This document shows positions 1 through 64,000 of a stretch of 64,000 nt of DNA, in pieces. The translations under genes and the position numbers were made by a program. The notes under the pieces are model-generated. The model saw only the letters and a list, made by a program, of their open reading frames with translations, did no database searches and had not been told where the DNA came from. Positions within the stretch are counted from its first letter, which is position 1. Each line of letters begins with the position of its first letter. This DNA comes from an uncultured Gemmatimonadales bacterium (GTDB taxonomy: Bacteria; Gemmatimonadota; Gemmatimonadetes; Gemmatimonadales; GWC2-71-9): assembly GCA_963771275.1 (NCBI GenBank), contig CAVYSW010000010.1, positions 64,001 to 128,000 on the forward strand. Reading direction: 5' to 3'.

Positions 1-324
1 CCCGAGCGCGGCCGTCGCCCGCAGGCGATACAGCGCGTTGGTGACCCGGCCGGCCTTGCGCACGCACAGCTCGAGGACCTCGGGCCGCGTGGGGGACGAC
101 GAGATGGAGATGGGCGCCTCGCCCGCTCCCGGCACGCTCAGCATCAGGAACTGGCCGGGGCGATGGCGGAAGCTCCGAACCATCTGCTCGTCGGCGAAGC
201 GGATCGTGAACAGGTGGTTGTCGGGCACCATCCGGTGGATGCGCACGATGTGCGCGAGCGCCGGCTGGTACGGGTTCGCGGTGAGGACGGGCCGATACGC
301 GGGCGCCTCAGCCAGCCGCGGCAT
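1..324 (-). CDS. Sulfhydrogenase gamma / AsrB-like FAD-NAD(P) binding subunit, runs off the window start
   Basis: Translated by hand from ATG at 324: MPRLAEAPAYRP...FRHRPGQFLMLSVPGAGEAPISISSSPTRPEVLELCVRKAGRVTNAL. PGQF and GEAPISISS are typical of this FAD-binding domain. Overlaps the stop of the upstream subunit. Confidence 0.8.
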   Translation of the reverse strand, partial: MPRLAEAPAYRPVLTANPYQPALAHIVRIHRMVPDNHLFTIRFADEQMVRSFRHRPGQFLMLSVPGAGEAPISISSSPTRPEVLELCVRKAGRVTNALYRLRATAALG

Positions 325-1342
325 GCTGCACCTCCCGGAGCCGTTGGATGATCTCGATGATGTCGATCCCAGCCGGGCAGACGTCCAGGCACCGGCCGCA
401 GCCGACGCAGCTCGGTCGGCCGTATTCGGCGACGAAGCCGCGCTGCTTGTGGTAGAACCGGAACTTGACCCGGCTGCTCCGGCTCTTGCGGAAGTTCTCC
501 CCGCCCGCCACCGCCGCATGGGACGCGAACAGGCAGGAGTCCCACGTTCGGGAGCGGCTGCCGTCGAGCGTGCCCAGCTCGGTTTCGTCCTGCACGTCGT
601 AGCAGTAGCAGGTCGGGCAGACCATGCTGCATGCCCCGCAGCTCAGGCACCGCTCGCCCAGCTCGTCCCACAGGCTGCTGCCGGACTCCATCTCGAAGAT
701 CTCGGGCAGATCCCGGATCTCCGCCTCGAGCCGGAACGCGTGCTCCCGCTCCGCCGAGCGACGCTTGTACTCGGCGATGTCCTCCGGCGTCACCTCGGTG
801 AACAGCGAGCCGGTGGCGAGCACCATGTCGTCGCCGAGCGCGGTGCCGACGAACGTGAGGTAGCGGTCCCCCAGGTCCTGGAGGAACAGGTCGAAGCCCT
901 TGGTGACGAAGTCGGCCCGCATCGACCGGCAGAAGCAATGCTCGTCGGGCGTGCAATCGATGCCGATCACGGCCACGTTGCGCCGGCGGGTCTGGTAGTA
1001 CGGGTCGGGGTACCGCGCGCCGAACACCTGGTCCAGGATGTTGAGGCCGTAGATGTCGCACGCGTGCACCCCGAACAGCACGAGCCGCCGCTCGAGGTCC
1101 GCGGTGTCCGGGACGTAGCCCTCCGCGCGGCGGTAGCGGAACAGGCGCTCGCGCGGCGGGAGGAAGTACTTCTTGAGCGGGAGGATGGTGCGCGGGTAGT
1201 CGAGCCGGACCTCGGACCAGCGCTGCAGCCGGCGGAACGCGAACCGGTCGCCCTGCGCCACGGGCCCGTGCATCTCGCCGAACTGCTGCAGCACCGAGAC
1301 GAAGAAGTCGAGGTGCGGCTTGGGGAGTGTCAGCGTCTTCAC
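308..1342 (-). CDS. Sulfhydrogenase beta / AsrA-like 4Fe-4S dicluster subunit
   Basis: FGVHACD, CTPDEHCFC, CLSCGACSMVCPTCYC, RTWDSC and CVGCGRCLDVCPAGID motifs. GTG start at 1342 after GGGAGG. Confidence 0.85.
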   Translation of the reverse strand: MKTLTLPKPHLDFFVSVLQQFGEMHGPVAQGDRFAFRRLQRWSEVRLDYPRTILPLKKYFLPPRERLFRYRRAEGYVPDTADLERRLVLFGVHACDIYGLNILDQVFGARYPDPYYQTRRRNVAVIGIDCTPDEHCFCRSMRADFVTKGFDLFLQDLGDRYLTFVGTALGDDMVLATGSLFTEVTPEDIAEYKRRSAEREHAFRLEAEIRDLPEIFEMESGSSLWDELGERCLSCGACSMVCPTCYCYDVQDETELGTLDGSRSRTWDSCLFASHAAVAGGENFRKSRSSRVKFRFYHKQRGFVAEYGRPSCVGCGRCLDVCPAGIDIIEIIQRLREVQHAAAG

Positions 1343-1761
1343 GGGTTCACCTCCCGCCCTGCCGGGTCCCGCGGCGCGCCGATCGCCTCGTGAATCCGGG
1401 CCAGCAGCGCGTCGGTATCGACCGGCTTCTGGAAGAACGCGTCGTGGCCGAGCCACTTGCGGTCGGGGGCCACCTGGAACTCGGGGGCCTTCTGGTAGAC
1501 CGCGCTCACGACGAAGATCGGGACGCCGTGGAGCTCCGGGGCCCGGCGCAGCTCCTGGACGACGAAGAACCCCTCCGTGCGCTCGTCCATCATGACGTCC
1601 ACGAGGATGAGGTCCGGGTGCTCCCGGCGGGCGCGGAGCACCCCCTCCCGGCCATCCTGCGCCCAGAGCACCTCGTAGCCATGGCGGGTGAGCAGCGTGC
1701 CGAGTGCCTCGGCGAAGTCCCGGTCGTCATCCACCACTAGAATGCGACTTGCCTGCGTCAT
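1339..1761 (-). CDS. Single-domain response regulator (REC)
   Basis: MTQASRILVVDDD...PDLILVDVMM...FFQKPVD. Confidence 0.9.
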   Translation of the reverse strand: MTQASRILVVDDDRDFAEALGTLLTRHGYEVLWAQDGREGVLRARREHPDLILVDVMMDERTEGFFVVQELRRAPELHGVPIFVVSAVYQKAPEFQVAPDRKWLGHDAFFQKPVDTDALLARIHEAIGAPRDPAGREVNP

Positions 1762-2894
1762 GCATCCCTCCCCGGATCGGGGGTCTCGCTGTCCGGATAC
1801 GCCGGCAGCCGAACGCGGAACGTCGAACCCGTGCCCTCGGTGCTCTCGACCTCGATCACGCCGCCGAGCTCCGTCACGATCCGCCGGCATATCGGCAGCC
1901 CGAGGCCCGTGCCTTCGACCTTCCGCTGGCCAGGCTGCCGCACCCGGTAGAACTCGTCGAACAGGAGCGGCAGGGCGGAGTGCGGAATGCCGATGCCCGT
2001 GTCCGTCACCTCGATCACGATCTCGCCCTGGCGCTCGTCGGCCCGCACGCACACCCGGCCGCCGGGCCGGTTGTACTTGATGCCGTTGGTGACGAGGTTG
2101 TCGAACAGCACGCCCACGCAGGTCGGGTCGCCGCGGACGGCATACGCCGCCGCGGGCAGCTCGAGGCCGATGGTGACGTTGCTCTGCGCGGCGAGTCCCT
2201 CGTACGCGGCTGCCGTGCGTCCCAGCACGTCTTTCAGGTCCACGCGCACGCGCTGGCGAGTGAGACTGCCGCCGTCGAGCTCCGCCAGCGTGAGCCAGTC
2301 GTCGATGATGCGCCGCAGCTCGTCGGTCCGCGTGAGGCACCGTGCCAGCCAGTCCGCCCGCTTGGCGGCCGCCGCGGGGTCGTCGCCGAGCGTGCGGAGC
2401 ACGTCGAGATACTGGTGCACGGCCACGAGCGGCGTCTTGAGCTGATGGGAGACGAACGTCACGAACCGGCGGCGCTGCAGCTCGCGCTCGACCTCGCCCC
2501 GGCGCGCCTCGAGCTGGAAGCGCCGCCGCTCGAACCCCCGACGCACGATCAGCCGCAGCTCGTCGGGCGAGAACGGTTTGGGCAGGAAGTCGTACGCGCC
2601 GGCCTTCATGGCGTCGACCGCCGTGCCGATCGTGGCGTACCCGGTGATGACGACGATGGTGATGGTGGGATCGATCTCGTGCAGGCGGGCGATCACATCG
2701 AGGCCGCTGAGCCCGGGCATCTTGAGATCCACGACCACGAGCCCCGGCTTCAGCTCGCCGACCGCCTCGAGCCCGCGTGCCCCGTCCGCGAACACGCCGA
2801 CGTGGTAGCCGACCTTGGCGAGCGTCTGTTCGCACGACAGCCGCATCGCGTAGTCGTCGTCGATGACGACGACCGCCTCACCCTGACCGGGCAC
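1758..2894 (-). CDS. Cytoplasmic hybrid histidine kinase (REC-HisKA-HATPase)
   Basis: N-terminal VVIDDD/DLKMP/LPKPF receiver, H-box VSHQLKTPL, N-box NLVTNGIKY, G-boxes DTGIGI and GTGLGL. No TM segment. Confidence 0.92.
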   Translation of the reverse strand: MPGQGEAVVVIDDDYAMRLSCEQTLAKVGYHVGVFADGARGLEAVGELKPGLVVVDLKMPGLSGLDVIARLHEIDPTITIVVITGYATIGTAVDAMKAGAYDFLPKPFSPDELRLIVRRGFERRRFQLEARRGEVERELQRRRFVTFVSHQLKTPLVAVHQYLDVLRTLGDDPAAAAKRADWLARCLTRTDELRRIIDDWLTLAELDGGSLTRQRVRVDLKDVLGRTAAAYEGLAAQSNVTIGLELPAAAYAVRGDPTCVGVLFDNLVTNGIKYNRPGGRVCVRADERQGEIVIEVTDTGIGIPHSALPLLFDEFYRVRQPGQRKVEGTGLGLPICRRIVTELGGVIEVESTEGTGSTFRVRLPAYPDSETPDPGRDA

Positions 2895-2969
2895 GTCGAC
2901 CGTACCGGTCTTCCTCCCCGCTGCAGCTGCAGACGGCGGGCGGCGCGGATGCCGCGCCTCCGCCCGGCG

Positions 2970-3389
2970 CTACTCCCGAAGGATCTTCCGCACGATCTCC
3001 AGAAACCTGGTGAGGTCGAGCGGCTTCGTCAGATAGCGATCGGGGCGGATCATGTCCACTTCGGGAGCGCGCGGAAACCGCTCGTCGGGCGATTCCTGGA
3101 TCGACGAGACCATGATGATCGGCGTCTGCTGGAAGGCGCTGTACTCGTCCGAGTACTTGATCGCCTCCGTGACGCCGTACCCTTCGGTGATACTCTCCAT
3201 CATCACGTCAAGCACCATCAGGTCGGGCCGGTGCTTCCGCAGTTGGCGGAGTCCTTCCAACCCCGAATCCGCCTGGACGACCGTGTAGCCCTCGCGCTCC
3301 AAAACCGCGCGTACGGTCGTGGCGAAATCCTCGTCGTCATCAACGATGAGAATGACCTTGGTGCCTCGGCGGGCTTCCGTCGCGGACAT
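2970..3389 (-). CDS. Single-domain response regulator (REC)
   Basis: ILIVDDDEDF...PDLMVLDVMM...YLTKPLD. Clear paralog of 1339..1761. Confidence 0.9.
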   Translation of the reverse strand: MSATEARRGTKVILIVDDDEDFATTVRAVLEREGYTVVQADSGLEGLRQLRKHRPDLMVLDVMMESITEGYGVTEAIKYSDEYSAFQQTPIIMVSSIQESPDERFPRAPEVDMIRPDRYLTKPLDLTRFLEIVRKILRE

Positions 3390-3607
3390 GATCGGCTCCT
3401 TCCCGTGCGGGTGGTCGCCGTCAGCAACCGGTGAGCGGAATGGGAGCGCACCCACCGATGCACGGCCATCATAGCACGGCGGCCCTGAAGGAAGGCTGAA
3501 TTCCGGGCGAAGAACCACCCCGGCTCAAGCCGAGGAACCCTGTCGGACTTGCCGCACGCGCGCGATCGTCTGCGCATCGTCTGTGGCGCCACTATCTTTC
3601 CGGCTCC

Positions 3608-5677
3608 ATGACCACCGCCCAGGCAGCACCGCAGGGCATCCGGCCGCCGCCGGACGTGAACCCGCGCGCGGAGCCCGCCCTCGACTTCCCCGACCGGGAG
3701 TACGGCGAGCTGGCGCCGGCGGACTACGCGACGCTCGGCTTCCTGGGCGGACTCGAGGTCCACCAGCAGCTCGCGACCCGCGGCAAGCTGTTCTGCCGCT
3801 GTCCGGCCGGCCGCTACGCCGAGCGCTGCGACGGCGAGGTGCTGCGCCACATGCGGCCGACCCTGAGCGAGCTGGGGGAGTACGACGGCACCGCGCTGAT
3901 GGAGTTCAAGACCAGGAAGGAGATCGTCTACCTGCTCGAGCGCGGGTCGGTCTGCACGTACGAGATCGACGACACGCCGCCGTTCCCGATCGACGACGAG
4001 GCCGTGGAGATCGCGCTCGCCGTCGCGCAGCTGTTCGCGCTGAATCTGGTGGCCGAGCTGCACGTGATGCGGAAGCAGTACCTCGACGGCTCGATTCCCA
4101 CGGGGTTCCAGCGCACCGCCATGGTGGGCCTCACCGGCCGCATCCCGTTCCACGTGCCCGAGCTGGGCGTGCGCCGCGAGCTCGCGATCCGCCAGCTGTC
4201 GCTCGAAGAGGATGCCTGCCGTGAGGTCTCGGACGTGGGCCATCGCGTCACGTTTCGCACCGATCGGCTGGGCATGCCGCTCACCGAGGTGGTGACGGAG
4301 CCGGAGTTCCGCACGCCGCTCGAGGTCCAGGCGGGCGGCCGCCTGCTCGCGCAGGTCGCGCGCGCGACCGGCCGGGTCCGCCGCGGGGCCGGCGCGGCGC
4401 GGCAGGACGTCAACGTCTCGGTCGCCGGGGGCCGGCGGGTCGAGATCAAGGGCGTGGACAACCACCGGCATCTGCCGCGGCTGGTCCACGGCGAAGCGTA
4501 CCGCCAGCTCAACCTGCTGCGGCTCCGGGCGGAGCTCGCGCGGCGCGGCGTCACCACCGACCTGCTGCGCCTTCCCGACAAGCGGCTCCCGTGGGAGGTC
4601 TCCCCGCTGGTGGCCGACGTGAGCGGCGCGTTCTCCCGGGCGCGCTACGCGCCGCTCCGCCAGGCCCGCGACCAGGGCATGACGGTCTGCGCGGTGCGGC
4701 TGCCGGGCTTTGGCGGGCTCCTCACCCAGCGCACGCAGCCGGGCCTCACCTTCGCCTACGAGCTGAGCGAGCGGGTGCGCGTCATCGCGTGCCCCGCCCA
4801 CCAGCGATTCATGGCGCATTCCGATGCGCCGGAGGGCATCCCGCCGGCCAGGTGGCGGGAGGCCCGCGCCGCCGTGCAGGCGGAGACCGGGGACGCCGTC
4901 GTGCTGGTCTGGGCGGACCGCGCCGACGCCGCCACCGCCGCCCGCGAGATCCTGCTCCGCGCGCAGGACGCGACCCTGGGCGTGCCCGCCGAGACGCGCC
5001 AGGCGCACCGCGGCGGGACGACCGGATTCGAGCGCATCCTCCCGGGCGCCGACCGGATGTATCCCGATACCGACACGCCGCCCGTCCCGATCGCCGACGC
5101 CCTGATCGAGCGGGTGCGGGCGACGCTGCCGGAGCCGCCGTGGACGCGCGCGGAGCGGTATGGCGCGCTGGGGCTCGATGAGGTGGCGGCGCACCGGCTC
5201 GCGGGGTCCTCGTGGGCGCGGCTGTTCGACCAGGCGGCGCCCCCCGCCGGAGGGCTCGCGCGCCGGCTCGCGGCGAGCCTCGCCAAGCGGATGCCGTTCC
5301 ACGCGCGCGCGGGCCGCTGCGCGCCGGAGACCGCGGGCGCCATGCTGCGCGGCGCGGTCTCGCGGATCGCGGCGGGGGAGATCCGGCCGGAGGCGCTGGA
5401 TCGCCTGGTGGATGCCGCCGTGACTGCAGGCGACGCGGCGGTGGAGCCGACGCTCGCGCGGTTCGTGCGGCGCCCCGATGACGCCGCGCTGCGCGAGCGG
5501 GTGATCGACCGCGTCGCCCAACGGGCGCGGGCGCTCGCGAACCGCGGGCCGGCGACGCGGCTCCGCTGGTCGATGGGCCAGGCGATGCCCGAGCTGCTGG
5601 GACGGGCCGATCCGGCGGACGTGCGCCGCGGGCTCACGGACCGGCTCGGCGCGTCGGCCGGGGACGCCGCCCGATGA
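3608..5677 (+). CDS. gatE: Glu-tRNA(Gln) amidotransferase subunit E (archaeal type)
   Basis: GLEVHQQL..KLFCRCP, RPTLSELGEYD, RKQYLDGSIPTGFQRT, LEEDAC, DRLGMPL, GAARQDVNVSV, RVEIKGV, GVPAETR, LPGADRMYPDTDTPP. Includes the central insertion that GatB lacks and a helical tail. Confidence 0.92.
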   Translation: MTTAQAAPQGIRPPPDVNPRAEPALDFPDREYGELAPADYATLGFLGGLEVHQQLATRGKLFCRCPAGRYAERCDGEVLRHMRPTLSELGEYDGTALMEFKTRKEIVYLLERGSVCTYEIDDTPPFPIDDEAVEIALAVAQLFALNLVAELHVMRKQYLDGSIPTGFQRTAMVGLTGRIPFHVPELGVRRELAIRQLSLEEDACREVSDVGHRVTFRTDRLGMPLTEVVTEPEFRTPLEVQAGGRLLAQVARATGRVRRGAGAARQDVNVSVAGGRRVEIKGVDNHRHLPRLVHGEAYRQLNLLRLRAELARRGVTTDLLRLPDKRLPWEVSPLVADVSGAFSRARYAPLRQARDQGMTVCAVRLPGFGGLLTQRTQPGLTFAYELSERVRVIACPAHQRFMAHSDAPEGIPPARWREARAAVQAETGDAVVLVWADRADAATAAREILLRAQDATLGVPAETRQAHRGGTTGFERILPGADRMYPDTDTPPVPIADALIERVRATLPEPPWTRAERYGALGLDEVAAHRLAGSSWARLFDQAAPPAGGLARRLAASLAKRMPFHARAGRCAPETAGAMLRGAVSRIAAGEIRPEALDRLVDAAVTAGDAAVEPTLARFVRRPDDAALRERVIDRVAQRARALANRGPATRLRWSMGQAMPELLGRADPADVRRGLTDRLGASAGDAAR

Positions 5678-7066
5678 GCGGCGAGAGCGCCTACCGCGGC
5701 TATCGCGGTCCCTGCGTGGCCGTGATGCAGCGGCTCGGCTTCCGGGTGTGGAGTGAGGTCCGGATGCGGACCTCGCGCGGGGAGTTCGAGGGGCTCGTGC
5801 TGCCGCGGTCCGAGACCAGCGACGAGCACCACATCGTGCTGAAGCTCGGCACCGGCTACAACATCGGCATCCGCCACGACACCGTGCTCGCGGTGGAGCT
5901 GCTCGGCTACCGGGAAGCCGTCTACAAGATCCCCGAGCAGGCGTTCCCGGTGGATCCCGCTGCTGCCGCGCGTCAAGCTGTTCGGCACGGGCGGCACGAT
6001 CGCCTCGCGGCTCGACTACCGCACCGGCGCGGTGATCCCGGCGTTCACGCCCGGCGAGCTGTACGGCTCGGTGCCGGAGCTCGCCGACATCTGCAATCTC
6101 GAGACGGAGAAGCTGTTCGGCATCTTCTCCGAGAACATGGGGCCGGAGCAGTACGTGGTGCTCGCCGAGCACGTGGGCGAGGCGATCCGCGCGGGCTACG
6201 ACGGCATCGTGATCGGCCACGGCACCGACACGATGCACCACACCGCGGCGGTGCTGAGCTTCATGGTGCAGCGCCCGCCGGTGCCGGTCGTGATGGTCGG
6301 GAGCCAACGCTCGTCGGACCGGCCGTCGTCCGACGCGGCGCGCAACCTGATCAGCGCCACGTGGACGGCGGCGCGCGGGCCGATCGCCGAGGTGATGGTG
6401 TGCATGTTCGGCCCGACGTCGGACAGCTACAACCTGCTGCATCGCGGCACCCGGGTCCGCAAGATGCACAGCTCCTACCGGAGCACGTTCCGCACGCTGG
6501 GCGACATCCCGCTCGCGATGGTGGAGGACGCGGTCGTGACGCCGCTCAAGGACGACTGGCGGCCCCGCCGCAGCGATCGCGAGGTGACGGTCCAGGCCGT
6601 CTACGACGAGCGGGTGACGATCCTGTACTACTATCCGGGCATGCACCCGGACCTGCTCGATGCGCTGGTGGACCGCGGCTACCGCGGGATCGTGATCGCC
6701 GGCACCGGGCTCGGGCACGTGAACCGCAAGATCTATCCCGCGCTCGAGCGGGCGCACGCCGCCGGCGTGCACATGTACATGACGCTCCAGACGCTGTGGG
6801 GCTTCGTGCAGATGCAGGTGTACGAGACGGGCCGCGAGATCCTCCAGCTCGGCGTGGTGCCGCTGGCCAACATGCTGCCCGAGGTGGCGTTCGTGAAGCT
6901 GGGCTGGGCGCTCGGCGCGCACCCCGACGACCCGGCCGCGGTCCGCGCGCTGATGACGACCACGCTCGCCGGCGAGATGACGGAGCGGGAGCCGCACGAC
7001 GGATACCTGATTCTCCAGGGCGCCGTGCCGGAGATCAAGCAGTTCCTGGCGACGGTGTGGAAGTAA
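5674..7066 (+). CDS. gatD: Glu-tRNA(Gln) amidotransferase subunit D, with a +1 frameshift near 5958 (probably a sequencing error)
   Basis: GatD-type N-terminal domain (FEGLVLPRS..DEHHIVLKLGTGYNIGI). After the shift come asparaginase motifs GTGGTIASRLDYRTG, HGTDTM, GSQRSSDRPSSD, RKMHSSYR and GTGLGH. Confidence 0.9.
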
Positions 7067-7147
7067 CGTGCGTGCAGCGTGGAGCGTGCAGCGTAACTGC
7101 CTCGGCTATCGGCCATCGGCTAACGGCCAACGGCCAACGGCTAACGG
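7067..7147 (+). repeat. Two adjacent heptamer arrays: GCGTGCA-type x4, then CGGCYAW x6
   Basis: Read directly between the gatD stop and the glnS start. Confidence 0.85.
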
Positions 7148-7156
7148 AGACGTAGC

Positions 7157-8842
7157 ATGACGGAGCGGGGGGGGCAGGACTTCATCCGCGCGATGGTCGC
7201 GCGCGACACGGCGGCCGGCAAGTGGAGCAGCCGGGTCGCGACGCGGTTCCCCCCCGAGCCCAACGGCTATCTGCACATCGGGCACGCCAAGTCGATGTGT
7301 CTCAACTTCGGTCTGGCGCGGGAGCACGGCGGCACGTGCAATCTCCGGTTCGACGACACCAACCCGCTCACCGAAGACCAGAAGTACGTGGACGCGATCA
7401 AGCAGGACATCCGGTGGATGGGGTTCGAGTGGGCGGGCGAGTTCTACGCCTCGGACTACTTCGAGCGGCTGTACGACTTCGCGGTGATCCTGATCCAGCA
7501 GGGCAGGGCCTACGTGGATTCCCAGAGCGAAGAGGAGATCCGGCTGGGCCGCGGGAGCCTCACTCGGCCTGGTCTGGAGAGCCCCTATCGCCAGCGGTCG
7601 ATCGCCGAGAACCTTGATCTGTTCGCCCGGATGCGCGCGCGGGAGTTCCCCGACGGCGCGCACGTCCTGCGGGCGAAGATCGACATGACGCACCCCAACT
7701 TCCTGATGCGCGACCCGCTGCTCTACCGCATCCGGCACGCGTCACACTACCGCCGCGGCGACGCGTGGTGCCTCTACCCGCTGTACGACTTCACGCACTG
7801 CCTGTCGGACGCGATCGAGCGGATCACCCACTCGCTCTGCACCCTGGAGTTCAAGGACAACCGCGAGCTGTACGACTGGATCGTGCACGCGGTCGGCATC
7901 CCCGAGCCGCCCGAGCAGACCGAGTTCGCGCGGCTCAACCTGGACTACACGGTGCTGTCGAAGCGGAAGCTCGTGCGGCTGGTGCGGGAGGGCCGGGTGG
8001 GCGGGTGGGACGACCCCCGGATGCCGACCATCGCCGGCCTCAGGCGCCGTGGCGTGACGCCGGAGGCGATTCGCGCGTTCGCCGACATGGTGGGTGTGGC
8101 GCGGGTCGAGAGCCGGGTGGATCTGGAGAAGCTCGAGCACACCATCCGGGACGACTTGAACCTCCAGGTGCCGCGCGTGCTGTGCGTGCTCAAGCCGCTC
8201 AAGGTCGTGATCGAGAACTGGCCGGACGGGCAGGTCGACGAGCTGGAGGCCCCGTACTACCCCCACGACGTGCCGAAGGAGGGGGCCCGCACGCTGCCGT
8301 TCTCGGGCGTGCTCTACATCGAGCGGGACGACTTCCTGGAGGACCCGCCGAAAGGGTTCTTCCGCCTTGCCCCGGGGCGCGAGGTCCGGCTGCGCTACGG
8401 CTACCTGATCACGTGCACCGGGGTGGTCAAGGACGCGTCGGGGCAGGTGGTGGAGCTGCGCTGCACCTACGACCCGGCCACGCGCGGCGGCGATACGCCC
8501 GATGGTCGCAAGGTGAAGGGGACGATCCACTGGGTGTCGGCGGCGCACGCGCTCACCGCCGAGGTCCGGCTGTACGATCGGCTGTTCACCAAGCCGGACC
8601 CCGACGACGTGGGGGACGAGGAGGACTTCACGGCCACGCTCAATCCGGAGTCCCTCGTCGTGCTGCCGGATGCGCGCGTCGAGCCGAGCGTGGCGCTCGA
8701 CCCGCCGGGCTCGCGCTATCAGTTCGAGCGTCAGGGCTACTTCGTGAGCGACCTCATGGACTCGCAGCCCGGGGCTCTGGTGTTCAACCGCACCGTCCAG
8801 CTGCGGGATACCTGGGCCAAGGTCGTCGCGAAAGGTGCCTGA
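7157..8842 (+). CDS. glnS: Glutamine--tRNA ligase
   Basis: [68 protein letters not shown]. No C-terminal YqeY extension. Confidence 0.96.
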
Positions 8843-8848
8843 GCCCGG

Positions 8849-9538
8849 CTACATCCCGGCGCCGAGCAGGGCCGGGAAGTTCGCGATGACCTTCTTCTTG
8901 CCGTCGCCCGAGATCGGCTTGGCGCCGAGATAGACGTCGAACAGCGCCCAGCACAGGGCCGGTGACGCGATCGCCGGCCGCTCGGCGCCCTTCACCAGCG
9001 AGTGCAGCGTGCCGTTGGCGCAGGTGAACACCAGCTCCGCGTCCTTGGTCATCTGCTCGACGCTGAAGTAGCCGCGGAACGTCTGAAGCGCCTCCGCCCC
9101 GCCCGGCATGTTCATCTCGGCCGCGGCGCGCGCGACCCGGGGCCCGAGCGACTCCTCGAAGGCCGAGGCCATCGTCTCGCCGTCCACGTTTCGGGTCATG
9201 ACGAGCCGCAGGCTCATCGGGAACGTCAGCTTGATCAGCGCGTCGTAGAACGACGGGTCCTTCTGCAGCGTCTTGAGGTCCTTGCCGGCGAAGCTCGCGA
9301 GCTGTTGCCGGGCGGCGGCCGAGTCGACGTACAGGCCGAACGCGTAGACCTTCACCGCGAGGAAGGTCTTGGTGCGGAGCCCCGTGCCCATCAGAATCTC
9401 GTCGCCCGACGGGGTGGTGAGGTGCAGCGGGAACGGCACGCCGCTGCCGGGCTCGTTGACGGTTTGCTGCGCGGGGAGCGCGCCGGCGCCGAGCAACATG
9501 ACGCCCGCGAGCAGGGGAATGGCGGTGCGTTGCATCAT
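8849..9538 (-). CDS. Secreted chalcone-isomerase-fold protein
   Basis: Signal peptide, GTGLRTKTFLAVKVYAFGLY, ALFDVYLGAKPIS. Confidence 0.85.
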   Translation of the reverse strand: MMQRTAIPLLAGVMLLGAGALPAQQTVNEPGSGVPFPLHLTTPSGDEILMGTGLRTKTFLAVKVYAFGLYVDSAAARQQLASFAGKDLKTLQKDPSFYDALIKLTFPMSLRLVMTRNVDGETMASAFEESLGPRVARAAAEMNMPGGAEALQTFRGYFSVEQMTKDAELVFTCANGTLHSLVKGAERPAIASPALCWALFDVYLGAKPISGDGKKKVIANFPALLGAGM

Positions 9539-9617
9539 CGTCGTCCTCGGAGGAGGGGGTAGGGGGAGGAATCAAACCTACGCCCCGGCCACGGTGGCGG
9601 AAGGGCCGGGTCTGTGC

Positions 9618-9706
9618 GGGCAGCGTGTAGCGTGTAGCGTACAGCGTGCAGCATGACTCCACTCGGCATGGAGCGATCGGCCATCGGCTATCGGCTATCG
9701 GCCAAC
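9618..9706 (+). repeat. Composite heptamer arrays (GCGTGTA-type x4, CGGCYAT x4)
   Basis: Same two repeat families in the same order as 7067-7147. Overlaps the NRAMP stop codon. Confidence 0.8.
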
Positions 9707-10945
9707 GCCGATCGTGCGCGCCGCCTCGTAGGTGAAATACCCGAGCGTCGCGATCAGGATGGCGTTCGTGAGCCAGCGATTCCTGAGGCTCGCGCCCACC
9801 CATGCCGTCCGGGTGTTGAGCAGCAGCAGCGTGAGGGCGAGGAGCGGCATGAAGCACGCGCCGAGCACGGCGTAGGAGAGCTGGGCCCGCTCCAGCGACA
9901 TCCAGAGGAGCGGCAGCGGCACCAGCGCGATTCCCACGAGATACGCGCGATAGGGCCGGGTGCCGGCGAGCGCGGTCGGGACCGGGGAGCGGCGGTCGGC
10001 GGCGCGGCGGTGCAGGTAATAGAAGTCGGCGAACAGGTAGGGGATGCTCTGCCACACGCCGAGCAGGCTCGAGAACACCGCGCCCCAGAAGCCTGCGAGG
10101 AAGATCCACTTGCCCGCCGGCCCGAGCACCAGGGCGAGCTGCCCGGCAAGCTCGAGCGCCGCCGTCGGGCCCTGGCGCAGGGTGACGCGCGAGCCGATCA
10201 GGATCATCGAGAGGCCGAACAGCGCGGTCAGGGCGTAGCCGGCCCCGAGATCGATGCGGCAGTCCCGGGCGCCGCGCTCCCCCGCGCGGCCCTGCTCCCT
10301 GATCCAGTAGCCGTAGGACATGAGCGTGACTGTGCCGCCCACGCCGCCCAGCACACCCAGGGTGTAGGCGGTGCCGCCCTCCGGGACGCGCGGCACGAAG
10401 AGCCCCGCGGCCACCTCTCCCCAGTCGGGGTGGATCAGCACCGCCGTGAGGATCACGCCCACGAACATCAGGGCCACGCACAGCGCCATCAGCCGCGCGA
10501 ACAGGCGGAACCCGCCGCGCCACACCAGGGCGGCGCCCACCAGCGAGTGGATCATGCCCCAGAGGATCTTGGAGCGCGCGAGGTCGTGGCCCAGGGGGAG
10601 GATGCCGGTGCCCGCGACGCCGCACGCGCTGATCAGCGCGCCGCCGGTGAAGAAGGTCCAGGGCAGCAAGTAGAGCAGGAAGATCCACCGGATCCACGGG
10701 CCGAGCCGGTCCACCCAGCCCTCGAGCAGGGTGGTGCCGGTCGCCATCTGCCAGCGGGCGATGCCCTCGTTCAGGAACCACTTGATCAGGGCGCCGATCC
10801 ACGCGGCCCAGAGCAGCGTGAGCCCGAAGCGCGAGCCCGCGAGACTCGCCGTGAGGAGATCGCCGGCGCCCACTCCGGTGGCGGCGACCAGCATGCCGGG
10901 GGCGAGCAGCGCGAGCCACGAGTGTCGCGACGGAGCCTGTTGCAC
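9695..10945 (-). CDS. NRAMP-family divalent metal transporter
   Basis: PGMLVAATGVGAGDL, NEGIARWQMATG, GGVGGTVTLMSYGYWIRE, many TM helices. Start placed at GTG 10945. Confidence 0.85.
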   Translation of the reverse strand: MQQAPSRHSWLALLAPGMLVAATGVGAGDLLTASLAGSRFGLTLLWAAWIGALIKWFLNEGIARWQMATGTTLLEGWVDRLGPWIRWIFLLYLLPWTFFTGGALISACGVAGTGILPLGHDLARSKILWGMIHSLVGAALVWRGGFRLFARLMALCVALMFVGVILTAVLIHPDWGEVAAGLFVPRVPEGGTAYTLGVLGGVGGTVTLMSYGYWIREQGRAGERGARDCRIDLGAGYALTALFGLSMILIGSRVTLRQGPTAALELAGQLALVLGPAGKWIFLAGFWGAVFSSLLGVWQSIPYLFADFYYLHRRAADRRSPVPTALAGTRPYRAYLVGIALVPLPLLWMSLERAQLSYAVLGACFMPLLALTLLLLNTRTAWVGASLRNRWLTNAILIATLGYFTYEAARTIGVGR

Positions 10946-11276
10946 GGCGCCGAAGGTGGTGGGCGTCCGGCGAGGCCGCAAGGCGCGGGTCGCCTCGGCG
11001 TGATTCCGCGCCGAGCGGTGGTCGGGAAGGGTGCTGCGGAGAGACCTCCGTGGGGTTGGCACCTGGCGATCTCGCTGGCCATCGCCGCTTGCCCAGCGCG
11101 GACTCCCACGGCCGAATTACGGACCGCGAGCGGCCGGCATTTCAATGCGCACGGCGTAATACCGGGGAGGGTTCGATCTCAACTCCACGCCGTCCGTCCA
11201 CACGCGAAGGCTCGCGCCGGTATGGATGTCACGAGGGCTTCCGCTCACCCACGTCCCGCTCCCGGTGAATCCCCCC

Positions 11277-11741
11277 TCATCCAAGACGTCCCCGCGGCTC
11301 ATCGCCGCCAAGCCCGGGCTCGCCCACGTCCGCGTCGGCGTCGCGCAATTCCGGGTCCTTCGCCATTCTGGCCAGGGCCAGCGAACCAGCAGCGCAACCG
11401 GCACCCGACAGTGTGAAGATGGGGCCCAACACCAGAAAGTCATTCCCTCCAAGGGCGGCGGCCAACACGACGGCGAGCAGAAAACCACCAACGCCTCCCC
11501 ACGCTGCAAAGTGTGGCAGCGACATCTGATCAAACCTGCGACGGCCCTCAGCGATCCCGAGCACCGCCGAGAAGGTGACGCCGGCAAGGAAGCCGAGCAG
11601 ACCAAAGAACAGGGGAAACGGGACGTCGGCGGCGCCAACACCGACCACGAGCAGGAGGATGAGCCCCGCGCCGAACCATGCCATGGCCCAGATCAGGCCC
11701 ATCCCGATGGCTCCGCGAATTCGTCTGAGCCACTTCCTCAT
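11277..11741 (-). CDS. Hypothetical membrane protein (about 4 TM)
   Basis: MRKWLRRIRGAIGMGLIWA..., GGAGG RBS, hydrophobic segments. Confidence 0.75.
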   Translation of the reverse strand: MRKWLRRIRGAIGMGLIWAMAWFGAGLILLLVVGVGAADVPFPLFFGLLGFLAGVTFSAVLGIAEGRRRFDQMSLPHFAAWGGVGGFLLAVVLAAALGGNDFLVLGPIFTLSGAGCAAGSLALARMAKDPELRDADADVGEPGLGGDEPRGRLG

Positions 11742-11954
11742 TACGACCTCCCGGTGCACTTGGACCGTTACTGTGGTCGCTTGCTTCCCGCCACACACAT
11801 GGACTTTGCATCGCAAAGTACGCGGTCGGCAGCTGGGGGACAAGCGCCGTGCGGTTCGGCGCCCCGCTGCGTGGTTTCGATGACGCGCCCCGTGGGGGGC
11901 TCGCGCATCGTCCCGCGTGACCCCTTGCGCGCCCTTTCGAGCCGAGCCGACCTT

Positions 11955-12503
11955 ATGGGCATGGCAGCTCCGACGTACTACACGGCCGACATGGTCCGGG
12001 CATTGCCGGACGACGGCAACCGCTACGAGGTGGTGCACGGGGAGCTGCTCGTGACCCCGGCCCCGCGCTTCTGGCATCAGGAGATCGTGCGCCGTCTGGT
12101 CCTCGGCTTGAGCGCGTACACCGCCCGCGAGTCGGTCGGCCACGTCATCGCCTCCCCTGCCGACCTCTCGTGGAGCGGGGACGTCCTGGTGCAGCCCGAC
12201 GTGTTCGTGGCCGACCTGACGGAAGCGCGCACGCTCGACTGGTCGCGGATGCGGCACCTGTTGCTGGCCGTCGAGGTCCTGAGCCCATCGAGCGCCCGCG
12301 CCGACCGGTTCACCAAGCGGCGATTGTACCAGGAAGTCGGCGTACCCGCCTACTGGATCGTGGACGCCGATCAGCGATTCGTCGAGGTGTGGACACCGAC
12401 GGCGACCTTCCCGGCGGTCGAGCGCGACCGGGTTACGTGGCGGCCGCCGGGCGCGGGCGCGCCGTTCGTGCTCGGGATCGCGGAGCTGTTCCAGCCGATC
12501 TGA
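11955..12503 (+). CDS. Uma2-family endonuclease-fold protein
   Basis: LPDDGNRYEVVHGELLVTPAP..H, QPDVFV, VEVLSPSS..DRFTKRRLY..GVPAYWIVD. Confidence 0.92.
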   Translation: MGMAAPTYYTADMVRALPDDGNRYEVVHGELLVTPAPRFWHQEIVRRLVLGLSAYTARESVGHVIASPADLSWSGDVLVQPDVFVADLTEARTLDWSRMRHLLLAVEVLSPSSARADRFTKRRLYQEVGVPAYWIVDADQRFVEVWTPTATFPAVERDRVTWRPPGAGAPFVLGIAELFQPI

Positions 12504-12523
12504 GCGGTGTCGCGTCGTGAGTT

Positions 12524-12561
12524 TTGACGGGCCACCATGATGGTACTATGATGCCATCATG
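12524..12561 (+). promoter_or_regulatory. Sigma70-type promoter with overlapping operator inverted repeat for the TA operon
   Basis: TTGACG(12524)-N17-TATGAT(12547). Inverted repeat CATGATGG(12536)-N10-CCATCATG(12554) straddles the -10 and the start codon. Confidence 0.75.
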
Positions 12562-12816
12562 ATGCGCATGCAGATCCAGCTCACCGAAGACCAGCACCGC
12601 CGCCTGAAGCGCTGGGCGGCGAGTCTCGGCATCTCGTTGTCCGAGGCGGTGCGCCGCTGCATCGCCGACCGCCTGGCGGTCGAGCCGGGGGACACCACGC
12701 GCGCGACCCGCGTCCGCGAGGCGCGCGCCGTCGTCGGGAAGTACGCCGACCCCGGGGGCAAGTCCCGCGTCGCCCGCGAGCACGACGCGCACCTGGCCGA
12801 GGCGTACCGCGCGTGA
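12559..12816 (+). CDS. Ribbon-helix-helix (CopG-like) antitoxin
   Basis: MRMQIQLTEDQHRRLKRWAASLGISLSEAVRRCI ... VAREHDAHLAEAY. Overlaps the PIN gene by GTGA. Confidence 0.85.
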   Translation: MMRMQIQLTEDQHRRLKRWAASLGISLSEAVRRCIADRLAVEPGDTTRATRVREARAVVGKYADPGGKSRVAREHDAHLAEAYRA

Positions 12817-13092
12817 GCGTGTTCGTGGACACGTCGGCGCTCTATGCGCTGCTGGTGAGCACCGAAGACGGACACCGGGCGACGGCCGCGGCGTTCGATC
12901 GGCTGCTGGCGGTGGATCGATGAGACGCGGCATCGCCGCGCCATGGATCGCCTGAAGCGCACCAACCGACGGAACGTGAGCCTGGTGGACTGCGCCAGCT
13001 TCGTGGTGATGGATGCGGAAGGGATCGCGGAGGCCCTGGCGCTCGACCCGGACTTCGCGGCGCAGGGATACCGGGTCCTGCCGGCCGGATGA
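12813..13092 (+). pseudogene. vapC: VapC/PIN toxin with internal deletion and frameshift
   Basis: N-terminus VFVDTSALYALL..H. Stop near 12920. C-terminus in another frame: WIDETRH..VSLVDCASFVVM..GIAEALALDPDF..QGY. About 92 codons in total; the central PIN segment is absent. Confidence 0.8.
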
Positions 13093-14774
13093 CCTCACGC
13101 CGGGCGTTTCTCGAGCAAGGCGCACTGGCCGCCGTCGGGCTGTCGCTCCCCGCGCGCGGCGGCGCGGACGACGACGCCGTCTCCGACCCGAGCTTCCTCG
13201 ATCTCAAGCGAATGCCGGACGCCGTCACCGTCCAGACTGCGAGCGCGTACGTGCCGCTCCGCGCCGCCGGCGGACGATGGGAGGGCGCGGGCGTCACGGT
13301 GTCGGTGGACCAGCTGCCCGACGCGGTGCGCGTGGTGCTGGCCGCCCCGGCGACGGCCGTCAAGCGCCTGCACCTCCGCTGGCGCGGCAGCCTCGACGGC
13401 ACGCGACTCCTCCTGGGCGACGCCTGGGAGCGCGGCTACGGCGATCTCGAATGGCGCGGCTTCGTGCCGGACCGCGTGATGCCGTGGTACGTCGCCGCGT
13501 GGGACGGGCGGCTGACCCACGGCTACGGCGTGCGCACCGGCGCGGGCGCGCTCTGCTTCTGGCAGGTGGACCCGGGCGGCATCAGCCTCTGGGCGGACGT
13601 GCGGAGCGGCGGCACGGCCGTCGAGCTCGGCGAGCGCTCCCTCACGGTCTGTGACGTGGTGTGCCGTCCCGGGCGCCAAGACGAGACGCCGTTCGCGGCC
13701 CTCCACGCCTTCTGCCGAGCGATGTGCCCCAACCCCCGGCTGCCGCCCTATCCGGTCTATGGCACCAACGACTGGTACTGGGCCTACGGCAAGAACAGCG
13801 CGACCACCGTGCTTGCGGACGCGGGACACATCGTGGAGCTCTCCCCGCCGGACGAGAACCGGCCGTTCACGGTGATCGACGACGGCTGGCAGCCGGAGCG
13901 CGGCGAGCGGAAGCAGGGCGTGGGGCTATGGGATCGCGGGAACGAGCGGTTTCCCGACCTCCCCGGTCTCGCCGGCGCGATCCGCGTGGCCGGAGCGCGT
14001 CCCGGCATCTGGATGCGCCCGCTGCTGGCGCCCGCCGACGCGCCGGACGGCTGGCGGCTCCCGCGCGAGCGCGCCGTGCTCGATCCCTCGGTGCCCGAGG
14101 TGCTCGAGAAGGTCGCCGCCGACATCGCCCGCCTGCGCGGCTGGGGCTTCGAGCTGATCAAGCACGACTACTCCACGTTCGACCTGTTCGGCCGCTGGGG
14201 GTTCGCGATGGGCGCCGCCCTCACCAAGGACGGCTGGACCTTTGCCGAGGGGCCCAGGCGCACGACGGCGGAGCTGGTGGGCGAGCTGTATCGGACCATC
14301 CGCGTCGCGGCCGGCGGCGCGCTGATCCTCGGCTGCAATACCGTGAGTCATCTGTCGGCGGGGCAGTTCGAGCTGTGCCGCATCGGCGACGACACGAGCG
14401 GCACCGAGTGGGCCCGGACCCGGAAGATGGGCGTCAACACGCTCGCGTTCCGCGGCGTGCAGCACGGGGCGTTCTACGCGGCGGATCCCGACTGTGTGGG
14501 GGTCACGACCGCCGTTCCGTGGTCCATGAACCGCCAGTGGCTGGACCTCGTGGCGCGCAGCGGTACCATGTTGTTCGCCTCGCTCGCGCCCGACGCCCTC
14601 GGCACCGAGCAGCGCCGCGACCTCCGCGCGGCGCTCGCGCTGGCGGCGCGTCCGCAGCCGCTCGGCGAGCCGCAGGATTGGCTGGAGACCAGCTGGCCGT
14701 CGCGCTGGCGGTTGCTGAACGAGCCGCGCACGTACGACTGGCTCGGGCCGGATGGGGTGGTGGCGGTGCCGTGA
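13089..14774 (+). CDS. Tat-exported glycoside hydrolase, GH36/alpha-galactosidase-like
   Basis: SRRAFL Tat motif, NDWYWAYG, VIDDGWQ, ELIKHDY, RIGDDTSG, DPDC. Confidence 0.8.
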   Translation: MTSRRAFLEQGALAAVGLSLPARGGADDDAVSDPSFLDLKRMPDAVTVQTASAYVPLRAAGGRWEGAGVTVSVDQLPDAVRVVLAAPATAVKRLHLRWRGSLDGTRLLLGDAWERGYGDLEWRGFVPDRVMPWYVAAWDGRLTHGYGVRTGAGALCFWQVDPGGISLWADVRSGGTAVELGERSLTVCDVVCRPGRQDETPFAALHAFCRAMCPNPRLPPYPVYGTNDWYWAYGKNSATTVLADAGHIVELSPPDENRPFTVIDDGWQPERGERKQGVGLWDRGNERFPDLPGLAGAIRVAGARPGIWMRPLLAPADAPDGWRLPRERAVLDPSVPEVLEKVAADIARLRGWGFELIKHDYSTFDLFGRWGFAMGAALTKDGWTFAEGPRRTTAELVGELYRTIRVAAGGALILGCNTVSHLSAGQFELCRIGDDTSGTEWARTRKMGVNTLAFRGVQHGAFYAADPDCVGVTTAVPWSMNRQWLDLVARSGTMLFASLAPDALGTEQRRDLRAALALAARPQPLGEPQDWLETSWPSRWRLLNEPRTYDWLGPDGVVAVP

Positions 14775-14819
14775 GCCCGGCTGGCGCGGGCGAGCCCGGC
14801 TCGCGCGTCATGCCGCGCC

Positions 14820-15638
14820 TCAGTAGTAGTGCGCTACCTGCCAGTTCGCGCCGGCGCCGAAGCTCATCGCGAGGTTGTACTTGGCCTCGAACTCGAAGGT
14901 CGATTCCGGATACTGCTTGCCGTGCCAGGCCGGGTCGATGATGTAGTAGCAGTCGTTCGGTTGCTCGCGCACGGCCATTCCTTCCATGATGCGCAGGTGG
15001 AGTCCGGTCACGGGAGGGAGGCTGTTCCCCTCGCCCACGGCGAGCAGCCCGTGCTTGCGGAGGAAGTCGTACCAGATGTAGTCCGGGAACGTCGCGAACC
15101 CCCGCACCGTGAGCCCGCCGCGCGTCCAGAAGTCCCTGAACTGGGAGGGCTGGAGCCCGCGATCCTGCTTGAACAGGTCGACGTACTGCTTGCCCGGCTT
15201 CTCGAGGGCTTCGGCGATCTCGAACTTCTTCCCCTCGCGCCACGATCGCATCATGGTGTAGACCGTGGCCCAGCAGGTCCTGTTGGTCGGCTGGCCAATG
15301 ACCCATTTCTTGCCGGGGACCACGTAGACGAGCTGCTTCGCGGGTGGTGGCGGCGGCGGCGGCGTTGGGGAGGGCGCCGGGGTGTCGTAGTCGTTCAGGC
15401 GCGCCAGGGTCTTGCCGCCGGGATCGACCCGCCCGTCGGGCCACTTGTGGCCAAGGTTGACCGACTGGAAGCGCTTGATGGCGGCGATCGTCTTGCCCCA
15501 GGCGAGGCCGTCCACCTTGAGTGGGATCTGCGGCCCACCCGCATCCACCGGCACCTGGTTGAGCAGCTCTTGGACGGTGGTCGCGTCAGGCTTGGTGTTC
15601 GTCCCGCCCTGGCCGACCGACTTCGAGATGGTCCGCAC
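14820..15638 (-). CDS. Peptidoglycan-binding domain plus papain-like (C70/C39-type) cysteine peptidase
   Basis: VQELLN..LKVDGLAWGKTIAAIKRFQ..DGRVDPGGKT, Pro-rich linker, then QPTNRTCWA...H...IIDP. GGAGG RBS before GTG 15638. Confidence 0.75.
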   Translation of the reverse strand: MRTISKSVGQGGTNTKPDATTVQELLNQVPVDAGGPQIPLKVDGLAWGKTIAAIKRFQSVNLGHKWPDGRVDPGGKTLARLNDYDTPAPSPTPPPPPPPAKQLVYVVPGKKWVIGQPTNRTCWATVYTMMRSWREGKKFEIAEALEKPGKQYVDLFKQDRGLQPSQFRDFWTRGGLTVRGFATFPDYIWYDFLRKHGLLAVGEGNSLPPVTGLHLRIMEGMAVREQPNDCYYIIDPAWHGKQYPESTFEFEAKYNLAMSFGAGANWQVAHYY

Positions 15639-15802
15639 GAGCCTTGCCTCCGTCGCCGGCCCACGGTTCGATGGGCCAGCCCGCAGCCGCGCGCGACGTT
15701 GCCGAAAAGTGGACCGAGCTGACCGCTGGGAATGGGTACGTTGCGTCAGAGAGGGCGGTGGGGCAAGGCCGGCCATCGGGGCCCGGCGCGCGGTGCGGCG
15801 GA

Positions 15803-15886
15803 CGGAGGGCGAGGGACTCGAACCCCCAAGGGCTTGCGCCCAGCGGTTTTCAAGACCGCCGCCTTACCAGTTAGGTCTAGCCCTCC
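15803..15886 (-). tRNA. tRNA-Ser(UGA)
   Basis: GGAGGGC/GCCCTCC acceptor stem, G73, anticodon arm GCGGT-CTTGAAA-ACCGC, long variable arm, GTTCGAGT T-loop. Confidence 0.93.
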
Positions 15887-15946
15887 CGCCCGCAAACCTA
15901 ATGCGCGCCTCGCGGAGTCGGGAGGTTAGGGGGGCGTTCGCCTCTC

Positions 15947-18106
15947 CTACAGCTTCTGGAGCAGGGTCTGGAACCGCGGGTCCTCGCGGATGGCGTCCAG
16001 GTCGCTGTCGTGAACCAGCCACTCCCGGTGGCCGAATCCGTTGGCGATCGCCTTGTCGAGGCAGCCGATCGCCTCGTCCCGCATCCCGCCGAGCGAGTAC
16101 ACGCACGCGACGTTGTACAACACGCCCGGATCCGTGGGATCGATGGCGTACGCCCGCCCCACCCAGTCGAGCGCGCGCGCGCGCTCGCCCAGCTGCATCA
16201 GGGCGCCGCCCGCGAGGTACAGCGCCCGGGCGTCGTCGGGGTTCAGCTCGAGGTGCCGCTCGGCCACCTGAAGCCCGCGCCGCAGCACGGCCTTCGCCTC
16301 GTCGCGACGCCCGAGGCTGTTGAGCGGCGTCTGCATCAGGAGCAGGGCCTGGTAATCCTCCGGGCGGACCCGCGAGGCCTCCTCGTACTGCCGCACCGCG
16401 TCCTCCGCCCGCCCCTCCTGAAACAGCGCCCGGGCGTACAGGTAGTGCGCCTCGTAGAGCTTGGGATTCAGGCGGATGGCCGTCTCGAATTCAGGCCGCG
16501 CCTCCTGGTACTGGCGGTTGAGGGCCAGGGCGAACCCGCGGGACGCGTGGGCCTCGGCCAGGTCGGGATCCAGCTCCAGCGCCTGGCGGCTCGCCGAGTC
16601 GGCGCCGTCCAGATTGGCCTTGCTGCCGTCCCAATACATGTAGAGGAAGGCGCAGCAGTCGGCGAGACCGGCGTACGCCAGCCCGAACCGGGGATCGATC
16701 TCGATCGCCCGCTCGAACATCCGGCGCGCGGACTGCATCCCCGTGCGGCGGAACTGGTGAAAGTACTGGCGGCCGCGGAGGTAGTACTCGTAGGCCTGGA
16801 CGTTCTCGGTCGGCACCCGCTCGATGGCGCGCTTCTCGTCCTCGCTCAGCATCACGCGCAGGGCCTTGACGATGTTCTCGGCAATCTCGTCCTGGATGGC
16901 GAACACGTCCTCCAGCTGCCGATCGTACCGCTCGGACCACAGCCGGTAGCCGTCGGCCACGTTGATGAGCTGCGCCGTCACGCGGAGCCGGTCGCCCGCC
17001 TTGCGCACGCTCCCTTCGAGCACGGTCGCGACCTTGAGCTTGCGGCCGATCTCGCCCATGTCCTCGCTCTTGCCCTTGAAGGCGAAGGACGACGTGCGGG
17101 CGGCCACCTGGAGCGCTTGGATCTTGCTCAACGCGTTGATGATCTCCTCGGCGATGCCGTCGCTGAAGTACTCGTTCTCGGCATCGGCGCTCATGTTGAC
17201 GAACGGCAACACGGCAATGGACCGGCTCCTCCCGGACGCCGCGGGCGCGCCGGGCGGCGTCGAGGTTCCGCCGGGCCACGTGAGTGCGTGCGCCAGCTGC
17301 GCCGCGGTCGCGAACCGCGCCTCGGCCACCTTCTCGAGACACGTGAACACCGCGCTCTCGAGCCAGCCCGGGACGTCCTCGCGGTGCTCGTGGATCGGGC
17401 GCGGCGGATCGGTGAACAGCTTCGTGATGATGGCCTGGACCGTGGGGCCGGTGAACGGCGGCGCGCCGGCGACCATCTCGTACAGCATGGCGCCGAGCGA
17501 GTAGATGTCGGTCCGGCCGTCCAGCTCGGGCTCGCCGCTCGCCTGTTCCGGACTCATGTAGGCCGGCGTGCCGACGGCGGTGCCGGTTTGGGTGAGGGTG
17601 TCGGCGGCGGCGGCGGCGCTCACCGCCTTGGCGATCCCGAAGTCGGTGACCATCGCCTCGTCTTCGTGCAGCATGACGTTCTCGGGCTTGATGTCCCGAT
17701 GCACGATCTGTTGACGGTGGGCATAGTCGAGGGCGGACGCCACGCCGCGGGCGAAACGCACGGCATCCTCGAGCGGGAGCCGATGCTCCCGGTCGAGCCG
17801 CTGGCGCAGGGACTCGCCGGGGATGAACGGCATGACGTAGTAGAGCAGGTCGCCGGCCTGACCGGAATCGTAGAGCGGCACGATATGCGGGTGCTGGAGC
17901 CGCGCCGCGATCTGGATCTCCCGCAGGAACCGCTCCGGCCCGAGCGCGACGGCGAGCTGCGGGTGCAGCACCTTGAGCGCGACCGGCCGTCCATGGCGGC
18001 GATCCTGTGCCAGGAACACGGTGGCCATGCCGCCGCGACCCACCTCCCGCTCGATGGTGTAGCGGTCGGCGGTGGACCTGCGGAGCTGGTCGAGGACGTC
18101 CGGCAT
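15947..18106 (-). CDS. Ser/Thr protein kinase with TolB-like N domain and TPR repeats
   Basis: GRGGMATV, VALK, HRDIKPEN, DFG, GTPAYMSPE, then SIAVLPFVNMS..EYFSDG, then TPRs. TATAAT lies 9 nt upstream. Confidence 0.95.
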   Translation of the reverse strand: MPDVLDQLRRSTADRYTIEREVGRGGMATVFLAQDRRHGRPVALKVLHPQLAVALGPERFLREIQIAARLQHPHIVPLYDSGQAGDLLYYVMPFIPGESLRQRLDREHRLPLEDAVRFARGVASALDYAHRQQIVHRDIKPENVMLHEDEAMVTDFGIAKAVSAAAAADTLTQTGTAVGTPAYMSPEQASGEPELDGRTDIYSLGAMLYEMVAGAPPFTGPTVQAIITKLFTDPPRPIHEHREDVPGWLESAVFTCLEKVAEARFATAAQLAHALTWPGGTSTPPGAPAASGRSRSIAVLPFVNMSADAENEYFSDGIAEEIINALSKIQALQVAARTSSFAFKGKSEDMGEIGRKLKVATVLEGSVRKAGDRLRVTAQLINVADGYRLWSERYDRQLEDVFAIQDEIAENIVKALRVMLSEDEKRAIERVPTENVQAYEYYLRGRQYFHQFRRTGMQSARRMFERAIEIDPRFGLAYAGLADCCAFLYMYWDGSKANLDGADSASRQALELDPDLAEAHASRGFALALNRQYQEARPEFETAIRLNPKLYEAHYLYARALFQEGRAEDAVRQYEEASRVRPEDYQALLLMQTPLNSLGRRDEAKAVLRRGLQVAERHLELNPDDARALYLAGGALMQLGERARALDWVGRAYAIDPTDPGVLYNVACVYSLGGMRDEAIGCLDKAIANGFGHREWLVHDSDLDAIREDPRFQTLLQKL

Positions 18107-18432
18107 GAAGGGGGGATTATACCCGAGGGAGGACCGGAGCACGAGGGGCGAGGGGGACTGCGCGCGGGGTTTCGCTCATCCTCGCGATCCTCCGATATCA
18201 GGACGGGGCGGTGACCTGCATAGCATGGCCGGGAGAGTGTCCGGCCCCACCGAACGCCTCGCTTGACGTCTCCTCCGTGACCGCCGCCTGCTTGGCCTCA
18301 AGTTCCGCCGCCAGCGCTGGAACGATGACGTTCGCTCCGGCTGTCAGCCGTATCATCGACCTGCGGCGCGGCAGCGCTTGCCGAGTCACGCGTCCTCGCC
18401 TTCGGGTTGCCAGGGCTCGCAGCCGATGAGGT

Positions 18433-18516
18433 GCCGGTGTGGCGAAACCGGCAAACGCGGAGACCCGGTAAGCCTCTGGGCTTCGGCCCTTACCGGTTCG
18501 AATCCGGTCGCCGGCA
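18433..18516 (+). tRNA. Non-canonical tRNA: tRNA-Leu-type body with GGU (Thr) anticodon, C33 and an A30-C40 mismatch
   Basis: Folds as GCCGGTG/CGCCGGC-A73, D arm GCG-AAACCGGCAAA-CGC, anticodon arm GAGAC-CCGGTAA-GCCTC, V arm GGGC-TTCG-GCCC, T arm ACCGG-TTCGAAT-CCGGT. Confidence 0.85.
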
Positions 18517-18654
18517 ACCGCCGCACCATGGGCCGAGTTGCATCGGGAGCCTCGCCGAGCGTACACTACCCGAACTTGCCGGGTCTCCGCGTGGCAGGCC
18601 GCCATGCTCAACGAGCCGGGGGATCATCTCCTGGCTCGTTGTTCTTCCTTCGTC

Positions 18655-18775
18655 GCCACTCGCGGAGCTGCACCGAGCCCGCGAGGTAGACGGCGCCTAC
18701 CACGACACGCCGGAGCAGCACACCCGCGACGCCACCCGGACCGCCACGCTGGAAGCTCGCGCCCTCATCCGGCCC
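18655..18775 (+). pseudogene. Remnant of a DUF559/Vsr-like endonuclease gene
   Basis: EVDGAYHDTPEQHTRDATRTATLEAR matches the E-x-DG-x-x-H...RD..R..L core. No intact N-terminus is visible. Boundaries are approximate. Confidence 0.55.
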
Positions 18776-18781
18776 TACGTC

Positions 18782-18822
18782 CCCCCTCTCCGCGAACGCG
18801 GAGAGGGGGCCAGGGGGTGAGG
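18782..18822. repeat. REP-like GC-rich palindrome
   Basis: CCCCCTCTCCGCG-AA-CGCGGAGAGGGGG hairpin followed by CCAGGGGGTGAGG. Confidence 0.7.
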
Positions 18823-18847
18823 CCAGGCCACGACCCGCCAAGGGACC

Positions 18848-20173
18848 TCACGCCGCGCGCGATCTCCCCCGCCGCACCCCCGCATACACCGGCACCCCGG
18901 CCAGCAGCAACACGCAGCCCCAGAACACCGTGTCTCCCCCTGAGCCGACGATGGCCCAGACCGAGTAGAGCAACGCCAGCAGCGCCACGGCGAGCGCGTT
19001 GGCGAGCTGCGCGCGGCTCAGCCGCTTCCGTTCCCTGAAGTGCATCAGCGCCAGCGCCGCGGTGGAGAACGCGTACGGCACCAGCGTCGTGAGCGTCGCC
19101 AGCAGGATGATGAACGTGAACTCGGCCACCAGGCCCTTGGTGAAGTTCATGCCGACGATCAGCGTCACGAGCACGCTCGAGATGACGAGTGACGCCACGG
19201 GCGTGCCGCGTGCGGACCGGCGGCCGAGCACCGGCGGCAGCACACCGTCCACCGCCGCCGCCAGCGGGAGCTGTCCCTGGAGCAGAATCCAGCCGTTGAG
19301 CGCGCCGAAGCACGAGATCGCCGCGCCGGCCGCGACCGCGTGCGCCGCCCACGGCCCCCACATGCTGCTCGCCGCGTCGGCGAACGGCGCGGTGGACGTC
19401 GCGAGCGTCGCGGACGGAATCACGCCCATCACCGCGACCGTGCCCAAAATGTAGACCGCCGCCGCGAGCACGGTGCCGAGTAGGGTCGCCCGTGGGATCG
19501 TGCGCTCGGGCCGCTCGACCTCGCCCGCGGGAATGGTCGCCGATTCCAGGCCGAGGAACGCCCACAGGGTGAGCGCCGCCGTGGCGGACACGGCGGACAG
19601 CGTGGAGCGCCCGCTCGGGTTGAACGGGGTGAAGTTGTCCCAGTGGATGAAGGCCAGGCCGATGGTGCCCACCGCGACGAGCGGCAGCAGCTTGAGCACG
19701 GTGGTGACCAGCTGCACGCCGCCCGCCTCGCGTACCCCCCGCGCGTTGACCCACGTGAGCAGCCAGATCGCCGCCAGCGCGGCGGCGGCACCCAGGGCCG
19801 GACTCGTCGCCAGCGGCCGCCAGAAGAAGCCCAGGTACCCCACCATGCCGACGGCGATCGCCGCGTTTCCCACACAGGTCGAGATCCAGTAGCCCCACGC
19901 CACCAGGAACCCGGCGAACTCGCCGAAGCCGGCCCGCGTGTACGCATACGGCCCGCCGGCCCTGGGGATCATGCGCGCGAGCCGCGCGAACGCTATCGCG
20001 AGGAGCACGGCGCCGGTCGACGTGAACAGCCAGCCGATGAGGCTGATGCCGCCGTACGGCCCGAGCGAGGCAGGGAGCAGGAAGACCCCCGACCCGATCA
20101 TGTTGCCCACCACCAGGGCCGTGGCCATCCACAGGCCGAGCTTGCGCGATGTGGTCGCGCTCGGGGTGGTCAC
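18848..20173 (-). CDS. APC-family amino acid/polyamine permease
   Basis: GNMIGSGVFLLP, GGPYAY, WAFLGLES, about 12 TM helices. Confidence 0.92.
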   Translation of the reverse strand: MTTPSATTSRKLGLWMATALVVGNMIGSGVFLLPASLGPYGGISLIGWLFTSTGAVLLAIAFARLARMIPRAGGPYAYTRAGFGEFAGFLVAWGYWISTCVGNAAIAVGMVGYLGFFWRPLATSPALGAAAALAAIWLLTWVNARGVREAGGVQLVTTVLKLLPLVAVGTIGLAFIHWDNFTPFNPSGRSTLSAVSATAALTLWAFLGLESATIPAGEVERPERTIPRATLLGTVLAAAVYILGTVAVMGVIPSATLATSTAPFADAASSMWGPWAAHAVAAGAAISCFGALNGWILLQGQLPLAAAVDGVLPPVLGRRSARGTPVASLVISSVLVTLIVGMNFTKGLVAEFTFIILLATLTTLVPYAFSTAALALMHFRERKRLSRAQLANALAVALLALLYSVWAIVGSGGDTVFWGCVLLLAGVPVYAGVRRGRSRAA

Positions 20174-20180
20174 GGGACGA

Positions 20181-21077
20181 TCACCGGGCGTGCGCCGCGC
20201 CGTCCACCAGGGCCCGCAGCGCGGCGATGTGCGCCGGCGTCGTGCCGCAGCAGCCGCCGATGATCGCGACACCGGCGTCGATCAGTCCGCGCGCCCTGTC
20301 GGCCATGAACGCGGGGGTCTCGTCGTACACGGTGGTGTCGCCCACCATGCGTGGCAGCCCCGCGTTGGGCTGGATGAGGAGCGGGAGCGGCGTGTGCCGG
20401 CGGAACTCCCGCGCGATCGCGACCATGTGCTCGATGCCCGTACCGCAGTTGGAGCCGATCACGTCGGCGCCGGCGTCTGCCAGGCCCGCCGCCGCGGCCG
20501 CGACGCTCACCCCCATGATCGTAAAGTAGCCCCGTGGCGTGGGATCGAACGTCATCGTGGCGAGCACCGGGATCGCCGCGGACACGTCCTTCGCCGCCCG
20601 GATGGCGAGCGTCGCCTCCGCGAGGTCCGTCATCGTCTCGATGCAGACGCAGTCCACGCCGGCCGCGATCAGCGCCGTCATCTGCCGGCGAAAGCCCTCA
20701 TACATGGCGTCCCGGGTCGTGTCGCCGTACGGCTCGAGCAATCGGCCGGACGGTCCGCACGATCCCGCGACGTAGGCCCGATCGCCCGCCACCCGGCGCA
20801 CGGCCGCGACGGCCGAGCGATTGAGCGTCTCCGTCTCGTGCTCCAGGCCGTGGAGCGCGAGCTTGAGCGGCGAGCCGCCGAACGTGTTGGTCTCGAGGAG
20901 GTCGGCCCCGGCGTCGAGGTAGAGCCGCGCGATCTCCTCCAGGACGCCGGGCCGCGACAGCGTGATCGTCTCGGGTGGCTGGCCGGGCTCGAGGCCGCGG
21001 GCCAGGAGCATCGTGCCCATCGCCCCGTCACCCACGAAGCGCTCGCCGGCGGCCAGACGCTCCAGCAGCGGCTGCAC
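20181..21077 (-). CDS. Homocysteine S-methyltransferase (stand-alone MetH Hcy-binding domain)
   Basis: DGAMGTML, ETNTFG, IETM, GSNC, PNAGLP, IGGCCGTTPAHI (Zn ligands). Confidence 0.92.
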   Translation of the reverse strand: MQPLLERLAAGERFVGDGAMGTMLLARGLEPGQPPETITLSRPGVLEEIARLYLDAGADLLETNTFGGSPLKLALHGLEHETETLNRSAVAAVRRVAGDRAYVAGSCGPSGRLLEPYGDTTRDAMYEGFRRQMTALIAAGVDCVCIETMTDLAEATLAIRAAKDVSAAIPVLATMTFDPTPRGYFTIMGVSVAAAAAGLADAGADVIGSNCGTGIEHMVAIAREFRRHTPLPLLIQPNAGLPRMVGDTTVYDETPAFMADRARGLIDAGVAIIGGCCGTTPAHIAALRALVDGAAHAR

Positions 21078-21078
21078 G

Positions 21079-21717
21079 TCAGCGCCGGCCCACGAGGTCC
21101 TTCACCACGTCTACCGCGTTCCCGGCATCGAACCCGTAGGCGTCGGCACCGATCGCGCGGGCGAACGCCTCCGTCACCGGCGCCCCGCCGACGATGGTGC
21201 GCACGGTGCCGTCGAGTCCCTCGCGCTTGAGCAGCTCGACCACCTCCCGCATGGCGGGCATCGTCGTCGTGAGCAGCGCCGACATCCCGATCACCGACGC
21301 GCCGTGCTCCCGCGCCGTCGCGACCATCTTGGCCGGCGCCACGTCATGGCCGAGGTCGATGACGTCGAAGCCCGCCCCCTTGAGCATGATGCCCACCAGG
21401 TTCTTGCCGATGTCGTGCAGATCCCCGCGCACCGACCCGATCACCACCTTGCCGAGCGCGGGGATCCCGTCGCGGATCAGCAGCGGCTTGAGCAGGTCCA
21501 TGCCGGCGTACATCGCGCGCGCCGCGAGCAGCACGTCGGGCAGGAAGATCTCGTGGTCCCGGAATCGGTCGCCCACCACCGTCATGCCGGCGATCAGCCC
21601 GTCGTCGAGGATCGTCTTGGGCGGGATCCCGTCAACGATGGCCCGGCTCGTGAGGTCGCCGGCGCGCGTATGGTCGCCGGCGATGATGGCAGCTGAAAGG
21701 TCGCTGAGGAGAGTCAT
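21079..21717 (-). CDS. Corrinoid (cobalamin-binding) protein
   Basis: Cap domain plus GDLHDIGKNLV, SALLTTTM and VGGAPV. Confidence 0.94.
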   Translation of the reverse strand: MTLLSDLSAAIIAGDHTRAGDLTSRAIVDGIPPKTILDDGLIAGMTVVGDRFRDHEIFLPDVLLAARAMYAGMDLLKPLLIRDGIPALGKVVIGSVRGDLHDIGKNLVGIMLKGAGFDVIDLGHDVAPAKMVATAREHGASVIGMSALLTTTMPAMREVVELLKREGLDGTVRTIVGGAPVTEAFARAIGADAYGFDAGNAVDVVKDLVGRR

Positions 21718-21723
21718 GGGGCT

Positions 21724-21851
21724 CCGTTAGCCGTTGGCCGTTAGCCGTTGGCCGTTAGCCGATGACCGATTGCCGATTGCCGATTGCCGTTCGCGACCTG
21801 CGATTGCGAACCGATACCCATCGGCTAGCGGCCATCGGTATTCGGCTATCG
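21724..21851. repeat. Heptamer arrays in inverted arrangement (CCGWTRG about x10, then ATCGGCT-like x4)
   Basis: Read directly. The two halves are reverse complements of the same family and could pair. Confidence 0.85.
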
Positions 21852-22565
21852 TCTCGACAGCGCCAGCGCCCTGAGTCGCTCGCGGCACGTCTTGGTCTCG
21901 CACCGACCGCAGAAGTCGTAGGTCGGCGGGAACCGGTGGATGGCGCGCGGCCCGGCGAGGATCACGCCGGAAACCGACTTGAGCGGCTGCATCAGGCAGC
22001 TCTCCGTGAGCGTGAGGCCGACGACCTCGGGCCGGAGGTGGGCGAACAGCCGCTTCTGGCCCGTGACGTCCCACCCGCAGTATCCCGGACTGTAGCGCAG
22101 CGCCGCCCCATCGGGGGTCGTCCAGCCGCGGTCGCGCAGCGTGCCTTCGAACCGGCGCTCGGCGACGTCGGCGGCCGCGTCTGCCGCGACCGACGCCATC
22201 GCGTCCAGCATGTACGCCAGCGCGAAGTCCTGCGCCGCGAACCGCTCACTCAGGGTCTCGGTCACGCGCGGCCCCAGGGTCACGGCGAACAACGCCAGAT
22301 GCTCCGCCCGCGGGAAGATGTCGGCGACCGGCGAGTCGGGCTCGTTCCTGCCCTCGCCCCGGTACACGGCCTCGAACTCGGCGGGCGTGACGTCCGCGAG
22401 CACCCCGGCGGGTGCCACGCTCTCGGCGAACAACTCCGCGGCCGCCCCATAGAGCCGCTCGATCCGGTCGGAGACGTCGGCGCCGGCCGGGATGCCCACC
22501 TGCCGGAGCACCTCGCTCCGATCTGGGGCGATGTCGGCCTGCGCCAGCTCGACGATGGCGCTCAC
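21846..22565 (-). CDS. Stand-alone B12 methionine synthase reactivation-domain protein
   Basis: LFAVTLG, RYSPGYCGW..GQ, GLTLTESCLMQPLKSVSG, C-terminal CxxCxxxxC. Confidence 0.85.
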   Translation of the reverse strand: MSAIVELAQADIAPDRSEVLRQVGIPAGADVSDRIERLYGAAAELFAESVAPAGVLADVTPAEFEAVYRGEGRNEPDSPVADIFPRAEHLALFAVTLGPRVTETLSERFAAQDFALAYMLDAMASVAADAAADVAERRFEGTLRDRGWTTPDGAALRYSPGYCGWDVTGQKRLFAHLRPEVVGLTLTESCLMQPLKSVSGVILAGPRAIHRFPPTYDFCGRCETKTCRERLRALALSRR

Positions 22566-24022
22566 GCGGGCCGGTACGGGAGGTGGTCCATCCCCCAACG
22601 CTGCGCCTCGCGGGTCATCAGGCGCGTGAGCTCGGCCTTCACGTCGTCGCCCAGGGCCGACGGCTGATAGGCAGCGAGCAGCCGCTCCACCTCGCGGTGC
22701 GCCCGCTGGCCGAGCGTGAAGCCCCCCTCCGCCTGCCAGCGAGAGCGGTTTGCCCGGTCGATCGCGGGGCCCGGAAAGTAGTGCTCGGTCTTGAGGTAAC
22801 GCCGCGTGTGATCCGCGATCAGCAGGTGCTTGTCCCTCATCAACTCCTCGAACCGGGGCAGGGCCGGGAAGTCGTCTCGCGGCTCCACGCCGCGCACCAG
22901 CCGCTGCACCATGCCGCAGATCTCGTTGTCGACCACGAGCTTCTCGAGGGAGAGACAGCTCTCGAAGTCGAGCATGCCGGGACCGGACACGCTGTTCACG
23001 CCCGCCAGTGCCGCCAGCGTCGCTCCCATCGACGACTCGAGGCCGGCCTGCGCGTCCAATAGCTTGGCGTCGCTCAGGCCCATGTACGCCTGCGTCGGCA
23101 GACCCAGAAACCTGCCGATCTCGCAGTAGGCGCATTCGATCATCATGGTCTCGACCGCGCCCATTGGGGTCGTCTCATAGCGGATGTCGAACGCGGCGGG
23201 CGAGCCGCCGTACAGCGCGGGGGTGCCCGGGTTGGTGAGCTGGCTGATCACGATGCCGCTCAGCGTCTCGGCCGTGTGCTGCACCAGCGAGCCCACCAGC
23301 GTCACCGGCGCCACGAACCCGCTGAGCGGCATCGAGACGTACTCGACGGGGATCGAGTGCCGCGCGCAGTCCACCACGTTCTGCGAGGTGACGTCGCTCC
23401 AGGTGAGCGGCGCCGTGGGGCAGCAAGAGAAGATGGTAAGCGGCTTCTCCTTGAGCGCCGCCGCGCTGCCGCGCACGGCGAGCTGGAGGTCGCGCATCAC
23501 GTTGAAGGCGTCGATCGTGAACGCGCCCGTCACGACCGGCTTCTGGCCCAGCATCAGGCTCAGGTACAGCCGGAAGCTGTCGGAGATGTTCTGGTGCACG
23601 TCGCCCGGCACGAGGGCGGTGCTCTGGAAGTCGAGGTGGTCGAGCCGGGACGTGAGCTTCGCGTACGCGACGTAGTCGTCGGTCGTCGGCGGCCGCGTCG
23701 CGTGCGCGTCGTGATCGAGCACGTAGATCGCCGCCGAGCCGGGCGTGAAGTGCACCCGGTCGCCGGACAGGTCGTACGCCGTCGTGCCGAGCGCGTCGTA
23801 CAGCCGGAAGCCGTGCGGCGCCGTGCGGAGCGCCTGGTCCACGATGCCGTCGATGAGGAAGGCGCGGTGGGTGGCGGCGTCAACGCGGGCGCCGTGGTCC
23901 GCCAGCATGGACAGAATGCCGGGATTGTGGATCTCGACGCCCAGCTGCTGCAGCACCGTCCGCGCCTCGGCGACGATGCGCCGCACGAGATCAGGACCGA
24001 GGAACTGGACGACGGGTCGCAT
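22562..24022 (-). CDS. MttB-superfamily (trimethylamine/quaternary amine:corrinoid) methyltransferase, non-pyrrolysine type
   Basis: APVTLVGSLVQHTAETLSG, YMGLSDAKLLDAQAGLES, GPGMLDFE, EKLVVDNEI. No in-frame TAG. Confidence 0.9.
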   Translation of the reverse strand: MRPVVQFLGPDLVRRIVAEARTVLQQLGVEIHNPGILSMLADHGARVDAATHRAFLIDGIVDQALRTAPHGFRLYDALGTTAYDLSGDRVHFTPGSAAIYVLDHDAHATRPPTTDDYVAYAKLTSRLDHLDFQSTALVPGDVHQNISDSFRLYLSLMLGQKPVVTGAFTIDAFNVMRDLQLAVRGSAAALKEKPLTIFSCCPTAPLTWSDVTSQNVVDCARHSIPVEYVSMPLSGFVAPVTLVGSLVQHTAETLSGIVISQLTNPGTPALYGGSPAAFDIRYETTPMGAVETMMIECAYCEIGRFLGLPTQAYMGLSDAKLLDAQAGLESSMGATLAALAGVNSVSGPGMLDFESCLSLEKLVVDNEICGMVQRLVRGVEPRDDFPALPRFEELMRDKHLLIADHTRRYLKTEHYFPGPAIDRANRSRWQAEGGFTLGQRAHREVERLLAAYQPSALGDDVKAELTRLMTREAQRWGMDHLPYRPA

Positions 24023-24055
24023 AGTGCACTCCTTGGGACCCCAAGCTAGCCTGCC

Positions 24056-24084
24056 CGCTGCACGCTGTACGCTACGCGCTGCCC
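24056..24084 (-). repeat. Heptamer array, inverted near-copy of 9618-9652
   Basis: Reverse complement GGGCAGCGCGTAGCGTACAGCGTGCAGCG versus GGGCAGCGTGTAGCGTGTAGCGTACAGCGTGCAGC. Confidence 0.75.
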
Positions 24085-24287
24085 GCCGGCCGCGCCGCGA
24101 GTATGCGCAGCACGTTGAACACCCCGACGACGACGTTCTCGAGCCAGAACAGCAGGAGCAGCGCAAACACCTGCCAGCCGAGCCAGAGGACCCCGACGAC
24201 CGGGATGAGGTTCGCCGCCGTCAGCGCCAGGACCGACGGCACGAGGGGCCGCGGAATCGGCCGCTGCCACAGGCTGCGTGCGAGCAG

Positions 24288-26574
24288 CTAGCGTCCCCGG
24301 AAGCTGGTGTTCATCAGCATGCGTTGCGCGAAGTCGCTCGAGACTTTCGCGAGCCGCGCCTCCTCCGGCTTCGTGCTGTCCGCCACCTGCTTCAGGATCT
24401 CGCCGAACAGGGCGTACGTCACGTAGTACAGCGTGAGGATGTTCTCCGACGGCGTGTCGATCCAGCCGCGCGGGCGCGCGCGGGCGGCGCTCTCGGGATG
24501 GTACACGTCGAACAGCAGCTCCTCGGAGCGCTTGAGATCGACCCACCCCAGCGGCTGGATGTACGTGACGCTGTCGCTCTCGGTGACCGGCCTGGGCATG
24601 AGCCGGCGCGCGAAGCCCTGGCTGACGAGGTACTGCGTCAGGCCGAGCTGATCTCCGGTGCCCCCGGTGGTGCGGGCGAAGTAGATCGGCCGTGTGCCGA
24701 GGTTGTCGCGGATCAGCATCAGGGTGACCAGGATCTGCCGCTCGTACACGCCGGGCGCGAGCGTCGCGGTCACGTCGCCGAACCGGAACGAGCTGCGGCG
24801 GTCGATCTGGAACACGAGTGGGAGCGAGTCCACCCCGGCCATGCTGAGGTTGAGGACCGGCTTGGTCGGAGCCGCGACGGTTCGTGCCGCGCCACGGGCC
24901 GACCGCGTGCTCGACGTCGAACGGATAGACCGGGCGCCGCAGGATCTGCCGGACGTGCCAATCGGTGTTCATCAGCGATTGGTTCACCAGCACGACGTCG
25001 CGCCGGATGCCCTCCACCTCCTGCGCATGCCACAGCGGGAACAGGTCGTTGTCGCCGGCGGTGATCAAGATCGCGTAGGGTGCCACCGATTGCAGCATGT
25101 CGTACGCGAAGTCCCGGGCCAGGGTCTCGCCGGCGCGCGACGCGGTGAGCCGGTTGCCGGCGAGGGGCACCACCGCGAGCAGCAGGACCGGAGCGGCGCC
25201 GAGCCAGGCGGCCCGCGGCGTGAGGCGCGTCCGCAGCGTCTGCTGCAGGCTCGCGAACAGTGCGCCCAGCCCGAGCGCCACCCACACGCCCCACAGCAGG
25301 AACGAGACGATGTAGAAGTAGTCCCGCTCGCGCACCTCGTGGTCGAGGCCCTGCTCGTTGGGCCGGATCGAGAAGCCGTACTTGAAATTGAGGTAGAAGA
25401 TCAGCAGCAGCGTCACCGTGAACATGAGGCCCGTCATCGCCAGCGCCGCGCGCCGGTCCTTGCGCCACTGCACGATCATGCCGGACAGCCCCAGAGCGCC
25501 GAACACCACGGCGAGGCCCCGCCGGACCGGCTCGCCCCAGTCGCGACCGAACTGCCACCCGAAGTACTGCAGGTAGTTCTGGAGCTGCGACGGGAAGTCC
25601 GCCATGCGGTGCGTCACCGGCGGCTTCTGGTACTGCTCGCGCGCCAGGACCGACCACAGGGCCAGCCAGTTGGTGGGCTCGCCCTCGTTGATCGCCGGGA
25701 ACTGCGCCGCCCGGATCGGCAGGAACGTGACGTTCAGCGAGATGCCGATGACGACCGCGAGGATCGCCAGGTAGAGCGCCGGCTGCCGGAATTCCACCGG
25801 CTCGCGCCACGCCACGTAGGCGAAGGCCCCCACCACGAGCAGTATCACCAGCGCCCGCGCCGCCGCCGGCCCGTTGATCACCAGGGCCCACTGGTTGGAG
25901 ACCGCGAGCGCGAGCAGCAGGCCGAGCAGCACCACCCACGGCCGCAGCACCTGGCGCCAGTCGGTCGCCAGGACGTACAGGCCCACGGCCGGGGCCACCA
26001 GCACGCCCATCATGTGGTTGGTCGAGGTGAGCGCCAGGAAATACGCGATCAGGATCAGCAGCCCGTCGCGGTGCTCGCCCTCCGTGAGGTCGCCCCAGCG
26101 CACGGTGAGCCAGAGAATCAGCGCGATCGAGCACAGGCTCACCGTGTACACCTTCTCGTTCACCACCGACTGGTTCCACACGGTGAACGCCGTCGCGCCC
26201 ACCAGAACGCCCGCGAACGCCACCGCGATCCGCGGCCAGCGCTCGGCGATCACCGGCCGCAGCCAGCGCTCGATCACGAGGAACAGGAATCCCGACCCGA
26301 GCGCGCTCATCACGGCGCTGAACAGGTTGATCCGGAGCGCGTAGCTCGCGCCCAGCGGCAGGTAGCCCCACACGTGCGCCATGATGACGAACAGCGGGTT
26401 GCCGGGCGGATGCGGGATCCCCAGTCCCTTGGCGGCCGCGATGTACTCCGACGTGTCCCAGAACTGGGTGGTCGGCGCGACCGTGAGGACGTAGATCGTG
26501 AGCACGACAGCCGTCGTGAGGGCGGCGAGGCCGTACGGTGGCCGGTCGGTCGAAGCGGGACGCGTCGTCGTCAT
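24288..26574 (-). CDS. DUF2723 (TMEM260-like GT-C) membrane protein, with a +1 frameshift near 24880
   Basis: FWDTSEYI..LGIPHPPGNPL, EKVY, HEVRERDYFY, GDNDLFPLW. The C-terminus continues in the frame of 24288..24842. Confidence 0.85.
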
Positions 26575-26585
26575 TGGACCTGGGG

Positions 26586-28121
26586 TTAGTGTCGGAATTG
26601 CCGGCGACCGGTGATCACCATGGCGATGTCGCGGGCGTCGGCGGCCGCGATCACTTCCGGGTCGCGCACCGAGCCGCCCGGCTGGATGATGGCCCGGACG
26701 CCGGCCTGGGCGGCCTCTTCCACCCCGTCGGGGAACGGGAAGAACGCGTCGGAGGCGAGCACGGCCCCCGCCGTATCGTGGCCGGCCTGCCGCGCCTTGT
26801 GCACGGCGAGGAACGAGGCGTCCACCCGGCTCATCTGCCCGGCCCCGATGCCCAGCGCCGCCTCGTCGCGGGCGAGCAGGATGGCGTTCGACTTGACGCT
26901 GGCGATGGCCGCCCAGGCGAACCGCAGGTCCCGCCATTCCGTCTCGTCGGGCCGGCGCTTCGTCGCCACCGTCCACTGCGACTCGTCCGCCAGGAAGCGG
27001 AACCGGTCCTGCACGAGCATGCCGCCCCGCACCCGCTTGAAGTCGAGCGCGGCGGCGGCCATGCTGCCGAGCGGCAGCTCGATCACGCGCAGGTTCTTCT
27101 TCCTGCGGAAGATCTCGAGCGCGTCGGCGCGGATGTGCGGCGCCACCACCAGCTCGACGAACAGCTCGTGCATCGCCTGGGCGGTCTCGGCATCCACCAC
27201 CGTGTTGAAGGCGATCACCGAGCCGAACGCCGACTGGGGATCCGTCGCCAGCGCCCGCCGGTACGCCTCGGCCGCCGTCTTGGCGAGGGCGATGCCGCAT
27301 GGCGTGGTGTGCTTGAGAATGGCGCACACCGGCCGGTCGGGCCACGGCTCGATCGCGAGCAGCGCGCCCTCGAGGTCGAGCAAATTGTTGAACGACAGCT
27401 CCTTGCCGTGGAGCTGCCTGAGGTCGGCGACGCCCGTCGACTCGCCGGTGCGGTACAGCGCCGCGCGCTGCGCGGGGTTCTCGCCGTAGCGGAGCGGCAT
27501 CACGCGCGTGAGCGGCACCGAGAGATACGGCGGCAGCGCGTCGCCGTCGCCCGCGCCGAGATACCCCGCGATCGCGCCGTCGTACCCCGCGGTGTGGAGG
27601 AACACCTTCGTGGCCAGGTCGCGGCGCAGGCCGGGCTCGACCGCGCCGGCGTCCAGCGCCGCGATCACCCGGCGATAGTCGGCCGGGTCGGTGATCACCA
27701 GCACGGACGCGTGGTTCTTGGCCGCCGAGCGCAGCATGCTCGGCCCGCCGATGTCGATCTGCTCGATCGCCTCCTCGAGCGTCACGCCGGGCTTCGCGAT
27801 CGTCTCGCGGAACGGATAGAGGTTCACGACCACGAGATCGATCGGCGTGATGCCGTGCTGCCGGAGCGCCGTCATGTGGGCCGGCACGTCACGCCGCGCG
27901 AGCAGGCCGCCGTGCACCGCGGGATGCAGGGTCTTCACGCGCCCGTCCAGCATTTCCGGGAACCCGGTCACCTGCTCGATCGGGATCACGCCGACGCCCG
28001 CGTCGGCCAGCAGCCTGGCCGTGCCGCCGGTCGAGACGATCTCCCACCCGCGCCCGGCGAGGTCCCGGGCGAACTCCACGATGCCCGACTTGTCGTATAC
28101 CGAGATCAGTGCGCGAGGCAC
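26586..28121 (-). CDS. purH: Bifunctional AICAR transformylase/IMP cyclohydrolase
   Basis: RALISVYDK, GRVKTLHP, DIGGPSMLRSAAKN, RYGENP, SDAFFPF, IQPGGSVRD. Confidence 0.97.
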   Translation of the reverse strand: MPRALISVYDKSGIVEFARDLAGRGWEIVSTGGTARLLADAGVGVIPIEQVTGFPEMLDGRVKTLHPAVHGGLLARRDVPAHMTALRQHGITPIDLVVVNLYPFRETIAKPGVTLEEAIEQIDIGGPSMLRSAAKNHASVLVITDPADYRRVIAALDAGAVEPGLRRDLATKVFLHTAGYDGAIAGYLGAGDGDALPPYLSVPLTRVMPLRYGENPAQRAALYRTGESTGVADLRQLHGKELSFNNLLDLEGALLAIEPWPDRPVCAILKHTTPCGIALAKTAAEAYRRALATDPQSAFGSVIAFNTVVDAETAQAMHELFVELVVAPHIRADALEIFRRKKNLRVIELPLGSMAAAALDFKRVRGGMLVQDRFRFLADESQWTVATKRRPDETEWRDLRFAWAAIASVKSNAILLARDEAALGIGAGQMSRVDASFLAVHKARQAGHDTAGAVLASDAFFPFPDGVEEAAQAGVRAIIQPGGSVRDPEVIAAADARDIAMVITGRRQFRH

Positions 28122-28130
28122 GATGTCCCC

Positions 28131-28793
28131 CTACGAAGCCCGCGGCGCGCGCGCGATCAGCTGGTCGCCGAGCGGGGCCGCCGCGTCAGTGGTCAGGAAG
28201 CTGCTGCCGGCGCTCACGAGCGGAACGGGCCGGCCGGCGCGCGCCGCCGCCAGCACCACCGCCGGCAGAATCTGGTGCTCGACCGCGAGCACCCGATCGC
28301 GCAGCGCCTCGGGCGTGTCACCCGCCAGCACCGGCACCGGCCATTGCGCGAGGATCGGCCCGCGATCGTACTCGGCCGTCACCAGGTGCACCGACGGGCC
28401 CGAGATCGTGGCGCCGGACGCGAGCACCGCCCGATGCACCCGCATGCCGTACATCCCGTGCCCGCCGAACGACGGCAGCAGGGCGGGGTGGATGTTGATC
28501 ATGCGGCCGGCGTACGCCTCCACCACGTCCCGCGGCACGAGCTTGAGGTACCCGGCGAGCACGACGAGGTCCACCCGCTCGGCCGCGAGCGCCGCCAGCA
28601 GGGCCGGCCCGTCCGCCGGGTCGGCGATCCGGTGGGTCGCCACCCCGGCGCGCTCGGCCCGCGCGAATGAGCCGGCCTCCGGCGCGTTGCTCGCCACCAG
28701 CACGACGTCGGCCGCCGCCGGCGGCCGGCAGGCATCGAGCAGGGATTGCAGATCGGTTCCGGATCCCGACGCCAGCACCGCCACGCGCATCAC
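28131..28793 (-). CDS. purN: Phosphoribosylglycinamide formyltransferase
   Basis: VLASGSGTDLQ, LAGYLKL, INIHPALLPSFGG, YDRGPI. Confidence 0.95.
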   Translation of the reverse strand: MMRVAVLASGSGTDLQSLLDACRPPAAADVVLVASNAPEAGSFARAERAGVATHRIADPADGPALLAALAAERVDLVVLAGYLKLVPRDVVEAYAGRMINIHPALLPSFGGHGMYGMRVHRAVLASGATISGPSVHLVTAEYDRGPILAQWPVPVLAGDTPEALRDRVLAVEHQILPAVVLAAARAGRPVPLVSAGSSFLTTDAAAPLGDQLIARAPRAS

Positions 28794-30175
28794 GTTCTAC
28801 CCTCCGCTCCTGCCGCTCCCGCCGCCCCTGCCGCCGCTTCAACCTGCGCGCGCGCCACCGCGGCCGCGACTGGCGCCAGCTCGTCGTCGGCCAGCGTGCG
28901 AACGTCGAGCAGCACGGATCCGTCGCCCGCCCGCGCGATGACCGGCGGCTCCTGCCGCCGCAGAGCCGCGAGCAAAGTATCGGCGGATGGCGCCGGGATC
29001 GCCACCAGCGTCGTAGGAAGCCGGGCGTGCGGGAACGCGCCCCCCCCCACGGCCGACTCGCCCTGGACGGTGGTCGCCCCCGGGATTCGCCGCGCGAGGC
29101 GACGCGCCCGGCGCTTGAGCTCCGCCGGGTCCCGCGTGAGCATCTGCAGCACCGGGATCTCGCGCCGCGCCGTCGCCGGGTCCCGATAGAGCGCCAGCGT
29201 CGCTTCGAGCGCCGCGAACGTCACCTTGTCGGGGCGCAACGCCCGCGCCAGCGGGTCCCGCGCCAGCCGCTCCACCAGGACGTGCGGCCCGACGATGATC
29301 CCCGCCTGCGGCCCGCCCAGCAGCTTGTCGCCGGAGAACACCACGAGCGCCCCCGCGGCGACGCTGTCCCGGACCCGCGGCTCCCCGTCGAGACCCCAGG
29401 GGGCGAGGTCCAGCAGCAGCCCGCTCCCCACGTCATGCACCACCGGCAGGCCGCGCGGCGCCAGCGCCGTGACGAGCTCGCCGACCGCCACCTCGGCCAC
29501 GAAGCCGGTGAGCGTGAAGTTCGAGCGGTGGACCTTGAGCGCGCAGCGCGTGCGCTCGCCCAGCGCCTCCACGTAGTCGGCCAGCCGGGTGCGGTTCGTC
29601 GTGCCGACCTCCACCAGCGTGCTGCCGCTCTTGGCGAGGATCTCCGGGATCCGGAACCCGCCGCCGATCTCCACCAGCTCGCCGCGCGAGACGATCGTCT
29701 CGCCCCCCGCGCCCAGCGCCGTCAGCGCGAGCAGCACGGCCGCCGCCGCGTTATTGACGACGAGCGCGTCCTCGGCGCCCGTGAGCTCCGTCAGGAGCCG
29801 GCGGGCATGATCCTGCCGCGAGCCGCGCCCACCGTCCGCGAGCGCGAACTCGAGCGTGCTGTAGCCCAACGCCTGCTCCACCGCCCGCAGCGCCGCCGGC
29901 GCGAGCGGCGCCCGGCCGAGGTTGGTATGGAGCACCACGCCAGTCGCGTTGAGCACGCGGGCCAATGACGGACGCTCGCGCGTGGTCAGGTGGTGGCGGA
30001 CCGCGGCGACCCACCCCTCGGCCGGCGGGGCGCCGCCCCCGGCCCGTGCCGCGTCCAGCGCCGCCCGCACGGCGCCCGCGAGCGCCACGCGCGGCACGCC
30101 GGCGCCGAGGCCCGCCCGCTCGGCGTCGGCGAGCAGGACATGGACGGCCGGCAGACGGCGACGTGCATCGGTCAC
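28790..30175 (-). CDS. selA: L-seryl-tRNA(Sec) selenium transferase
   Basis: NATGVVLHTNLGRAPL, VVNNAAAA, SRGELVEIGGGFRIP, EVGTTNRT, FSGDKLLGGPQAG. Confidence 0.95.
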   Translation of the reverse strand: MTDARRRLPAVHVLLADAERAGLGAGVPRVALAGAVRAALDAARAGGGAPPAEGWVAAVRHHLTTRERPSLARVLNATGVVLHTNLGRAPLAPAALRAVEQALGYSTLEFALADGGRGSRQDHARRLLTELTGAEDALVVNNAAAAVLLALTALGAGGETIVSRGELVEIGGGFRIPEILAKSGSTLVEVGTTNRTRLADYVEALGERTRCALKVHRSNFTLTGFVAEVAVGELVTALAPRGLPVVHDVGSGLLLDLAPWGLDGEPRVRDSVAAGALVVFSGDKLLGGPQAGIIVGPHVLVERLARDPLARALRPDKVTFAALEATLALYRDPATARREIPVLQMLTRDPAELKRRARRLARRIPGATTVQGESAVGGGAFPHARLPTTLVAIPAPSADTLLAALRRQEPPVIARAGDGSVLLDVRTLADDELAPVAAAVARAQVEAAAGAAGAAGAEGRT

Positions 30176-31401
30176 GGCGGTCGGGGGGCCGCGGGCGTCG
30201 AGTCCGGGACCGCCAGCACGGCGCGCGTGGTGACGGTGGCGCCGTTCACGTTGGCAGCCCGCGCCTCGAACAGGTAGCGCCCACCCGGAACGAACGGCGC
30301 GGCGAGGCGCACGATCCACACGTCGATCAGGGCCGGCCGCTGCTTGAGCAGCTGTGCGCCGCGTCCCGTATCCGCCGCCGCCGGCTTGGGCTCGGCTTGC
30401 CCGAACGCGCGCCGCGGCGCGACGACGCCCCGCGGCGGGCGGGCCGTCGTGTCGCGTGGCGCGCCGCTCGTGTCGCGCGGCGTCTCCGCCGCGCGCACCG
30501 AGTCGTAGGTGGTCAGCGTCCAGACCGCCGCGATGGCGACGGGCGTCGAGTCGGGCAGCAGCCGCGCCGTGACCGCGTCCGCCGCGGGGTTGCCGGGGCG
30601 CAGCTTCTGGCTGAATTCCAGCCGTGCCGAGATGCTGTCCTGGCGCGACACGGTCTTGATCGACGGTCCCACCGTGTCGTGGACGAACGCCCACAGATCG
30701 AGGAGCGCCGTCGAGTCGGCGGCGGCCGTCGTGTCCACCCGCAGCGGCACGGAGTCGAACGCCTCACGCCGGTCGCGCTGGTGGTTGTTGTTGTCGTCGA
30801 TGGTCGCGATCAGCGCGTACGCGCCCGCCGGCAGGGCGCGCAGCACGAAGTCGCCGGCCGAATCCGCCTTCGTGTAGTAGACCGCCGAGTCCGGCCCGAT
30901 GGCCTCGACCAGCGCGCCGACCCCGACCCGCCCCGCCGCCCAGTTGATCACCGTGCCGGCCACCCGCGTGCTGGGAATCGGGATGCCGGTCGAGAAGATC
31001 AGCTCGCCGCCGGTGCGCATCTGGTTGTTGCGGAGATCCTGGATGCCGGGGAGCAGGGTGACGCGGTACACCGCGTTCGGCCGCCAGCCCCCCGCGGGCC
31101 GGACCTCGATGCGGGTCCGCTTCCATGCGGTGGTCACACGCGCGGGGCGCGGCGAGATGAGAAACAGGTCCTCGAGCCGCCCGGCGGAGCGCTCGTTGAT
31201 CACTTCGTCGAACGTGAACACGGCGGGACTGCGGTACCCGGGCAACACGGCGCCCGAGTCCGGCCGGACGGCGACCAACGCCGGCGGCGTGAAGTCGGGA
31301 GGACCGCCCGGCGGCTCCTGGGCCGCCGCGCACGCCGCGGCGAGGACTAGCAGCCCAAGACGCGGAGCTTGTCGGCGAGCGTTGCGCGTTGCTCCCGCCA
31401 C
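30172..31401 (-). CDS. Ig-like (Big_5) domain lipoprotein
   Basis: LAAAC lipobox followed by PPGGPPD.TPP, FDEVI, I.DLRNN. Start is uncertain. Confidence 0.75.
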   Translation of the reverse strand: MAGATRNARRQAPRLGLLVLAAACAAAQEPPGGPPDFTPPALVAVRPDSGAVLPGYRSPAVFTFDEVINERSAGRLEDLFLISPRPARVTTAWKRTRIEVRPAGGWRPNAVYRVTLLPGIQDLRNNQMRTGGELIFSTGIPIPSTRVAGTVINWAAGRVGVGALVEAIGPDSAVYYTKADSAGDFVLRALPAGAYALIATIDDNNNHQRDRREAFDSVPLRVDTTAAADSTALLDLWAFVHDTVGPSIKTVSRQDSISARLEFSQKLRPGNPAADAVTARLLPDSTPVAIAAVWTLTTYDSVRAAETPRDTSGAPRDTTARPPRGVVAPRRAFGQAEPKPAAADTGRGAQLLKQRPALIDVWIVRLAAPFVPGGRYLFEARAANVNGATVTTRAVLAVPDSTPAAPRPP

Positions 31402-34070
31402 GTCCTCTCCTTTATTCGTTCCCGCTCCACGACGTCCGCCGGGGCCCGACGCACGAACCGCTCGTCGCGCAGGCGGCCGGTGACGCCGGCGAGAAGGCCG
31501 TCCACACGATCGCACTCCTGGCGCAGCCGCCCGCATTCCCTGGCGACGTCGATCGCGTCGCCGAGCGGGACGAACACCGCCGACCCGTCGGGCAGCACCG
31601 CGTGCGCGCCGACTCCCGCGTCCGGGACCGCGCGGCCGAGCGCCGAGATCTTGGCCAGCCGCTCGATCGTCCGCTCCTCGGCGTTGAACGCCTCGGTGGC
31701 GTCGAGCGTGGCGGGCGCCACGAAGGTCCGCACCGTCTGGCCCGGCGCCACGCCGTACTCGGCACGGATGTTCCGCACGGCGCTGACCAGCGCCTGCACG
31801 CTGCCGAACCGGGCCTCCGCTTCGGCATCGAGCCACGCCGCGTCGGGGTCCGGCCACCGCGCGCCGGCCAGCAGCGGCTCGCGCGCCCCGGGCAGGTGGG
31901 ACCACAGCTCCTCGCTCAGGAACGGCATCACGGGGTGCAGCAGCCGCAGCACGATCTCGAACACGTAGGCGAGGATCGCCCGGGCCACGTCGCCGCCCGC
32001 CGTATCGCCGTACAGCCGCGGCTTGACCTGTTCCACATACCAGTCCGCCAGATCGTCCCAGACAAAGTGGTAGATGCCGGTCGCGGCGTCACTCAGGCGG
32101 AAGTCGCCCAGCATCGCGGTCGTCTCGGCCACGGCGCGCTGGCAGCGCGACAGGATCCACCGGTCCGCCAACTCGAGCCGCGCCGGATCGACGTCGCCGA
32201 GCCGCGGCGTCGCGTCGTCGAGGCTCGCGAGGATGAAGCGGCCGATGTTCCACACCTTGTTGGCGAAGTTGCGCCCGGCCGCGAAGCTCGTCTCGAGGTC
32301 GCTCGGGTCGAGCATCACGTCACTGCCGACCGCCGAGCCCGCCAGCACCGTGTAGCGCAGCGCGTCCGCGCCGAACCGCCGCACCACCTCCAGCGGATCG
32401 ATGCCATTCCCCAGCGACTTGGACATCTTGCGATGCTGTGTGTCGCGCACGACGCCGTGCAAAAACACCGTGTCGAACGGCCGCTCGCCGAGGAAATGGT
32501 AGCCCGCCATCACCATCCGGGAGACCCAGAAGAAGATGATGTCCGGTGCCGTGACCAGGGTGTGGCCGGGGTAGAACCGGGCGAGATCGGCGGTGCGCTC
32601 CGGCCAGCCGAGCGTCGCGAACGGCCAGAGCCATGACGAGAACCACGTGTCGAGCACGTCCTCGTCCTGGCGGACCGGGCCGCCACAGCGACCGCACGCC
32701 GTCACGTCGGTCTCCGCGACCGTGATGTGGTCGCAGCCCTCGCGCGTGCAGTACCACGCCGGGATGCGATGGCCCCACCACAGCTGCCGCGAGATGTTCC
32801 AGTCCCGGAGCTCCACGAGCCAGCGCTCGTAGACCGGGCCCCAGCGCTCGGGCACGAACCTGAGCCCGCCGGCGCGATACGCCTCGAGGGCCGGCGCCGC
32901 GAGCGGCTGCATCCGCACGAACCACTGGTCGGAGAGGCGCGGCTCGACGACGGTCTGGCAGCGGTAGCAGTGGCGGACCGCGTGCCGGTGCGGTTCGACC
33001 TTGACCAGCTGGCCGTTGGCCGCGAGCAGCGCCACGATCCGGTCCCGGGCCGCGAACCGGTCCACCCCCTGCAGTGCCACGGGCACCCGCTCGACGCCGG
33101 CCATGCGGCCGTCGGGCTCCATGATGACGGGCATCGCGCCGTCGGGATCCAGGGCGCGGGCGATCTCGAAGTCGTTTGCGTCGTGCGCCGGCGTGATCTT
33201 GAGCATGCCCGTGCCGAACTCGCGCTCGACCGCCGAGTGGGTCCCGATCGGAATGCGAGTGGTGGTCAGCGGAATCTCGACCGATCGCCCGGCGAGCCCC
33301 GCGAAGCGGTCGTCGTCCGGGTGGTGCACCACCGCGATGTCGCCGAACATCGTCTCGGGGCGGGTGGTCGCGACCACCACTCCCTCCTCTGCCGCTCCTG
33401 CCGCTCCCGCCGCCTCTGCCGCCCCAGCGGCAGCAGGGGCGGGGATGAGGTCGTACCGGATGTAGTACAGCTTCCCGTCCGTGTCCGCGAACTCCGCCTC
33501 CTCGTCGGACAGCGACGTGTGGCAGCGCGGGCACCAGTGGATCACGCGGTGGCCGCGGTAGATCAACCCGTCGCGATGCAGCGCGACGAATACCAGGCGC
33601 ACCGCCGCCGAGTACTGGTCGTCGAGCGTGAACCGGGTGCGCGTCCAGTCGCACGACGCGCCCAGCGCCTTGAGCTGCTCGAGAATCGTGCCGCCCGTTT
33701 CCCGGACGTACTGCCACGTGCGCTCGACGAACGCGTCGCGGCCGAGCGCGTGCCGGTCGGTGCCCTCCCGGGCGATCAACCGCTCGACCACGTTCTGGGT
33801 CGCGATCCCGGCGTGGTCGGTCCCCGGCAGCCACAGGGTCCGGCGTCCGCGCATCCGGTGGAACCGGATCAGCGCGTCCTGGATCGTGTTGTTGAGCCCG
33901 TGGCCCATGTGCAGCCGGTCGGTGACGTTGGGCGGCGGGATCACGATGACGTACGGCGTCCCGGGCGCGCCCTCGGCGGGCGCGAACACGCCGGCCTCGA
34001 TCCAGCGGCGGTAGATCGCGGCCTCGATGGCGCTCGGGTCGAATTGCGGAGCGAGTTGTCGGCTGCGCAT
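31347..34070 (-). CDS. valS: Valine--tRNA ligase
   Basis: PPPNVTDRLHMGH, GTDHAGIATQ, ATTRPET, ITPAHD, WNISRQLWWGH, KMSKS, C-terminal coiled coil. Confidence 0.97.
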   Translation of the reverse strand: MRSRQLAPQFDPSAIEAAIYRRWIEAGVFAPAEGAPGTPYVIVIPPPNVTDRLHMGHGLNNTIQDALIRFHRMRGRRTLWLPGTDHAGIATQNVVERLIAREGTDRHALGRDAFVERTWQYVRETGGTILEQLKALGASCDWTRTRFTLDDQYSAAVRLVFVALHRDGLIYRGHRVIHWCPRCHTSLSDEEAEFADTDGKLYYIRYDLIPAPAAAGAAEAAGAAGAAEEGVVVATTRPETMFGDIAVVHHPDDDRFAGLAGRSVEIPLTTTRIPIGTHSAVEREFGTGMLKITPAHDANDFEIARALDPDGAMPVIMEPDGRMAGVERVPVALQGVDRFAARDRIVALLAANGQLVKVEPHRHAVRHCYRCQTVVEPRLSDQWFVRMQPLAAPALEAYRAGGLRFVPERWGPVYERWLVELRDWNISRQLWWGHRIPAWYCTREGCDHITVAETDVTACGRCGGPVRQDEDVLDTWFSSWLWPFATLGWPERTADLARFYPGHTLVTAPDIIFFWVSRMVMAGYHFLGERPFDTVFLHGVVRDTQHRKMSKSLGNGIDPLEVVRRFGADALRYTVLAGSAVGSDVMLDPSDLETSFAAGRNFANKVWNIGRFILASLDDATPRLGDVDPARLELADRWILSRCQRAVAETTAMLGDFRLSDAATGIYHFVWDDLADWYVEQVKPRLYGDTAGGDVARAILAYVFEIVLRLLHPVMPFLSEELWSHLPGAREPLLAGARWPDPDAAWLDAEAEARFGSVQALVSAVRNIRAEYGVAPGQTVRTFVAPATLDATEAFNAEERTIERLAKISALGRAVPDAGVGAHAVLPDGSAVFVPLGDAIDVARECGRLRQECDRVDGLLAGVTGRLRDERFVRRAPADVVERERIKERTWREQRATLADKLRVLGC

Positions 34071-34098
34071 CGGGTCGGACTCCGGGGCCGGCGGGGTG

Positions 34099-34530
34099 CT
34101 ACCCGCGGGCGGGTCCGGGCGGGACCGGGGTCCGGGGGAAGTCCGTGCCGCGGAGGAGGATGCGGTTCACCACCACGTCCGCCCCCGGGACGGCGCGGGC
34201 GATGTCGGCGGCGGCGCGGCGGACCAGCGCATCGGACGCCACGCCCGTGAGCTCGATCAGCCCCGGCCCGACCGCGTGCACCTCGAGATCGAGGTCGCGG
34301 GTCGCTTCGTCGTCGCGCAGTGCCGCGCGCACCGCGCGTTCGAGCTTCTCCGGCCTGGCGGACCGGTCGTGATTGCCCCGCAGGCGGCTCAGGGCGTCGC
34401 GCACGCGGTCGGCGTGCAGCGGCCCCACCGACCCGCCGAGCAGCATGCCGCCAAGCACCCCGAGCGCGAAGCCCACGGTCCCCATGAGGGCCAGGCTCAG
34501 GGCGCCCGGCCGCTCGTCACGCTGCGTCAC
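34099..34530 (-). CDS. BON domain membrane protein
   Basis: N-terminal TM, then VRAALRDD..LEVHAVG.G.IELTG.V...A.DIARAVPG...VVNRI. Confidence 0.8.
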   Translation of the reverse strand: MTQRDERPGALSLALMGTVGFALGVLGGMLLGGSVGPLHADRVRDALSRLRGNHDRSARPEKLERAVRAALRDDEATRDLDLEVHAVGPGLIELTGVASDALVRRAAADIARAVPGADVVVNRILLRGTDFPRTPVPPGPARG

Positions 34531-34648
34531 GCATTCTCCTGTGGCATCCCCACTCGGGGGTGACTACAATTCCAGATCGTCGCGTCCAGAAGGATCGCCA
34601 AACACCCAGGCTAAAGCAACGGACGCGCATGGGATACGCTGAGGTGGA

Positions 34649-36604
34649 ATGCTGGTGGATATTCGGATCACACTGCCCGATGGAACGGAGCGCGCGGCGC
34701 CGAGTGGCACGACCGCGCGGGCGATCGCGGAACGGATCGGGCCGCGGCTCGCGCAGGCGGCGCTCGCCGCCCGGGTGAACGACGCGATCTGGGATCTCGA
34801 TCGTCCCCTGCGCGCGGACGCCCGGGTGGAGATCATCACCGAGCAGGACCCGGCGGCGCTCGAGGTGCTGCGCCATTCGGCCGCGCACGTGCTCGCGACG
34901 GCCGTCCGCCAGCTGTTCCCGGAGGCGAAGATCGGCTTCGGGCCGGCGATCGAGGACGGCTTCTACTACGACTTCGAGGTGCCGCGGCCGTTCACGCCGG
35001 ACGACCTCACGGCGATCGAGGCGCGGATGCGTGAAGTGGCCGCGGCCGACCACACGTTCGTCCGGGAAGAGGTGGACCGCGCCGAGGCCGGCCGCCGGTT
35101 CCGCGACGATCCGCTGAAGCTCGAGCGGCTGGCGGAGCTGGGCGACGACGAAGTCATCACCATCTACAGCGACGGCCCGTTCACCGACCTGTGCCGCGGG
35201 CCACACCTGCCGAGCACCGGCCGGCTGAAGCACTTCCACCTGCTGCACGCCGCCGGTGCCTACTGGCGCGGGGATTCCCGCCGGCAGATGCTGCAGCGCA
35301 TCTACGGCACCGCGTGGCTCACCAAAGCCGATCTCGACGCCTACCTGCACCGCCTCGCGGAAGCGGAGAAGCGCGATCATCGCGTCCTGGGACGCCAGCT
35401 CGACCTGTTCAGCATCCAGGAGGAGGTCGGCCCGGGGCTCGTCCTGTGGCACCCGCGCGGGGCGATGATCCAGTTCGAGCTCAGGCGCTTCATCGAGGAC
35501 GAGGTGCTGCGGCGCGGCTACCGGCTGGTCTACACGCCGCACGTCACGCGGGAAGACCTGTTCATCCGGTCGGGGCACCTGCCGCTGTACGCCCACAACC
35601 AGTTCCCGGCAATGGCGGCGGGCGAGGGCGAAGCGGAGCACGTGCGCTACCGCACCAAGCCGATGAACTGCCCGATGCACACGCTGATCTACGCGGCCCA
35701 GCAGCGGTCGTACCGCGACCTGCCGCTGCGCCTGGCCGAAGTGGCCAACGTGTACCGCAACGAGCTGTCCGGCACGCTGCATGGGCTGCTGCGCGTGCGG
35801 GGGCTCACGATGGACGACGCGCACATCTTCTGCCGCGAAGACCAGATCGAGGACGAGATCTACGACTTGCTCGACCTCACGGATCTCGTGCTCCACCGGA
35901 CGTTCGGCTTCGAGTACCGGCTCGATCTCGCGACCCGGCCCGCCAAGAAGATCGGTGACGACGCGGCGTGGGACGTGGCCGAGGCGGCCCTGCGGGGGGC
36001 GCTGGACCGGCGGGGCCTGCGCTACGGGATCGATGTGGGGGGCGGCGCGTTCTACGGGCCCAAGATCGACATCAAGCTCAAGGACGCGATCGGGCGCGAG
36101 TGGCAGGGCGCCACGATCCAGCTCGACTACCAGATGCCGGAGCGGTTCCAGCTCGAGTACACCGGGGCCGACAACCGGCCCCATCGTCCGGTGATGATCC
36201 ACCGCGCGATCTTCGGGACGCTGGAGCGGTTCGTCGGCTGCCTGATCGAGCACTTCGCCGGCGCGTTCCCGCTGTGGCTGGCGCCGGAGCAGGTGCGCGT
36301 CCTGCCGATCACCGACGTGCAGAACGAGGCCGCCCGCGCCGTCCACCGGCGGCTGCGCGCCGCCGGCGTGCGCGCCGAGATCGACGACCGGAACGACACG
36401 CTGAACTACCGGATCCGCGACGCGGAGCTGCTCAAGGTCCCCTACATGGCGGTGATCGGGCAGCGCGAGGTGGAGCAGGGGACCGTCGCCGTGCGCGTCC
36501 GGGGAGCGGGCAAGAAGCAGGACATCGTCGCCGTCGACGCGTTCCTCGCGCGCCTGACCGACGAGATCCACCGGCGCGCGCTCACGCTTGGCACATCCGC
36601 TTGA
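34649..36604 (+). CDS. thrS: Threonine--tRNA ligase
   Basis: TGS domain, RHSAAH, DLCRGPH, KRDHR, KPMNCP, YRNELSG, FYGPKID, IHRAIFG. Confidence 0.97.
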   Translation: MLVDIRITLPDGTERAAPSGTTARAIAERIGPRLAQAALAARVNDAIWDLDRPLRADARVEIITEQDPAALEVLRHSAAHVLATAVRQLFPEAKIGFGPAIEDGFYYDFEVPRPFTPDDLTAIEARMREVAAADHTFVREEVDRAEAGRRFRDDPLKLERLAELGDDEVITIYSDGPFTDLCRGPHLPSTGRLKHFHLLHAAGAYWRGDSRRQMLQRIYGTAWLTKADLDAYLHRLAEAEKRDHRVLGRQLDLFSIQEEVGPGLVLWHPRGAMIQFELRRFIEDEVLRRGYRLVYTPHVTREDLFIRSGHLPLYAHNQFPAMAAGEGEAEHVRYRTKPMNCPMHTLIYAAQQRSYRDLPLRLAEVANVYRNELSGTLHGLLRVRGLTMDDAHIFCREDQIEDEIYDLLDLTDLVLHRTFGFEYRLDLATRPAKKIGDDAAWDVAEAALRGALDRRGLRYGIDVGGGAFYGPKIDIKLKDAIGREWQGATIQLDYQMPERFQLEYTGADNRPHRPVMIHRAIFGTLERFVGCLIEHFAGAFPLWLAPEQVRVLPITDVQNEAARAVHRRLRAAGVRAEIDDRNDTLNYRIRDAELLKVPYMAVIGQREVEQGTVAVRVRGAGKKQDIVAVDAFLARLTDEIHRRALTLGTSA

Positions 36605-36708
36605 GGGGATCCGCCCCGCGGCATAGCTTTCGGCACCACCATCCAGGCGATGCCGCGTGAGCGCGCCGCGGCCGCCACAGTCCCTCACCTGAGCGGCAGG
36701 ATGCAGCT

Positions 36709-37896
36709 GTGACCGATACATCCCGCGTACCCGTCATCGTCAGCGCCACGCGTACTCCCATCGGCAAGTTCCTCGGCGGTCTCGCCCCACTCACCGCCCC
36801 GCGGCTCGGCGCCGTCGTCATCCGCGAGGCCGTGAAGCGGGCGGGCATCGAGCCCGGGGTCATCGACGAAGTCATCATGGGGCTCGTCGTCCAGGGCGGG
36901 GTCGGCCAGGCGCCGGCGCGCCAGGCCGCGATCTTCGCCGGCATCCCGGGCACCGTCCCCGCCATGACGATCAACAAGGTCTGCGGGTCGGGCCTCAAGG
37001 CGGTGATGCTCGCGGCCCAGGCGATCAAGGCGGGCGACGCCCAATGCGTCGTGGCCGGCGGCATGGAGTCCATGTCGAACGCGCCATTCTACCTGTTCGG
37101 CATCCGGGGCGGCGTGAAGTTCGGCAACCAGAACCTGGTGGACGGCCTGGTCCACGACGGCCTGTGGTGCGCCTTCGGGAACTGCCACATGGGCAGCCAC
37201 GCCGAGTACACGGCCGTGAAGGCGGGCATCACCCGCGAGGAGCAGGATCGCTTCGCCCTCGAGAGTCATCGCAAGGCCGTGGCCGCGATGGACGCCGGGA
37301 AGTTCACGGCGGAGATCGTGCCGGTGGAGATTCCGGGGAAGACCGTCACCGTGGTGTCGGCCGACGAGTGCCCGCGCCGCGACTCGACGCCCGAGGGGCT
37401 CGCCAAGCTCAAGCCCGCCTTCCAGAAGGACGGGTCGGTCACGGCGGGCAATGCGCCCGGCCTGAACGACGGGGCGAGCGCGCTGGTGGTGACCTCCGAG
37501 GCGTTCGCCAAGGCGCACGGACTGAAGGTGCTGGCCCGCATCACGGCGTACGCCGCCGGCGGCGGGGAGCCCAAGGACCTGTTCTTCGCGCCGATCGTGG
37601 CGGTCACCAACCTGATGAAGCAGGCGGGAACCAAGATCGGCGCCTACGACCTGATCGAGGCGAACGAAGCGTTCGCGGTGCAGGCGCTGGCCGACGGCCA
37701 GGCACTCGGCTGGGACTGGAGCCGGGTGAACGTCCATGGTGGCGCGGTGGCCCTTGGTCACCCGATCGGCGGGAGCGGCGCGCGGATCCTCACCACGCTG
37801 CTCTACGCGCTCGCCGATCGCGGCAAGAGCCGGGGCCTGGCGACCCTGTGTCTCGGTGGCGGCAACGCGGTGGCCCTCAGCGTGGAGCGGGTGTGA
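36709..37896 (+). CDS. Acetyl-CoA C-acetyltransferase (thiolase)
   Basis: INKVCGSGLK, NEAFA, GHPIG.SG, LCLGGG. Confidence 0.95.
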   Translation: MTDTSRVPVIVSATRTPIGKFLGGLAPLTAPRLGAVVIREAVKRAGIEPGVIDEVIMGLVVQGGVGQAPARQAAIFAGIPGTVPAMTINKVCGSGLKAVMLAAQAIKAGDAQCVVAGGMESMSNAPFYLFGIRGGVKFGNQNLVDGLVHDGLWCAFGNCHMGSHAEYTAVKAGITREEQDRFALESHRKAVAAMDAGKFTAEIVPVEIPGKTVTVVSADECPRRDSTPEGLAKLKPAFQKDGSVTAGNAPGLNDGASALVVTSEAFAKAHGLKVLARITAYAAGGGEPKDLFFAPIVAVTNLMKQAGTKIGAYDLIEANEAFAVQALADGQALGWDWSRVNVHGGAVALGHPIGGSGARILTTLLYALADRGKSRGLATLCLGGGNAVALSVERV

Positions 37897-38468
37897 TGCG
37901 CGACGCTCGAACGATCGACGTGCGGTGGGTGGCATCCGGCGCGGCGCGCCGGACCCTCGCGCTGGTGGCGGGCACGCTGCTCGTGGCCCTCGGTGCGCAG
38001 GTGGCGGTGCCCGTTCCCGGGACGCCGGTCCCGATCACGCTGCAGGTGGGGGCCGTGCTGGTGGTGGGCGGCCTGCTGGGGCCCGCGCTCGGGGCGGGAA
38101 GCCTCGCCCTGTACCTGGTACTCGGCGCGGCGGGACTGCCGGTGTTCGCGCCTGCGGGCCTGCCCGGCTTCGCGCGGCTGTTCGGCCCCACGGGAGGATA
38201 CCTCCTGGCGTTGCCGCTCGGCGCGGCCGTGGCGGGGATCGCCGCGCTGCCCCCCCGCCGCTGGGGCCGGCTCGTGGCCGGCCTCGCGCTCGCGGTGCTC
38301 CTGATCCACGCCGGCGGGGTCGCGCAGCTCGCGATGCTCGGCGGTGACCTGAGGATCGCGTGGCGGCTGGGCTCGCTGCCCTTTCTCGTGGGGGACCTCG
38401 CGAAGCTGATCGTCGCGGCGGTGGTGATCGGACGGCTGGGTCAGCCGGTCCGGCGCGCGCTCCTCTGA
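37896..38468 (+). CDS. bioY: Biotin transporter BioY
   Basis: [32 protein letters not shown]. Confidence 0.9.
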
Positions 38469-39343
38469 GGGCGCGCGCTTCGTTTTGGGCGCGGCTGCGC
38501 GACACCGCGTGGGCCGTGCTCGCCGTGGTCACGTTCGCCGCGGCATGGCTGGCGCTCGCGCTGCTCGCCCGCAACGCACAGACGGCGCTGGTCGGGCCGC
38601 ACGACTGGTGGGCGCGGACGGGTCGCGGGCTGCTCGCGGAAGCGGTCCCGCCACTGGTCGCGGCGATCGCCATGTACGCGGGCGTCGTGTGGCTCACCTC
38701 GTGGGGTCTCGGCCGGCTGCGCGTGCCCCGCGGGCGCGCGGCGGCGCGCGGGCTGGCGCTGGGCATGGCGTGGGGTGTGGGGCTCGCACTGGCCGTGCTC
38801 GGGCTCAGTCTTGCGGGGGGCGCGCGCCTGATGCTGCAGGCCGGCGCCGGGGAGAGCTACCTCGCCGTGGCGTTCCCGGTGGCGGCCGGCCTCGCCGCCG
38901 CGGCGCTGCTGGAAGAGCTGCTGTTTCGCGGGTTCCCGCTGGCGCGGCTCGCCGCGGCGCTCGGGCCGCGGACCGCGAGCCTGCTGCTCGCGGCCGGGTT
39001 CGTGGTGGCGCATCTCGGCAACCCGGCCCTGTCGTGGCTCGGTCTCGCGAACATCGGGCTCGCGTCCCTGCTGCTGAGCGCGGTGTTTTTCTCCCCGGCG
39101 GGGCTGCCCGGCGCGGTCGGCCTGCACTGCGGGTGGAACGCGGGGCTCGCGCTCGCCGCGGACGCGCCGGTGAGCGGCCTGCGGTTCGGCCTGCCGACCC
39201 TGGAGTACGCGCCGGGCGCGCACGGCTGGCTGACGGGCGGCCCATTTGGTCCCGAGGGCGGGATCATGGCGACCGCGGTCATGGGGCTGGCACTGTGGTG
39301 GTGGGTTCAACGGGTGGAACGCGGCACGGAGGTGACGGCGTGA
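38465..39343 (+). CDS. CPBP/Abi-family intramembrane metalloprotease (start uncertain)
   Basis: EELLFRG, F...[14 protein letters not shown]. Confidence 0.85.
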
Positions 39344-40188
39344 AACGCATAGCGGTGATCGGCGCGGGAACGATGGGCAACGGTATCGCCCACGTCTTCG
39401 CACAGCATGGAACGCAGGTGGCCCTGGTGGACGTGGACCAGCGGCTGCTGGACAAGGCGATGGCGACGATTCGCGGCAACATGGATCGCCAGGTCAAGAA
39501 ACAGGCGCTCACCGAGGCCGATCGGGACGCGGCCCTCGGGCGCATTCAGCCGGCGACCGCGCTGGACGCGGCCGCTCAGGCGGAGCTGGTGATCGAGGCG
39601 GCGAGCGAGGCGACGGCCCTCAAGCTGGATCTGTTCCGCCGGCTGGACGGGATCGCGGCGCCGGGGGTGATCCTCGCCACGAACACGTCGTCCATCTCCA
39701 TCACCCTGCTCGCCGCCCAGACGAAGCGGCCCGACCGGGTGATCGGGATGCACTTCATGAACCCGGTCCCGATGATGCAGCTCGTCGAGGTGATTCGCGG
39801 TGTCGCGACGTCCGACGAGACCGCGGGGGTGGTCATGGAGACCGCCCGCGCGCTGGGGAAGACCCCGGTCGAGGTGCATGACTACCCCGGGTTCGTGGCC
39901 AACCGGGTCCTCATGCCGATGATCAACGAGGCCGTGTTCTGCGTCATGGAGGGCGTGGCGGCGCCCGACGCGGTGGACACGGTGATGAAGCTCGGCATGA
40001 ACCACCCGCTGGGCCCGCTCGCGCTGGCCGATCTCATCGGCTTGGACGTGTGCCTGGCGATTCTCGAGGTGCTGCACCGCGGCCTGGGGGACGACAAGTA
40101 CCGACCGTGCCCGCTGCTCAAGAACATGGTGGCCGCCGGCCGGCTGGGCCGGAAGAGCGGCCGCGGCTTCTACGATTACGGGAAGTGA
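39340..40188 (+). CDS. hbd: 3-hydroxybutyryl-CoA dehydrogenase
   Basis: [42 protein letters not shown]. Confidence 0.93.
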
Positions 40189-40231
40189 ACGATTCGTGGG
40201 GACGAAACGCCGGGTGCCGGTCCGACGGGGT

Positions 40232-41317
40232 GTGCAGGCGGCTCAGCCGAGCACGGGAGGCGCGTTCGCGCTGATCGCCGCGCACGGACACGAGCAGGTG
40301 AGCCACTGGTATGACCCGACGTCGGGGTACCGCGGCATCATCGCGATCCACAGCACGGCGCTGGGACCGGCCCTCGGCGGCACCCGATTCTGGAACTACG
40401 CGAGCGACGCCGAGGCGTTGGTCGACGTGCTGCGCCTGTCGCGCGGCATGACGTACAAGGCCGCGGCGGCGGGGCTCGATCTGGGGGGTGGCAAGGCGGT
40501 GATGCTGGGCGATCCGTCCACCCGCGATCGTGAGGCGATCTTCCGGGCGCACGGGCGGCATGTGGAGTCGCTGGGCGGGCGCTACCTCACCGCCGAGGAC
40601 GTCGGCACCAGCCCCGCCGACATGGCGTACGTCGTGCAGGAAACCCGACACGTCACCGGTCTCCCGGGCCGGTCGGGCGACCCGTCGCCGCTCACCGCCT
40701 TCGGCGTGTTCCGGGCGATGCAGGCCGGCGCCAGGTTCGTGTGGGGCCGTGACGGGCTCGCCGGCAGGACGGTGGCGGTGCAGGGGGTGGGCCACGTCGG
40801 CTACGAGCTGTGCGAGCTGCTGCAGCGCGACGGCGCGAAGCTCGTCGTGAGCGACCGGGACGCGGAACGCGTGAAGCGGGCGGTGGCGGCCTTCGGGGCC
40901 AAGGCGGTCGCGGCGGATGCGATCTACGCGGTGCCGGCGGACGTGTTCGCGCCGTGCGCGCTCGGCGCCGTGATCGACGACGCCACGCTCGACGTGCTGC
41001 GCGTGGCGCTGGTCTGTGGCGCGGCCAACAACGTGCTCGCCGACGAGCGGCACGGCGAGCTGCTCGAGCGGCGCGGCATCGTGTACGTGCCCGACTACGT
41101 GGCCAACGCCGGGGGCATCATCAGCATCTATCAGGAGGTCGCCGGCTGGACCGCCGAGCGGTCGCGCGCCAAGGCCTCCGACATCTACGATACCGTCCTG
41201 CGCGTGCTCCAGATCGCGCGCGACGAGCATATTCCTTCTTACAGGGCCGCGGACCGGCTGGCGCAGCAGCGGCTGGCCGCGGCGGAGAAGGCCAAGGGCC
41301 TTCCGCACCGGGCTTGA
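40232..41317 (+). CDS. Leucine dehydrogenase (Glu/Leu/Phe/Val family); start may be 40196
   Basis: [49 protein letters not shown]. Confidence 0.92.
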
Positions 41318-41321
41318 GACT

Positions 41322-42587
41322 ATGATGACGCATCAGATGCCGCTGCAACAGGCGGACCCGCAGGTCCACGCGCTGATCCGCCGTGAGGTCCAGCGGCAGG
41401 AGGAAGGGCTGGAGCTGATCGCCAGCGAGAACTTCGCGTCCAGCGCGGTGCTGGAGGCGATGGGCAGCGCGCTGACCAACAAGTACGCCGAGGGCTACCC
41501 GGGCAGGCGGTATTACGGCGGCTGCGAGATCGTGGATCAGATCGAGCAGCTGGCCATTGAGCGGGCGTGCAAGCTGTTCGCGGCCGAGCACGCGAACGTG
41601 CAGCCGCACAGCGGGGCGCAGGCCAACCTCGCGGCGTACTTCGCCATCCTCAAGCCCGGCGACAAGATCATGGGGATGGCGCTGACGCACGGCGGACACC
41701 TGACGCACGGCTCGCCGGTCAACCTGAGCGGCCAGCTATTCGCCGTGTCGCAGTACGGGGTCGACGAGACGACGGGCCTGCTGGACATGGACCGCGTGCG
41801 CGAGGCGGCGCGGGCGTTCCGGCCCAAGCTGATCATCGCGGGCGCGAGCGCCTATCCCCGGGTGATCGACTTCGCGGCGTTCGCCGCCGTCTGCCGGGAA
41901 GTGGAGGCGGTGCTGCTGGTCGACATGGCGCACTACGCGGGCCTGATCGCGGCCGGCGTGTACCCGTCGCCGGTACCGCACGCCGAGATCGTGACGAGCA
42001 CGACCCACAAGACGCTGCGCGGCCCGCGCGGTGGGTTCACGCTCTGCAAGCAGCCGTTCGCCAAAGCGATCGACAAGGAGGTGTTCCCCGGCACGCAGGG
42101 CGGCCCGCTCGAGCACGTGATCGCCGCCAAGGCCGTGGCGTTCGGCGAGGCGCTGCGCCCCGCGTTCAAGGAGTACGCGGCGCAGGTCGTGCGGAACGCG
42201 CGCGCGCTGGGGGAGGCCTTGGTCGAGCGCGGCTTCACGCTCGTCTCCGGCGGCACGGACTGCCACCTGCTGCTGGTCGACCTGCGCGCCAAGGGGCTCA
42301 CCGGCAAGGCCGCCCAGCATGTGCTCGATTCCGTGGGCCTCCACGTCAACAAGAACACCATCCCCGGGGATCCCGAGTCGCCGTTCGTGACGAGCGGCAT
42401 CCGCATCGGCTCCGCCGCGCTCACCACCCGCGGCATGGGCGAAGCGGAGATGCGGCGGGTCGCCGAGCTGCTTGACACGGCGCTCGCGGCGGGGGGCAAC
42501 GAGGCGGCGCTCCGGCAGGTGCACCGGGGCGTCAGGGAGCTGGCGGCCGCCTTCCCGCTTGCCGGGGTTCCGGTGGCGGTCGCGTAG
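41322..42587 (+). CDS. glyA: Serine hydroxymethyltransferase
   Basis: [34 protein letters not shown]. Confidence 0.97.
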
Positions 42588-42629
42588 CCCGCTCTTGCTC
42601 GGCGTCCCGGACTGTCCCACCTTACTACC

Positions 42630-43028
42630 GTGAGCGACCTCGGGCTGGTTGAGAATCTCCTCGAGCGCCTGGCCGGCGGGGAGCAGCGGTATCACCCGCA
42701 GGCGTATGCGTTCGTGCTCGCGGCCCTGGAGTTCTGCCAGGTGCGGCGGCCGGCGCGCGGCCACCTCGGCGGCGACGAGCTCGCGTGGGGCTGCCGCGAT
42801 TTCGCCCAGGCCCAGTTCGGGCTCACCGCCCGCACCGTGCTGTCCCACTGGGGCGTCCACACCACCAGCGACATCGGCCGGATCGTCTACCAGTTGATCG
42901 ACGCCGGCCTGCTGATCAGCCAGCCGCAGGATCGCCTGGAGGACTTCGAGAACGTGTTCGACTTTGCCGAGGCCTTCGAGCGGGCCTATCCGTGGGCGGG
43001 CGTTCGGCGGGGCGGCGCGGGCGGCTAG
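42630..43028 (+). CDS. Conserved hypothetical protein (Minf_1886-like)
   Basis: RY..QAY.FV..AL, H..G.EL, FG..A..VL..WG..TT.D.G.IV..LI, D..EDF...FDF. Confidence 0.75.
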   Translation: MSDLGLVENLLERLAGGEQRYHPQAYAFVLAALEFCQVRRPARGHLGGDELAWGCRDFAQAQFGLTARTVLSHWGVHTTSDIGRIVYQLIDAGLLISQPQDRLEDFENVFDFAEAFERAYPWAGVRRGGAGG

Positions 43029-43048
43029 GCGCGCGAAGGGGGGGCAGC

Positions 43049-43243
43049 ATGGAAGCGAAGGATTGGCCGGCGTGCCAGAAGTGTGAGCGTGGGGTGCTGG
43101 TGCCCCTGTCCGACTACGGGCGCGACGGCGCGCCGATCACCTACAAGGCGTGGGTGTGCACGAGCCCCGACTGCGGCTTCAACCTGCGGATCGACAACGG
43201 CGAGATCTCCATCGGGCGCGCCATCGGGCAGAGCTTCAAGTAG
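43049..43243 (+). CDS. Small zinc-ribbon protein
   Basis: CQKC...CTSPDC, with a purine-rich RBS. Confidence 0.75.
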   Translation: MEAKDWPACQKCERGVLVPLSDYGRDGAPITYKAWVCTSPDCGFNLRIDNGEISIGRAIGQSFK

Positions 43244-43300
43244 CCCGGCGTCTCGCCTTTTCTCCGGAGTCCCTGCGGTGCGGCGCTGCCCGCCGCCCGG

Positions 43301-44857
43301 ATGGAGTCCCCGGTGACTGACCTGCCCGTGATTCCCGTCATCACGGCCGCCGAGGCGGCCGCCTGGGATGCGCGCGCGCGCACGGCGCACGCGATCCCGT
43401 CGCGCGTCCTGATGGAATCGGCCGGCCGGGCCGCGGCGCTCGTCATCGCCCGCGAGTTCGCGCCGGTGCTGGGACGCGGCGTTCTGGTGGCGGCGGGCCC
43501 CGGCAACAACGGCGGCGATGGCTGGGTCGTGGCCCGCGCGCTGCGCGCGGTGGGCGTCCGCGTGTGGGCCACCGAGCTGGCCCGCGGGCGTTCGGCCGAC
43601 TGCGAGGCGAGCCGCGCGCTGGCGCTCCCGGCGGGCGTCGAGCTGCTCGATCTCGGCGCGCCCTGGCCACCGGTGGGCGTGGTGGTGGACGCCCTGCTCG
43701 GCACGGGCGCGAGCGAGGCCCCGCAGGGGCCGATCGCCGAGCTGGCGCGCCGGGTGGCCGACCACGGTCCCCCGGTCGCCGCGATCGACGGCCCGACCGG
43801 CGTCGACCTGTCGAGCGGCACGGCGCACGGGCCGGTGCGCGCGCAGCTCACCGTCACGTTCGGCGGCCTGCGACGCGGACACCTGCTGGCGCGCGACTGG
43901 GTCGGCCGCGTCGTCGTGGTGGACATCGGCTTCCCGGCGCCGGACGGCACCTGGCCCGTGCTCGTCACCGACGCCTGGGCCCAGAGCGCTTTGCCCCCGT
44001 TCGCCCCCACGATGCACAAGGGCGACCGCGGCCGCGTGCTGGTGATCGGCGGCGACGTGGGCATGGCGGGGGCGGCGATGCACGTCGCCCGCGCGGCGTT
44101 TGCCTGCGGGGCCGGGCTCGTGAAGCTCGCCCTGCCGGAGCCCTCGATCCGCGCGGCGCAGGCCAACTTCCCCGACGCGCTCACCGTGGCCACCGCGCTC
44201 GGCCCCGCCGTCGAGCCGCCGCTCGCGGAGGCGGTGACCTGGGCGGACACGATCGTGGTGGGGCCGGGTCTGGGGCGCGGCGCGGCGCGCGAGGCGTTCG
44301 CCCGCGCCGTGGTGGAGCGGGCCGCGGCGCCGTTGGTGATCGACGCCGACGCCCTGCATGTCCCCGGGCTCGCCACCCTGGGGCAGGCGCCGCGCGTGCT
44401 GACGCCCCATCCCGGCGAGTTCGCGGCGCAGTTCCCCGCGATCGCCGACCTGGCGCGCGGCGATCGCTTCGCCGCCCCGTCCGCCGCTCTGGCGCTCTGC
44501 CGCTCTGCCGCCGTCCTGTTGAAGGGCGTCCCCACGGTGATCGCCGGGGCCGGGGCCGCCGGCGTGCGCGTCGTCGCGGCCGGCAACCCCGCCCTCGCGA
44601 CCGGGGGGAGCGGCGACCTGCTCGCGGGGACGATCGCCGCGTGGCTCGCGCGCGGCCTCACGCCGTTCGACGCGGCGGCGCTCGGCGCCCACGTGATGGG
44701 TCGCGCCGCCGAGCGCGCCGCGACCACCCGGGGCGTGCGCGCCACCCGCCCGGAAGACGTGGCCGAGGCCTACGCCGGCCTGTGGGAGGCGTGGACCGAG
44801 CCTCCCGTGTTCGCGCCGCCGGTCCTCGTCACGCTCGACCCGCCCGCCGTCGTGTGA
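43301..44857 (+). CDS. nnrDE: Bifunctional NAD(P)H-hydrate epimerase/dehydratase
   Basis: LMESAG, GPGNNGGDG, DALLGTG, HKGDRG, GPGLG, DADAL, TPHPGEF, ATGGSGDLL. Confidence 0.93.
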   Translation: MESPVTDLPVIPVITAAEAAAWDARARTAHAIPSRVLMESAGRAAALVIAREFAPVLGRGVLVAAGPGNNGGDGWVVARALRAVGVRVWATELARGRSADCEASRALALPAGVELLDLGAPWPPVGVVVDALLGTGASEAPQGPIAELARRVADHGPPVAAIDGPTGVDLSSGTAHGPVRAQLTVTFGGLRRGHLLARDWVGRVVVVDIGFPAPDGTWPVLVTDAWAQSALPPFAPTMHKGDRGRVLVIGGDVGMAGAAMHVARAAFACGAGLVKLALPEPSIRAAQANFPDALTVATALGPAVEPPLAEAVTWADTIVVGPGLGRGAAREAFARAVVERAAAPLVIDADALHVPGLATLGQAPRVLTPHPGEFAAQFPAIADLARGDRFAAPSAALALCRSAAVLLKGVPTVIAGAGAAGVRVVAAGNPALATGGSGDLLAGTIAAWLARGLTPFDAAALGAHVMGRAAERAATTRGVRATRPEDVAEAYAGLWEAWTEPPVFAPPVLVTLDPPAVV

Positions 44858-46419
44858 AGCGGTTTCCGGCGCTCGGGCTCGCCGCCCTCAGCGTGGCGGC
44901 GCCGGCGGCCGCGCAGACGCGCCTCTGGAGCCCCGGCGATCGCGTCGTCATCTCCGACTACAGCGTCGTGCGCGCGATCGCCGCCTCCGACACGTGGGTG
45001 TACGTCGCGACGCCCAACGGGCTCGGCCTGTACGACCGCCGGTTTCGCCGCTGGGATCCCCCGGTCACCTGGGCGGACGGCTACCCGCGGGAGCCGGTGC
45101 TGACCGCGCTCGCCGACCCGGCCGAAGACGCCGTCTGGCTCGGCACCGTGACCGGCGTGGTGCGCTACCTGCCGCAGATCCGCCGGTTCGACGCGGTCAC
45201 GATCCCGGGCGGCGTGCGCGACCTGATGTACGACCGCGGCGATCCGTTCCCCGGGATCTACCTGCTGACGTCGAGCGGCTGGGAATTCCTGGCGCGCGGC
45301 AGCTTCATCGCGGCGCCGGCGCCGCTGCCGCCCCCCGGCCGCCGCGTGAGCCCGCCCCAGGTCGAGGACGTGATGCGCCGCGCCCCGATCATCGATGCGC
45401 TGCAGGGTGCCGTGCTGCTCGACGAGCGGCTCCGCTCGTTCCACTACACCTGCGCCGCCATCGCGTCCGACGCCGAGATGTACTACCTCGGCACGGACGG
45501 GATGGGGGTGATCCAGGTGGATCCGCTGGTCGCCCGGTTCGATGCGCTGCCGTTCGGCATGCTCGGCGTAGGCGCGGGCGCGGTGCTCCCGGTCCCGGGC
45601 GGCGTGTGGGTGGGCACCGACGAGCGCGGGCCCCGCAGCGGGCTCACGTTCGTGGATGACGACCTGCAGGACTACCGCGTCGAGGAAGGCCCGCGCGGCA
45701 CCGGGTTCGGGAGCCCGGCCGTGCACGCCCTCATGGCGCGGGACCGCACGATCTGGGCGGCGACCGATGCCGGCGTGGTCCGTGTCGATCAGGGTGGCAG
45801 CACGCTCCGGATCGGGACCGTGGACGGCCTGCCGGGCGAGGCGGTCTACGCGCTCGCGCAGGGACCATCCGGCGTGTGGTTCGGCACCGCGCGCGGGCTG
45901 GGGTTTCTGGCGCGCGACGCCGACAAGGTGCGCGCCCTCGACGGCCCCGGCGTGCCGGTGCTCGCCCTCTCGGCCGCGCGCGACACGGTGTGGATCGGCT
46001 ACGCCACCGGGCTCGGCCTCGCCGCGGCCGGCGGCGACGTGTTCATCGCACCGGGGGCCGACTCCGTGCCCGAGCTCCTGACGGCGATCGTCGCCGTCAC
46101 GCGGGTGGCCGACACCGTCGTCGCCGCGACCGTGGATCGCGTCCTCTGGCGGGCGGGCATGGGCCCGTGGCTGGTCGAGCGCTCGCTCGCGACCGATGTC
46201 GGGGTGATCGCGGCGCTCGCGGCGGATTCCGGCGGTGTGTGGATCGGGGGCAGCGGCGGGCTGGCGCGCTACGGCTTCGCGACCCGCGCCGTCACGGTGC
46301 TGCGCGCCCCCGGCGACGTGCCCGGCGCCGTGCGCGGCATCGCCGTGAGCCGGCGCTACATCTGGGCCGCGACGGACGCGGGGTTGGTGCGGTTCCGGCG
46401 GGAGGCGGTGGAGCCGTGA
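44854..46419 (+). CDS. Secreted beta-propeller protein
   Basis: Signal peptide and repeated VW(V/F)GT..GL / WAATDAGL blades. Confidence 0.75.
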   Translation: MKRFPALGLAALSVAAPAAAQTRLWSPGDRVVISDYSVVRAIAASDTWVYVATPNGLGLYDRRFRRWDPPVTWADGYPREPVLTALADPAEDAVWLGTVTGVVRYLPQIRRFDAVTIPGGVRDLMYDRGDPFPGIYLLTSSGWEFLARGSFIAAPAPLPPPGRRVSPPQVEDVMRRAPIIDALQGAVLLDERLRSFHYTCAAIASDAEMYYLGTDGMGVIQVDPLVARFDALPFGMLGVGAGAVLPVPGGVWVGTDERGPRSGLTFVDDDLQDYRVEEGPRGTGFGSPAVHALMARDRTIWAATDAGVVRVDQGGSTLRIGTVDGLPGEAVYALAQGPSGVWFGTARGLGFLARDADKVRALDGPGVPVLALSAARDTVWIGYATGLGLAAAGGDVFIAPGADSVPELLTAIVAVTRVADTVVAATVDRVLWRAGMGPWLVERSLATDVGVIAALAADSGGVWIGGSGGLARYGFATRAVTVLRAPGDVPGAVRGIAVSRRYIWAATDAGLVRFRREAVEP

Positions 46420-47372
46420 CGCCGCATCCGCCGCGTCCCACGCCGACGCTCGGCCCGGGCGGCGAGTTCGATCGGATCCGCGCGATCTGGCAGCGCCTTG
46501 GCCAGCACGCGGCGGAGGTCGGTGACGACGCGGCGATCGTCCACGTGGGCGCCGAGCAGCTGGCGCTGTCGTGCGACATGGCCGTCGAGGGGCGCCACTT
46601 CCGGCTCGACTGGCTGCACCCGGCCGAGCTCGGCTGGCGGATCGGCGCGTCGGCCATCTCCGATCTCGCGGCGGTTGCCGCCGAGCCAATCGGCATGCTG
46701 GTGAGCGTCGGCGTGCCCGAGCGGCTCGCGGTCGAGTTCCTGCCCGAGCTGATGGCGGGCGTGGGCCGGAGCGCGGCGCACACGGGCGCGGTCGTGTGGG
46801 GTGGCGACCTCGTGCAGAGCGACGCGGTCGTGGTGGACGTCATGGTCGCCGGCCGCGTCGCGCGACCGGTGCTGCGGAGCGGCGCGCGGGCCGGCGACGC
46901 GCTCTGGGTCACCGGCCGCCTCGGCGGACCGCACGAAGCCGTGGCCGCATGGCTCGCGGGACGGGAGCCGCACGCCGAGGCCCGCGCGCGCTATGCGAAG
47001 CCCGTGCCGCGGGTGCACGAGGCGCTGTGGCTCCGCGACCACGGCGCCACGGCGCTGATCGACGTGAGCGACGGGCTCACGGGCGACGCGGGCCACCTCG
47101 CGGCGGCCTCGGGCGTGGCCCTCGCGATCGCCGCCGACCTGGTGCCGTGCCTCCCCGGCGTGGAGCGCTGGGAATCGGCGCTCGTCGGTGGCGAGGAGTA
47201 CGAGCTGCTCGCCACGATGCCGGCATCGTTCGGCGACGCGGACGCGCGCGCCTTCAGCGCGCAGTTCGCGCTGCCGCTGACCCGGATCGGCGCCGCCACG
47301 GCGGGGCAGGGAGTCCACGTGACCCGCGGAGGACGATCCGTCGAGCTGCCGGATGCCTTCTCGCACTTCTAG
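46416..47372 (+). CDS. thiL: Thiamine-monophosphate kinase
   Basis: GEFDRI, GDDAA, EGRHF, SDLAA, GGDL, DVSDGL, GGEEYELL. Confidence 0.93.
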   Translation: MTPHPPRPTPTLGPGGEFDRIRAIWQRLGQHAAEVGDDAAIVHVGAEQLALSCDMAVEGRHFRLDWLHPAELGWRIGASAISDLAAVAAEPIGMLVSVGVPERLAVEFLPELMAGVGRSAAHTGAVVWGGDLVQSDAVVVDVMVAGRVARPVLRSGARAGDALWVTGRLGGPHEAVAAWLAGREPHAEARARYAKPVPRVHEALWLRDHGATALIDVSDGLTGDAGHLAAASGVALAIAADLVPCLPGVERWESALVGGEEYELLATMPASFGDADARAFSAQFALPLTRIGAATAGQGVHVTRGGRSVELPDAFSHF

Positions 47373-47405
47373 ACCCCTCACCCTGCCCTCTCCCCCTCTG
47401 CCCCC

Positions 47406-49754
<2,349 letters not shown>

Positions 49755-49808
49755 GCCTCCGGGGGGGTGGGAGTAGAATGCAGATTGAAGATTGCAGAAC
49801 GAGAACGA

Positions 49809-49882
49809 GGCGGAGTAGCTCAGCTGGTTAGAGCAGCGGAATCATAATCCGCGTGTCGGGGGTTCGAATCCCTCCTCCGCTA
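49809..49882 (+). tRNA. tRNA-Met(CAU), elongator-like
   Basis: GGCGGAG/CTCCGCT-A acceptor, GCGGA-ATCATAA-TCCGC anticodon arm, GGTTCGAATCC. CCA is not encoded. Confidence 0.92.
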
Positions 49883-49904
49883 TTGGAAGTGAACGAGGCA
49901 CTTT

Positions 49905-49941
49905 AGCCCGCCCGGTCCTACGCCGGGCGGGCTCTTCTTCT
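49905..49941 (+). terminator. Intrinsic terminator after tRNA-Met
   Basis: AGCCCGCCCGG-loop-CCGGGCGGGCT followed by CTTCTTCT. Confidence 0.75.
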
Positions 49942-50179
49942 GCCTGATCCATGGTGAAATCCGTTGGTCGCAGATATCCAAGCGGCTCGCTCCCACTGTA
50001 GCGCGAGCTCCACGCCTTGCGTCGGGTGAGACCGGCTGCATCTTAGGAACCCATGCGGGCCGCTCCGCGGCCCGAGTGTCCGAAGGACGCCTCCCCCCAG
50101 CCAGACGCCCCTCTTGCGAACGGCATGCGCCGCCAGCGCCGCCGTCTGTGCCGAACGTCAGCATAAGGAGAAACACGCG

Positions 50180-50578
50180 ATGACCCACAAACTGAATATG
50201 CTCGCGGCCACTGCTGGGCTGCTACTGCTGATAGGCTGCAGCGACGAGCCCACTGCGCCCCATCCCTGGGCGGGGACCTACGCCACCGCCACCAAGTTTG
50301 GCGGGGTAGGCGGCACCTGGAGTGCCTTCGGTGACCTTGTCCTCGCATCCAGCACCGACCTTCAGTTGTACGGAGTGCAGATCGTCAATCCAACGTGGCA
50401 GGCCGACACGCTGTCCTGGACGATGGCCGACGGAAACGCGGGCAACGCGAAGATCGCCTTCAAGACGTCCAGCTCGGACACTTATTATTGGGACGCCGCC
50501 GTGCAGGGGAAGCTGTTCGAAGGCGCCTACCAGAAGCCGGGAGAGGGTTGGGTCGACTTTCGGGGCGTCGTTGAGTAG
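50180..50578 (+). CDS. Hypothetical lipoprotein
   Basis: AAGGAG RBS, LLIGC lipobox. Confidence 0.75.
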   Translation: MTHKLNMLAATAGLLLLIGCSDEPTAPHPWAGTYATATKFGGVGGTWSAFGDLVLASSTDLQLYGVQIVNPTWQADTLSWTMADGNAGNAKIAFKTSSSDTYYWDAAVQGKLFEGAYQKPGEGWVDFRGVVE

Positions 50579-50943
50579 CCAAGCGAGCCCCACTCCATTC
50601 TGCGGCCATTGCTGGCGTCACCGCCCGGCCCCGCGCCGGGCGGTTCGCTACCTAGCCAAACGACGGCCACCAACGTCCTCGAGGTTAGGACTCGTCCACA
50701 TCACCGTTGGACGGCCAGCGCTCGGGGGGAAGCCACCGGCGCGCCGATCAGGACGGACGTTCTTGACGTCGGGCACGGACCGCGGGATCATATCGACGTC
50801 TCAGGGGTTCGAATCTCTCGATTGAGATCGCGCACTCCCAACGGGCGAGTGCCTGTCGGGAGCGCCGAGTTCACGGGCGCCAGCACGCCCGGGGCACGGC
50901 TTTCCGTCCGCGTAGCAGTCACCACAGATACGAGGAATCCGCC

Positions 50944-51678
50944 ATGGCGATGACCGCCCTTCGGTCGGGCTCGCGGGGGCCCGACGTCAAGAAGGTCCAG
51001 GAGAAGCTCAACACCCAGCTGAGCCCCAGCCCGCGGCTGGTCCCGGATGGCGACTTCGGTCCCTTGACGCGGAACGCCGTGGTGCGGTTCCAGCACGCGC
51101 AGTGGCTGGTGGCGGACGGGGAGGTCGGCCCCTGCACGTGGAACGCGCTGATGGGCACCGAAGCCTACCCGCCCATTCTGCACACCATCCCGTTCATCCC
51201 GCAGCCGACGAACACCACCTGCTGGGCGGCGAGCACCGCCATGGTGACCCGCTCCAACGTCCCGGCCGTCATTGCCAAGACTCCCGCCGATCTCATCCTC
51301 CCCGACGGCAGCCTCGCCAATTTCTCCGAGACCGCCGATCCCGTGACCGGCTCAGCCCGCTTCGCCGCGGCGCACGGCTTGACCGTGGTGCCCCCGACCT
51401 CGTGGATGCCCACGGGGCTGGTGGCGATGCTGCGGGCGGGACCCTTGATCTTCGACATGTTGTGGGACGCGACGACCTACGTGAACGGGACCGGCAGCCC
51501 CGGTCACATGATCGCGGTCGTCGGCATCCGCGGGGACAACGACCAGTCAGGCAAGGGCACGACGCTCCGGATCTTCGATCCCTGGGCGCCGACGCAAGGC
51601 AAGAAGTACTCCGTGGGGTACTTCAAGTGGATCCAGGAGGTGCCGACGCGGACCTACCACATCTACCACAAGCGCTGA
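50944..51678 (+). CDS. Peptidoglycan-binding domain plus papain-like (C70/C39-type) cysteine peptidase
   Basis: LRSGSRGPDVKKVQEKLN..DGDFGPLT..AV.RFQ..L.ADGEVGP.TW, then QPTNTTCWAAS...GHM...FDPW. Confidence 0.8.
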   Translation: MAMTALRSGSRGPDVKKVQEKLNTQLSPSPRLVPDGDFGPLTRNAVVRFQHAQWLVADGEVGPCTWNALMGTEAYPPILHTIPFIPQPTNTTCWAASTAMVTRSNVPAVIAKTPADLILPDGSLANFSETADPVTGSARFAAAHGLTVVPPTSWMPTGLVAMLRAGPLIFDMLWDATTYVNGTGSPGHMIAVVGIRGDNDQSGKGTTLRIFDPWAPTQGKKYSVGYFKWIQEVPTRTYHIYHKR

Positions 51679-51751
51679 GGCGGCCGACCGCTCGCGTCCG
51701 GGCGGCGATTGCGCCACCGGCGCCCACCCGTACCTTGAGGGCGGGCACGCC

Positions 51752-52969
51752 ATGAAAGCGTCGAGCTTCCTCCTCACGATCGCGCTCGCCGCCGGCTGTG
51801 AGCCGGCGGCTGATTCGAGCTCGATCAACCGGTCTGACTCCCTGGGCGTGTCTCTGATCGAGTACGCGCCGAGCTTCGCCGCAGCGGCGGCCCACGCGTG
51901 GTCGACCGACCCCGAGCCGGTGTTGTCCATCGGCGCGCCGGACGCGGAACTATTCCGAGTTCGGGTTGCGCTGTTCCAGTCCGACGGTGGCATTGTCGTG
52001 GCGAATGGCGGCGCTTACGAGCTACTGCTGTTCGACCACACGGGACGGCTGTACGCCCGTGCGGGCGGAGAGGGCGGGGGACCGGGCGAGTTCCACCAGC
52101 TCACGTACCTGTCCGTGGGCCCCGCGGACTCGCTGTACGCGTACGATGCCGGGGAGCGCCGCCTCTCGGTGTTCGATCCGCGCGGCCCGTTCGCCCGCGC
52201 CGTGACCCTTCAGGGCCTCGATACGCTGGGGACCGCCGAGCAGGTCGGCGTGCTGCGGAGCGGCGAGATCGTCGGGGCGTTTCGCCGGCGAACGGCGGGC
52301 GCGGGACTGGTGCGCGACTCGCTGCTCGTGATGACGTTCATGTCCTCCGACAGGCTGGCGGCGCGGCTCGGCGTGTTCCCCCATCTGTACACGGATTGGG
52401 GTCCGCACCCCGTTCCCGGCGACGGAACGGCCAGCGTTCCCCTGCCGGTGCCGCTCTCCAGCGTGACCGCGGTGACCGTGGGAGACAGCGCAATCTACGT
52501 AGGACTGCCGGACCGCTACGCCTTGATCCGGCTGACGCCTGGCGGAGTCCGGCGTATCACCCGGCAGCGCGAGCCACCGCGGGCCGTGACCGAGGCCGAC
52601 CGGGCGCGTTTGTTCGCCGCGCTGGGCGGCGGTCGCATGCGGGGACCGGAGCTCGCGGTCCTGCGGGGCCTGAAGGGGCCCGGCACGCTGCCGGCGTTCG
52701 GCGTCGAGCCGCTGACCGCGAGAGTCGGCGAGCCGGCGATGCTGGTGACGGATCTGGACGGCGTGTGGCTCCGGCCGTTTCAGCTTCCCGATGATTCGGT
52801 CAATGTGCCATGGCCGAGATTCACCGGCGACGGGTTATACGAGGGAACCGTCACGCTGCCGCCGCGGTTCCGCCCGACCGCGGTACGCGGGGACCTGGTG
52901 CTCGGCGTGTATCGGGATGCGGCGGATGTCGAGTACGTTCGAGCCTATCGCCTGGCCGCGCACCGCTAG
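51752..52969 (+). CDS. 6-bladed beta-propeller-like lipoprotein
   Basis: LAAGC lipobox, GGEGGGPGEF, DSLYAYD..RRLSVF, C-terminal D.ADVEYVRAY. Confidence 0.75.
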   Translation: MKASSFLLTIALAAGCEPAADSSSINRSDSLGVSLIEYAPSFAAAAAHAWSTDPEPVLSIGAPDAELFRVRVALFQSDGGIVVANGGAYELLLFDHTGRLYARAGGEGGGPGEFHQLTYLSVGPADSLYAYDAGERRLSVFDPRGPFARAVTLQGLDTLGTAEQVGVLRSGEIVGAFRRRTAGAGLVRDSLLVMTFMSSDRLAARLGVFPHLYTDWGPHPVPGDGTASVPLPVPLSSVTAVTVGDSAIYVGLPDRYALIRLTPGGVRRITRQREPPRAVTEADRARLFAALGGGRMRGPELAVLRGLKGPGTLPAFGVEPLTARVGEPAMLVTDLDGVWLRPFQLPDDSVNVPWPRFTGDGLYEGTVTLPPRFRPTAVRGDLVLGVYRDAADVEYVRAYRLAAHR

Positions 52970-53000
52970 TACATCAGCTCACAACTACGGTTACGTATTG

Positions 53001-53112
53001 CACCGCAGCGGTCGCCGAGCACGCGGAGTGAGGGAACTGCTGCGCACCATGCGCCGACCCCAGCACCCGACGATCACGGGCTTGCTCTGCGGTCTCTGCG
53101 GACTCCGCGGTG
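53001..53112. repeat. Imperfect 28-bp inverted repeat built from 9-mers (CTCTGCGGT-like)
   Basis: 53001-53028 matches the reverse complement of 53085-53112 at 20/28 positions. Lies between convergent genes. Confidence 0.65.
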
Positions 53113-53202
53113 AGACGCGTCATCGAACCTATGACCAAGGGTACTAGCCAGGCGCCAAGCCTGAGCGGCACGAGGGCGAACGCTTTGGCGGCGCCGGCCG
53201 GA

Positions 53203-53818
53203 CTACTTCTTCTGTAGCTGGAACCAGCCGGGGAACGGCTCCTCCACCGCCTCGTACGCCTTCGCCTTGTCCTTGAACAGCCCCACGCCCTCGATGTCCT
53301 GGTAGCGCCACCGGACCCCTTCCAGGATCCCCTTCTCACGAAGCTCCTGTGCGACGGTGTTCTCGATCGCGTTCACGTTGAGGTTCTCGATCTGGCTGAC
53401 CCCCTTCTTCCCGCGTTGCACCATGGCGCGGAACGTCGCCGTCGTTCGAGAGCCGCTGATAGGCATGACCCATCTCGTGCATCAGGAGCATCGCCGGCGA
53501 TAACGCGCCGGCCATGCTGTCCTCGTCCTGCAGGTGTGCCGGGACCGCCGCGAGCGTCTTCTGGTAGCTGCCCGCCGATTTCCGATGCCCCTCTTCGTCC
53601 TTGGTCTGCACTCGTTTGTACGGATTCCAGCGGATCGTCCCGCCCAGGTCCTCGCCGGGTCGATACCCGTTCTTCTCGACGTAACCACCGATCTCCACGT
53701 TGATCGTGGCCGGACTCTCCTCGAGCTGGTCGATGATGAACGTGGCGAGGTCCGACTGCCTGAGGTAGGCGAGCGTCTGTGCGAACAGCTCCGTGTAGCG
53801 CTTGGTGTAGAAAGCCAT
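53203..53818 (-). CDS. HExxH zinc metallopeptidase (M91/NleD-like), with a +1 frameshift near 53440
   Basis: GGTIRWNP, SPAMLLMHEMGHAYQ, then in a second frame IENLNVNAIENTVAQEL..G..EGVR.RY. Confidence 0.65.
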
Positions 53819-53992
53819 GCGGCCGCTCCCGGAAAGCCCGTCGCCAATTTGGGCCTTTCGCCGCACGGCACAACAAGAGGTCTTGTCGGCTTTCCTCCAG
53901 TGGCTCTGTGAGTCACCCTCCGGCACATTCTCCGCGGGCTACCTGCGTCGTCGATCCCGCGCAGCAACGCCCCAACCACCCGCATGGTCTCC

Positions 53993-54559
53993 TTACTTCG
54001 CGATCCCGATGACGCCGCAGGCGAGCCGCGCTCCCGCCGCCCCCGTGGGCTGGGTCGCGAAGTCGTCCGGCTGGGCATGGACGATCACGCCTCGCCCGAG
54101 GATGCTGTGCGCGCCGGTCAGGCTTACCTGGGTGTCCGTGCGCTCGTACGACGCCCTCCCCTGAGCGTCCGCCGTGAGGTTGCCAAGGTCGCCGACGTGG
54201 CGGGCGGACGCGTCGGGCCCGGCGTGCGGCGCTCCAGCCGGGTTGAAATGGCCACCAGCCGTCGTTCCGTCCGCGCCGCTGCAGTCGCCGAATTCGTGGA
54301 TATGGAAGCCGTGGGCGCCGGCGGGGAGGCCCTCCAGCTGTGCCGTGATGCGCACCCCCACCCCCCCCTCGACCGCCGCGAACGTGACCACGCCGTGGAC
54401 GCTGCTGCCCGCCGTGGGGGCGAGCACCGCGACCGCCCGCGTCGGCGCGGCGGCTGCCTGCTCCTGGTGACCGGCATGCTGTGCCCCCGCCGGAGCGGCG
54501 GTCGGCAGGATCGCGGCGAGCGCGACTCCGAGGGATCGTAAGACGGAATGCGGCATCAT
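53993..54559 (-). CDS. sodC: Cu/Zn superoxide dismutase
   Basis: Signal peptide, HGFHIHEFGDC, GGHFNP, HVGDLGN, GARLACGVI. Confidence 0.95.
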   Translation of the reverse strand: MMPHSVLRSLGVALAAILPTAAPAGAQHAGHQEQAAAAPTRAVAVLAPTAGSSVHGVVTFAAVEGGVGVRITAQLEGLPAGAHGFHIHEFGDCSGADGTTAGGHFNPAGAPHAGPDASARHVGDLGNLTADAQGRASYERTDTQVSLTGAHSILGRGVIVHAQPDDFATQPTGAAGARLACGVIGIAK

Positions 54560-54562
54560 GGT

Positions 54563-56329
54563 CTACTCCAGCGTGGTTTCCTTCTTGCCGGCGTCCGGGG
54601 CCGGAGCCCACAGACTCCCGAATCGGTAGCTGATGGCCAGGAACACTGCGCCGAAGCTGAGCGAGAGGAGAATGCGCCACACCGGCTCCACCTGGCTGAG
54701 GTCGAAGAGGACGAGCTTCGCGGCCGCGAGGAACAGCGTGGCGAGGCCTATGTTGCGGGCCCGCTTGAGCAGCAGCAGCACGGCGAGACCGTAGACGCCC
54801 CACGCGGCGGTCGCGATCCCCCCGCCCGCGGGAAGCGCGGTCAGCTCGCGCCACAGCCAGCCGAGGATCGCAGCATGCGCGATCAACCGGTACCATGACC
54901 TCGCACGCGCGTCCACCCACCATGACGCGGCCAGTCCCGCGGCGATCACGCCCGCATCGGCCAGCGCCCGCACATTGAGCACCGCCGCCGCCGGGAGGGG
55001 ATCCCCGACGAAGCGCTGCAGCAGCCAGACGGCCACGATCGCCCACAGCAAATGCCCCGCAGCGCCGATGCCGCGGTCGTCGAGCCGGGTGGCGAGCACG
55101 TGCAGTCCGGCCGCTTCCACCGCCCACAGCACGATCTGCAGGTTCCCGCGTGTCAGCAAGGCAATGGCGATCGCCGTGAGCACCGCGCCCGTCAGCGCGT
55201 GGGCCGACGCGAGCATCGCGACGTTCCGCTCGCGGCGCAGGCGCCACGTCCCCGCGGCGTACAGCGCGGCGCCGGCGAGGACGAGGAGGCCCCAGAGCCG
55301 ATCTCCGGCCGCCCAGACCGACCGCGACGCGAACAGCGCGGCCACCACCGTCGCCAGAACGAGCACTGCGAGATCCAGCTGGGTGAGGTCCTCCCCCGCG
55401 CCGCGTGCCTTCATGGCCAAGCCGGGGGCCGGCGGCCAGCGCGGCGGGTCGCGCCCCGCCAGGACTTCGCGGGCCACCGGCACGAGCCAGAACAGCAGCC
55501 AGAGCACCAGGATACCGGCCTGGAGCGCCAGCCGGTTGGCGGCGGTGTCGGTGTCGAAGCCGAGCGCCAGCACCATCCAGCCGCCGGCGGCCGTCAGCCA
55601 GAGCAGCGAGCGCCACCCCTTGACCAGATAGATCGCGCTCGTCCCAATGAGAAGGACGGACGAATACGCCACCAGGCTCGGCACTGTTCCGGCGTCGGTG
55701 TAGAGGAAGAACGGTGTGCCGAGCCCGCCGATCGCCGCCAGCCCCGCGAGCGCCGCCTCGTCCTGCCGCACGCCCACCCAGAACGCGAACAGCGTGACCA
55801 GCACCATGAACGTGAACGCCACCGGGTAGCTCACGACGTGCAGCAGCTGAAACGCGGCGAAGCCCGTGATGTACCAGGTGGCGATCGCGCCGCCCAACAT
55901 GATCTGGCTGAACCAGCGCTGGCGTGCCTGCACCCGGTACCCGATGACCGCGAGCGCGATGCCGAGGGCCAGACCGAACGCGACGCGGATCGACGGGCCG
56001 AGCCAGCCGCGGTCCACCGCATACTTGAACAGGAACGCAACGCCCGCGAGCAGCAGGGCGATGCCCACGCGGCTGATCCAGTATTGGGGTCCGCGCTCGA
56101 GCAGCGTGGCGACGACCCCGAGCCTGGGTACCGGGGCCGCCGCCGCGTCCTCCCGCGGGACCGCCGGCTGGGCGATGCCGCGCGCGGCTGGCGCGGGGCG
56201 GCTCTGAGCGCCCGCTTCACGGCGCGCCACGGCCGTGATCAGGCCCCTGACCGTCTCCCGGAGATTGTCGACCGCCGTTTCGAGAGCACGGAGCCGCTCA
56301 TCGACCGACCGGTCCGGCAAGTCGCCCAT
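54563..56329 (-). CDS. DUF2339 membrane protein
   Basis: WISRVGIALLLAGVAFLFKYAVDRGWLGP..R, KLVLFDL..V....RILL. Confidence 0.85.
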   Translation of the reverse strand: MGDLPDRSVDERLRALETAVDNLRETVRGLITAVARREAGAQSRPAPAARGIAQPAVPREDAAAAPVPRLGVVATLLERGPQYWISRVGIALLLAGVAFLFKYAVDRGWLGPSIRVAFGLALGIALAVIGYRVQARQRWFSQIMLGGAIATWYITGFAAFQLLHVVSYPVAFTFMVLVTLFAFWVGVRQDEAALAGLAAIGGLGTPFFLYTDAGTVPSLVAYSSVLLIGTSAIYLVKGWRSLLWLTAAGGWMVLALGFDTDTAANRLALQAGILVLWLLFWLVPVAREVLAGRDPPRWPPAPGLAMKARGAGEDLTQLDLAVLVLATVVAALFASRSVWAAGDRLWGLLVLAGAALYAAGTWRLRRERNVAMLASAHALTGAVLTAIAIALLTRGNLQIVLWAVEAAGLHVLATRLDDRGIGAAGHLLWAIVAVWLLQRFVGDPLPAAAVLNVRALADAGVIAAGLAASWWVDARARSWYRLIAHAAILGWLWRELTALPAGGGIATAAWGVYGLAVLLLLKRARNIGLATLFLAAAKLVLFDLSQVEPVWRILLSLSFGAVFLAISYRFGSLWAPAPDAGKKETTLE

Positions 56330-56347
56330 CGCACCTCCCCGTCCGCC

Positions 56348-56689
56348 CTACCCGCGGACGCCCACGACGGCGTTCCCCGTGGGGTTGTCGTTCGTGGGGC
56401 CTCCCATCTTGGCCCAGATCATCCCGATCCAGCGCCGCGCGTCGCCTTGGGGCGCCAGGCCGTGACGATCCCACCAGGTCCGGCCGGTGGGCCGGATGCG
56501 CAGGTAGCTGAGGGGCTCCAGCTTGATGTCGGTGCCGCCCAGGTTGATGGTCGCGCGCGAGGTGCTGTTCGTCACGACGAGGAGATCGCCCCGATCCTCG
56601 AGCGTCATGCCCGGCTGAGCCATCTGCATGTAGCCCTTTTTCCGGTCCTCGACGAGGACGTCTCCTTGGATGGTCACGATCCGTATCAT
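56348..56689 (-). CDS. Small FecR-like N-fragment protein ending at VVGVRG
   Basis: I.GDV.V...AQPGM.L...D..VT..TSRA.I..G..IKL.P.S.L.I...G.IWAK...NAVVGVRG-stop. GGAGG RBS. Confidence 0.65.
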   Translation of the reverse strand: MIRIVTIQGDVLVEDRKKGYMQMAQPGMTLEDRGDLLVVTNSTSRATINLGGTDIKLEPLSYLRIRPTGRTWWDRHGLAPQGDARRWIGMIWAKMGGPTNDNPTGNAVVGVRG

Positions 56690-56882
56690 CGTTCCACCTC
56701 CTCGTGGTTGAGCCAACCAGCGCCGGTCCAACGTGATCGGGCAAGACCGGCGCCCGCGATCATAAGGTGCGGCGCGCGCAGTGCGCTCGCAACCGCCCCT
56801 GGGTGCGACCTGTCCCTGCGGCGCGACCGGCGGTGTACTTTGGAGTTCAGAGTTGCGATTCCGACCTTTTACTGGGGGATCG

Positions 56883-58604
56883 ATGAACCGAGGGGACTCG
56901 ACGCGTCGCACTGTCCGGGGGTTGGTGGGGCTCCTGGTTGCCACGGCGGTTGGACCGCGTGCGGCAACGGCGCAAGTCCGGCTGGTGCCCTTCGTGGGGA
57001 CGTTCGAGCCTCTGGGGGGCCTCGGTAGTCCTTCGGCGGCCAACGCGCAGAACGGTGTGTCGGCCGGGCAGACGCACGCCATGGCGTTCGGGATCGCGGC
57101 TGGTGGCAACCTCACGGGCATGTTCGGCGTGGAAGGCGCCGTAACCCTCGCTCCGTCGGGACTCGGCATCCACGTCCGGGAACCGACCACCGGCGGTGAG
57201 TTCACGCTGGTGCAGAAGGGCTGGATTCTACTGGCGAGCGCGCTCGCGGTGATGGGCCGGCCTGCGGACGGGTCCTACGGTGTCGCCGGCGTCGGCGTCC
57301 AGAAGCGGTGGGGGACGGCGTGGCAGGGTGTGGCAGGCGGTGACCTGTGGTCGGTGGGCGGGGTGTTCGGCATCGGAACCGCGGCCCGCCTGACCGATCG
57401 CTGGCGGTTGGACCTCCGTGCCGAGCTGCGGTTGTACGGCTTCGATCCGGATGGCGGGGGCACGGATTTCGGGTCGTCCCTGGCAACCGACCTGCTCGTT
57501 CGGGTGGGTGTTCCCCTGGCGCTCGGGCAGCCCCGGCGGGCGGACGCGGCGGCGGCGCCGGCTGCACGGAGGGTGGCCACGCGCGACACCGTCGCGGCCG
57601 TCGCGGAGCCTCCGGGGGCCGACCTCCCGCTCGGTGAATCCGTGGTCGCGGTCGCCGCCGGCGGGCGCCAGACCTGCGCCCGCACATCCGCCGGCACCGT
57701 GCGCTGCTGGGGCGCGGCCGGCGGCGCTCCGGCGCCGCGGGTCGACGCCGCACCGTCGCGGGCCGGCGTTACCACCCCGGCGTTGGCGGCGGGCCGCGAG
57801 CACGCGTGTGCCCTGAGCGGCCGTATCGCCCTGTGCTGGGGGAGCAATGCCGCCGGACAACTTGGAACAGACGACCAGCGTGCCCGCGAACACCGCATCA
57901 CCGGCGTCGAGCTCACCGCCCTGGCCGCGGGAGACGAGCACACATGCGGCATCACGGCGGACGGGGCGGTGCTGTGCTGGGGCGCGAACGACCGGGGCCA
58001 GCTGGGGGACGGGTCGACCCGCCGCCGAGCGCGACCGGCGCCGATCGCCGCGAAAGGCCGGTTCACGAGCGTGGCGGCCGGAGGCGACCACACCTGCGCG
58101 CTGCGCCAGGACGGGGTCGTGCTGTGCTGGGGCGACAACTGGTCGGGCCAGGTGGGGAGCGACATGATCGAGTCGATTCCTCAGCCGACCGAGATCGCGG
58201 GGGGGCGCCGCTTCGTGCAGCTCGCCGCGGGCGCCCGGCACACCTGCGCGCTCGACGCCCGAGGTGTGGCATGGTGCTGGGGGGCGAACGCTGCGGGCCA
58301 GCTCGGGGATGGCGGCCGGCGTCAGCGCAATCGGGCGTCCGCGGTGTCGGGCCCGGCGCGCTTCACCGTCGTCGCGGCCGGTGGGGACCACACCTGTGGG
58401 CTCACCGCGGAGGGGGAAGCATGGTGCTGGGGGCGCGGGCGTGACGGCGAGCTCGGCGATGGGGCGTCCGCCGACCGCGCCGTGCCGGTCCCCGCGCGCG
58501 GCGACTCCCGGTTCGCACAGCTGGCGGTGGGGGACCGCCATTCCTGCGGGCTCACCACCGACGGCCGCTTGCTGTGCTGGGGGGACTCCAGGGGGGCCCG
58601 CTGA
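56883..58604 (+). CDS. Outer-membrane beta-barrel fused to RCC1-like repeats
   Basis: Signal peptide, about 200-aa barrel similar to 58660..59298, then about 7 repeats of AG..HTC.L..DG...CWG.N..GQLG. Confidence 0.82.
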   Translation: MNRGDSTRRTVRGLVGLLVATAVGPRAATAQVRLVPFVGTFEPLGGLGSPSAANAQNGVSAGQTHAMAFGIAAGGNLTGMFGVEGAVTLAPSGLGIHVREPTTGGEFTLVQKGWILLASALAVMGRPADGSYGVAGVGVQKRWGTAWQGVAGGDLWSVGGVFGIGTAARLTDRWRLDLRAELRLYGFDPDGGGTDFGSSLATDLLVRVGVPLALGQPRRADAAAAPAARRVATRDTVAAVAEPPGADLPLGESVVAVAAGGRQTCARTSAGTVRCWGAAGGAPAPRVDAAPSRAGVTTPALAAGREHACALSGRIALCWGSNAAGQLGTDDQRAREHRITGVELTALAAGDEHTCGITADGAVLCWGANDRGQLGDGSTRRRARPAPIAAKGRFTSVAAGGDHTCALRQDGVVLCWGDNWSGQVGSDMIESIPQPTEIAGGRRFVQLAAGARHTCALDARGVAWCWGANAAGQLGDGGRRQRNRASAVSGPARFTVVAAGGDHTCGLTAEGEAWCWGRGRDGELGDGASADRAVPVPARGDSRFAQLAVGDRHSCGLTTDGRLLCWGDSRGAR

Positions 58605-58659
58605 AACGACGAGGGGCACACCGGCCGGTGCGCCCCTCGCCACTCAGGTCATCACACCG

Positions 58660-59298
58660 TTACCGGCTCGGGAACGGGATGCCCACCTTGAGCACGATGT
58701 CGGGCCGGAACTTGGCACCGAAACTCGTGCTGCTCCCGCCGTCCGGGTCGAACGAGTAGCCATGCGCTTCGGCCTGGATCTCGAGCGCGAACTTGGGCGC
58801 CACGCGCGCGATCACGCCGAGTCCCAGCACGCCGCCGAACGACATCTTCTCGGAGCTCGTGTAGCCGGTCCACGCGCTGCCGCCGCGATACACGATGCCC
58901 GGGCCGAGCAACAGGAAGAAGTTCGAATTGCGGGGCCGGAACTTGAGGACCAGGTCCCCCATCATGATCCAGCCGTTGAGGTTCTCACTGGTGAGGCAGA
59001 GGCCGGGGAAGTTGGTGGGATCGAAGTTGCAGGCGCGGACGAACGCGTCGCTGGCGACGAACGTACCGGCGAGCTGCACGCCCAGCTGGTCCGAGAACAT
59101 GAAGCCGAAGCTCGCGCCGCCGCCCATGCCCTGGTTCTGAACCGCGTCGATCTGCCCCGACGTGCCGAGGTTCCCCACCGGGTAGTACCCGGCGAAGAAC
59201 GGCGTGACCTGCACCTGTGCCGAGAGCGGTGCGGCGCCCATCGCCCCGATGACCAGCAGCACCGCGCCGAAACCCGACATCCGTAGACGCATGCTCAT
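58660..59298 (-). CDS. Outer-membrane beta-barrel protein
   Basis: Signal peptide (AQVQVTPFFAGY), amphipathic strands, C-terminal LKVGIPF. Confidence 0.75.
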   Translation of the reverse strand: MSMRLRMSGFGAVLLVIGAMGAAPLSAQVQVTPFFAGYYPVGNLGTSGQIDAVQNQGMGGGASFGFMFSDQLGVQLAGTFVASDAFVRACNFDPTNFPGLCLTSENLNGWIMMGDLVLKFRPRNSNFFLLLGPGIVYRGGSAWTGYTSSEKMSFGGVLGLGVIARVAPKFALEIQAEAHGYSFDPDGGSSTSFGAKFRPDIVLKVGIPFPSR

Positions 59299-59419
59299 CG
59301 ACGCCCCCGTGGGAAGGAAGTGGGCCCAATATGCGGCGCCGGCCCGTACTCGACAAGACAGTACCGCTTTCGCCAGTCGCGACGCTTCCGTAGGTTGGGG
59401 ACCACGTGGTTTCGGGGAG

Positions 59420-60326
59420 ATGGCGCATGAGCGTTCTGGGTGAGGCCGGTCGGACCCGGTTGAGCATCCCGGCGGTGCGGCCGGATCGGCCCGTCGATCC
59501 GTTCCTCGCGGCCGTGCGCGAGGCCGCCGGCGCGGATTATACCGTCTACGGGGAGATCGGCCGGGCTGGGGACGGCAGCATCGGGTACCTGGCGCGCGAC
59601 ACGCGGCGCGACGGTCTGGTCGCGCTCAAGCTGGCCTGCCGCCCGGGCGCGCCGGAGGAGTTCGAGCTCGAGGTCGTGCAGGAGCTGCGGGACGATCTCC
59701 CGGCGTTCGACAAGTTCTGCGCGAAGTGCGGCGGCGCCCTGCGCGCGTGGGGCCGGTTCTGCCCGCATTGCGGCGCGGAGGTCTTCGGGGACGTCGGGCC
59801 GTGGTCCCCGGAGGAGATGCGCCAGGCGGTGCTGGACTTCGCCGGCGACCGCTACGACATCCTCGGCGAGATGCGCAGTCAGGGCGGCCGGATCTACTTC
59901 GCGCTCGAGAAGGCGTCGGGCCGGATCGAGGCCTTGCGGCTGGAGAAGAAGGGTGCGGAGGAGTTCGCGCTCGGACTCACCGGCGTGCTGAAGCCGATCG
60001 TCCAGGGCGCTGCGCCGCCCCCCCCGCCCCCGCCCCCGCCCCCCCGGCCGCGCGCGGCGCCGCCCCCGGCGCCCCCCGGGATCTCCGCGGCACGCGTCGA
60101 GCCGGCGCGCCCCGGGTTGACGGCGCCCCCGCTCGCTGCCCGGCCGCGCCCTGCGGTGCCGCCGGCGCCGCCACGCCCGCCCGCTCGGGCTGCACGCCCG
60201 TGGGATGAGTGGATTGCACGCGCGCGCCCGCTGTGGGACGACCTGCTGCAGAGCCCCGCAGCCATCGTGGCCCTCGTCGTCATCGGCATTCTGGTGTTGG
60301 TGCTGGTGCTCGCGCTGGTCACCTGA
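59420..60326 (+). CDS. Membrane-anchored protein with two kinase N-lobe-like modules, a zinc ribbon and a Pro-rich linker (start 59420 with a +1 error, or 59427)
   Basis: YTVYGEIGR..YLARD..LVALKL, CAKC..CPHC, YDILGEMR..YFALEK..IEALRL, poly-Pro, C-terminal TM. Confidence 0.7.
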
Positions 60327-60384
60327 GCGGCCCCGGTCGCGCGGCGGCGGCACGGCCCGCCGCGCACCCGAGGCCGCCGGTCTG

Positions 60385-60858
60385 CTACTGACAGGTGTCG
60401 CGCGTCCGGGCGACCTGGAACTGCACCCGACTGCCGGTCTTGGGAACCCGCACGATCTCCAGCGGGAAGACGTCGATGTCCAGTTGGTTGCAGGCCGTCG
60501 TGATCGTCACGAAGGCGCGGAAGATGTCCTTCTGTGTCCCGACGCTATCCACGTGGATCCGGTCGCCGGCCTTCATGCGCCCGGCCGCCGCGATCAGCAG
60601 CATCTCCTTGTCGAAGTCGACGTTCGGGAGCGACGGCGGATTGGGATTGGTCGAGGTCACGCGCTCCCACTGGCGCTGCCAGTCGAGCGCGTCGGTGACT
60701 GCGACGTAGGACGAGTCCTGCAAGCCACCGGCGTCGTCCTGGTAGACGATCGCCTCGGGCGCCACCGGCCGGAACGGCGTGGACACCACGATGGCGCGGG
60801 AGCACGCGCTCCCGGTGAGGCCGGCGGCAGTCAGCAGTAGCGGAATCCAGGGTTTCAT
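60385..60858 (-). CDS. Lipoprotein with PrcB C-terminal-like domain
   Basis: GSAC lipobox, W...W.R......P.LP.VDFDKEM, P..IVRVPK. Confidence 0.7.
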   Translation of the reverse strand: MKPWIPLLLTAAGLTGSACSRAIVVSTPFRPVAPEAIVYQDDAGGLQDSSYVAVTDALDWQRQWERVTSTNPNPPSLPNVDFDKEMLLIAAAGRMKAGDRIHVDSVGTQKDIFRAFVTITTACNQLDIDVFPLEIVRVPKTGSRVQFQVARTRDTCQ

Positions 60859-60898
60859 CGGTCAGCGCCCTCGTGGCGTCGGCGTCCCGTGGTGCCGG

Positions 60899-63800
60899 TT
60901 ACGGTCGGCACACGAGCCGCGAGAAGTAGCCCGGTTGTAGGAGGGGTTCTCCCACCGGGGTGATGCTGCCTTCCACGGCATATGTCGTTCCCTCCCGCTG
61001 GATGTTCCACACGACCCGGAACTCGCCGCGGGAGCGCGCCTCCCAGCGCGCCTGCCCGAACAGCCGGAAGACGCCCCACTGCTCGGGATAGCTGAGAATC
61101 TCGAGGTCCCGGCCTCCCACAGTGACGGACAGCGACGCGCCGCGCGCCTGCTCGGCGACCCACTGGAACACTTCGCTCTGGGTGGCGTTGCTCTGCGTGC
61201 GGCTCATCGGGTGCCCATCGATCACGAGCTTGACGCCCCGCGTGCCGGGCGGCGGGGACAACCGCACCGAGAAGCCGAGCCGGGGTCCCTGACCCTGGGC
61301 GTCGAACCACGTGTTCGCCACGCGCATGGCGCGGTTGTAGAAATCCACGAACGCGCGCGAGATCGCGGGGTTCGGGGCGTTCAGCACGTACTCGTTCGCG
61401 CGCCGCACGAGCGCGCCGCCGAGCGCCTCGGCGTTGAGCCGCGCCAGCTCCCCGTCCTGCGGGTGGAAGATCCGGGCCACGTCGCGCAGCTGGGCCGCCG
61501 ATCCCGCGGCGCTGAACGGGAACCGCGTCATCACCTGGTTGTAGTCGGTGCAGACTGCGCGGATCTGCCCGGCGATCTGCTGCCCCGGCAGCCGCTGCAG
61601 CAGCGCCTCCACCCGGGCGAGCGGATCGTCGAGCAGGCGCCGCATGCTGCCGCCCACGTCCGCCGCCTCGTCCGCGCTGCTGAAGGTCCGCACGAGATCC
61701 TGCGCGGCGCCGCGCGCGGCATTTGCCTGGCCGAGGGCCGCCGTGCGCTCAGGATCCCCACCGGCCGAAACCTGCTGCAGCGCCCGCGCGAGCGCGTCCA
61801 GCGCCGTGACGTAGCTGCGATTCGCCTCCACGATGAGCTGGTCGCCCGCGGCCGGCATCACGGCGTGCACCGGCTGGAACACGCGTCCCAGCACGACGGA
61901 GTCCACGCCGGTGTTGGCCGAGACCACGGCAAGCAGCTGCAGCAGCGGCGACCGCGGCGCGGCGAGCGCCGTGATGCCGGTGGCGGCGCCACCCACCCCG
62001 CCGGGGAGCGTCACCTGGGCCGCTCGCAGGAAGTTGCGCCACTGCGTCACGTAGTCCGCCTCGTAGCGCGCGCGCAGCGTGCGTGTGAGGTCGCCGGCGT
62101 TGCCCCCCGCCGCCGCCTGGCAGCTCAGCGCCTGATAGATCCAGTCCTCGCCCGGCGCACTGAGCTCCCCCTTCGCGAACGCGTCGTGGACCAGCCGCCA
62201 GCCGTCGGCGCTGAACGCCGGCGGCACCTCAGCCGTCACGCGGACCAGCGCGTCCGTGAACCGGATCGGCGGCCGGCCTCCGGCCGCTCGGCTGAGCAGC
62301 GACTGGTAGACCCGGTCGACGTCGCTGAACCCGGTCAGCATGGTGCACGCGCGCGTCGCGAGCATCGCGTCCGGCGCGACCGCGCAGGTCGTGCCGCCGC
62401 CGCACAGCTCGCCGCCGTAGAACCGCAGCTGGCGAACGGCGATCGTCCGATCCTCGCCCTCGAGTCGCACGCCCACCGGCGAGCGTCGCAGCAGCGCCTC
62501 GCCGGCGTCCGGCGTGAGGTGGTCGGGCTGAGACGTCACCATCAGGTAGGCGGCCACGCGCCCGTTGGCGCTGTCCAGCGAGACGCCCTCGACGTTCGCG
62601 GTGAGCGCCGTGAGCTCCCGCCGCACCGAGTCGCGGATGCCGTTGAGGAGGAACGACTGCAACGCGTTCCAGTAGACGGACCGGGCCGGGGCGGCCATCG
62701 CGGCGCCGCGGTAGAGACCCCACCGCAGACGCCAGGGCGGCCCGTGCTCCGCGTAGCCGTGCAGCGTCTCGAGCTGGGTCCGCAGCGCGTCGAGAGCGCG
62801 CAGCGCGAGCGGCAGCGGCTCCGAGGCCGCCATCCCGTGCACGGCTTGCGCGGCGCGCACCACGCGCGAGGAGAGCAGGCGGTTGCCGATGAACGAGACG
62901 GTGAAGCCGAGCGCGAACACCAGCCCGAGCGCCGCGACGGAGGCGAAGGCGACGCGCCGCAGCTGGCGCAGCCCGTGACCGGACTGGGTGAGGCCGAGCG
63001 CGACGCGATCCCGCTGGATGACCTCGTGGAACAACCCGTTGAGGAACAGCCACTGCGGCACACGTCGTCCCGGTCCCCGCGGGGGCTCGGCCTGCCGGGC
63101 CAGCGCGGCGCGCTCTTCCGCGGTGAGCACCTGCGTGGCCCGCACGGCGCCGGCGTCCGCCGACGGCGCGGCCGCGGCGGGCGCCCCGTCCACGACGATC
63201 GCGCGCACCCCGGCGAGATAGAAGCCCCGCAGGAACGGGCTCACCTCGAGCTGTCGTGGGCGGCACAGCTCGACGAGAAACTGGTCGGCCAGCGGCGCGA
63301 GCTTGCGCAGCTCGCGCGGAAACTCGTACGCGGTCGCCCGGTCCGCGCCGCCGGCGATGCGCGGCAGAAGGCGCAGCCGTTGCGCCGCGAGCGATCCGAT
63401 CAGCTCCTCGAGCGCGGCGCTGACGCGCTGGTGTTCCCGATCGGCGTGGGCGCCCGCCGCGATCGGTGGAGCCAGCCGCAGCGTGGCGCCGACCGCCTGC
63501 CGGCCCTCCTCGCCGGCCAGTTGGCCGACGAACTCCGGGAAGCAGCGGATGCGATCCGCTTTGGTGAAGATCACGTAGACGGGGAGCCGGATGCCCAGCG
63601 TCCGGGAGACGGTGGAGAGCCGCTCGCGCAGCACGCGAGCCGCGTTCACGACGGGCTCCTGGTCGCCCTTGACCAGGTCCTCGCAGCTGAAGCACACCAC
63701 GGCGGCCCGCGGCGGCTGCGGGCGACCGGCCAGCACGGCGGCGAGCCGCTTGGGCCGCAGCCGCTGCACCAGGTGGCCCCAGCGGCCGGGATCACCCACC

Positions 63801-64000
63801 AGCTTCCCGCCCGGCTCGACGATCAGCACGCCCCGGGCGTACCACAGGTTGACGTTCGTCGTCGGGGCGACACTCTGGCCGCGCGCGGTTTCGCCGGCGA
63901 GCAGGTCGGGCTCGAGCCCGGAATGGAGAATCGTGGTGGTCTTGGCGCTCCCCTCGGCTCCGAGCACCAGAACCAGTGGGAGATCGCTCAGGGCCCGTAC
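60899..64000 (-). CDS. tssM: Type VI secretion membrane complex protein TssM/IcmF (N-terminus beyond the window end)
   Basis: LPLVLVLGAEGSAKTT, LPVYVIFTKAD, YEFPREL, PFLRGFYLAG, TM, RWGLYRG, Y..DY..QW..FL, SPL..LL, FPF, WG.FRLF. Confidence 0.88.
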   Translation of the reverse strand, partial: VRALSDLPLVLVLGAEGSAKTTTILHSGLEPDLLAGETARGQSVAPTTNVNLWYARGVLIVEPGGKLVGDPGRWGHLVQRLRPKRLAAVLAGRPQPPRAAVVCFSCEDLVKGDQEPVVNAARVLRERLSTVSRTLGIRLPVYVIFTKADRIRCFPEFVGQLAGEEGRQAVGATLRLAPPIAAGAHADREHQRVSAALEELIGSLAAQRLRLLPRIAGGADRATAYEFPRELRKLAPLADQFLVELCRPRQLEVSPFLRGFYLAGVRAIVVDGAPAAAAPSADAGAVRATQVLTAEERAALARQAEPPRGPGRRVPQWLFLNGLFHEVIQRDRVALGLTQSGHGLRQLRRVAFASVAALGLVFALGFTVSFIGNRLLSSRVVRAAQAVHGMAASEPLPLALRALDALRTQLETLHGYAEHGPPWRLRWGLYRGAAMAAPARSVYWNALQSFLLNGIRDSVRRELTALTANVEGVSLDSANGRVAAYLMVTSQPDHLTPDAGEALLRRSPVGVRLEGEDRTIAVRQLRFYGGELCGGGTTCAVAPDAMLATRACTMLTGFSDVDRVYQSLLSRAAGGRPPIRFTDALVRVTAEVPPAFSADGWRLVHDAFAKGELSAPGEDWIYQALSCQAAAGGNAGDLTRTLRARYEADYVTQWRNFLRAAQVTLPGGVGGAATGITALAAPRSPLLQLLAVVSANTGVDSVVLGRVFQPVHAVMPAAGDQLIVEANRSYVTALDALARALQQVSAGGDPERTAALGQANAARGAAQDLVRTFSSADEAADVGGSMRRLLDDPLARVEALLQRLPGQQIAGQIRAVCTDYNQVMTRFPFSAAGSAAQLRDVARIFHPQDGELARLNAEALGGALVRRANEYVLNAPNPAISRAFVDFYNRAMRVANTWFDAQGQGPRLGFSVRLSPPPGTRGVKLVIDGHPMSRTQSNATQSEVFQWVAEQARGASLSVTVGGRDLEILSYPEQWGVFRLFGQARWEARSRGEFRVVWNIQREGTTYAVEGSITPVGEPLLQPGYFSRLVCRP

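Follow-up and report, generated by a model that had tools for sequence, protein, structure and literature searches.

A gatE-gatD-glnS unit in a Gemmatimonadales bacterium belongs to a large bacterial group of GatDE amidotransferases

Overview

The 64,000-nucleotide stretch of DNA analysed here (the window) carries three genes, gatE-gatD-glnS, that form a unit native to its Gemmatimonadales host: genes for both subunits of a GatDE amidotransferase are followed by the gene for a glutaminyl-tRNA synthetase (GlnRS). Profile scores, full-length alignments with archaeal proteins of known structure and substitution patterns show that GatD and GatE genuinely belong to the GatDE families and evolve under purifying selection. 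With somewhat more doubt than confidence, we favour the prediction from these comparisons that the pair acts as a Glu-tRNA(Gln) amidotransferase in parallel with GlnRS, having succeeded GatCAB in this lineage, and that the additional base which interrupts gatD in this assembly is no feature of the system.

Identity and organization of the unit

The gatE gene (3608-5677, forward strand, as are all parts of the unit) encodes a protein of 689 amino acids that consists of the catalytic cradle common to GatB and GatE, a central insertion domain and a C-terminal tail. The protein exceeds the curated cut-offs of TIGR00134 (404.8 versus 319.55 bits) and, barely, of NF003107 (458.4 versus 456 bits), and PF02934, a profile of 277 positions, is spread on it over residues 48-501. 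Residues 39-680 align in one stretch with residues 2-615 of the 619 of Methanothermobacter thermautotrophicus GatE (2D6F_C; E 5.8e-89), and the alignment with Pyrococcus abyssi GatE (1ZQ1_C) is likewise full length. GatE is a paralogue of GatB, and the GatB models match only its cradle and tail (residues ~125-310 and 482-680), with 50-135 bits against cut-offs of 315-680, while the GatB chains in the PDB match at E 1e-23 and weaker. Since the region between the two GatB-model matches aligns with 2D6F_C, the central insertion that distinguishes GatE from GatB, which had been read from the sequence alone, is indeed present.

The ATG of gatD at 5674 lies within the TGA of gatE, so that the two genes overlap as ATGA, in agreement with the sequence-only reading. 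The first part of gatD (5674-5958, frame 1) encodes the GatD N-terminal domain (PF18195, residues 25-77) and is 80-86% identical to the N-terminal parts of four GatD proteins of the genus. The second part (5960-7066, frame 2, with a TAA stop at 7064-7066) encodes the asparaginase N and C domains (PF00710 and PF17763) of a type I asparaginase-like glutaminase, and the junction of these domains with the N-terminal one is as originally described. The NCBIfam models for GatD are TIGR02153 and NF003217; against a TIGR02153 cut-off of 324 bits, the C part alone scores 444.9 bits and an intact GatD of the genus 497.4 bits. The intact protein aligns over its full length with P. abyssi GatD (1ZQ1_A; E 6e-114). 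The stretches GTGGTIAS, HGTDTM and RKMHS, which we take to be the asparaginase-type catalytic motifs of GatD, are found in the gatD translation and are identical in the GatD of the genus and in that of P. abyssi. Thus, judged by profile scores and PDB alignments, the proteins group with GatE and GatD, and are neither a GatCAB nor a plain asparaginase.

The glnS gene (7157-8842; 561 amino acids) starts with an ATG 90 bp past the gatD stop on the same strand, as had been stated. The spacer (7067-7156) consists in good part of two tandem arrays of 7-base repeats, GCGTGCA x3.6 at 7070-7094 and CGGCCAA x5.4 at 7110-7147, and is not conserved: at three other Gemmatimonadota loci the GlnRS match starts 3 to 21 bases past the GatD match. 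The product scores 707.6 bits against the TIGR00440 cut-off of 425.8 and carries the tRNA-synt_1c domain and two anticodon-binding domains; its 922 bits on NF011291 cover model positions 12-558 of 769 only. The best-scoring GlnRS model describes the Deinococcus-type GlnRS fused to YqeY, a tail that the host GlnRS lacks. A replacement of this tail by that of GatE was considered and rejected: in the 41 relatives, with GatE or without it, all 17 GlnRS matches end at about model position 560-620 of 769.

A chimeric contig at this locus is contradicted by the identical gene order on single contigs of four other genomes of the genus. The proposed similarity of the unit to its neighbours in base composition holds for third-position G+C (0.94-0.98 in gatE, gatD and glnS; 0.96 in one neighbouring gene), and fails for the overall G+C of gatE (75.9% versus 70.3% for the genome).

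A large group of bacterial GatDE

Close relatives of this GatDE are encoded on 569 bacterial stretches, and the best 80 of these 569 are all bacterial metagenome assemblies; GatD is 62-87% identical across phyla. The earlier framing, in which an archaeal gene would stand as an exception in a bacterium, is wrong: bacterial GatDE form a very large group over many phyla, and the present pair belongs to it. A literature search found no published work on bacterial GatDE.

The synteny of the unit, whose conservation had been proposed as a check, is seen in 5 of 7 genomes of the genus, and glnS lies directly behind gatD at 4 of the 80 related loci, one of which is the same contig of a genus member. 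At these same four Gemmatimonadota loci, gltX and a tRNA-Ser gene are found upstream. In addition, glnS is located shortly upstream on the same strand at one Myxococcota-type and one Planctomycetota locus. Altogether, glnS is present at 6 and gltX at 4 of the 80 loci, and asnS or aspS at none; these gene neighbourhoods favour a Glu/Gln system for GatDE.

Aminoacylation enzymes and tRNAs of the host

The host genome, rated 96.7% complete, encodes one GlnRS, one AsnRS, one bacterial-type AspRS, one GluRS and one AsnB-type synthetase. The sole match to gatB models in this genome is gatE itself, the best gatA matches, at 184 and 176 bits, fall short of the cut-off of 481, and there is no match for gatC. 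Because GlnRS, AsnRS and an AsnB-type synthetase are all present, GatDE looks redundant, which bears out the initial impression of direct and indirect routes side by side. Among the relatives, gatB is found in none of the seven genomes of the genus, nor in G014, and is present in 30 of the 33 others; the genus thus appears to have exchanged GatCAB for GatDE. Of the 11 GatE-bearing genomes of the order, 10 encode GlnRS and the eleventh is 73% complete.

The host gltX (C10:57779-59104) lies 8.5 kb upstream of the unit; in a sister genome this distance is 2.8 kb. A tree built by neighbour joining, without support values, places the GluRS clade of the genus as sister to the GluRS of relatives that have GatB and lack GlnRS; given this combination, the GluRS of those relatives must be non-discriminating. 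An Arg358-type marker of discriminating GluRS proved uninformative: among 28 full-length GluRS of relatives, 27 have the candidate Arg whatever the route (G032 has Trp). In the accessible part of PMC3927822, the Arg358 rule is described as phylum-specific.

All three tRNA-Gln genes of the host have the U1-A72 pair together with A73, the bacterial-type end that had been anticipated, and tRNA-Asn has U1-A72 as well. Manual parsing shows that tRNA-Gln(UUG) is laid out like tRNA-Glu(UUC), the two having variable loops of 4 bases and nearly identical D arms, and that the variable loop of tRNA-Gln(CUG) has 5 bases. As a mark of misacylation this resemblance was discarded, being found also in G025, which has GlnRS and no amidotransferase; among the matches listed, the 71-base tRNA-Gln(UUG) occurs in 24 relatives of other genera, the GlnRS-only G025 included. 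In the genus, the D loop of tRNA-Gln(UUG) is one base longer than in other relatives; amidotransferases reject tRNA-Glu on account of such an additional base in the D loop.

Predicted function of bacterial GatDE

In the scheme that we favour, GatDE would be active as a tRNA-dependent amidotransferase, having replaced GatCAB in the lineage. The single GluRS, a probable orthologue of the GluRS that in relatives without GlnRS is necessarily non-discriminating, would make Glu-tRNA(Gln), and GatDE would convert it to Gln-tRNA(Gln), this route running alongside GlnRS. Since the host tRNA(Gln) has U1-A72, the enzyme would have to read the bacterial acceptor end and not the archaeal A1-U72 pair. If GatDE and GluRS were sufficient as a route to Gln-tRNA, some genomes with GatDE alone would be expected, and there is none among the 50 GatDE-bearing bacterial genomes searched: all have another route, GlnRS in 47 cases and GatB in the other 3. 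Also against the scheme are the restriction of GatE in this order to lineages with GlnRS, the tRNA-Glu-like tRNA-Gln(UUG) of G025 and the longer D loop of this tRNA in the genus. Because GatDE is never the sole route, a role in asparagine metabolism or as a backup has to be weighed alongside the favoured scheme.

The same pattern would follow if bacterial GatDE were an accessory dependent on another route, unlike the stand-alone archaeal glutamine route, a view that we consider rather unlikely; such a role would account for its presence only with GlnRS or with GatB. Such an accessory might be confined to the tRNA-Glu-like tRNA-Gln(UUG) isoacceptor, might serve in proofreading or channelling through physical contact with GlnRS or GluRS, or might now work on Asp-tRNA(Asn) instead.

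The last of these possibilities extends to a broader one, on balance unlikely, that bacterial GatDE serves asparagine or both amides, amidating Asp-tRNA(Asn) in place of GatCAB, something it could do only in cells whose glutamine is covered by GlnRS. This would explain both why GatDE is never the sole glutamine route and how the genus could lose GatCAB; moreover, with U1-A72 in both tRNA-Asn and tRNA-Gln of the host, an enzyme that reads this pair might take both. One genome, G089, of unrated completeness, has GatDE and GlnRS with neither GatB nor AsnRS found, and at 1 of the 80 loci a tRNA-Asn gene is located 370 bp behind gatD. However, AsnRS is present in 39 of the 41 relatives and in 48 of the 50 GatDE genomes, and an AsnB-type synthetase scores over the cut-off in 35 of these 50 (in a search that left AsnA out) as well as in the host itself. 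The neighbourhoods, with glnS and gltX and never asnS or aspS, also speak against an asparagine role. A need for asparagine biosynthesis was rejected as the explanation, as the lack of AsnB does not track with GatB: AsnB is missing from 7 of 24 genomes with GatB and from 8 of 26 without it. Furthermore, archaeal GatDE is specific for Glu-tRNA(Gln). Amidation of this substrate is the sole GatDE activity described in the accessible text of a review (PMC9499178).

Quite unlikely, in our assessment, is a conditional backup in which GluRS and GatDE supply Gln-tRNA when glutamine is too low for GlnRS, the amide donor being, for example, asparagine or ammonia. The co-occurrence with GlnRS in 47 of 50 genomes, the shared operon with glnS and the asparaginase on which GatD is built are all consistent with this proposal, as is the origin of the DNA: metagenome runs from peat, soil, sediment and wetland hold the largest shares of the words of the stretch (coded run records). 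Against it, if the three genes form one unit, GatDE would be made together with GlnRS and not instead of it, and no regulatory element was found around the unit (0 promoter-like sites and no Rfam match; the terminator scan gave nothing usable). A backup, too, would require a non-discriminating GluRS.

The interrupted gatD frame

The reading frame of gatD is interrupted in this assembly at 5955-5966, where it passes from frame 1 to frame 2. The frameshift had been named beforehand, and the comparison traces it to one extra base near 5959-5961 that is found in this assembly only. In an alignment with seven relatives, all of which have gatD in one frame, the base is a single-column insertion in the window alone. 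All three contigs that bridge the site (X1, X2 and X3, from three other sequencing studies) are without it, omitting in contigs at least 99% alike the base at 5959 (X1 and X2) or at 5961 (X3); the contig of run X5 stops short of bridging the site.

The rest of the gene is that of a constrained protein. Against four relatives, the C part has a dN/dS of 0.13-0.18, the value for a pair of intact relatives being 0.12; when each half is read in its own frame, third-position G+C is 0.96-0.98 for both; of the columns that at least 97% of 82 bacterial GatD conserve, none has a change private to the window; and 5 of the 7 differences from the near-identical contigs are synonymous. With no sign of decay in gatD, the extra base reflects either an error of assembly or a lesion that arose very recently in this strain alone; it is not a feature of the system, and the decaying relic that had been raised as a possibility is disfavoured by all these observations together with the near-identical contigs without the base.

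If the extra base were real, this strain would be without a working GatD, and a true pseudogene, marking the loss of a redundant GatDE route, is an improbable version of this. In its favour, the base is in the assembly and lies outside any homopolymer, the window has Ser at base 6425, a position with Arg in six of six close relatives and in the X1, X2 and X5 contigs, and the mostly synonymous differences from the other runs point to a distinct strain and no mere noisy copy. There is, however, no second lesion in gatD and no excess of private changes, its dN/dS matches that of intact relatives, and gatE and glnS are intact. Indel errors do occur in this assembly, as a gene fragment at a contig end (C6:4-858) shifts frame twice; among the genes comparable with the genus loci, only gatD is split (1 of 5, too few for a rate).

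Comparison with known amidotransferases

The system shares with archaeal GatDE (M. thermautotrophicus, 2D6F; P. abyssi, 1ZQ1) the same two subunits and domain order, alignment over the full length with scores over the equivalog cut-offs, and adjacent, overlapping genes. It differs in the host, a bacterium with GlnRS in the unit, in the U1-A72 pair of tRNA-Gln and in never being the only Gln-tRNA route in the 50 genomes. In archaea, according to the accessible text of PMC9499178, Gln-tRNA is made through GatDE alone, with a non-discriminating GluRS as its partner and a tRNA-Gln with A1-U72. The present enzyme probably shares with bacterial GatCAB both its chemistry and its U1-A72 tRNA substrates, whereas the glutaminase is the asparaginase-type GatD and not the amidase GatA, and there is no GatC. 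That the enzyme would act on neither classical mischarged tRNA and instead on another tRNA-bound or a non-tRNA carboxylate is very improbable: its apparent redundancy in 50 of 50 genomes and a host tRNA-Gln without the archaeal A1-U72 mark would fit, but GatE retains its tRNA-binding insertion and tail domains in full, the neighbours are glnS, gltX and tRNA genes, and the identity of GatD across phyla fits a conserved core function.

In Deinococcus, Thermus and Bdellovibrio, asparagine can be made only through GatCAB, which is retained for this reason. These bacteria retain their amidotransferase despite having both GlnRS and AsnRS, as stated in the accessible part of PMC4206432, and the present amidotransferase likewise persists beside both direct synthetases; there, however, the enzyme is GatCAB and here GatDE, and this host has an AsnB-type synthetase. 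Other bacterial GatDE consist of the same gene pair in many phyla, mostly with GlnRS elsewhere in the genome. The present case differs in having glnS inside the unit, a genus-wide loss of GatCAB and a copy with a one-base frameshift.

Implications

GatDE is said to occur only in archaea in the accessible text of PMC9499178, and also in the abstract of PMC2811023; models of early genetic-code evolution rest on this claim. Comparative schemes for bacteria, as set out in the available portion of PMC3927822, take the absence of gatCAB alone as grounds to assign a discriminating GluRS and an essential GlnRS. The large bacterial GatDE group, nearly always found with GlnRS, contradicts both the archaea-only claim and this use of missing gatCAB. 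It also poses the question of what role a second, ATP-consuming route to an amide aminoacyl-tRNA has in cells with the direct enzymes. To this question the present locus adds a case in which glnS is built into the GatDE unit, a genus from which GatCAB has gone, and counts by which every GatDE-bearing genome searched has a further route. If true, the readings in which GatDE is an accessory would overturn the archaea-only rule as well as the practice of deriving a discriminating GluRS from missing GatCAB.

The gatE-gatD-glnS unit

The source genome (3.86 Mb in 11 contigs, 96.7% complete with 0.01% contamination, 70.3% G+C) carries on the forward strand of the window gatE (3608-5677), gatD (from the ATG at 5674 to the TAA at 7064-7066) and glnS (7157-8842). 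As the sequence-only reading had described, the gatD start overlaps the gatE stop as ATGA, and glnS begins on the same strand 90 bp past the gatD stop. The flanking genes, namely two response-regulator genes upstream of gatE and, downstream, a chalcone-isomerase-like gene (8849-9538) and an Nramp-type transporter gene (9695-11062), all lie on the opposite strand, so that the three genes stand as one unit. The gatD-glnS spacer (7070-7147) consists of two 7-base tandem arrays, GCGTGCA (3.6 copies) and CGGCCAA (5.4 copies), and lacks conservation: the GlnRS match starts 3-21 bases past the end of the GatD match in three other Gemmatimonadota loci. The single-copy gltX (contig C10, 57779-59104, reverse strand), with its adjoining tRNA-Ser, lies 8.5 kb upstream of gatE, the separation of about 8 kb including the two response-regulator genes. 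The chalcone-isomerase-like gene is located behind glnS in the window and between tRNA-Ser and gatE in the sister genome (locus L037, about 1682-2425), a gene-order difference between members of one genus that points to a local rearrangement or an insertion. Further along the window, a long forward-strand ORF (9653-11416), antisense to the Nramp-type gene, shows a strong A-over-T skew and a low-complexity translation for which no family match was found, and the C-terminal third of another forward-strand ORF (11226-12503) contains a Uma2-family (putative restriction endonuclease) domain.

Judged by sequence, the GatD and GatE of the window are ordinary members of their families. GatE scores above both NCBIfam GatE equivalog cut-offs (458.4 vs. 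456 and 404.8 vs. 319.55), with GatB models reaching 50-135 bits at most. It aligns with archaeal GatE of PDB 2D6F in a single stretch (query 39-680, chain 2-615 of 619, E 5.8e-89), and also with archaeal PDB 1ZQ1; the uninterrupted alignment with 2D6F implies that the tail domains are present, as is the central insertion, absent from GatB, that had been claimed for this protein. The GatD_N domain occupies the first 92 gatD codons, and both asparaginase domains are in the remaining part, in another reading frame. This second part alone attains 444.9 bits on the gatD_arch model, and the intact GatD of another genome in the genus 497.4 bits (cut-off 324). For the intact genus GatD, the top PDB match is Pyrococcus abyssi GatD (1ZQ1_A, E 6e-114), with plain asparaginases at E 1e-41 and weaker, far behind; both proteins thus fit the earlier assignment to neither GatCAB nor AnsA. 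GlnRS scores 707.6 bits (cut-off 425.8). Given the scores above the NCBI equivalog cut-offs, public annotation very probably already calls these genes GatD and GatE.

The gatD frameshift

Compared with seven relatives that have a single-frame gatD, the window gatD contains one extra base in GATCCCGCTGCTGCC. The frameshift is thus real in this assembly but is absent from those relatives and from contigs of three public runs (three studies) whose similarity to the window across this site is 99% or more, one letter being omitted at 5959 (X1, X2) or 5961 (X3); the contig of run X5 does not bridge the site. Such contigs document presence, not absence, and the sample behind the window may be among those of runs X1-X3. 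The window and run contigs differ at seven gatD positions, five of them synonymous, so the window represents a distinct strain and not merely a noisy copy; one difference is a Ser in the window where six of six close relatives have Arg.

The notion of a decaying relic is disfavored by the dN/dS of the C-terminal gatD part, 0.13-0.18 against four relatives as compared with 0.12 between two intact relatives, and by a count over the columns at which at least 97% of 82 bacterial GatD sequences agree: the window has no private change there, eight of 12 comparison sequences have 1 to 5 and the other four have none. Third-position G+C is 0.96-0.98 in either gatD half when the frame of that half is used. 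An AsnB-like gene fragment at the extreme end of contig C6 (4-858) switches frame twice within 300 bases; these switches resemble the indel errors of a contig end with low coverage, so that such errors do occur in this assembly. Two explanations fit the extra gatD base: an assembly error, or a private mutation of very recent date.

The tRNA charging set of the genome and its relatives

The source genome also encodes one bacterial-type AspRS, one AsnRS and an AsnB-type synthetase (385 bits, cut-off 267). At 96.7% completeness, the sole match of the gatB model is gatE, the top gatA matches (184 and 176 bits) fall below the cut-off of 481, and a gatC profile search found none. There are three tRNA-Gln genes, all with U1-A72 and A73: one CUG on contig C3 and two UUG on C10, 1.7 kb apart and outside the window (33552-33623 and 35287-35357). 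A fourth, 91-base ARAGORN call was taken as false on account of poor pairing. In a comparison that took in loci L147 and L150-L179, the 71-base tRNA-Gln(UUG) form was common to all 24 other-genus relatives whose copies were read. The 72-base form, distinguished by C38 and one additional T in its D loop, was encountered in no genus but the one that has lost GatCAB, where it is identical in four other members and has one mismatch in G003; its D arm almost equals that of tRNA-Glu(UUC). The variable loop has 4 bases in both UUG forms, as in tRNA-Glu, and 5 in tRNA-Gln(CUG).

Among 41 genomes of the order, including the source genome, GatE is present in 11, namely all seven of the genus plus G014, G019, G028 and G030. 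GlnRS is found in 17, of which 7 belong to the 30 lacking GatE and 10 to the 11 that have it; the one GatE genome without a GlnRS match, G006, is 73% complete. No gatB was found in the seven genus genomes or in G013, G014 and G025; the other 31 possess it. AsnRS occurs in 39 of the 41. The unpublished G020 accounts for a single row of each count, and the conclusions are the same without it. The GlnRS lineages form at least two clades in the GluRS tree (neighbor-joining, no support values), so that few independent events underlie these counts. Within the genus, gatE, gatD and glnS share a contig in five of seven genomes, and the contig ends inside the unit in the other two. In G013, of the same family and rated 100% complete, AsnRS and GluRS are present, and GlnRS, GatB and GatE were not found at the thresholds used, possibly because of masked or missing sequence.

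GatDE across bacteria

Scanning a GatD alignment against one genome per species yielded at least 599 matching stretches, and 569 of those listed encode a GatD relative. The best 80 of these at least 569 relatives are 62-87% identical and all come from bacterial assemblies from metagenomes, whose record titles include Gemmatimonadota, Acidobacteriota, Eisenbacteria, Myxococcota, Planctomycetota, Aminicenantes, Ignavibacteria, Calditrichota, Zixibacteria and WOR-3. In the full-text literature, with subscription papers outside the scope of the search, we found no paper on bacterial GatDE and no mention of GatDE together with Gemmatimonadetes, and the phrase "bacterial GatE" retrieved unrelated text only. 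GatDE is said, in the abstract of one article, to occur "exclusively in archaea" (PMC2811023), and another classifies bacteria by GluRS, GlnRS and gatCAB only (PMC3927822).

Possible roles of GatDE

The host system differs from the archaeal GatDE system in that it includes GlnRS, its tRNA-Gln is of the bacterial type, and GatDE, accompanied by another Gln route, is never the sole one in the 50 genomes (of the best 80, picked for long flanks) that were searched whole. GatB was detected in 24 of these (23 over the cut-off), including all three without GlnRS. Our preferred reading is that GatDE took the place of GatCAB in the genus: GluRS would still accept tRNA-Gln, at least the UUG species, and GatDE would amidate the resulting Glu-tRNA(Gln). 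Support comes from the Glu/Gln gene neighborhoods. Among the best 80 loci, some with incomplete flanks, glnS lies within 6 kb in six, directly behind gatD in four Gemmatimonadota loci, which also have gltX and tRNA-Ser upstream; in the two remaining loci, which belong to other phyla, it is upstream and on the same strand. In one of the 80 loci, tRNA-Lys and tRNA-Glu are near gatD. Moreover, tRNA-Gln(UUG) and tRNA-Glu have the same 4-base variable loop and D arm, and a tRNA-Glu-like layout reportedly lets an Acidithiobacillus GluRS charge tRNA-Gln(UUG). Two points weaken the Glu-tRNA(Gln) reading: none of the 50 genomes has GatDE as its only route, and the tRNA-Gln acceptance of GluRS is putative.

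We consider it unlikely, if conceivable, that GatDE instead serves asparagine, by amidating Asp-tRNA(Asn) in place of GatCAB or by making both amides. In its favor, tRNA-Asn is near gatD in one of the best 80 loci; against it, none of these neighborhoods contains asnS or aspS, AsnRS is present in 48 of the 50 genomes (46 over the cut-off), and an AsnB-type synthetase, present in 35, is missing in 8 of 26 without GatB and 7 of 24 with it. A conditional backup for Gln-tRNA beside GlnRS, the latter present in 47 of the 50, appears improbable, and action on a new substrate, beyond the two classical mischarged tRNAs, seems very improbable.

The genome behind locus L112 (G089, labelled candidate division CSSED10-310) has GatDE and GlnRS, and a whole-genome search found neither GatB nor AsnRS. 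Provided that nothing is missing from this assembly, its Asn-tRNA would have to come from GatDE.

Follow-up and report, generated by a model that had tools for sequence, protein, structure and literature searches.

We describe here a compact module of about 300 nt, found in a 64,000-nucleotide stretch of DNA (the window) from a Gemmatimonadales bacterium of soil or sediment, in which a tRNA with a leucine-type body and a threonine anticodon is accompanied by two complements of its anticodon arm, one in a structured leader and the other at the 5' end of a predicted antisense RNA. Covariation shows that the two complements match the tRNA arm and co-evolve with it. We consider it slightly better than an even bet that the unit is an RNA-only toxin-antitoxin-like module, in which a leucine-charged missense tRNA would be checked by the antisense RNA. 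The broader proposal, which we regard as evenly balanced, is that these elements form a toxin-antitoxin or defence system of a novel type, in which a reprogrammable missense tRNA, with a leucine body and an exchangeable anticodon, is the toxin and a co-evolving anti-anticodon RNA the antitoxin. It would come in two designs, Gemmatimonadota using a 5' antisense tail and Planctomycetota a kissing terminator loop. The module architecture appears to be new. In order, it comprises the leader, the tRNA, a second sigma-70-like promoter, an RNA of about 78 nt and a terminator, and its parts are as follows:

18351-18356, + strand: putative -10 box of the precursor promoter, inferred from a similar hexamer in relatives
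18363-18432, + strand: conserved structured 5' leader (alignment A2, 38 modules)
18370-18376 with 18418-18424, + strand: internal stem of the leader (helix analysis)
18377-18393, + strand: partial complement of the anticodon arm in the leader (helix analysis)
18407-18413, + strand: complement of the D-loop in the leader (helix analysis)
18433-18516, + strand: tRNA of leucine-type body, its GGU anticodon at 18467-18469; a candidate toxin or missense tRNA
18517-18526, + strand: 3' trailer, without encoded CCA, pairing with the 5' end of the leader (helix and fold)
18538-18567, + strand: inferred sigma-70-like internal promoter (-35 at 18538-18543, -10 at 18562-18567, 18-nt spacer)
18574-18652, + strand: predicted antisense small RNA, candidate antitoxin (complement, covariation, terminator)
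18575-18592, + strand: antisense 5' segment, complementary to tRNA positions 22-39 (18455-18472)
18609-18641, + strand: intrinsic terminator followed by a U-rich tail (terminator scan of the window copy)

The tRNA gene was called tRNA-Thr(ggt) by ARAGORN (18432-18519) and matched Rfam RF00005 at 18433-18516 with 45.1 bits. Read from the sequence, it forms a canonical 7/5 leucine-type cloverleaf with a 7-bp acceptor (G1-C72, C2-G71, C3-G70), discriminator A73, A15 plus U48, G18G19-C20-A20a, a 5-bp T stem and a 15-nt variable region whose 4-bp stem is capped by a tetraloop and separated from U48 by one unpaired base. The leucine-type body that the initial annotation had proposed is confirmed: A73, A15-U48, G18G19, A20a and the long variable arm are all those of tRNA-Leu, and the anticodon is GGU instead of NAG or YAA. 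The short class I variable loop of tRNA-Thr is absent, and the three ordinary tRNA-Thr of the window's genome (G000) are short-armed. G35, U36, G1-C72 and C2-G71, which we take to be the tRNA-Thr identity set and which had been pointed out before, are all present.

The anticodon loop (18465-18471) reads C32 C33 G34 G35 U36 A37 A38, and the stem has an A30xC40 mismatch. A check of the reads had been suggested, and the contigs of X1, X2 and X3, public runs that belong to three different studies, keep the CC-GGU-AA loop with C33 and GGU unchanged; the X3 contig (record 19) is identical to the window letter for letter and may come from the window's own strain. In X1 (record 1) and X2 (record 12), a T at 18473 creates an A30-U40 pair, and the mismatch is a strain-level trait. 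The statement that damage is confined to the anticodon arm holds in that C33 and A30xC40 are there, but it fails as to their meaning, the mismatch varying between strains and C33 occurring in 18 of 69 family members, so that it is no damage peculiar to this copy, whose drifted sites are C17, U36, C40 and A74. Since independent contigs keep loop and anticodon, an assembly error is ruled out, and so is a hybrid tRNA formed by integration, because the acceptor pairs fully.

The genome is 96.7% complete and, according to the ARAGORN list, has complete ordinary tRNA sets (Leu 5, Thr 3, Ala 3, Val 3). Reassignment of threonine codons or replacement of a lost tRNA is thus unlikely, since all the ordinary Thr and Leu isoacceptors are present. 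LeuRS, ValRS, IleRS and MetRS, the synthetases counted, all of class I, are encoded once each, the LeuRS being of bacterial type. No synthetase is shared among the 90 and 116 flanking ORFs of the family (one ArgRS lies beside locus L256 only), and, with a single LeuRS, a dedicated synthetase is not supported. Leucine identity in E. coli requires A73, A15-U48, G18G19 and A20a and not the anticodon (PMC9976931), and threonine identity depends on acceptor pairs and anticodon, with a minor role for the discriminator (PMC9976931, section 27). From these rules we infer that the single bacterial-type LeuRS would leucylate the GGU tRNA. ThrRS may charge the window copy too, thereby blunting it, and a possible prediction for this copy is dual Leu/Thr charging.

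A search for homologs, also suggested by the initial annotation, disclosed a conserved family with non-leucine anticodons. The window's genome contains five copies, the other four leucine-body tRNAs carrying CGC (three) and GGC. An anticodon-blind pattern run over 91 family genomes, with matches counted by eye, found 38 non-leucine leucine-body genes in 18 of them, with C36 in 36, U36 in two and a purine in none; no non-leucine version with a purine at position 36 was found in 251 genomes. Another scan matched 39 of 301 genomes, chance matches included, its reversed control being also positive in about 20, and the prevalence is for this reason taken from the 18 of 91. The family is patchy in Gemmatimonadota. 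We compared 91 distinct Gemmatimonadota genes with enough flanking sequence (G020 was left out); the scan that collected them gave at least 120 rows, and the family is larger than this set. The patterns used to collect the 91 listed genes demand Y36 and A37, and within that frame 11 anticodons, for Ala, Val, Thr, Asp, Gly or Glu, were found: CGC (31), CAC (24) and GGC (11) were the commonest, followed by GGU (4), GUC (4), GCC (4), CUC (3), GAC (3), UGC (3), UUC (2) and AGC (2). A73 was present in 90 of the 91, also with Asp, Gly and Glu anticodons, and G3:U70 in none, not even in the 47 with Ala anticodons. A set of 69 members, one of them a G020 gene, had U48 in 68, Y32 in 66 and A37 in all 69. 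The stems were 97.3% paired in 20 genes (one from G020), with changes on both sides in 13 of 24 pairs, which bears out the earlier judgement that random decay does not account for this tRNA. The codons read by the three commonest anticodons, GCG, GUG and GCC, rank 1, 5 and 2 in the window's genome, and ACC ranks 18 (2.45%), as counted in 1150 long ORFs chosen by a composition filter.

Gemmatimonadota accounted for 45 of the first 80 titled loci listed for the leucine-body scaffold, bacterium HR33 being one that we have assumed to belong with them, and comparable bodies are found in Planctomycetota, Actinomycetota and Proteobacteria, among other groups. Viral contigs, phages and plasmids yielded no copy of the family, and phage or plasmid carriage is thus not supported. 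The viral contigs (L073-L192) contain many tRNAs with a leucine-type D loop and a long variable arm, with Asn (G73), Gly, Ser, Ala, Thr or Val anticodons and, in a recurrent form, an unpaired anticodon arm; an antisense site was present in none of 57 phage long-arm tRNAs. At L193, L205, L216 and L247 a DDE transposase gene directly follows a leucine-body tRNA, the transposase ORF lying within 5 nt of the tRNA end at L205 and L216, and these tRNAs may be an insertion-sequence target or cargo.

A hexamer resembling the -10 box of the precursor promoter lies 72-90 nt before G1 in 61 of 93 flanked members, as found with a permissive pattern without shuffle control. About 20 nt upstream of this box, many members share a weakly conserved motif (18324-18329), possibly a regulator or alternative sigma site. 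The leader was analysed in alignment A2, made of 38 hand-picked members with one leader type. Its helices were paired in 95.0% (5' end with trailer), 87.2% (internal stem), 81.5% (anticodon arm) and 95.4% (D-loop), versus 33-44% in slid controls, and 19 of 34 pairs showed changes on both sides, the scored structure having been drawn from the same aligned sequences. RNAalifold recovered the leader:D-loop helix unprompted. The signal of the leader is weaker than that of the downstream complement, since duplex z-scores against the arm reached -2 or lower in 30 of 69 members for the former and -3 or lower in 68 of 69 for the latter. The precursor is predicted to be 16 kcal/mol more stable with its arm masked than in the cloverleaf form (-84.2 versus -68.2 kcal/mol). 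After 3' trimming, the energy model still favours the masked fold over the cloverleaf (-75.5 versus -61.6 kcal/mol); folding thus did not reproduce a hok-like release by trimming, a point against the toxin-antitoxin reading. RF00005 apart, no Rfam model, T-box riboswitch included, matched 18250-18750 at E up to 1, and the leader had no Rfam match.

The limits of the module are sharp. Homology to the same-genus genome G006 spans 18362-18648 and then ends abruptly, and in G003, whose site is empty, the 1.5 kb after the shared permease and corrinoid genes contain no tRNA. A contig of a near-identical strain (X2, record 9) lacks 18316-18660 and has 34 other letters instead, which indicates that the module can be lost. 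In the window, it is flanked by genes for a Ser/Thr kinase and for an amino-acid permease. Elsewhere the neighbours vary and are often toxin-antitoxin, nuclease, transposase or kinase genes, with PIN, ParE, HepT, Uma2 and HNH among the frequent nuclease-type toxin or defence genes, and no common neighbour such as an integrase was seen among the 90 and 116 flanking ORFs. At 18640-18830 there is a degenerate coding-like stretch without Pfam match, reminiscent of a remnant DUF559-type endonuclease, and after it comes a REP-like palindrome also seen in G006.

Other features of the region can be noted. The cluster at 18848-24166 (- strand) includes a trimethylamine-methyltransferase-like gene, split cobalamin methionine-synthase domains, a homocysteine methyltransferase and an amino-acid antiporter. 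The one tRNA-Ser(UGA) that looks genuine, at 15803-15886 (- strand), has an atypical D arm, an Rfam score of only 35.4 bits and a variable arm closely resembling that of the GGU tRNA; the adjoining ORF (14820-15776, - strand) matched Pfam Peptidase_C70 (AvrRpt2-like papain fold) with E 1.9e-9. In other contigs of this genome, two tRNA-Gln(UUG) copies stand 1.7 kb apart (G000:C10:33552-35357) and a 3' fragment of tRNA-Ala (G000 C6:118767-118847) lies 8 kb from tRNA-Ala(UGC), both being likely integration scars.

The downstream RNA is where the anticodon is matched. In the window copy its 5' segment would pair with the tRNA through 17 Watson-Crick pairs and a single G·U, at U36, a hairpin lies between this segment and the terminator, and the predicted energy of the two RNAs co-folded is -100.1 kcal/mol versus -78.8 apart. 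The internal promoter pattern was present in 68 of the 69 members (mean 4.0 and maximum 11 in 500 shuffles). In 52 of 65, its -10 box ended 7-8 nt upstream of the point where the antisense begins, and 54 of 69 had a terminator-like motif. A strict promoter scan of 18100-18900 gave no match, the -35 box of the window copy being weak and below threshold. To locate the antisense site without reference to the anticodon, we used positions 27-39 with 34-36 masked and read the triplet afterwards. The exact matching codon was there in 84 of the 91 listed members, against a mean of 18.0 and a maximum of 32 in 10,000 permutations. The seven exceptions are the window copy; L068, with a matching triplet in a gapped register; L019 (G000:C3:143434-143522), a decayed paralog with an interrupted leader, acceptor and T-stem mismatches and an unmatched antisense; and L265, with nearly intact stems, and L285, L302 and L308, with fully paired ones, which had no antisense match in the stretch searched. 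None of four true tRNA-Leu genes tested in the window's genome had an antisense site, and this 5' test found an exact partner in 2 of 33 leucine-body genes of other phyla.

In alignment A2, the 18-pair helix was 88.6% paired, versus 30-46% when slid, with 112 two-sided cells against 39 in shuffled data, and RNAalifold predicted the antisense:anticodon-arm helix unprompted. Non-Watson-Crick cells at 65 sites were G·U in 31 cases, A·C in 12 and other in nine, and within positions 28-38 of the helix G·U outnumbered A·C by 27 to 2. This excess indicates RNA pairing; copying at the DNA level would be expected to treat both mismatches alike. On a 38-row tree built without the anticodon arm and its complements, and poorly resolved (24 of 35 inner branches weak), 20 anticodon changes were counted versus a mean of 20.7 with shuffled labels; because anticodons switch on this tree like shuffled labels, the codon match is not mere inheritance. 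For four of the five antisense RNAs of the window's genome, the best predicted target is the arm of the tRNA in their own module (-24.2 to -38.8 kcal/mol, the strongest off-target being -22.5); the fifth is decayed and belongs to the L019 tRNA. An ORF with a ribosome site was found in the small RNA in none of 38 rows, and a ribosome site plus start codon in nine of 38 leaders. As predicted from sequence, both partners may be non-coding RNAs. In the literature searched we found no natural antisense RNA dedicated to an anticodon, subscription papers being thinly covered, nor, with incomplete coverage, a bacterial leucine-body family of this kind or such a module.

The threonine anticodon itself proved incidental. 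In the window copy the partner triplet is GCC and the anticodon GGU, with one G·U pair at U36; in the orthologous module of G006 the triplet is likewise GCC, the anticodon is GGC and the stem is perfect. On this account, GGU most likely derives from GGC by a C36 to U change, with wobble still covering the pairing, and belongs as a variant to the CGC/CAC/GGC family. An independent U36 set of 19 distinct genes, parsed from 29 metagenome loci, included 13 with an antisense site, all of which pair (eight exactly, five by G·U); these were GGU in ten cases (seven with ACC, three with GCC), GAU in two and CGU in one. The other six had other anticodons and no antisense site. Since the metagenome genes repeat GGU with ACC or GCC, threonine appears to be a minor state that has been reached repeatedly. 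The window copy is probably weakened by its C33, by the mismatch in the stem and by possible charging through ThrRS. The initial guess of leucine misreading was a sound one; its threonine framing was not, and the masking leader and antisense RNA had been overlooked.

A second design was found in Planctomycetota, where a downstream promoter would produce an RNA whose terminator loop carries 5-7 bases complementary to the anticodon loop, codon included. The complement was identified by script at L220, L223, L278, L287 and L301 (total 31, reached by 4 of 5040 permutations). The automatic test took the first hairpin only and scored L303 and L352 as 0; in the former, the complement was read by eye in the second hairpin, and in the latter the loop of the second hairpin, also read by eye, is complementary at 7 of 7 positions, as predicted before its sequence was read. 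Loop complements thus occur in seven of nine Planctomycetota loci, L288 and L300 lacking such a hairpin. These seven loci have Glu and Asp anticodons, and their small RNA has an additional first hairpin. Outside Planctomycetota, the loop complement was present in one of 26 leucine-body tRNAs, L283 (Obscuribacterales) has a partial loop match, L230 shows the 5' antisense design, and in about 25 genes of other phyla neither the 5' nor the loop test detected a partner. The survey of Planctomycetota matched two of 301 genomes, one of them being its centre.

We propose the following mechanism. The anticodon arm is matched partially in the leader and almost perfectly at the start of the downstream unit, which, from its promoter and terminator signals, would be separately transcribed as an antisense RNA of about 78 nt. 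The precursor would fold with anticodon arm and D-loop masked, keeping mature tRNA normally scarce or sequestered. Once matured, the tRNA would be leucylated by the single ordinary LeuRS, which by the identity rules should ignore the anticodon, and leucine would be inserted at abundant non-leucine codons, namely GCG, GUG and GCC family-wide and ACC/ACU for the window copy, which has drifted from Ala(GGC) to Thr(GGU) while a G·U wobble keeps it covered. If type I systems are a guide, mistranslation would slow or kill the cell when the antisense supply stops under stress, phage shut-off or loss of the locus. Toxin plus antitoxin is the simplest reading because of the masking in cis and trans, the copy-specific partners, the patchy spread and the abundance of the target codons. 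Missense allo-tRNAs are lethal to E. coli on induction (PMC5389517). Against this reading stand the intact tRNAs without partner, the loss of the module in a near-identical strain, the lack of copies in the phage and plasmid sets, and the fact that members with Val and Thr anticodons carry the anticodon determinants of the cognate synthetases. In addition, nematode nev-tRNAs are leucylated in vitro with no detectable mistranslation (PMC4300185).

The strongest competitor, unlikely but to be taken seriously, keeps the same parts and leucine misreading and makes them a tuned stress response, that is, low-level proteome diversification or dormancy. Chromosomal location, several copies per genome with differing anticodons and the lack of copies in viral and plasmid sets would all suit it, and the C33 of 18 of 69 members could damp decoding as proposed for mistranslating tRNAs without U33 (PMC11415595); yet patchiness (18 of 91 family genomes), variable neighbours and copy-specific pairing are better suited to selfish modules. 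It is rather improbable that the tRNA has its role off the ribosome, drawing anticodon nucleases or tRNA-modifying toxins to itself as a decoy, donating leucine or serving as a sponge for the small RNA, the latter being then the effector. The frequent nuclease-type toxin or defence neighbours (PIN, ParE, HepT, Uma2, HNH) are in line with such a role, and some allo-type tRNAs are charged and unused in translation (PMC5389517), but the canonical T stem, the 7-nt loop, whose position 32 is Y in 66 of 69 members and position 37 A in all of them, and anticodons limited to Y36 speak against it. Moreover, a decoy would be expected to mimic the body of the host tRNA and not that of leucine, and the double masking suggests that the tRNA is the harmful partner.

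We give little credence to the idea that the complements are inverted DNA copies whose likeness is maintained by template switching or gene conversion within a small mobile or selfish element, with no selection for RNA pairing. Leader and downstream unit do resemble an inverted tRNA 5' half, and the module has sharp ends (18362-18648 versus G006) and an empty site in G003; against that, G·U exceeds A·C by 27 to 2 within the helix, the promoter is phased so that the transcript begins at the complement, and the 5-7-nt loop complements of Planctomycetota are too short for conversion. Cognate charging by anticodon, the window gene being a long-arm tRNA-Thr that aids decoding under antisense control, is very improbable: G35, U36, G1-C72 and C2-G71 of the window copy and the cognate G73 of phage long-arm tRNAs with Asn anticodons would be consistent with it, but the body is constant across anticodons (no G3:U70 even in the 47 of 91 with Ala, A73 with Asp, Gly and Glu) and the ordinary isoacceptors are all present in the genome. 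An ordinary decaying pseudo-tRNA or assembly error can practically be discounted, and is excluded for the family, for although the window copy has drifted (C17, U36, C40, A74) and one paralog is clearly decayed, independent contigs keep the loop and stems, leader and antisense covary family-wide.

The module of leucine-body tRNA and antisense RNA resembles several known systems in part. The hok precursor is reportedly folded and inactive, self-masked as in the leader described here, and SdsR-RyeA is said to be a type VIII RNA-RNA system in which both partners are RNA and translation is targeted. Type I pairs (hok/sok, tisB/istR, par RNA I/II) likewise combine a toxin and an antisense RNA with separate promoters, but their toxin is a protein made from an mRNA (PMC5086665), whereas here a tRNA is masked and the target is a real anticodon loop. 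At the sequence level the antisense RNA has its own promoter and complementarity to the toxin transcript, as in type I, and no small-protein toxin is apparent, an ORF with a ribosome site occurring in 0 of 38 small-RNA rows. In type VIII CreTA both partners are RNA and translation is the target, as proposed for the module, but CreT works by sequestering a tRNA of the host and CreA by repressing transcription via Cascade (PMC12737573); in the module the candidate toxin is itself a tRNA that direct pairing would neutralise, and there is no CRISPR link, neither CRISPR-Cas nesting nor a crRNA-like antitoxin being found and the neighbours being a kinase and a permease.

As to the payload, tRNA-ProX (tRNA-ProA/N/T with ProRSx, in Streptomyces and Kitasatospora) similarly puts foreign anticodons, Ala and Thr included, on one body, lacks U33 and has been proposed to mediate encoded mistranslation, but it has a proline body, A34 and a co-encoded dedicated synthetase, and its section in the source does not mention antisense RNA (PMC11415595). 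The module differs in its leucine body, G34, the lack of a synthetase neighbour and the predicted antisense control. Allo-tRNAs share the long variable arm, the many non-cognate anticodons and the frequent proximity to toxin-antitoxin genes, and their missense suppression is toxic in E. coli; they differ by an 8/4 or 9/3 acceptor branch, a tRNA-Sec-like D arm, G73 or U73 and Ser or Ala identity, and the main text describes no antisense partner (PMC5389517). The GGU tRNA has 7/5 pairing with covariation and A73, and falls outside that group. Nematode nev-tRNAs are also class II bodies, with Gly or Ile anticodons, and are leucylated in vitro, but they are eukaryotic, and in the text available no in vivo mistranslation was detected and no antisense partner is mentioned (PMC3333845, PMC4300185). 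The layout is hence that of type I systems and the payload that of tRNA-ProX, allo-tRNAs and nev-tRNAs, and the module lacks a defining trait of each.

Bacterial tRNAs of mismatched identity are known (allo-tRNAs, tRNA-ProX), and the papers cited, in the parts available, leave their purpose and control open. The module offers a concrete control element, an RNA aimed at a single anticodon arm. If toxic, it would represent a new toxin mechanism, programmed proteome-wide misreading, in a protein-free addiction or defence unit; if tuned and non-lethal, it would be a switch for inducible ambiguity of the genetic code. These elements would also provide natural orthogonal tRNA/anti-tRNA pairs for synthetic biology, and many of the Ala, Val and Thr tRNA calls in Gemmatimonadota are probably misannotated.
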